DNA of 33,938 nt from Bigelowiella natans CCMP2755 (GCA_000320545.1 ADNK01000348.1:1-33938); one strand, 5' to 3'. Shown: positions 1 to 33,938, numbered from the stretch's first letter. A program made the numbers and translations. Notes: a model not told the origin generated them from the sequence alone.

Positions 1-73
1 TTCCCCCCCCCCCCCCCTTTTAAAAGCGCTTAAAATGTAAAAAGGAAGTGTTGACCATTTTGTTTACGCGCAG

Positions 74-1065
74 GTCAAAAAGGGGAAGGCTGGCTGCGCT
101 CGTATCTTTGTGTGGAGGGAAAGCGAAGATCGTGCGTGCTTGCAGACCTCACACCCCCAATTTCAACTTAGCAGGAAATATTTAAAAGTTATTTGGTCTT
201 TGAATCCGCCCTTTCCTTTTTTCCCCCCCCCCCCCCCCTTTTATATTCTTTCCTGTGACTGTTCTCTGATCCGATTCATGATGATAACGGCAGGTAAAGA
301 GTTACACTATGGAAGCATCCTTCGCCGGAGCCAATCACGGCGCGTATGCTGGTAGCATTGATAGACGTCCTCTAGGGAGTCGTTGTAGTAGTAGTAGTAG
401 TAGTAGTAGTAATATTTGTCGTTGTTGTTGAAGAAGATGAAGGGGAGGGGGAAGAAGAACATGTGGCAGTAGGAGCGGTAGATGTGCACCCAACAATCGA
501 TTTTTGGTTTGCGGTTAAAGAGAAATTACCCAGGGAGGATTTGAAGGACGGGAAGCGGTGCTAAAGCTCTTTTATCATCATCATCATCACCACCACCATC
601 ATCATCAATCGTAAATCATCGTCGGCACGATTCTTCTTCTTCTCCTTCTTATTCTTAATTTTCTGCGTACAGGCAAGCACTTTACAGCTGGAATTCTCAT
701 GAATATGGGCCGAGATTGGTCTTTCCCCATTTTCTTTCTTTTTTGTCATTTTCATAACCCCTTCCCCCCCTTTTCCCCGCTGTTTCAATAAGCAATCCCA
801 TAATTTTTACCCTGCTGCTGCGGCTGCTGTTGCTGCATTAAAAAAAATAGGTGTTTCTCAATCCTCCAATATGAAGATCAAAAGCAAAGAGCAAAGATAA
901 AACGTTGCTTGGAGGAGATGTCCCCAAAGGATACGGTGTGTCAAGGCATTTACGCCATGAAAACTAGACGGGGTCCCGGGGAGGAGGGGGGGGGGGGCTA
1001 TGGAAACGGAGAAAGGCCAGTATCAAACGTTCTGTAGATTCCATGTGTGATGTGTGTTATGTGTC

Positions 1066-1105
<40 letters not shown>

Positions 1106-1259
1106 TGTTGTTCCCCCGAAAATGTAGCATGTCGAGGAGGAAGGCGAGAGTGATGAAGATGACAGCGCGGACTCAGCCGAGGAAAGGTAGACTTGTATGC
1201 ACATGCATGCAACCTTGCATTCATACTACATCTAAGCACTCTCTGAGGAGGGAGGACAG

Positions 1260-1297
<38 letters not shown>

Positions 1298-1688
1298 ATA
1301 AATATATACATATATTTACTATGCACATGGAATAAGAGCAAGATGTTTGAAAGAACGTCTCTGATGACCACCAGCAGTAAATCAGTAGTAAACCATCTTC
1401 ATAATAACTGAGCAAAACGTCGGCGTGCTCGCTTCCCGCCTCTTCCTCTGCTTTACTCTCCATTCTCCATATTAGACCGCCTGGGCCTGGGGAGAAGCTA
1501 CTGGGGCTTGATATGTCGTGTGCTATCAAGGCCAAAGTGCAGGCCACACGGAGTCTACTCGCGAAGCGTGAAGAAGATCAGGTGAGAGCAGTTGCAAAGA
1601 AGAGAGCAAGAACAAGGAAAAGGGGAATGTAAAGGAAATTATAAGATTATTTGCTCAATATATATAGTATCTCACCCCCCCCACCCCC

Positions 1689-1767
<79 letters not shown>

Positions 1768-2120
1768 ATACGCTCTAATTATTTGTATATGACGTGCGAA
1801 TTAAAAGGCGTCGACGTACAGCAAAGGCAAACGTGAGACACAAGTCTCTTGAAAGAGACTCCGCAGCCAAACGGTTTGTTTTGCAATCATGTTACTTGTC
1901 GCTGTGAATCATCTTCACGCTTACTCCCCCCCCCCCCCCCCCTCCCCCGTTATTTTTTTTTTCCACAGCATTCTCCGAAAAGATCGGAAGAAGGCGCTGC
2001 ACAAGTCCGTGAAGGCACCACCTGCCAGCTCTATGTCTCCCTCAGCTAAAGCGCGAAAACTAAAAGAGAGAGGTAATAGATCATAATCAACTATCATCAA
2101 GCTACGATGTCAAAGCACGT

Positions 2121-2192
<72 letters not shown>

Positions 2193-2220
2193 ATCGTAAT
2201 AAGCCACCAAGCAGCACAAT

Positions 2221-2254
<34 letters not shown>

Positions 2255-2604
2255 GTCCTTTTAAAGGCTGGAACCGTCCTTCTGCTGAAGAGCCCAGCAG
2301 CAAGGACAAGAAGCTATTAGATAGATGGAGAAGCCCCAGCTCCAAGGTATTTGGCGTACGCAACATTCGTCTTGTTATCGTTTTCCCTGTAATGCTCCTT
2401 GTCCATTTACCGACTGATCATGGAGGTGAAAAGCAGCTACACTGCTGCCGCCATGATCTCATACCATATAAGTCCAAACGGGAAATTATCTGCGGTGCTT
2501 GTTTTTCCATGCATCGTCGTATGCGTGTGTGTGAAGCTGGATGTAGTAGCCATATCTAACTTCCACCTAGCCGTGTAGTTGTCAAAGAGAGACGGCGTGA
2601 TTGA

Positions 2605-2641
<37 letters not shown>

Positions 2642-2909
2642 GATTATCCTTCTTGTCTACTAAAGGCATCGAAGAGCCTCTCAGTTAGGAAGCTCAGTCG
2701 GCGTGCAATTCATTCTGTGAGGTCGGTCTCTCTCCCTTCTTCTTCTTCTTCTTCTTCTTCTTCTTCTTCTTCTATCTTACTTTCTTCCTCCTCCTCCTCC
2801 TCCCCCCCCCCCCTACTGGTCTCCACTGAAGATAAAATCATTTCCGGACTATTCCGCCTCGTGCATCATCTTAACCCCTCGCTCGGCAATCTTTACTATA
2901 TATATAACG

Positions 2910-2988
<79 letters not shown>

Positions 2989-3357
2989 TCTGATCTGTAC
3001 AGACGCGAGAGGAAAGCTCCCTTGACCATGACCCCAGAGCCCCCTGCACGGCCTCTCAAGGGTCAATGCTTTACGTTTGAAATCCCTGGAGGGGGAAGGC
3101 CACAAGGAAGATCAGGGGCTAGGAAGGGAGGAGGATGGGGAGGGCTTTACTCGCAATCTCCTTCATATGTTTCTTCTCCGGCAACCAAGCAGTCGCCCCA
3201 TAGGCGGAATAACCTGCCTCCCGTTGGAGCACTCGATCAGAAATTGAGCGTCTCGTCTCCTTCCTTGATTGATATGCAGCATGAGAGCCAGTTAAGAACC
3301 ACCACCACCACCACCACCACTCCACTACACCTACTTACACGCATCATCATGCATCAC

Positions 3358-3393
<36 letters not shown>

Positions 3394-3465
3394 AACAACG
3401 CAAGACTACTTCATCTGCATCGCTAAATCACTACCCTCCCCTTCTCTCGCTCTCCCTCCCCCCCC

Positions 3466-3508
<43 letters not shown>

Positions 3509-3775
3509 TGTGTGCGTGTGTGTGTGTTTATGCACAATACATGGTTACGACAATCATTTATATGATCATGGGTGTCACCGATCATGCCCCCACCCCCCTC
3601 CTTCGATGAATCAATCTCTTCCCCTCAGATCATCCTCAAAACCGCCCAGGGCGGGCATACGACGTGGGTTTCGAGGACGTTACACGGACGCACGCTCTAG
3701 CTCTCCGGTTCTCTACAACTACCTTACAACAGCGAATATTTCCTGCAGCAGCCTCCTCCTTTGCACTTTCCCTAA

Positions 3776-3813
<38 letters not shown>

Positions 3814-3957
3814 AGCTTTTCTGCTTCTTTCGCCTATTTTGCCTAATTTGTGTTTATATTATGGATTCTTCCAGCATGTAAAGACCCCCCGCGGCGGCGC
3901 GTCACTAGGTAGTGCCACGCAACTTACAGAAGACAGCAGAAGACAGCCAAGTCCATA
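74..3957 (+). CDS. 3' portion of a cytosolic carboxypeptidase (M14, CCP/AGBL/Nna1-like tubulin deglutamylase family) with a long low-complexity C-terminal tail; 5' end lies upstream of the window
   Basis: Exons 74-131, 294-351, 673-718 and 851-935 splice to VKKGKAGCARIFVWRE..|VKSYTMEASFAGANHGAYAG|KHFTAGILMNMGRDW|CFSILQY. This matches the end of the CCP catalytic domain (AR-x-x-VWRE...SYTMEASF.G...G.HFT...L..MGRD.C). Further GT-AG exons near 1128-1186, 1476-1581, 1969-2071, 2267-2346, 2666-2720 and 3003 onward encode acidic, basic and Ser-Pro-rich sequence. The 3' end is uncertain (stop at 3424-3426 or as far as about 3957). An apparent +1 frame break lies near 120-122. Confidence 0.75.
1068..1290. 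repeat. Intronic (GT)n at about 1068-1103 and (TA)n at 1261-1290
   Basis: Directly visible dinucleotide runs. Confidence 0.95.
1692..1763. repeat. Compound (TC)n/(GT)n microsatellite in an intron
   Basis: Directly visible. Confidence 0.95.
2121..2251. repeat. Compound (AC)n(AT)n followed by (AAC)n microsatellite in an intron
   Basis: Directly visible. Confidence 0.95.
2917..2982. repeat. (TA)n microsatellite, 66 bp
   Basis: Directly visible, just upstream of the acceptor at 3002. Confidence 0.97.
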
Positions 3958-4639
3958 ATCAATCACACCACCAGAAACACCTAGCAACTACTACAACAAC
4001 AATAACAACAACATAGGTATTAAGAAAAGCCCTCCTGCAAGCTTGATAATAGACAATCCGGAAGCTAAAATAAAGGTACTACTACTTCGGGAAAAGCGTG
4101 TTTGTTATTATCTAAAGTATAGTTAGTGTGACGCTCAATTGACCATCTGGCCCGTGAAGTGACATCAGCCTCGCCGTTTTCCCTTCACTGTTACACTTTA
4201 ATTAAGGTTTTACAGCACGCAAAGGACTTTGCTGGAATAGCAAAGCCGCAGCAATTCGCACGTGAGTTTTGCTTTTTTTTTAGTGATGAGAGAGGGGGGG
4301 GGAGAAGACAGGGAGAACAGTGAAAGAACTAAGCATGCAGAGTTTATATCGAAGTTCTCACACACTTTTTGTTTAAAGGCCCACCGGTTGCGAATAACAG
4401 TAGAAGAAAATATGGCATTTATGAGATGATAAAGCAGCGTCCAACATCGGCAAAAGTAAAGCGTTCTGTCAACATAGGCTCCTTTTTCGGTCACTCCCCA
4501 AAACACTAGAACCAGCTACAGAAAGTAGACAAAACTAGGAGCCTCGCTATAGCACTTAAATTATTTATCCGCTATGATTTAGATGATTGCACCACTTCGA
4601 TAATCTAATCATAAGCAAACCTTTCACTTTATTATCCAA

Positions 4640-5500
4640 CGACTATACGACTGATGTGTGTGTACGCCGTATATGTTCATACATACACATTCAATATGCT
4701 TTGTACGTGCGTCAGGGCTTATATGTGCTGTGTGGCGTCTAGCTACTCTGTATCTAACTAGCTACGCGCGCGGCTACTGTACATCTTTAACAATATTGTA
4801 CGTATGCATAGCAAAATAATTCATGACACAAAACGCATGCAAATGTGCAATTTGCAGTTGTGGCTGAATGTGTGCTTATCAGCAGGCGGATGGCGCCATA
4901 CAGGCTGTCAATCGGTGTGCTACATGACGTCGACTGGCTATGCCATAGCACATGACGTGCATAGTTAGATGGACACGTCTAGACGCACACGTCTAGACGC
5001 ACACGTCTAGACGCACACGTCTAGACGCACACGTAACGATGTAGCGCCATGCATGTGTGCCATGCTGTGTGCGCACATGCACAGCTAGCTAGACAGGGCA
5101 CGTTGCGAGCTGCGCGCTGCATCGCGTTTGCATGCGTATGCATCCACAACAAAAGATATTTATCACAAAAGAATTGAACTGAACAGACACAATTCATGAG
5201 CACTGTGTGGTCGCACAGCTAGCTAGTTAGCGTGCAAGCGCAGCTAGATCTAGAGATGCTCAATGAGCGAACAATGCAGCTTTTTGTGCATGTCGTGTGG
5301 CAAATGAGCAAGAGTACGTGCTGGTGCACGTAGCATCGTAGGGGCGCATTCCAGCATGCAGATTAGCATAGCATGTGCATTGCAGCCAGCTAGCCAGGCG
5401 GTGCTGTGCGTCTAGATGGAGCTACGATACACACGTCTTGACGCACCTGATGACTTTCTATTTTTCCATGTGTTCTAATGGCGATCATGCCACACATGAA
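4640..5500. other. Intergenic island A, rich in CTAG/AGCT/TGCA/CATG/CACGTG words
   Basis: Dense tagctag, gcatgc, cacgt and tgcgca words between the convergent CCP and QCR9 genes. Boundaries approximate. Confidence 0.6.
4973..5034. repeat. Tandem repeat of 14-bp unit ACACGTCTAGACGC, 4 perfect copies plus a partial
   Basis: Directly visible; each unit contains the 10-bp palindrome CGTCTAGACG. Confidence 0.95.
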
Positions 5501-5586
5501 GAAGAAAAGCCAACATGGAAAACACATTGCGCATCACTCAATATGAACGTATTAATGAGCTTGACACATCAGAACGGTTCCCGCAT

Positions 5587-6389
5587 CTATTCATCATCAT
5601 CATCATCATCATCGTCGTCGTCTTCTTCTTCCTCCTCTTCCTCAGTCCCCTCAGGTGGATTTGGAAAGCTTTGTTCGATGACATCCTCGAAAAGTTTCTG
5701 AGACAAAGTAAAACCGGTTATACTTCACCGACATTGGGAGATTTGACCCTAGCTAAATGCAAGCAACAATGCACGTACTCCTCTGTTGTTTGCCTTCCAG
5801 AGACCCTCGAACACGCTGTCATAGGCCATACCGCCGAAAATTGCGACGCCCACCACTGCAGTCGAGTATGCAACGTTGGACTTCATGAAGACGTTGTACA
5901 ACAAGTCGTTGAATTGCTTAGGTTCATTCGTTTTGTAGAAAGATCTTCGGAGCGTGGGAACCACACGTTTGCTGCTGCAAGGAAGGGAGAGGAATGACAC
6001 AAATCATTAGAAGCTATCTACAGTGATAGTCTAGTGGAGACCTATGCCATGGCACAAATCAATTACGAATATAACGCCATGCCCTCGGGGAGGAGTGCAC
6101 GCGGAGAGATGGAGGGAGAGAGAGAGGGGGAGAGAGAAGGGGAGAGATAGGAAGAGAAGAGAAGAGCACACGAAAATTGTGCTTGCAAATAGCATCTTTA
6201 TGAAAAAGGGGAAGAAGGCAAGTTTTTATTCAATCAACATTTAAGCCACGGCCCTCCTCATTACTAACTGCCGCGCCAGGCAGAACCCCCTTCACAAGCT
6301 TCCCGCTAAGCCAGCGCGCCCCACCGATGCCCGATATAAATCAAGCGGATATACCTGGTGCGCGCAGACGAGGCCAATCTAGCCAACAT
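5587..6389 (-). CDS. QCR9: Cytochrome bc1 complex subunit 9 (QCR9/UQCR10 family), 3 exons, about 113 aa
   Basis: Exons 6389-6355, 5974-5779 and 5697-5587 (all GT-AG) give MLARLASSARTSSKRVVPTLRRSFYKTNEPKQFNDLLYNVFMKSNVAYSTAVVGVAIFGGMAYDSVFEGLWKANNRG|KLFEDVIEQSFPNPPEGTE7D10E*. The LYN.F..N..Y...TM helix...W...N.GKLF.D pattern is the QCR9 signature. Confidence 0.88.
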
Positions 6390-7173
6390 GGTTACTAGTT
6401 CCTTCTGTCGAGGGGGATGGGATCTCTGGGGTTGGCACGCTCACGCGTCTCCTGCTATTACTTGTCTCTCTTGCACGCCTTCAGGGGCGAATTAATGATA
6501 TTTTCGCATATTTTACCAATAAAATCGTCAATAACGTCCTATATTTTGACCAAATCCGCCCCTCGCCGATAAATAAAGTCACTGAAAAAAATCTATCCGT
6601 GAAGATCTTGGGGTGGGTGGTCAGGCGGTTGGGCGGCCGAAATTTGGGCAGAGATTTGGCACAAATTCATTGTCGTTTTATAATAATAGAATACATTATG
6701 AATGAAATCGGAGTTCTTTCGTCCAAAATTGAAACTGGTTGGGAAGAGTGTGGCGAGAGAACTAACTGGAGACTATTCGAGATATATATTTGGTCTCCAA
6801 ATGATCTCCTGGTAGAATCTCCGTTGAACTCCGAGCAACCCAAGCTATCACCATAATCAGATCTTTCCTGTTTCGCCATTCCTGCGTGCTACCTCCCTGC
6901 CCCCCTTCACGCATCAACGTAGTTCTTGCATAGACAGATATCTCTCGGTAATTATTCCCTAATTTACCAACCACTGAAGTTGGGTGGCATTCGCCTTTCT
7001 GCCCGCTGTTTTGCGTAAATTGGGTATTGGGGGAACAGTGATGTTTTCATATCTTTCTTCGACTTAGCCCCTCCTCCTTTCTTTAAAGCCTCTTCCAGAA
7101 ACTTCAGTTCTAAAATTATATTTCTTTAACCCTCTTGTACAGCTTGTTCCCTGGAGGTCCGACATTCGACACC
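6390..7173. promoter_or_regulatory. Probable bidirectional promoter region between divergent QCR9 and ARPC1
   Basis: About 780 bp between two head-to-head start codons, free of microsatellites. No specific element is called. Confidence 0.5.
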
Positions 7174-8919
7174 ATGCCTGTCGCTGATATCAAACCCTTC
7201 ACAAAAACTGGCGTCACTTGCATCGCTTTCAATGCCGACAAGTCTCTCATTGCTATCTGTCCAAACTCAAATAAAGTCTTGATCTATGAAACAAATGGCT
7301 CTGTTCATTCGACAAAATGGAATAAGGAGCCGAAGTACGTTTTGGAGGAGGTAATAACAAAAAACCAGCAGTATCTAGCCTGTAATAACTAAATCATCAC
7401 CATATATCATCCTCCTTAGCACACGGAAACAGTTGTGGGAATGGATTGGTGCCCTTCGACAAACCTGCTTGTGACTTGCGCACACGATCGAAACGCTTAT
7501 GTCTGGAAGCACGTGACTGAGAAGAAGGTGATCAAAGGAGGTAACGTGTCTTATCAGAAGGAAGATAAATGGAAGGCTGATCTCGTTATCTTGAGAATCA
7601 ATCGAGCTGCAACTGCAGTCAAGTGGTCTCCTTCAGGTATGATCACTCCTTGCAGGAAATTGCCTCACCCTAGCTAGCTCTCTCATGGGCTTCTCAGCAT
7701 CATCATCATCATCATCATCATCATTCCCTCCTCCATTTAGGCGCTAAGTTTGCCGTTACTAGCGGTGCGAAGGTGGTACCGATCTGCTACTATGTGGAAG
7801 AGCATAAATGGTGGACATGCAACACGATCAAAAAGCACAAATCTACGGTTCTCGATGTCGCATGGTGCCCAAATAGCAAGGTCCGTCATCTTTGCTCGCA
7901 TGTTTGGTGGGGGATAAGGAAGTAAATTCTTTGGGCTGAACAGTAGAATCTGACCACCTGTCATCGTTGCTCTTCTTCTTGTTGTTCTTCTATTTGCTCT
8001 TCTTCTTCTTCTTGCGATTAGTTTGTTGTTACTGGAGCAACCGATTACAAGTGCAGGATCATTTCCGCGTTCAAAGCGGAGCTTGACAGCTCGTATGTTT
8101 CATAAAATTTACCTCCTGTTCCGTTTTGTCTCACATGTGCGTCGTTCTTCTCTGTTTTGCGAAAATATCCCAGAGAGGACGACGGATTCGGCGCCATTTT
8201 CCCGAAGCAGCACCAATTTGGAGAAGTCTTAGCTGAGTTCACTCATGCAAAGGCTTGGGTCCAAAGCGTTGCATGGTCTCCAAGCTCCTACAGGCTTGCA
8301 TTCACTGGCCACGGCTCTACTATACACCTTGTGCAGATCGTTGCGGACGGTCCTCCTGTTGTCACTACAATCCGAGCAAGCGGACTACCCTACATCGCTG
8401 TTGAGTTTTTATCTGATAAGGCTGTGGTTGCGGCCGGGTATGACCAGAATCCGCACTTGTACGTCGCGTCTGATGCCAGCGGTGCTGAACCTGAGTGGAA
8501 ATTTGAGGGCAATATCGACAAAGAGGTCAAGAAAAAGAAGAGGGCCCTGGGGTCGTTTTCGGGGGCACGCGCCATGTTTGAAGGTGAGTGCGATTTCCAT
8601 CGAGTTGGTGTCATTACTAGGAATGCTTATACTTTCTGAAATGTGATAACAACAATAACGCAGCGAAATCGCTTCGCGGACAGGCGAGCAACGTGTCCAA
8701 CAAAAAAAGTACTGTTCATCAAAACTTGATTAGGTAAAACAAACATGCCTTTCATCTTGCTCTCGATTTTCGTGTTCTCACAAAATGCAATGTTAATTCA
8801 GTGGAGTTCTTCCTCTGGAGAATGCTACGATGATGACCTATGGATTGGATGGCATTGTAGCTTTCTGGAACATGAAGAATCAAGGGTTTGATGACAAGAG
8901 TCTGATGGCCAAAGAATGA
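7174..8919 (+). CDS. ARPC1: Actin-related protein 2/3 complex subunit 1 (p41-Arc, WD40), 7 exons
   Basis: Exons 7174-7350, 7420-7636, 7741-7880, 8022-8092, 8174-8583, 8664-8733 and 8802-8919 are all GT-AG and in frame. Motifs: [51 protein letters not shown]...[41 protein letters not shown]. Confidence 0.96.
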
Positions 8920-9009
8920 AAGTTTAACGCAATTAAGCATACGCTTTTCGTTGGCTAAGCTTAACATCTATATGAATTCAAATTTCGATGATTCTCATCA
9001 GTGAAACTG

Positions 9010-9550
9010 CATCAACACAAACGACACAAGGTCATCAATCGCCTAAGTCTGAAATCTCGACGTGCGTGTGGCACATCCACATGCACTGCTAGCACTGCTA
9101 GACTGGCAATGTTTGCAGCAAAGCAGCTCGAGTCGCAGATTGGACAGACTTGTTGTTGTTGCACCGAGTAGCTGTGCATGCTAGCATGTAGCCAGACTAG
9201 CAGACAGTCTAGCAGTGCTTGCCATGCTAGCATGATGATCACTGTGCGTGCATGACGCTTTTGATGGGAACACTCCATCTATCCGCCATGCCACAGCATG
9301 ATTGATCTCGTCTCATCATGCGGCACATGCACAAAATGGTCGTAGCCTAGTGGTTAGTTGTCAAGTGCGTGCACATTGTGCCGGTACGATGCTAGAATGC
9401 GTGCTGCGTATATGTAGCGTGGTGCATGCATCATCGCACCCCTCGCATCGTTAATATGTTCGTCGTCGTGATGAATGGTGACGCTTGCTCGAGCATATAG
9501 TGAAGACATCTTCGTTGGTCTTGATGAAATGAACATTTGCATGCTGCTAA
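9010..9550. other. Intergenic island B, rich in CTAG/TGCA/CATG
   Basis: Same word composition as island A; lies between the convergent ARPC1 and cyclase genes. Confidence 0.6.
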
Positions 9551-9551
9551 G

Positions 9552-12500
9552 TCACGCAGCGTTGCCGCAAGCTTGTGGGCCGAGCCTCTTACGAATACGA
9601 AGCTTTTCATTTTCTAGGGTCTGAAGCACAGCACAAGAAAGAACAGCAAATCACTGATCATGGTCACGATCAGGTCTCCATTTGCAACATTATGAGCCAG
9701 CAAGCATACCATTTTGTTCACGACAATTTGCAGACTCCGACTTTTAAGAAAGTAACACCTGTCCAGAAGAAATTTCCACAAAATGACCATAATTATGGAT
9801 GGAAGACCGTGGAAATGCATCAGAGTTCATTCAACTCCACCGAGAAAATGCCAGATAAATTACCGCTTGAACAGATGTCCTCTAACTGGTAGTTTTTTCT
9901 TGTCGCCTTGTTTGTCCTTCGGTTTGATATGAGAATATTCCACACCCTGGCTCGATTTTGTATTTTCAACTTTGGAAGCTTCCTTCAGCTCGCGGTTGGT
10001 CGGAGACTTCTCAAATTTAAAGTGATTCAGGTCATTCCCACTGAATTCTAATACTCCTCCCTTGAACATGATGGTTTCGAATTCAGGTTCTTGGGGCAAA
10101 GCGCTGTCATTGATTTTGTCTCGTTGAGACCTGTCAACAATCATTGTGCTGTACCAGCATTTGTTGGGAGCCTCCCTTCGATCCGCTTGCTGTGTGTCGT
10201 CGTCTTCGTTGTCGTCGGCCTCGTTTTTCTCGTTCTTGTCATTGCTTTTCTCCTCATTAAGGCAGACACCACCCAGCAAATTCGAATCAGTATGTGTAGC
10301 AATTTTATCCGATGCACTCACATCTGCTGTAGACTCAATGTCCTGTGATTGCGCATGTATAATTTGTGAGGCCTCTTTACTGTCATTGCGACAGATTGCA
10401 TCGACATCTCTCTGATTCAGTGTGAAACCCTTCTGCTTTTTAGGCGGTGAATCACTCTTCATTTCTTTCTTCTGTTCCTGTCTGAAGGAACGTCTTACTG
10501 ATTCTTTAAGCTGGCTCAGACGCTTTTCTGTCTTTGAATTCTCGCGATCACGCTTAATTGCATCCACCCTCGCCCGAAAGGAAGCTGTTGTGGCTGTTAG
10601 ACTGCTGTGCCTTGAAATAGCTGACTTCGTCGAAGAGGGTGCACTTTTTTTTGCAAGCTGATGCCTGTCATGGATTGCTGCGCTTCTCTGCCTTCCGGAA
10701 AATTGTTTCTTCGACCTTGATTGACTCCACGATGGATTAAAATGTCCCCTGACTTTCGTATAATTTCCCGACACTACACGTATACATGTTCAATTTATAA
10801 CCAGTCTAAAGATGTGGGATTAAAAACCTTAACCTGCTCTTAAAGATGGTACTATTTCTCGAGTGCCCATGTGCATTTCATTCCTGTCCTTCACTGTGTT
10901 CCTATTGGTACACACCGAACGGAAATTAGGCTAAGATTTATATATGTACACAAACTGAAACCTGATTGTCTTCAAGTTGCTCAGTAGCCTAGTCAGCGCG
11001 ATTGGCGGTGGTCTCCTCAATGTGGCATCACGATGTAATTTACCTCCCTCCGTGAATGTACTGCTCCTTCGTCTGCCTCCTGCTGATGTTTCTTCGGTGG
11101 TGTTGTTTCTGCCATTCTCAACAAAAGGCTTAACGCCCAATACCATCATAGATGTCAAGTCCAAGTCAGTATCGGTTTTCAAAATGACTTCAAGTTACAC
11201 TCTACCTCCATAAATGCGTTGGTGTCCTTGCTGTTCCGGATGACAGCATGATGGGATTCAAACTACATTGTTTAAAATAACTTCAAAAATAATATCTTAA
11301 GAAAGTTCCTAAAATCAACCTGAACTCCAAGTACTTCATATGACAGAAGATCCAAGCAGCTTTCCTGGAGCCATCCCATTAATGTCCGAAGCTGATTATT
11401 TAAAGTGTAAAAGGAAGGGTGCGTCTAAATTCTGTGCAAGTTAACCAATTGTTAGACCTCTTTTTTGGTCTTAGTTTTTACTCCGAGTCCATGAGCAATG
11501 TCAGTCAATGTAATTGGCGATTCAACAACTGACAGCACCTTGAAGGTTATATAATTTGTAAGTTACAACCACAAATAAGCCACGACTTCCCACATATGTA
11601 AGACCTTAACAATGTCCTGTTGTAAGCAGGTCAAGTTATCCATTTTCAAGATCTATGTAATGATATAGCAAGCTAATCATTTGAAAGTTATGATTGATCT
11701 CATACATACAACATACCAGAAGATCTTCCATAACAGGCGGCATTGATAAAGCGGTTAATGTTTCAAATGTGGAGCCTTTTCGGGTCCCAGATTTTCCAGT
11801 AGTCTTATTCTTAAAAACAATTCCTTCCTCGAGCTTCATATTATTAAGGGCTGTTAATGCTTTGGACATTTGATGGCAAGAATTTGATAGCTGTATTACA
11901 AGTTGATGACAGACGTATTTTATGAACAGGGGAATGGATCCACTTAAACTGAAGACTACGTTGAAAATAGTCTGAATAAAAATAATACATCAAGATTCTG
12001 TGCATTCCAATGACAAATTAGTGCCTTAAATTCGCGCTTTTGGTCCATCGGTATTTGTAAAAGACTTTGAATTAATCGAATTGCATCTCGATAAACCTAT
12101 GTATTTTTATGGTGGCACGTTGGGAGATGTAATAGCGAAAGAATCCACCGACCAATGGCTCAAGCTTCAGTGAGAAAAAGGGTATTGAAGCACTTAGGGT
12201 CTGTAACTCGGATTCGACTTGCCAATCCGGTCTCATTATCAAGCACAATATTATGCCTACAACAGATAAACATATTTGTGGGAATGTAGTGCGGTAGATG
12301 TTTTTTTAGAAGAAAAAACCTTTGATAAGCAGCAGCCTTCCAACTAAGTCCCAGCTTATGTCGTCAAATAACTCACAATTGTCTAGTATTAGGAGCATTG
12401 GAGCCATTTTCTTCTTTGAAATCTGTGACACGTGCTCTCAAAACAAGAAAATATATATCGACTAAATCCCAAAAATGATAATCAAGCTCCAAAAGCGAAT

Positions 12501-15500
12501 GCATAATAAAATACAACTATCAAACTACCGCTAAACTCGCCAAAGATGCGACTCCTGCAATAGTTGAAGCATAGCGATGGGCCTAATCCAAATAATGTTT
12601 ATGATATTGATTGCCTACAGCAATATCAATTTTGTCTTGTGTGTGAATACCTGCCGATCCATCGTTTGGATACTTGTTGATCTCGTTCCAGAATCATGCA
12701 ACCTTGACAGGCTATAAACTGGTGTTGACATTGCTGATTTTGCATTCTCTATTGGTGTGGATTTATCCAAAAGTTTCTCGGAAAGGGAAGACTTAAAATC
12801 TATCCATTCCTTTCCATTTGCAAGAAGCTTTCTGTTCAGCGGTCCAATCTAGCAAGGATTTTGGGCATTGAAAAACATTGAACATTAAATTTCGTATTTT
12901 TGCTGTAACTAGATGCACCTGCGCTTAGCAGAACTCTACATGTAGCATTTGGAATTGAGTAATACTGCTTGTATGATCCATTTATCTAATACCTTTTTTG
13001 AGAATCTGTGGACGACTTTCAAAAGCTGTCTCAGAACGGATTTCCAACTTAAGAGTCGGTCGCTCATTCCAGATCGATTCCTACAGAAATTTAAGCTCAG
13101 ATATGCTGGAAATCTATACAAGCTAGTTTAGTACGTAGTAAGATGTGTCGTGCTGAGTCCTAAATCAAATGGCTCGGAACAGCATACGGTACACCTGCAA
13201 AATTAATATACTAGTCATTGGGAATATCGAAGGTTCCAAATGAATCTCTCAAGAGAATTCTGTGCATCGTATGTTTTTGGAATGTACACCCTCGCTTTTT
13301 GGCGGTATTCGTCAGATATTGTTTCATCGTTGTCTTTCCGATTCCATAACCTCCGGTAACCTAGTGACGATATGAAAATTTTTAATTTACATGTTGCAGT
13401 CTTCACTGTCTTCACAGTGATAAGCAAGTATTGCACCAAAATCAGCCCAGTATTTTCTTTTGCGCACGTATCTAGATAGACCTTTATCAAAGTTTCCAAT
13501 TAATGCTGACAACGAAGTGCGCGAACACAAACAATATCTATCGCTACCGAGAGTTTTCTCTTTTCGGGCCATCTTAGACTTCGGATATCCTGGACGTCTG
13601 ATATTGACTTGAATCGTTCGTGTCTTTTAGTTTCGCTATCGTTACTCTTTGGGGATTGCATCCGAGCTCCATTAAGTTTCTCGCGGAATATTTCCTCTGC
13701 TGGATTTAGCTGGTGCGGTAGGAATCTGATGCATGTGCAGATTAGATACTTCATTATGCAAGTTTAAATACATTCGACCTCTTATAGTTTCCTGATGAAA
13801 ACGTGTAATGCTCATCCAGCGATAATTTGTTTGTTAGGGATTGAAGAACCTGAATATAATCAATCTTTTGGAAACAAGAGAAAATGCTTATGTTAGAATG
13901 AACACTTTTTACCCTCTCAGCGGTGAATATCTTTTGCTTCGCGGTCTTTCCTAATTTTTGATATGCAAATTCAATCGGAAAATTATAATGATTTTGACAC
14001 ATAGATGTTGAAAATTGTTCATAACCTTTACATACACAATCCTCCTGGCGTTTAAATTCAACCTATTCAACGTGGACTGTTAGTAATATAGAGAGTAGCG
14101 CACACTGCATTAGTTATCAGGAAATGATACCCAATTTCCAGCCATTCGACATGTGTTTTCATCACAAGTCACAACACTGGAATCTTTTCCCCCGGAAATC
14201 TTCCAGCCTTGTGTCATGTAGCGAGCGGATAAATTTACAGCATCACCTATACGGATCCGATTATAGAACATAATGAACGAAACAAATAAATAGTATCGTA
14301 ACCTATGGTCGTATATTCCCTTCGCGATTCCCCGCCAACCATTCCACAGAATACCTCGATTAAGCAGCAATTTTAATTCACTCATTATAAGTTTGTTTTA
14401 CAATCCAATTTTTACCCTTCCAGAAACTATACCAATAGAGCATGAGAACCCGTAAGTCTTAAATATCATCTTCATTGAAAGTCCAGCAAGTACAGCCCGG
14501 GCAGCGTCATCTGGATGACGATACGGAGGCAATCCAAAAACTGCCAGTACGACAACCTTCGTCGAAAACATCGCATCACAAAATCAACCTTTTGGTGATC
14601 AGGCCAGATTGAAATTTACCCCTTTGTCATCAACTAGGAGTTTATTCACTGTCCCTTCCCAGTTGGAAATGCAGTCTTGTGTTGCTGTCATTAGCAGCTG
14701 TGCTTTTTCTAGGGTCTATTGATACATGAAATATGATTTATTTTCCTGGTTTTCGGAAAGCGAGAAGGTATTACATGCTGTTCATTCGCGGCGTTGTTGC
14801 TTAATGATATTCCAGTTGAATTTATGAACATAATCGTAACCGACCTGTAAGGAGTTTCACCATTTCAAATATATCTAATGGCAACTGGTGCCTTTTCTAT
14901 GTTTCCTAACCTCATAGACGAGAATCTATAATCTATCCTATCAGCTCGCCGACATGTATTAGCCTGATTCAAAGATCACCGCGTGTTGATGAAGTTCTGT
15001 GGGAGAAAAAGATTGAATACCTGTAAGCAGTTGATAACGTGCTGCGGAAGAAACATCCTTAAAGTTGGCAAGATCTTCCTATACGCAACGAAGACCAATG
15101 ATACATCAAGTTGCTCACAGAAATCTGGAATGAAGATACTTTCGACGATATTTTTTGGCTCGATCGTTGATCCCACGCACAGTGTTGCGACCGAGATCAT
15201 ATATAGCCTCGTCCCCATATCTAGTTCATGTTTTAAAAAATACCCACAGTAAAATGACAGTGAATAGTTTGTGTGTGTGGGTGGATGGGTGAGTATGTGT
15301 GTGTTTGAGTGTGAGACATACCTAGAGTGACATTGAATGACTAAATGTGCAGAATTTGCTCTCTTTATAGGTTGCAGTGCTTGAGAATTCATTAGATTGA
15401 GGCTCAGTCTTAAATCCTGACTTGGGATAAACATTCGGGGGGGCGGGGCAGCATATTGAGTACCATTTGTTTTTGATGCTGCAAACAGTTCGATCCACGA

Positions 15501-18095
15501 TCCATCTTGTCTTCGTTCTTGTACACTCCATCTTTGCTTCGTATCATTCTTAGTTAGAGAGTAATTGTAATGTAGGAGTCTGTGCTTCTTGTCGGAACTT
15601 AAGAACCAACACCCAATGTTTGCCTGGTTTAGAAATGGGCAATAAAATATGCATTAAACGGTTTATCCCACGGTTGAGAAAGCCCATGTTCACCTTCTCA
15701 GTATCCTCAGGGAATGCAGCTGCGAAGCTATGCAATCCCCTCTCGTAAGCTTGGAATGGTCCGTGGCTATTTCTTAGATGGGTTATGTCTTTGGTTTTGG
15801 TAGAGGATCCATACCGACCACTTTTTCCAACCCTTTCATTGGTCTTCGGGGTGCTTTCTGAATCATTGGAGTTTCCTTTGGATTGTTGACGTTTTATACC
15901 GCTGCTCGTATTTCTAATCCTAAATTCTGGCGAATTTTGTATTTGTGTTTCCCTTACTCCTCTTTGTAAATTTTTGCTGATTGAATTGTTTTTCCTTCTC
16001 TTAGATTTTTGCTTCGTTGTCTTTGGTGTCATGGTGAAGGATACTGGATTTTCCAGAATGATGCTAGACGGCGCGAAGTGAAATAAAGATTTTAAGGCCT
16101 AGGAAAAGGTATAACTATTCATCAATATTACATTGTTATTAAGAATCGATAAAACAATATCTACGGAGAGGTTATAAATGGTCTATTAGACATACCCTGT
16201 ATGGTTTTTCCAATTTGATGGGTTGCCGTTCCTCGTGATTGTTCACAATTCGAATCTACCGTGCAGTCTCGTTAGGAGAGATGTAGTCACATGAAAAGGT
16301 GCTCATACGTTCTTCAGATCTGCTTTTAAGACTGAATCGGAGATCAACTCCCAAACGGCAGGAGAAACAACGAGTTCCTATGGAGAATTTGTGAGAATGA
16401 AATAATATGCACAACTAAAACAGTATTGCCGATAGATGATTAGATATTCCAGTCTATCAAAACAATCTGGGGACTGTAACCTTTGTATTAGCAAGGGTAA
16501 CAGCATGGGACATCTCTTGGATAGGACCTCCACTCACAACATGTTCCTAGTACGATAATTCCAGTTTATTTTTGAACTGCTAAAACCCGTGAAGCAAATA
16601 CCAAATGCTGAGAAGGATTTCCTAAAATCATTTGTGTAAGCTGACCGCAACCGAGTCCAAGGTGTAAGTCCAAAAGCACACCCTCAGTTGCCTACGATGT
16701 CACACGATAGAATAGCTCAAGAATATAGGATAGTATTTTCTGCTTTCAAGCTGTTATTGGCTGAACCCGAAAGTCCGATAATCTTGACAGCATATCGATG
16801 GCACATCTTATTGCTGCCATGCTCAACTGCCGTAAAATATCTGCGTTGTTGTCTATAAAGTAGTCTTCAGACTTGTCGGTTTGACTAGAATTTTTCGAGA
16901 CCTTTTCATAAGTATGGTTATTAAAGGTAGTGATAGAACCGAAGTAATGTTTACTTTTGAGTGTCGTATAGTTCTCTCATTTTGAGAATGATAATCAGGG
17001 GTGTCACTTCCTCCCCGTCGACTGGTTCTGCTACCCATAGAATCTTGTTTTGTAGGCAAGAAAATTAAATTGAATTCACCCGTAACTCCGTAACACATCA
17101 ATGCAAACCTCTTGATTTACCCCGAACAGAGGTAGAGAGACTTCTAAAGTGATATGATCTGGATTTTTTCGAAGCTTTAGCTCCTTCATCCGTTCCCCTG
17201 TAATCCAGACTTAGCATCAAAATGCTGCCATAAAAATAAAAATTCGTTTGATAACCATGTTCTATTGCGATCACGCGTTGCATATTTTGGCGTAGCGGTG
17301 ACAACTGGTTTCAGGCCTAATGTCTAAAAGCAACACACGTAAGATGCAACATTGGCACCTTTGGGGTTCATATCAATACCTCCGGACGCCACACTACAAT
17401 TACCGCATCGCCAGCGAATTTGATGATATCTCCTCCTTTTAACAAGTAAAATGTGTGTCGAGAAATTTGTGGAGATAGATACAAAAAATTTACGTCACCA
17501 TGATCCGTAACAACGCTGACTAAGTCTTTGAAATATGAATTTAGAATTTGACACATTATCTGCAATCCAGAAGGGCCTTTTTTGTCCATGGCTTCTGTAA
17601 GCTTTGTAAAGCCTGAGACAGAAACGATCAGATATCTATGGAAAAATATGGATTTGTTAGCCACAAGCCTGATATGTCTGCCATCAATGCGACCCCAGGA
17701 AACGACTGGGACCAAGGTACCTTGCGGATTTTCTGAGCGCGGATAGATTGAGCTTTACATGAGCATTGAATACAATTTCAATTCCAGATTACATTGTTGA
17801 CGATGTTGTCAAGTAGCATCGTAGAAGCAAAGCTTAAGCATTTTTTCACCTCATCACGGCGTACCGGAGTCCTATTATACGCGTACTAATCTTTCATGCG
17901 CTTCAAAGAAGGTAACCATGCCGTTGAATTTTCTACATTATAGTGATACCAATATTTTCCAATGTCCCCGGGTTTCGATCGATCCTGAATAGCATGTCGC
18001 ATGTGCGAAAGTGCCATGGACCGCCTATCTTTTCGCTCCTTTGATTCAACCACATCCTCCTTATCTGCCATGCTACGGGTATTTGTTTCTACCAT
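9552..18095 (-). CDS. Soluble-type (ADCY10/sAC-like) class III adenylate cyclase: C1 and C2 catalytic domains, STAND P-loop NTPase, disordered C-terminal tail; many short introns
   Basis: C1: VALMADISG|FTKLTE (about 17690-17595), GGDIIKFAGDA (about 17435-17405), LHLGLGCG, ELVVSPAVW. C2: SMRSVTIMFIN (about 14840), EGTVNKLLVDDKG (about 14660-14620), FGLPPYRHPDDAARA, FCGMVGGESRREYTTIG|DAVNLSARYM (about 14350-14215). Walker A VTGGYGIGKTT (13360-13328), Walker B LLILDNCE (about 12395-12372), SGSIPLFIK (about 11950-11920). Terminal exons 10774-9863, 9758-9710 and 9620-9552 are less certain. Not every internal exon was resolved. Confidence 0.9.
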
Positions 18096-18149
18096 TCTGA
18101 ATCGCCGTTAACTTCCAGCATCATGGTTTTCGTTCTTTTCAAATTAAAC

Positions 18150-19495
18150 TACGTGTGGCTAGAATGGGCCAACAGTTCTTTCTCGCAACGCCCTGTTTTG
18201 GAGTGGATGTGTGTGGTCCGATCTGAAGATCTTGCGACGCGGTGTATGGAAATTGGCCTCAGTCGAGGGACTTAGATTCGAATAGACAGATGCCTTCACC
18301 CTCACCGATGACAACCGAGACACCCATTTTGTGCACCGTGTGCAGCTTTCACGAACTGCCAATTTATCAAATAAATGCCTTCCATTCTCGTTGTGCGACA
18401 AAAAACTTTTCCCACGTGAGGACGCATCCATGGAACTTTCGTTGTTTGCAATATGTTCTGTGTTGTCGCAGGACGAAGTCGCATTCGATTTTGATGCGAA
18501 TTGTCAAAGAAGCTTGGTGCTGGCCGTTGAAATCACTCTGTGCATTTGTTCGTCCATTGAACACAAGTAGCCTTTGTCTTAGCCACGTTTCGTTTGCGCT
18601 GCGTGCACGTGCGCATGCTAGCGTGCCAGTTGGAAACGTTGCTGATGTCACCGAAATTCGCGCCTGTTTCATTCGACGACCGGCCAAACACTGCTAGACT
18701 GATCGTGAGGTTTGCACGTTGGTGTGAAAACTGCACAAACGAAGACGCCTAAACGCGTTCATGAGAAAAGGCCCACAGCTAGCTAGCTAGACAGTGCTGG
18801 AATGCTGTGCCATGTGTGAACCCACCTGATTCAAAACTGCGCACGGTCACTGACGAACACACGATGCGAGTGTCTGCCAAGTTTTCACTGAGGAGTGCAC
18901 GAACTCCTGGCATTTGCGCACCCAGCTCACTGGCTCACGTGCGTGCCAGCGTGGTCCACATGTTGTCGTGGTCTGTGCTAGTGTGGGTCCAGCTAATCCT
19001 GTGTTTGTCTTCCGGCAAAACAAATTCCGAAAGTCACATGGGCAAACGTCGAAGATTTGTGCGAAATCACTCCAGGATCTTTCTCAAGTGTTCGAGAAAG
19101 ATGAAGATCACTCGAGAGTCTTCTCGAATCTAGCTATGTGGATGATGCAGGTAATTGAGAAGATGACACGTGTGGAATTGCATTGTGCACCATGCAAAAG
19201 TCCAAAGCCACCGCTCGCACAAAAAGAGCAACATCTCCCACGATTTCATGGCAGACAACCTTCAATGCCACAGCACAAACAAAGCGCATACTCCTTCCAG
19301 ATGGGAACAACTTATGAAACGCAATGGTGCATGATGAAATAAGGTCTGCACACAGCAGCATGAGAACACAACTATCTAGCTATGCGCACAGCACATGCAC
19401 CATGCTGACAGAAGGAGCCCTAATGATGCAGCATTCTACAAATCTACCATACATCTTGGTGATGCTACATCTAGTAGCTACATGCACTAATTACT
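18150..19495. other. Intergenic island C, rich in TGCA/CACG/CTAG; possible decayed transposon or viral remnant
   Basis: Abrupt compositional change from the AT-rich cyclase gene; no introns or microsatellites; interrupted coding-like frames. Confidence 0.55.
18181..19342 (+). pseudogene. Possible degenerate intronless ORF of unknown family
   Basis: Frame 18181-18570 runs 130 codons with one internal TAG and reads protein-like (FWSGCVWSDLKILRRGVWKLASVEGLRFE*TDAFTL...QDEVAFDFDANCQRSLVLAVEITLC). Further stop-interrupted stretches lie near 19015-19340. No family recognised. Confidence 0.25.
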
Positions 19496-19498
19496 GTC

Positions 19499-21691
19499 TT
19501 ATTTGTCATTAGTAGAAATCAAATCTAGCCCGACCGCTGCTCTTAACTCCTTAATCTGTTCATCAGTGAGGATTGAAACTTCTCCGGGAGCCAATGCTTC
19601 AGAAAGTAACAATGGTCCCATCGATATTCTTTTCAGCTCGACTACTTCTTTTCCCTAAACAAAATGTGATAAGATGCTGCTAATGATGCCGATGACAATA
19701 ACGATCATGATGACGTGTTGGGAAATTTTCCAACATGGAGAATCCTAGAATGCATATTACACACGAATTTCACCCGTTATGATATGTATACGATATGGCA
19801 AAAAATATATGAATGAAAAGCTGGCATGGAGAGCATATCAGGCCTGAAATTCATCAATAATTTTTATCATTTCTACATAATTCGTCGAAATTTCTCGCAT
19901 TTTTTTTTCTATGTTGCTACTTTTGCTGCTGCTGCTGCTGCTGCTTTTATTACCAGGCTACTGAACATTCTCCGAACCTGTCGATTCATTCCTTCGGTAA
20001 TTGTCATTTTCACTCTGCAAACTACTCCAGCTGCTGCAGAAAATTCGAAATCAAATTCGTCATTTTCATAATTTACATTGGCCGCCTCCTCACCATCATC
20101 ACATTTGTGAAGATGGCGGGCTTCTTCTTCCCCCTTGACAACGATGTCAATCGCACGTGCAAGACGTGTCTTCCCCGATCTCGGATCCTGATGGAGAGAG
20201 GAACAAGAGCAAAGTTGGTCGTATGACTTCTATGCATTTGGAAGCCTTGTTCTTATTCTTCCGATTCTTCTTCATGGCTCTGTCAGTTCATCCTGCCTAG
20301 TATATTTCCTCTACTCATCATTCGCTCACACCTTAAGCCTGATGCCGTGGAGGAGTCTTTCAACGTCGCAGGAATTCACATAGCTCTGCACGCCCACCTG
20401 GCGGAGCGATCAAAGAAAGGATGATGATGAAAAGAGAGAAACATGACGGTGAGAGGGAGCACTCTCTATCACAATTACGAGTACCAAGTAAGTTTTCGGA
20501 ATATGGTAAGTTGGATGCATGAGTCTATGAGCTAGTTCCCCTGTAACATAAAGATTAAGTAGTTACAAGGAGGAGGGTAACAAGGAGGAGGTGGTTGCTT
20601 CCATGTAATGGTCTAGTGTGGTTTTATGTTGGTACACAAGGATATTAGTAAGAACAGACCCTAATTTCCCCCCCCCCCCCCCTTCTTCTTATTCTTCTTC
20701 TTCTTCTTCTTCTACCGTCTGATGTGAAGAACAGTAACCCGGTGGTGTCAAGATCCAAGCGTCCCACCTATTCAAGAAATGCAGGGGAAATAAGATGGAA
20801 ATTATGAGAGAAGTGTGACGGTTATGATGACGTCAGGTTTACTGGTCGCAGTCTTGGTTTGAAAGCATTTACTTTTGAAGCACGTCTATCACCGTTTTAT
20901 GGGAGTTTGATTTCATCTGAGGAAGGGAAGGCAGGAGGATAGCCGGAGAATGATATATCTTTCATTTAAAAATCGATTGTCAGTACTTACTGCAGTGATA
21001 GTTGCTTTTGGTTTGTTCAGGATAAGGTGGTCATGAGCCCTCCAACTATCAATATCACGATTGCCTTTTTCAAGGGATAAAAAAATATTTAACCCAGGAA
21101 CAGATTGGACTAGATTGAGAGCAAATCACTTTCAAGCCCCTACCTGTGAATGGATCGATCAGCTCTAATTTCATCTCTGACGATAGCAACGACGATGACG
21201 ACGACGATGATTCGGTCGCCACAAGTTTAGAAGCCTTGAAGGAATGAGACGCAAACACAACAAAGGTTCGATTTGGATTATTTATCGACACTTACTTATC
21301 GAGATTCAAGAATCAATGCCAGTAGATTTACACTCCCCTTCGCCTGAAATTTACTACAGATCGACCATCGTCTCCCTTACCCAATCTCTCGTTCAAGACC
21401 TTAGTCACTTTTTGGCCGTCGAGTCTCACAAGCCCCTTGAGTATCTTATCGCGAGCTGCCATCCTCGTGATCCCAAACGTATGCGACACCTACGTTGTAG
21501 AAAATCATCACGCCTTTAAACATAATCAACCGGCTTCTTATATATTTGTGCAATGATCGGTGATTCATTCTCACGATTCGATCAAGTCGCAGAAACCCTT
21601 TGGGCATGGGACTTCCAACGGGAGCGAGTCCACTTGGGTTGGCGGAAAATGGAAAGCTACATCTCCCAGAAAAGTACTCCCGGAATCCCAT
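19499..21691 (-). CDS. RsuA/RluB/E/F-family pseudouridine synthase with N-terminal S4 domain, probably organellar; one internal frame break; start codon uncertain (ATG 21691 or 21607)
   Basis: S4: LRLDRI|VSHTFGITRMAARDKILKGLVRLDGQKVTK|ASKLV. Motif I: HLILNKPKATITA|MKSNSHKTVIDVL. Catalytic motif: RLRP|VGRLDLDTTGLLFFTSDG (exon starts 20767). Then ELAHRLMHPTYHIPKTY, ITEGMNRQVRRMF (exon 20187-19954) and GKEVVELKRISMGPLLL...LAPGE (exon 19654-19499). Confidence 0.9.
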
Positions 21692-22542
21692 CGAATCCCC
21701 GGTAATTCCCACGTAGCTCCGTAGCTATGGGATGTCTTATGACAAAATAACAACGACAGAGCTACGAACACAACCAAATACGAAGGAATTTAGAGAAATG
21801 TATCTTTAGTCTAGATCTAGATCTAGTAATTGATTCTGTAATTTTGAGCTGGTAGTTTTTTGTGGAAATACAGAATAACATAGCTGGGAAGTCAAGGGCG
21901 CGAAAAGAATAACTAAATCCATGAAAATCAACATCCAAAATCACCAAAAAAAAACCAACGCAGATTGGTTGGTCGGTTAACAGAAGGATTTAAAGATTTA
22001 AAGATGTGAAAAGCTGGAAGAGCTTTGGGTTCAATAATGGAAAATTATGTAAAATGGAGGGTTTCTAGTAGACGCCGACTTCAATAATCAATAATTTTCG
22101 TGACAAGCTGTCAAAATTTAACATCGCCAAAAAAAGGCCATTTTTTCCCAGAAAATAACTTTCCGATGCATCTTTTAATTATTTAGCTCGTACATCTGAA
22201 AGGAAAGCAAGCAAATTTTAACGAAGGTGGGAAAAATCAAAAATTTTAGAAATGTCCTGACTTAGGACATAATTTTCCTGTAATTTGGATTGTCGTCTAT
22301 TGATGTTTTTTTTCAACTTCAGAATCCTTGAGGACACCAAGTTATAGTCGTAATCTTAAAATTGCGACACAAATATTCGATGTCGCATACCAATTAAACC
22401 CCTATTTAATATTTTTCCCGCTTCCTTTTTGTTTGGAATACATCTGAAAATCCATCGACCCTGCGGCCGACCCCCCCGTTGTGAAGGGGTGAGTTGGGAC
22501 CCTCCTTGGAAAACGGGAGGGTATAGACATAAAGATAATTTG

Positions 22543-23291
22543 ATGGAAGAATTTAATACGTGGCCCTCACCTGTGGGCATGCTTCAAGAGGATGAAAAGG
22601 GGACAAGTTATGTTAAAGATGATAGCAGTACCCCACAACACAGTATGAGCATCACGAGTAATAATCCAGCAGGGGGTACGGGAGCGTTCAACCTAGCTAA
22701 TATTGCAAAAGTTCCATGGAAAATCCATCTACAGCATTCGGTAAATTTCGACCTCGTTGCCCCTGGCCTCATCACACTATTGGGTTTTGACGGAATTGAG
22801 CTTTGGGCGTTGGACTCGAAGTCGGAGGAAGTAGTAATGCTCGCCGATTGCGTGCGTGATGAATCGCTGTTAAGCTGGTCCCGATACAGTAATGTACATA
22901 AATTCAATCTGGGAACGGGTATGGTAGGTAGGGTCTTCATGTCAGGAGCTTCCGAGTGGCAAAGTGACGTCGGCAAGATAAAACAGGATGTCTTCTTTAG
23001 AAGCTCGGGGGCTCGGCGACTCGGGGTGAAAGGAGTAGGATGTATACGGTGCGAGACTGTAAATAGAATAGAAGTTGTTATCTTTCTCTACAGTCGGCAG
23101 GAGTTGACCTTCAGTAAGGACCGGATAAACTTTGTGGAGGGGATGATCTCCCAGTGGATTAAGAGCGGAAAGGACTCGACTAAGTTCTACTCGACCAACA
23201 ACACTTCCTCCTCATCGAAGAGATCTTCGATGCAAATGCAAGTTGTTGAAAGTGCCGACGTGACAGCTATGGAAGCGGATTACGAATCTCC

Positions 23292-23327
<36 letters not shown>

Positions 23328-26265
23328 GTTCAACATGCAGAAGCCGTCGGGTAGGGATAATTCGCAGCAGGGGCCTTTGATGAGGTTGATGGTGTTAGAC
23401 CTGTTTTTGTCCTCGTTTGGAGGTATAACAAAGCGTCTTGGATTTGATGGCTCGGAAATATGGATTGAGGACTCGCCTGGATCTGGTACTAGCACGCCAT
23501 GCAAGCTGTGTTCCCCACGCAAATTGTGCAGCATCATGTCCTTTTCCCCATTTTCTTTCTCTTGAAATTAACATCTTTTGTAGTGCAATTTTACCTACTA
23601 TCACTAACTACTAGTACAACTACTACTACCACCACCACCGCCCCTGCTGCTATTGACATTGCTCAGGCGTATTGCAACACGGCGGGACCATCGCAACCAA
23701 ACCCCTTCACAAGGAGTGGGCGAGTTATAGCACGCAATTCAAGTTTTCCAACGAACGGTCAACCGCGGCGATTAACGCCCCAATCATCACTCTGTGTGCC
23801 TATACAGCAGAAAACTACGAATATATGGATATTCAAAACAAATCGATATTGCTCCTCTGATTCTTCTTCTGCTGTTACTTGCTACTGGTGATAGATCGCT
23901 CATTGGACGCATCCTGTGCACAACGAGGCCGGAATGGCAGCCTGATGTCTCCCAGCTGTCCCTGTCAGTATTCACACGGGCAACTGGAGCTCGGAGATAT
24001 GGCGTGAGGGGAATGGGCGGTGTATACTGTAGAACACGTCAAGGTAGTGTTATTATAGCCGCCTCTTGAATATGAAGCGGCTCCCACCTCGTTACCAACA
24101 CCGTCACCGTTATTATCATCACCATCATTATCCCCCAACATTATTCATCCAGGGCTCCAGTTCGTGATCACCCTATTTAGTGGGAAACGAATCAAGTTCA
24201 ACAAGGAGATGTACTTCCTAAACCGCCATGCTGCTTTACTACAATATACGTACAAATGACGATGGTGGCAGCAACAAGCGAGAGTGCCAGCGATCATGTT
24301 CATTTCATTAAGTGTGCATCTGCAAATTTGCATTCATGCCGCCTCGATCGATATATCGTTCATTGAGAGTTGCTTCTCATCTGCTACACCCCCCCCCGCC
24401 CCCCCCCTCCCTCTCTCCCCCTCTACCCTTCGGCTCATTTTTCCTAGAAAAAGGAATATTCTAAAGATGGTAGAGATATGGGCGCAAGGGTCCTTTCCTG
24501 GGCCCTCAAAACCGCTGAAGATCATATCACGGGGCGGGTCAATAAGTGGCGATTCAGCTAGCTCTTCTCGCAGCACGTCTATCATGCCCCAGGCCCACTC
24601 GTTAAATTCATGGGTAGATATGCAAGGAGGCGGGGCGGGGGGCTCTTTCTTCAGAGGAAGCAGTGGTATAACAGCGAATTACAACCACCATACATTTGCT
24701 GACACAATCATCAAACCCCATCGATATATCGTTCATCACCATCAGTCTTCCTCATCATTATCACCATCATCATCATCATCATCATTACCATGCATCAACA
24801 CCATCTGCAAAATACTAAGAACTTGCCTAGCGGCTGCTACCATGGCCCTCTTACGATTCATACATTCTAATTGATCTCCCCCCCCCCCCTTGTCGCCCCA
24901 TCATCTATCCTCCCTCCCCCCCAACAGAAGACAGCCGCATGTTTGACGGAGGGTTCCCTCTCGAGAAGCGCTCGATATCGTTCCCGGACCCCCTGAAGCT
25001 TTCCTCCATGTTCGGCGGGGGAGGGAGGATGGGCGGCGGCAGCAACATGAGCGCGGGGAGCAGCGAGGGGGGGGGGATGATCGGGGTTGGGCCGGGCAGT
25101 TTAGGGTCTCGCGGCTCCGCCACCTCCAAGCGTGGGAAGCCGAAATGCCGATATGTGTGCGGGTACTGTGAGAAGGTCTTCCATAAGAAGGGCAACTGGC
25201 AAGCCCACCTCCGCACGCACACCAAGGAAAAACCATTCGCCTGCACGGCGTGTGGGAGGCAATTCACTCAGAAGAGTAACATGAAGGTAGGAACTGGTAG
25301 GTAGTAGTAGTAGTAGTAGTAGTAGTAGTGCTGGTGCTGGTGCTGGTGGTGTGTGTGGGGGGGGGGGGGGTCGGTCGATGATGGCGGATGATGATGATGA
25401 TGGTTATTATTATCGTTATCGAGAATCAAGTTAGGAGGAAGCTTGTCGTTTAGACACTGCTACTTCACACATGTATTAATACATCTATCGTCCTCCTCCC
25501 CTCCCTCTCCACCCTACTCTTTGTCTAAACGCTTCACCCACCCATCAGCGTCACATGCTCAAGATCCATAAGATACCCAAGGACTTCCCCATGCCCTCGG
25601 GGGCTACTGGAATGGTCGGCGGCTCGGTTGGCGGGGGAGGGGGGAGCGCCCCTTCCTCATCATCTACTCCGTTACGACAGTCCAACTCGATGCCAGCGCT
25701 GCACGATTTCAAGGATAAGGCAAGCGAGCCCTCACCAAATTTCTTTATACAGCAGCATGATCAAGGTAAAAAGTTGTGATGGTGAAATTTCGGGGGGGAG
25801 GGGGTGGGGAGGGGGGGGGGGGGTGTGTTAAAGATACGGGGGAATCTATTGAATCTAGGAAAGAACAAATGTGGTTGGTTTTTGGTTAGCCTGGGGCATA
25901 TTCTACTACTTAACCCCCCTCCCCATTTACTGAACGTTTGCCGGTTTTACTCGATCCTTCCTCCTTTTCTTCCTTTCTTCCCTTACCCTACCCATCTAGT
26001 CCGTGCTAGTCTGCAGCAATCTAGTCCAATGATGATGAGTGGTGGTACGACAAACACCGGCAGCCTGTCGATTGGGGGGAGGGGAATCCACAGTGGTCCC
26101 ACTGGCGTTCATGCTCCCGACAACCTAATGATGCATCCTCCTAACGTCCAACCAATACAACATCACCAGCAGCAGCAGCAGCAGCGCCCTCCGCGGCACC
26201 AACTCCTTCAGCATCAACAACAACAACAGCAGCAGCAAAACGTACTCAAATGGATGCGCAATTGA
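22543..26265 (+). CDS. Putative transcription factor: two tandem NLP-type GAF-like domains, two C2H2 zinc fingers, poly-Q tracts; 8 exons
   Basis: Exons 22543-23485, 23667-23757, 23895-24043, 24153-24210, 24448-24665, 24928-25286, 25549-25765 and 26000-26265 splice in frame. Repeat 1: LGFDGIELW...WSRYS..HKF...[18 protein letters not shown]...[14 protein letters not shown]. Repeat 2: LGFDGSEIW...[10 protein letters not shown]...[18 protein letters not shown]...[14 protein letters not shown]. Fingers: [45 protein letters not shown]|RHMLKIH, with a Kruppel-type linker. Confidence 0.88.
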
Positions 26266-27049
26266 GGAAGGAGCTGCCTCTCGTTCGCAGCCACCACTAG
26301 CTGTCACGGCCAGCGAGAAAATAGAAAAAACTTCACTCGAGAATCTACGAATTATTCATCTCTTCGAGATGATATTATCACTATCATCCTTCGACGTGGT
26401 GTAATTCATTTCAAACAAAAAAAAATATAAATAAATATAAAGGTATGTATTATATATATTTAAGGTCTCTTTCTTTCTACAGAAAAGGCAGGCCTTGTAA
26501 TGTTGTAGTAAGAACGTCGTGGTTGTTAAATTGTACATATGTGCGGCGACATCGGAAAATCGACATGGGGAGGATCACACGGAAAAACATCTGTGTTCTC
26601 TCCTCCTCCTCCTACCGTCGGTGCGTTTTCTTTGTTTTGACACAACATATGCACCCTGAAGGCTGAAGTTATGGCCACCCATGAAGGTGGTTGATTGAAA
26701 GGATTTAGTTTCATTCATTCATTAAGAGAAGCAGTATCCGTTATCTTTTCCATATTGGTAAGACACAGACGACATAGCAATACCCACGTGGCACATTCTA
26801 GATGGAAAGCCACATACGGCGAGTAATTGACAAATGTAAAATTACTTCCCGAAGCAAGATTGAATGGCATTTTCATGTGTTTTGACATGTCAGAGTTGTA
26901 AATTTAATATATTGAGCAACTTTAACCTCATCAGCCAGAACTTGCCTCAACTGGTATGCTGAAACATGCAAGTTGCAGTTACATGCGCCCCATTTCTCGT
27001 CAACTTAATTTTGCCTGCCTCGCAATTTCTATAAATTGCGGGGGTGTGG

Positions 27050-27910
27050 TGCTAAGTCACCATCACCAACACTAGAACAACACGACTGCACGTCGCACAT
27101 CAATTAAAGTCCGTGGGGGCACCTCGTGACACCGCCGTGTCTTAGCGGGAGGGCTTAGTAGCAGCATGCAGGCCAGTTTTGCGAAACTAGAAAATGTGAA
27201 AATCATTGAACTTGCATACACTGCGATGCACACCATCTAGCTGGGACCCTACATCACTACCTAGCTTGCTAGCTAGCTAGCTCCAGAGCCAATGGAGAGC
27301 TTGCCCAAGCTAGCAAGGCGCAATGACAACAAGCGCTGCTGAGTGCAGCGCGCCCAACTCTGCTAGAACTAGCCAACACAATTTCTGCACGCACTTGCGT
27401 GCACATCTCTAGATCCATGGACATTTGATTTTCTCTCGCTCCCCTCCAGTCCTCCCCTGCTAGCCTGCTAGCCTGCATCCCTTCCGCACACGCTAGCACG
27501 TCTAGACGTAGCGTGATGGCGTGCATCACGTGTTCGATCACATTGCATGCACGTTGCTTCTTCCACGTGCACTAGCTTGCTTGGCTTCCACGCAATGCAA
27601 GCCTTACATTGCGTGGAAGCCAACAGTCCGCACGTGTCAGCTCCGTCAAGACTAGAAGAGCTCATGGCCACGGTGATCGTGATGTGCTGATGCTGATGCA
27701 ACGATGTGGACACCACATGCTAGACCGCATGATGTCACAGACACAGTGACATGTGATCATGCATCATGCACATGGAACACACGTTGCATCATTGCGCACG
27801 TTGTCTGTGACAACACAAACAAAGCAATTGAAACAAAGCTGGGAAGGAGCGTTGCCGACATGCGGCCAGGTAGTGCTGGTCAATCAATGATGCAAATGCA
27901 CTAGTCACAT
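27050..27910. other. Intergenic island D, rich in CTAG/TGCA/CATG/CACGTG
   Basis: Same signature. TA occurs almost only within CTA/TAG; TAT, ATA and GTAC are nearly absent by eye. Confidence 0.65.
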
Positions 27911-28065
27911 CTTAGAATTTCGAGTAGATTTAGTTCTCAGTTTTTTGCAGTAGGCCACATATGTCGTTTTGCAGAATTTCACTGTCTATTTATCATCGGG
28001 ATAATATCGTATATCTTTTGCCAGAAATCTCGTCCAGAATGCTGTGCAGAGAGTGAGCAGTGACG

Positions 28066-29788
28066 ATGGAGTCGCAGCATCGATACCTCATCATTCGACA
28101 GAGCAACCTCTTGCACCATAGAAAGGACCACCGCTTCGAGTACGGGAATAGACGGCTCGCCTTCATCGCCGCTGCCACTGCTATCGTTCTCGCCACATCC
28201 GTCTTTGTGACGGTGCGTCATCGAGATGAATCTAGTAGGAGGAGGAACATCCTCATGGCAACCCCACCTGGCGTCTCAGACTCAACCCTGGAAGAGTAAG
28301 TGCGAGCGATGGTCGCCGCTTGTTGGTCAAGATCTCACGGCAATGCTGTGTTACATCAGCCTCACGCACTTGAAAAAACCCGAGGTCATGAGGAAAATGG
28401 CGGAGCTCTTTAAGGATCCCGAGATGGTTGTGCGTGTGTGTGTGTGTGTGTGTGTGAGTGAGTGTGTTTGTGCGCGTGTGTCAATACTGTACGGATGCAG
28501 GACAGACGCGCCTACACGCGCAAGTCATACTAATTCTTCAACCTTTATTCCACAGCTGAAAGGCCTCATAAGCGATAAAGAAATGTTGTCTCAAAGCTTC
28601 AAGCTCCTTCAAGGTAGAATGCATTTTGGGAGAGGGGAGGACGGGTGTTTTCCTGCAATGTTATTCATCGTTTGTTTCATAATATTCCTCACTGGAGAGA
28701 ACAAGAAACTTAGTCGGCGAGGGTCGAAAAGGAAAATTAAGATGCTCATCGTCGCATCAGGACTTTATAAGATTCCAACCCCCGATATATCTGAAATCAT
28801 GCTTGTGTCCTTCTGTGTCCTTCCAGATGCTTAAAGTTTTTTGTGTTGTCTGTATCCTCCTTCTCGTACGGCTCTTTGCAGACCCCAAACATATGGAAAA
28901 GATAAAGAGCCTCTTCAGCGACCCCAAGTTCAGTTCTGAGGTATCTTCCTTGTAAGTTGCAGATTTTAAAAGTAAATATATACAATACTTGTGTGTGTGT
29001 GTGTGTGTGTTTAGTTAAAACTAAGCATGTTTTCTTAATTTCATGTTGTCGCGCCATTAATTAAAACCTAAACAGATAAATGGCCTCATCAAAAATCCTG
29101 ACATATTCAACAATGTAAGAAAAGCCCGAGAAATGCTGGAAAACACTCCCGAGGTAGTAGCTTCTTCGAGACTGGACTGACCCAGCTTCCTAATCCTATC
29201 TTCTCTCCTGATTCATGGCGGGGGGGGGGGGGGGGGGGGGAGGTGGCATCTGTACCATTCGCGTACACGTCCTACTTTTTCTAAAAATTAACTACTGCCA
29301 ACGAAATAATTAAACACACTCTCCAGAAATAGGGTCGCTGCTTTTTTTTTTGAGCCGGCAGCACAAGCAAACTCTCCACCATCCATATTCATCATCCTTC
29401 AGGTGCGTGACCAGGTCCGTGCGCTCGAAAGCCAATTCAGAAATCTAATGGAGTCGGATCTGCACTTCAACGAAGTGATAACAGACGTAAAGGTTGGTCA
29501 GCTTCTAGCCTCACAGCAGCCAAGTGGGAGAATAGCGTTGTCCCCCTGCATCATCGTCGGCTATGAGATCATCCGTCCACAAACGTGCGATGAAATAACT
29601 TCCCCCCCCCCCGCCCCCCTTCCTCTTTGCCATGATACATGCAGAAAAACGGAAGGGCGGCTATTTCGCGCGTGATGAAAGACGAAGCAAACCTTCGATT
29701 GCTGTGGAGTAAGGTGCTAAGGCGTCACTGTATGAGTATGGTTGATGATGCGCTCACAACTTCGAGCAGTTAACTATGCCACGCACAC

Positions 29789-29840
<52 letters not shown>

Positions 29841-30103
29841 GGGAGAGAGAGAGTGAGAGAGAGCGAGAGTACGTCATCTTGATTGTAAATCCTGCAAAGG
29901 CATCCGGATATGGGCTGCTTGGAGAGGAATGCCGATCAAGGCGCGATGAGCTACCGAGTCCGTACTCGCCGAACTTATTTCCCGTTCTGTTTCTTGGTAC
30001 TGTAGACCGGTTTTATCAGTCATGATTGTTGTTACAAAAATGCGCAGATGCTGACGATCTGGATAAGCTCTCGAATATGCTCAGCACGATGGCATTGCAA
30101 TAG
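28066..30103 (+). CDS. Membrane-anchored or signal-bearing protein with STI1/DP-like helical repeats, about 9 exons
   Basis: Exons 28066-28295, 28360-28426, 28556-28613, 28882-28940, 29076-29153, 29403-29492, 29645-29713, 29900-29957 (less sure) and 30048-30103 splice in frame. Hydrophobic segment LAFIAAATAIVLATSVFVTV; repeats KPEVM..M.ELFKDPEM, LLQDPKHM, LFSDPKF, LIKNPDIF; C-terminal DLHFNEVITDVKKNGRAAISRVMKDE resembles an STI1 motif. Confidence 0.7.
29791..29836. repeat. (GA)n microsatellite in an intron
   Basis: Directly visible. Confidence 0.95.
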
Positions 30104-30195
30104 CGCAGACTAGAGCTGAATTGACTATTGTACGGACACACCTACACACACACCCACCCACACACACACACATACATATGTTTATACATCATTAT

Positions 30196-30198
<3 letters not shown>

Positions 30199-30262
<64 letters not shown>
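30199..30262. repeat. Compound (TA)n(TG)n microsatellite in the 3' flank
   Basis: Directly visible. Confidence 0.95.
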
Positions 30263-30267
<5 letters not shown>

Positions 30268-30429
30268 GTTTACAAGTTGTGTTTTTATCTAGCGTATTTT
30301 TCAATCGAGTGCTCACGAGGAGTACCACTCGAAAGATCCATCAGTTATCTAAGGGCCGGTGCTTTTAAAGCTGCTGCTTGTGTTAGGCTTGTGTTTCCCT
30401 TCATAGCCATCGAGAGAAGAATAGCGTGA

Positions 30430-31500
30430 GGCTCTACTAAACTGCACACCAACATTTGCTCTCTACATGCACTTGGGAAGAATATACGACTTTCGATCCA
30501 CTTTTCATACAACTGCTGCAGCATTTTGCACAACGATGCGCAAGATGAAGAGCCGATATCATATGTAGACACAGGGCCTGCGTCACTAGATACGATCGAC
30601 ATATCGTGGATATTATAGCAAATAATAATTATTTTTCTAATTACGTGCACATGTAGCGATAGCTGGAGCATAATCTTCAGACAGCTGTCATTTGGCCACC
30701 AGCGGCGGCAAGCTAGATCGGACAGCACGCAAGCTGGTTGGTGCCGCGCACCACGACGCGTGCGTGTGCCAATAGTAGCAATATAACGCTGCCGTGTTTG
30801 CGCTATGTACATGAGAGAGACGGGTGCACTTGTAATGCACATGTTAATTTTTCCCCATCATTGTCATCCTAATATGTTGCTTTGCAAAGCTGCGGCTACG
30901 TACGTATGCAGCGCTCAAATTACATTCACTTGTCTGTAGCTCCCCCACATGCACATAGCTGTACGTGCAGTGCATACGCCTAGCGCAGACACCCTCTACT
31001 ACATATGCATTGCTTATATGCTCTAACTAAACTAGCTAAGCTTTACATAGTCGTCAGCTACGACAGCTACATTGCTAGCTAGACAGCTCTGCACCCACAA
31101 ATCCGCGCAGAGCTCTATGTGCTAGCTAGCTATCTACACATAGGAGCGTAGCTGCAGCCTGACACGCATATAGAATATAATGTACGTAGATACCGCTTAT
31201 ATACTGTAGCATTGCACAGCTACCTCGCTACCTCAGGATGAATATTGAAAAAATGTAATTACCATTTCATTACATTCCCGTCACATGCACACAGAGCGGC
31301 GGTCACATCATCGTTACTGACAACGCCCTGTGTCGCATACGTATATGACTCGAACACACACCCCCCTGCACGTAGGGGAGATCTGTAGTGCACGGGTGTG
31401 TGCTCGCGATACAAGGCTTGTGTACTCGCTCACTACATGATTACGGCTTCATAGATCATGCAAAGTGAAGAGATTGTGGGATGTACAACATTGATGATCA
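30430..31500. other. Intergenic island E, rich in TAGCTA/TGCA/CATG/TACGTA
   Basis: Same family of short palindromic words, between the convergent STI1-like and PCNA genes; retains more TA than islands C and D. Confidence 0.55.
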
Positions 31501-31625
31501 ATCTATATGAACATAATCGGTGCAGCTTTACGGCTATGCATAATCATTTGTTCACGATACATTAAAGCAGATTGGGATAACTATTTGAGTTCCCTAACTG
31601 CGGCTTTTAGGCGAGGCGAAGAAAT

Positions 31626-32653
31626 CTACTCATCATCTTCCTCGATCTTAGGAGCCAAGTAGAAGCGGATGTGACCCTTCTTTTCAATCTTGTATTCCAC
31701 AACAAGTGGGACGTCTGCTGACATGCTAAGGGTTACATACTGGGATAGAGGAGTTGCCTTGGAGAAACTTTGAAGATAACGAAGAGCAAAGTTAAGGGTG
31801 ATATCTTCTTCTGTTTCAATGTGAATAGTTTCTCCCTTCTTCTCGCTCTTATCAGCAGATGAAGTCTTGCGGAGAGTAATATTTCCGGTTCCCATGTCAC
31901 CATTAACGCTGAATTTGATTCCTTCCTTGCTAGCGGAAATCTGCACGGTGTCTCCCATAACGGCGATCTTGTCGACGACGTTTTTGAACTCGCTGGAAGG
32001 CATTTTTACTGTGCATGTGTACTCAGTATCAGGGATGCCAAGGTGCTCACTGTCAATGTCAATAAGCTTCATCTCGAAATCCGAAATTCGGTCCTTGTCT
32101 GGATAAAATACAAGAATAGACTTTAACTTCCACCTTGAAACACGTGCATGCGTACACACGCACACACCGCATAGAAGGGTATACCAACATGGAAGTAAAT
32201 ACTAACATATCATTTCCTTATCATTCCAACTGTACTCATTTCTGACTCTTTTCCTGACTGTATACACTTTCTATTCTGCAATGCTTCTGATATTTTCTCT
32301 CATTCTTGATTACATTCCAACGCATAATAATTACCCGAGTTCTCGAACATCAGAGTTAGAGAGTCTCCTTTGTCATCAGCTTTTAATGTGATATCATCGT
32401 CGTTTCCTGCACACTTGAGGATCTTGGTGAGGGAACCAGTGTTGATACCTAGTGCCTTGGAGCGGTCACAACGGTAATGGTCGAAGCCATCGCAACGGAG
32501 CTGGAGTGCGATAAGTGAGACGTGGCTGGTGTCCATAGCCTGGAGTGAAATTCCCTCAGCGTTGCAGTCGAAGTTGGCATCACTCACGAGATCCTTCATG
32601 GAATCGATGAGCTTTTTAAAGATGTGGCCTTCCTTGAGTCTTGCTTCAAACAT
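31626..32653 (-). CDS. PCNA: Proliferating cell nuclear antigen, 2 exons
   Basis: Exons 32653-32335 and 32098-31626 (GT-AG, phase 1). MFEARL...[11 protein letters not shown]...YRCDR...KILKCA...[17 protein letters not shown]...[14 protein letters not shown]...YLAPKIEE. Confidence 0.99.
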
Positions 32654-32853
32654 GGTTGTGGGTGGGTGGGTGGGAGGAACTTGATTTGTGGCGGGTTTGG
32701 TTTCTGATTCGCTTCACGAGCCAATTTGCTCCAATTCGACCAGTGCGACGGCTAATTTATGAAAGATTCGCAAAATATGTGATGTCGTCTGGTATGAAAT
32801 ACATGTGGTTTAAAGGCCGATATTTACAGCAAGGAAATTTTACGAGAATTCGC

Positions 32854-33089
32854 GGCGGGAACCGGAACTCGAGCTCGAGGAGAAGGCTTTCCCGCAAATT
32901 TGATTTGAGACTTATTTTTTTAAAAATGGCTTTCACTTAGTATGCGTTTTGGTCTAAATTCGATGGATCCGAGTTGCATCAGTGGTACATTGTCATTGTA
33001 AAGCAACCCAAAAAAAGTGAAATGGGCGCGCGAATTCCGAAAACGTAATTTATTTCTTCGGACTCGAAAATAGCAAATCCTCTCCCGCG
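32854..33089. promoter_or_regulatory. Cluster of E2F-type sites upstream of PCNA
   Basis: TTTCCCGC at 32888-32895 (exact TTTSSCGC consensus), GGCGGGAA at 32854-32861, GGCGCGCGAA at 33025-33034 and TCTCCCGCG at 33081-33089. PCNA is an established E2F target in animals and plants. Confidence 0.65.
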
Positions 33090-33210
33090 AGAACCACCAC
33101 AAAGCTTAAAAAATGTTAGCAAAAATCTTACACTATTCTTTAGAGCGACAACTCAGATCGGCTTCAAAAGATGAGAACCTCAATGGGAGCATCGGGCGGG
33201 ATGGGGAGAG

Positions 33211-33217
<7 letters not shown>

Positions 33218-33257
<40 letters not shown>
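33218..33257. repeat. (GA)n microsatellite
   Basis: Directly visible. Confidence 0.95.
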
Positions 33258-33260
<3 letters not shown>

Positions 33261-33938
33261 CACCAAGCTACCAGTAGCTGCTGTGATCGCTGGAGGTGTC
33301 ATTCAAATAAAAATTATGGTGAGTTAGAAAATGAATAGAAAATTACTATTTTGCAAGTTGACTTTGCTGGTTTGGGGAATGTGCAGGTGCTGCAGATTTG
33401 ACTTCATCGCTATGCGTTCAGGAGAAGGCCTCAACATAGCGGTTTTTGAGAGTGACCGAGCAGCCGCATGCCAAAGTTGTGTCAACATACAGCAACCTCA
33501 CACACGCAGTTGTGGAAGCGGTAGCAATCTGCTGAACGAATGTGGCGTCATTGTTGCGCGTAAGGTGTTCACAGGCCGAGGCGCTACGTGCACAAGTAGG
33601 CAGGGGGGGGGAAAGGCACGTTTGCTTCCTTTTGAAGAGTTGTGTTTATTTTTATTAAAGATTATATTTTTATTAAATCGTGCACTGCGTAATCATTCGC
33701 GAAGCTTTCGCGAATGCCGCCGCACGTGGGGCAGCACACTTCCGGTGTGCTGCCATGAGTCCCGCCGGAACCCACGTGCCTATGCTGTATTAATATCTAC
33801 GTTATCTATATTCTATATCCGCGACAACCCCTTTGTTGTCGCACGTGACTTGTGCCCGCGTAGTGGTACGCGCTACACCTTCCCCAAGTCACGTTGCTCC
33901 TTCCTTCCTTCCTTATTCCCTTAGACCTTCATCGCTTT

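What the first reader, a model, noticed from the sequence alone, without database searches (positions are those of the whole stretch)
22543..26265. Unusual sensor-transcription factor: tandem NLP-like GAF domains fused to C2H2 zinc fingers
Seen: two internally homologous modules of about 140 aa, each with G-x-x-GR-[VI]-x5-EW-x-x-DV-x7-F-x-R-x3-A-x3-GV-[KR]-G, separated by a Ser/poly-Q linker and followed by two Kruppel-linked C2H2 fingers. Established: this motif matches the N-terminal GAF-like region of plant NIN-like proteins (GLPGRVF...PEWTPDV...Y.R...A...VRG), the nitrate-responsive part of NLPs, where the DNA-binding domain is RWP-RK; related GAF-like domains precede plant MYC-type bHLH factors. 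Inference: a one-component, small-ligand (possibly nitrate/nitrogen) sensing regulator built on a different DNA-binding module. I do not recognise this architecture as described.
Basis: partly seen in the sequence, partly recalled or inferred. Interest (0 to 1): 0.8.

Follow-up and report, generated by a model that had tools for sequence, protein, structure and literature searches.

The report
Tandem-GAF C2H2 transcription factor, chlorarachniophyte alga
This is a real, expressed gene of a chlorarachniophyte alga (Bigelowiella natans or a very close relative) for a DNA-binding regulator that carries two copies of a GAF domain, the kind found at the front of plant nitrate (NLP) and jasmonate (MYC) regulators, joined to two classical zinc fingers, a combination not described in the literature I could search and whose input signal is unknown.

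Summary
Window 22543-26265 (+) is one 8-exon gene: 2301 nt, 766 aa, all introns GT..AG. Spliced transcript contigs from three independent studies confirm the splicing.

- **Architecture.** The protein has two homologous modules of about 152 aa (35% identity, E 9e-27), a Ser/poly-Q linker, a basic stretch and two Krüppel-type C2H2 fingers.
- **Fold.** Both modules model confidently (pLDDT 95-96) as GAF folds. For module 1, the closest solved structures are the plant EGL3/MYC3 N-terminal domains (Z 16-18.5), ahead of generic GAFs including the nitrate receptor NreA (Z about 13.5-14.5).
- **Pfam.** The window sequence itself is below threshold for bHLH-MYC_N and GAF_NLP. Its four orthologues pass bHLH-MYC_N, and one of them passes GAF_NLP.
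- **Distribution.** The same architecture is found in Lotharella, Amorphochlora, Chlorarachnion, MMETSP transcripts and an uncultured relative. This genome holds two more such genes and one gene with a single module. An unchecked scan note reports the same reading elsewhere in this genome.
- **Not an NLP or MYC.** There is no RWP-RK, PB1 or bHLH domain, and the insert that lengthens the plant MYC/EGL3 domain is missing.

The nitrate idea is untested and has no direct support. My best reading is a signal-gated C2H2 transcription factor whose input is unknown. I class it as a new variant of a known kind, of moderate interest.

The parts
22459..22542 (+). 5' UTR; the transcript contigs begin at 22459-22523
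   Evidence: contig pieces start at 22459 (X6), 22501 (X1) and 22523 (X2). The first ATG, at 22543, matches the orthologue N-termini (ME[DE]F..W).
22543..23485 (+). Exon 1: N-terminal region, the whole of GAF-like module 1, the Ser/poly-Q linker and the first helix and strand of module 2
   Evidence: Open frame. It aligns to P0001-P0004. The donor at 23486 is confirmed by spliced contigs.
22714..23178 (+). GAF-like module 1 (155 aa)
   Evidence: AF2 pLDDT 95.9, pTM 0.91. Foldseek best matches EGL3/MYC3 at E 4e-8 to 4e-7, then GAF domains. VIA-align Z 18.5 to EGL3 and 13.5-14.5 to other GAFs. Pfam bHLH-MYC_N 23.9 bits and GAF_NLP 15.9 bits, both below cut-off.
23179..23373 (+). Ser-rich/poly-Q linker, with CAG x11 at 23293-23326
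   Evidence: Mean identity among orthologues is only 0.30.
23374..24493 (+). GAF-like module 2, split over exons 1 to 5 (coding parts 23374-23485, 23667-23757, 23895-24043, 24153-24210, 24448-24493)
   Evidence: Exon pieces align to module 2 of the orthologues at 82-94% identity for exons 2 and 3. Own-genome profile matches. The orthologue module (P0001:272-427) models at pLDDT 95.1, with EGL3/MYC3 then GAFs as best matches and TM 0.77-0.82 to bacterial GAF models.
23667..23757 (+). Exon 2
   Evidence: Joints 23484/23666 and 23756/23894 in spliced contigs.
23895..24043 (+). Exon 3, the core of module 2 (GR-I...EW..DV...F.R...A...GVRG)
24153..24210 (+). Exon 4. The donor is at 24211, not the 24250 of my first model.
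   Evidence: Orthologue alignment and joint 24210/24448.
24448..24665 (+). Exon 5: last helix of module 2, then a spacer
24928..25286 (+). Exon 6: Gly/Ser-rich spacer, basic stretch (KRGKPK), finger 1 (25152-25220) and the first half of finger 2 (25236-25286)
   Evidence: Pfam zf-C2H2 34.2 bits against 25.2. Joint 24664/24927.
25549..25765 (+). Exon 7: second half of finger 2 (25549-25569, RHMLKIH), then the conserved IPKDFP and SMPAL segments
   Evidence: Adjacent contig pieces 25284/25547 and joint 25763/25998. Alignment.
26000..26265 (+). Exon 8: Gln-rich tail, conserved C-terminal WMR motif and the TGA stop
26266..26500 (+). 3' UTR (at least this far)
   Evidence: Contig pieces run to 26500, the end of the stretch that was laid.

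Best explanation
**What it is.** This is a single expressed nuclear gene of a chlorarachniophyte (Bigelowiella natans or a very close relative). It encodes a 766-aa sequence-specific transcription factor. In order, the protein has:
- a short conserved N-terminus;
- GAF-fold module 1;
- a Ser/poly-Q linker;
- GAF-fold module 2;
- a low-complexity spacer;
- a basic stretch and two Krüppel-type C2H2 fingers;
- a Gln-rich tail ending in a conserved WMR motif.

All of this is shown directly by the sequence and the tool results.

**How it most likely works (inferred).** The tandem GAF modules are the regulatory input of a signal-gated factor. Module 2 is as conserved as the fingers, so I take it to be the main receiver. 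It would bind a signal and change the accessibility, localisation or activity of the finger and Gln-rich parts. Module 1 is less conserved and is the parent of a separate single-module paralogue. It more likely mediates dimerisation or pairing with that paralogue.

**What the signal is.**
- A small molecule or ion of unknown identity is the most likely input, about 0.45.
- A partner protein or peptide is close behind, about 0.30.

Nitrate is only one candidate among the small ligands.
For: **One gene, one transcript**
- 8 exons, 2301 nt, all GT..AG, ending in TGA.
- Every intron is removed in transcript contigs of three runs from three studies. One contig links module 2 to the fingers and the 3' UTR.
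- Full-length transcript ORFs of 626-686 aa with the same order of parts exist in four other chlorarachniophyte data sets.

**GAF fold**
- Models reach pLDDT 95.9 and 95.1.
- Module 1 gives Z 18.5 to EGL3, 16-17 to MYC3 and 13-14.5 to many GAFs.
- Module 2 gives TM 0.77-0.82 and rmsd about 2.4 Å to bacterial GAF models.
- A profile of 79 domains hits EGL3 at 1.2e-8, MYC3 at 1.7e-4, and Nlh2 and PDE GAFs at 4-6e-3.
- Orthologues pass the Pfam cut-off for bHLH-MYC_N at 31-37 bits against 30.2. P0001 passes GAF_NLP at 27.3 against 24.1.

**DNA binding**
- zf-C2H2 is above cut-off.
- The finger pair matches PRDM9, ZNF568 and CTCF fingers at 1e-37 to 1e-30.

**Functional constraint**
- Mean pairwise identity among orthologues is 0.86 for module 2, 0.89 for the fingers and 0.69 for module 1. 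The linkers are at 0.30-0.47.

**A small-ligand reading is plausible**
- The modules are compact, canonical-size GAFs of 152 aa.
- They lack the insert of about 60 residues that EGL3 and MYC3 carry between the second and third strands.
- Close sequence relatives include multi-GAF adenylate/guanylate cyclases, histidine kinases and a GGDEF protein.

**A paralogue role for module 1**
- The single-module proteins fall inside the module-1 clade, with support 100/99.
Against: - No ligand, partner, target site or expression response has been measured. The mechanism is inference from domain identity and conservation.
- The closest solved structures (EGL3, MYC3) dock partner proteins (MYBs, JAZ peptides), not small molecules. 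They stand 2.5-4 Z units above generic GAFs.
- Near-total conservation of module 2, surface included, fits a protein interface at least as well as a small pocket.
- No cyclic-nucleotide NKFDE motif is present.
- Some GAF domains are purely structural.
Confidence: 0.6

Rival explanations
1. Partner-docking platform. As in plant MYC2/3 (JAZ peptides) and GL3/EGL3 (R2R3/R3 MYBs), the GAF-like modules bind a short helix or domain of another regulator, either a repressor or a co-activator. That binding, rather than a metabolite, sets the activity of the factor. The single-module paralogue could be such a partner or a competitor.
For: - EGL3 and MYC3 are the best structural matches for both modules by Foldseek (E 4e-8 to 1e-6). 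For module 1 by VIA-align they give Z 16-18.5 against at most 14.5 for other GAFs.
- bHLH-MYC_N is the best-scoring Pfam family in the window protein and all four orthologues.
- Module 2 is 86% identical across genera over its whole length.
- A nuclear-type basic tail (KRRR) follows the lone module in the paralogues.
Against: - The insert of about 60 residues between the second and third strands of EGL3 is absent (profile positions 41-57 correspond to EGL3 residues 40-115). From my own knowledge, this part of the plant domain holds the JAZ- or MYB-contacting surface. I did not verify that here.
- Pfam matches cover only the core, positions 89-155 of 181.
- No JAZ- or MYB-type partner has been looked for.
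Confidence: 0.3
2. One reading: it is a nitrate (or nitrogen-status) receptor and transcription factor. It would be a functional analogue of NLP7/NIT2, with the nitrate-binding GAF coupled to C2H2 fingers instead of RWP-RK.
For: - The fold is shared with NreA, and with the NreA-like sensor NitrOFF1 (Z 13.5-14.3).
- GAF_NLP is matched above cut-off in orthologue P0001.
- No RWP-RK domain is detectable in this genome. The best score is 16.9 bits against a cut-off of 29.3, the level of the bacterial controls. The usual plant and green-algal nitrate regulator therefore seems to be missing.
- A review reports that NLP7 binds nitrate through its N-terminal GAF-like region (PMC13766177).
Against: - NreA is no closer than dozens of unrelated GAFs.
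- The shared motif is the general GAF core.
- The residues said to bind nitrate in NLP7 (the 'HLY' set, PMC9731675) could not be aligned or checked here.
- No expression or binding data exist.
- The RWP-RK absence comes from a six-frame, exon-by-exon search of an intron-rich genome, so it is weak.
- Three paralogous tandem-GAF finger genes exist, so at most one or some of them would be the nitrate sensor.
Confidence: 0.12
3. The GAF modules no longer sense anything. They serve as constitutive dimerisation or scaffold domains of an otherwise ordinary two-finger transcription factor.
For: - From established knowledge, GAF domains commonly dimerise, as in phosphodiesterases and phytochromes, and some have lost ligand binding.
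- A two-finger protein would gain specificity from dimerisation.
- No known ligand motif is present.
Against: - Module 2 is conserved at the level of the DNA-binding fingers, far above module 1.
- Both modules have been kept since before the split of three paralogue lines.
- This argues for more than a generic dimer contact.
Confidence: 0.15
4. Gene-model artefact: the GAF exons and the finger exons belong to two neighbouring genes.
For: The transcript assemblies break at the CAG repeat (23285-23335), so no single contig covers module 1 together with the fingers.
Against: - The break lies inside one uninterrupted reading frame (exon 1) that already contains module 1 and the start of module 2.
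- A single contig joins module 2 to the fingers and the 3' UTR.
- Complete transcript ORFs in four other species have the whole architecture.
- The frames close exactly at 2301 nt.
Confidence: 0.01

Closest known systems
N-terminal domain of plant MYC2/MYC3 and GL3/EGL3 bHLH factors (Pfam bHLH-MYC_N, PF14215; PDB 4rs9, 4ywc, 7fdl, 7fdo)
   Same: - It is the best structural match (Z 16-18.5, rmsd 1.7-2.8 Å over about 135 residues for module 1).
- It is the best Pfam family, and orthologues are above the cut-off.
- It shares the core signature around G-x-G-[LMI]-[PV]-G ... F-x-R ... A.
- The domain sits N-terminal to a DNA-binding domain in a transcription factor.
   Different: - The DNA-binding domain is C2H2, not bHLH.
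- The module is duplicated in tandem.
- It is compact (152 aa) and lacks the insert of about 60 residues of the plant domain.
- The Arg of G-R-V is kept here. It is E in MYC3 and G in EGL3.
- The organism is a rhizarian alga.
Plant NIN-like proteins and green-algal NIT2 (GAF_NLP PF22922 + RWP-RK + PB1 in NLPs)
   Same: - The same GAF subfamily; GAF_NLP is passed by orthologue P0001.
- The G-[LM]-[PV]-G-R-V ... EW..DV ...
- The domain precedes a DNA-binding domain in a regulator.
   Different: - There is no RWP-RK and no PB1.
- There are two modules instead of one.
- The window sequence is below the GAF_NLP cut-off.
- No evidence exists for nitrate binding.
Bacterial one-component GAF regulators and receptors (NifA, FhlA, NorR, Nlh1/2; the nitrate receptor NreA)
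   Same: - Canonical GAF fold (TM about 0.8 to bacterial GAF models; Z 13-14.5 to solved ones).
- The logic of a sensor domain coupled to a transcription output.
   Different: - This is a eukaryotic nuclear protein with zinc fingers.
- There is no AAA+ or helix-turn-helix output domain.
- The ligand is unknown.
Tandem GAF-A/GAF-B of cyclic-nucleotide phosphodiesterases and cyanobacterial cyclases
   Same: - Two GAF domains in tandem ahead of an effector.
- Multi-GAF cyclases are among the nearer sequence relatives (P0023 and P0024).
   Different: - No NKFDE motif.
- The effector is a DNA-binding finger pair.
- A long disordered linker separates the modules instead of a connecting helix.
Two-finger Krüppel-type C2H2 transcription factors
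   Same: - Two C-x2-C-x12-H-x3/4-H fingers with a TGEKP-like linker, preceded by a basic stretch.
- Gln-rich regions typical of activators.
   Different: I know of no described member with GAF domains, and the literature searches found none.

Membership tests
GAF domain superfamily (fold) | Six-stranded antiparallel sheet flanked by N- and C-terminal helices on one side and short helices on the other, about 150 aa | tested here: met
   Both modules model at pLDDT 95 or more with the order H-E-E-H-E-H-E-H-E-E-H. There are hundreds of GAF matches and TM 0.77-0.82 to bacterial GAF models.
GAF domain superfamily (sequence) | Significant profile match to canonical GAF families | tested here: met
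   The A5 profile hits Nlh2 and PDE GAF chains at 4-6e-3. Related proteins match GAF_2, GAF and GAF_3. The window sequence alone does not reach these Pfam models.
bHLH-MYC_N (PF14215) | Score at or above the Pfam gathering cut-off (30.2 bits) | tested here: inconclusive
   Window exon 1 scores 23.9 bits, below the cut-off. Orthologues P0001-P0004 score 31.0-37.0 bits, above it. Only profile positions 89-155 of 181 are matched.
MYC/GL3-type bHLH transcription factors | A bHLH DNA-binding domain C-terminal to the N-terminal domain | tested here: not met
   No HLH family appears in the Pfam scans of the window exons or the orthologues. C2H2 fingers are there instead.
MYC/GL3-type bHLH transcription factors | An extended N-terminal domain of about 190 aa, with the insert that carries the partner-contacting region | tested here: not met
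   The modules are 152 aa. EGL3 residues 40-115 correspond to only 16 profile positions. Only 135 residues of EGL3 chain range 9-204 align.
NIN-like proteins / NIT2 | GAF_NLP (PF22922) at or above the cut-off of 24.1 bits | tested here: inconclusive
   The window scores 15.9 bits. P0001 scores 27.3, above the cut-off. P0002-P0004 score 16.7-22.2, below it.
NIN-like proteins / NIT2 | An RWP-RK DNA-binding domain | tested here: not met
   There is no RWP-RK in the Pfam scans, and no RWP.RK motif in any of the 156 related proteins held at that point. The own genome's best score is 16.9 bits, below the 29.3 cut-off.
NIN-like proteins | A C-terminal PB1 domain | tested here: not met
   PB1 is not reported in any scan of the window exons or the orthologues.
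NreA/NLP7-type nitrate receptors | Nitrate-coordinating pocket residues, and measured nitrate binding | not testable with these tools
   Only the fold is shared (Z 13.5-13.9 to NreA).
Cyclic-nucleotide-binding GAF (PDE, CyaB) | The NKFDE motif (N-K...F-x3-D-E) | tested here: not met
   A pattern search found no instance in window exon 1 or in P0001-P0004, P0160 or P0014.
Krüppel-type C2H2 zinc-finger proteins | C-x2-C-x12-H-x3-5-H fingers above the Pfam cut-off, joined by a TGEKP-like linker | tested here: met
   zf-C2H2 scores 34.2-35.4 bits against 25.2, with two stretches. The linker is THTKEKPF. PDB finger proteins match at 1e-37 to 1e-30.

The most novel reading that the evidence does not exclude
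The tandem-GAF C2H2 factors are the nutrient or metabolite receptors of chlorarachniophytes. In particular, the window-type protein could be a direct nitrate or nitrogen-status sensor that replaces the RWP-RK (NLP/NIT2) system, which is not detectable in this genome. If so, the NLP/MYC-type GAF module would be an ancient, portable sensor cassette that has been wired independently to three unrelated DNA-binding domains: RWP-RK, bHLH and C2H2.
Probability: 0.12. Interest if true: 0.8.

Novelty: new variant of a known kind. Interest (0 to 1): 0.55.

Why it matters
**For plant biology.** The N-terminal GAF-like module of plant NLP and MYC-type factors is usually treated as plant-specific. In plants it is the site of nitrate perception (NLP7) and of JAZ or MYB docking (MYC, GL3). 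Here the same subfamily is duplicated in tandem and joined to a third class of DNA-binding domain, in a rhizarian alga. More distant relatives occur in ochrophyte algae and in bacterial-type signalling proteins.

This gives an outgroup for asking what the ancestral function of the module was, ligand or partner. It also shows that the module is a portable regulatory cassette.

**For chlorarachniophytes.** Almost no transcription factors have been characterised in this group. This work defines a small conserved family of three tandem-GAF finger genes plus one single-module gene in this genome. All are obvious candidates for environmental or metabolic regulation.

**Limits.** It is not a new kind of system, and its signal is unknown.

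Tried and rejected
**Searches that gave little or nothing**
- A PDB sequence search with the narrow 14-sequence profile gave only EGL3 at E 0.19. It became significant only with the 79-sequence profile.
- Pfam on the isolated module-2 exons gave nothing, because the pieces are too short.
- The raw RNA run X22 was too thin (21 reads) to show joints. The splicing evidence rests on Logan contigs, whose spliced form shows that they derive from RNA.
- Five literature searches found no description of the architecture or of chlorarachniophyte regulators of this kind.
- The primary NLP7 paper (PMC9628810) is not held, so the nitrate-pocket residues could not be taken from it.

**Ideas considered and dropped**
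- Green-algal (endosymbiont) origin of the module. The nearest relatives outside chlorarachniophytes are ochrophyte proteins from Phaeothamnion, Hapterophycus, Ectocarpus, Heterosigma and Nitzschia. One cyanobacterial cluster appeared by language-model features only. The tree does not resolve the deeper branches. I make no origin claim.
- My first donor for exon 4 (24250). The orthologue alignment and the RNA joints put it at 24211.

- Exons were searched by reference, and module 2 was modelled from orthologue P0001.
- Pocket comparison with NreA or NLP7 was not possible, because no coordinates are available to scripts.
Full report
**1. What is in the sequence**

The window is eukaryotic DNA. 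The region 22543-26265 (+) holds a chain of open frames separated by short GT..AG introns. My gene model has eight exons:

| Exon | Coordinates |
|---|---|
| 1 | 22543-23485 |
| 2 | 23667-23757 |
| 3 | 23895-24043 |
| 4 | 24153-24210 |
| 5 | 24448-24665 |
| 6 | 24928-25286 |
| 7 | 25549-25765 |
| 8 | 26000-26265 |

The exons sum to 2301 nt, which is 766 codons plus TGA, with consistent phases throughout.

Each exon was searched by reference. The joined step is left out.

**2. Transcript evidence**

Twenty public runs from seven studies of one organism hold about half of the sampled words of the stretch. That is the share expected if they hold only the exons.

I laid three of these runs, from three studies, on the window. 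Their contigs skip exactly the predicted introns:
- 181 nt
- 137 nt
- 109 nt
- 237 nt
- 262 nt
- 234 nt

All are GT..AG. The seventh intron (25287-25548) is shown by adjacent pieces of the same contigs.

One 2212-nt contig of X2 runs from 23336 through the module-2 exons, both finger exons and the 3' UTR. Module 1 lies on another contig (22459/22523 to 23284). That contig ends at the CAG repeat, which is an assembly break inside the uninterrupted exon-1 frame.

X1 also holds unspliced pieces over introns 3 and 4. These are intron retention or DNA carry-over. The raw-read RNA run was too thin to add anything.

**3. Organism and orthologues**

A word-based protein search with exon 1 found four proteins of 626-686 aa at 50-66% identity:
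- an MMETSP transcript;
- a Lotharella globosa protein, A0A6U3CYA9;
- an Amorphochlora amoebiformis protein, AAMO2058_001263500;
- a second MMETSP transcript.

All carry the C2H2 fingers. Shorter proteins without fingers were also found.

The alignment of these proteins with the window's exon pieces validates every exon. It also corrected my first donor for exon 4.

Two results point to Bigelowiella natans or something very close. A Bigelowiella natans JGI model (Bigna1/132754, P0027) maps exon by exon onto contig C2790 of the window's genome. The C1218 paralogue is near-identical to a JGI protein, P0008.

**4. The two modules are homologous and are GAF domains**

*Internal homology.* Exon 3 alone matches exon-1 residues 126-174 at E 1.3e-6. 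Window module 1 against the orthologue's module 2 gives 35% identity and E 9e-27.

*Pfam.*
- On the window's exon 1, bHLH-MYC_N scores 23.9 bits (cut-off 30.2) and GAF_NLP 15.9 bits (cut-off 24.1). Both are below threshold.
- The four orthologues pass bHLH-MYC_N at 31.0-37.0 bits.
- P0001 passes GAF_NLP at 27.3 bits.

*Models.* AlphaFold models built on a 79-sequence domain alignment are confident. Window module 1 reaches pLDDT 95.9 and pTM 0.91. Module 2, taken from orthologue P0001 because the window's copy is split by introns, reaches 95.1 and 0.90.

*Fold matches.*
- Foldseek against the PDB puts EGL3 and MYC3 N-terminal domains first for both modules. Many bacterial and animal GAF domains follow, including NreA.
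- VIA-align on module 1 gives the scores below.
- Against ESM Atlas models, module 2 superposes on bacterial GAFs at TM 0.77-0.82 and rmsd 2.2-2.5 Å over about 146 residues.

| Match | Z | Detail |
|---|---|---|
| EGL3 | 18.5 | rmsd 1.7 Å over 135 residues |
| MYC3 | 16-17 | |
| Best generic GAF | 14.5 | |
| NreA | 13.5-13.9 | |

*Sequence profile.* The 79-sequence profile reaches EGL3 at 1.2e-8, MYC3 at 1.7e-4, and Nlh2 and PDE GAFs at 4-6e-3.

The test 'the repeats do not adopt a GAF fold' also fails. Both repeats are GAF domains of the subfamily that includes the plant NLP and MYC N-terminal domains.

**5. How they differ from the plant domains**

- The modules are compact, at 152 aa.
- In the profile alignment, EGL3 residues 40-115 face only 16 profile positions. 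The plant-specific insert is therefore missing.
- Pfam matches cover only the conserved core.
From my own knowledge of the GAF Pfam consensus, that core is a Gly-rich turn into a helix, D-V, F-x-R and A...G. It does not point to nitrate.
- There is no RWP-RK, PB1 or bHLH domain.
- There is no cyclic-nucleotide NKFDE motif.

**6. The fingers**

Exon 6 encodes a basic stretch, finger 1 and half of finger 2. Exon 7 supplies the rest of finger 2. Pfam zf-C2H2 is above its cut-off. The pair has a TGEKP-like linker and matches classical DNA-binding fingers of PRDM9, ZNF568 and CTCF at 1e-37 to 1e-30.

**7. Family and distribution**

*In this genome.* The module occurs at four loci:
- the window gene;
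- C852, with two modules plus fingers, the orthologue of the 813-aa Chlorarachnion reptans protein P0160;
- C2790, a divergent third type matching P0161 of Lotharella and P0027 of Bigelowiella;
- C1218, a 359-aa intronless ORF with one module and a basic KRRR tail.

*Exhaustive profile search.* It found 929 proteins at E <= 1e-3, of which 51 are at E <= 1e-10.

*Other tandem-module proteins with two C2H2 fingers*:
- P0014, on a MAG contig;
- P0017, on a metagenome scaffold of unknown organism;
- P0021 and P0022, which are MMETSP-type transcripts.

The DegP-like neighbour of P0014 is closest to Amorphochlora and Bigelowiella proteins. That MAG is therefore an uncultured relative.

*Tree.* A maximum-likelihood tree puts all module-1 copies, together with the single-module paralogues, in one clade (support 100/99). 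The module-2 copies of the window type, the P0160 type and P0014 fall in another (95/86). The tandem duplication therefore predates these lineages, and the single-module genes derive from module 1.

*Relatives outside the group.* None of the 156 proteins held at that point has an RWP-RK motif. Of 70 further hits scanned, 49 match bHLH-MYC_N, 25 match GAF_NLP and 15-17 match GAF or GAF_2. Some carry cyclase, histidine-kinase, GGDEF or PAS domains. The named ones are ochrophytes: Heterosigma, Nitzschia, Ectocarpus D8LLI8, Phaeothamnion and Hapterophycus.

**8. Conservation pattern**

Mean pairwise identity among the four orthologues:

| Region | Identity |
|---|---|
| N-terminus | 0.41 |
| Module 1 | 0.69 |
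| Linker | 0.30 |
| Module 2 | 0.86 |
| Spacer | 0.47 |
| Basic stretch plus fingers | 0.89 |
| Tail | 0.31-0.42 |

Module 2 is constrained as strongly as the DNA-binding domain.

**9. Mechanism**

*Shown.* This is a sequence-specific-type finger protein with two GAF modules. It is expressed and conserved.

*Inferred.* The GAF tandem is the regulatory input.

- For a small ligand of unknown identity (about 0.45):
  - canonical compact GAFs without the plant insert;
  - nearest relatives that include typical sensor proteins;
  - the precedent of bacterial GAF regulators and of NLP7.
- For a partner protein (about 0.30):
  - EGL3 and MYC3 are the closest structures;
  - the whole of module 2 is conserved;
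  - a single-module paralogue exists that could pair with module 1.
- For a purely structural role (about 0.15).

Nitrate specifically is about 0.12. The only arguments are the family resemblance, reported nitrate binding by the NLP7 N-terminal region (review PMC13766177; critique PMC9731675), and the lack of a detectable RWP-RK domain in this genome. That last point is weak evidence, because the genome is intron-rich and was searched exon by exon.

**10. Novelty**

Database entries call the orthologues 'C2H2-type domain-containing protein' or 'hypothetical protein'. Five full-text searches found no description.

An earlier unchecked first-reader note of this scan (s1-417589) reports the same reading on another piece of the same genome. 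That fits the paralogues found here.

I class the finding as a new variant of a known kind: a GAF-regulated transcription factor with a new DNA-binding partner and a tandem arrangement, restricted so far to chlorarachniophytes and close relatives.

**11. Limits**

- No residue-level pocket analysis was possible.
- Module 2 was modelled from an orthologue that is 93-94% identical to the window in exons 2 and 3.
- VIA-align was run on module 1 only.
- The species labels of the RNA runs are coded.

Noticed in passing
window 26239-26262; C-termini of P0001-P0004 and P0011: The window-type subfamily ends in a conserved (F/Y)(P/S)WMR(S/T) motif: FPWMR in three species, LKWMRN in the window. It resembles the YPWM hexapeptide by which animal Hox proteins bind TALE homeodomain partners. 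The other tandem-GAF paralogues lack it. It may be a docking motif, or the resemblance may be chance.
   Followed up: partly
G000:C1218:169046-170125 (L005:3046-4125): An intronless 359-aa gene with a single module-1-type GAF domain, an N-terminus like that of the window protein (MET.W...) and a basic KRRR tail, but no DNA-binding domain. Orthologues occur in other chlorarachniophytes (P0005-P0009, P0013). It is a candidate partner or competitor of the tandem-GAF factors.
   Followed up: partly
G000:C852:~18800-23730 (L006) and G000:C2790:~54100-60560, minus strand: Two further tandem-GAF plus C2H2 genes in the same genome. They are the orthologues of Chlorarachnion P0160 and of Lotharella P0161 / Bigna1 132754 (the public model P0027 is only 349 aa and lacks the fingers).
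   Followed up: partly
L016 (ENA ERZ23491500 scaffold_3788), gene 6001-9000: A 999-aa single-ORF protein (P0017) with two very divergent modules and two C-terminal C2H2 fingers, on a metagenome scaffold of unknown organism. It sits on long branches in the tree, and I did not determine its origin.
   Followed up: no
window 24211-24447 and 24044-24152: Run X1 holds contigs that are colinear with the genome across introns 3 and 4 (pieces 24015-24180 and 24181-24477), alongside the spliced form. This is either intron retention or DNA in the library.
   Followed up: no
window 25792-25824 and 23622-23639: Contigs of X1 and X2 show an odd joint from 25824 back to 23622 with 16 other letters between, plus loose ends at a G-rich run (GGGGGGGAGGG x2.6). 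Two differences from the window (T>G at 25805, A>G at 25810) lie in the same intronic G-run. This is most likely assembly noise at low-complexity sequence, or an allele.
   Followed up: no
window 31629-32165, minus strand: An exon encoding the C-terminal domain of PCNA (PCNA_C, 1.2e-47), an ordinary neighbouring gene.
   Followed up: no
ESM Atlas cluster: The nearest language-model feature cluster to the tandem region is a set of 162-aa bacterial (mostly cyanobacterial) single-domain proteins that match GAF_2, bHLH-MYC_N and GAF_NLP together. It is a lead for the deep origin of this GAF subfamily.
   Followed up: no
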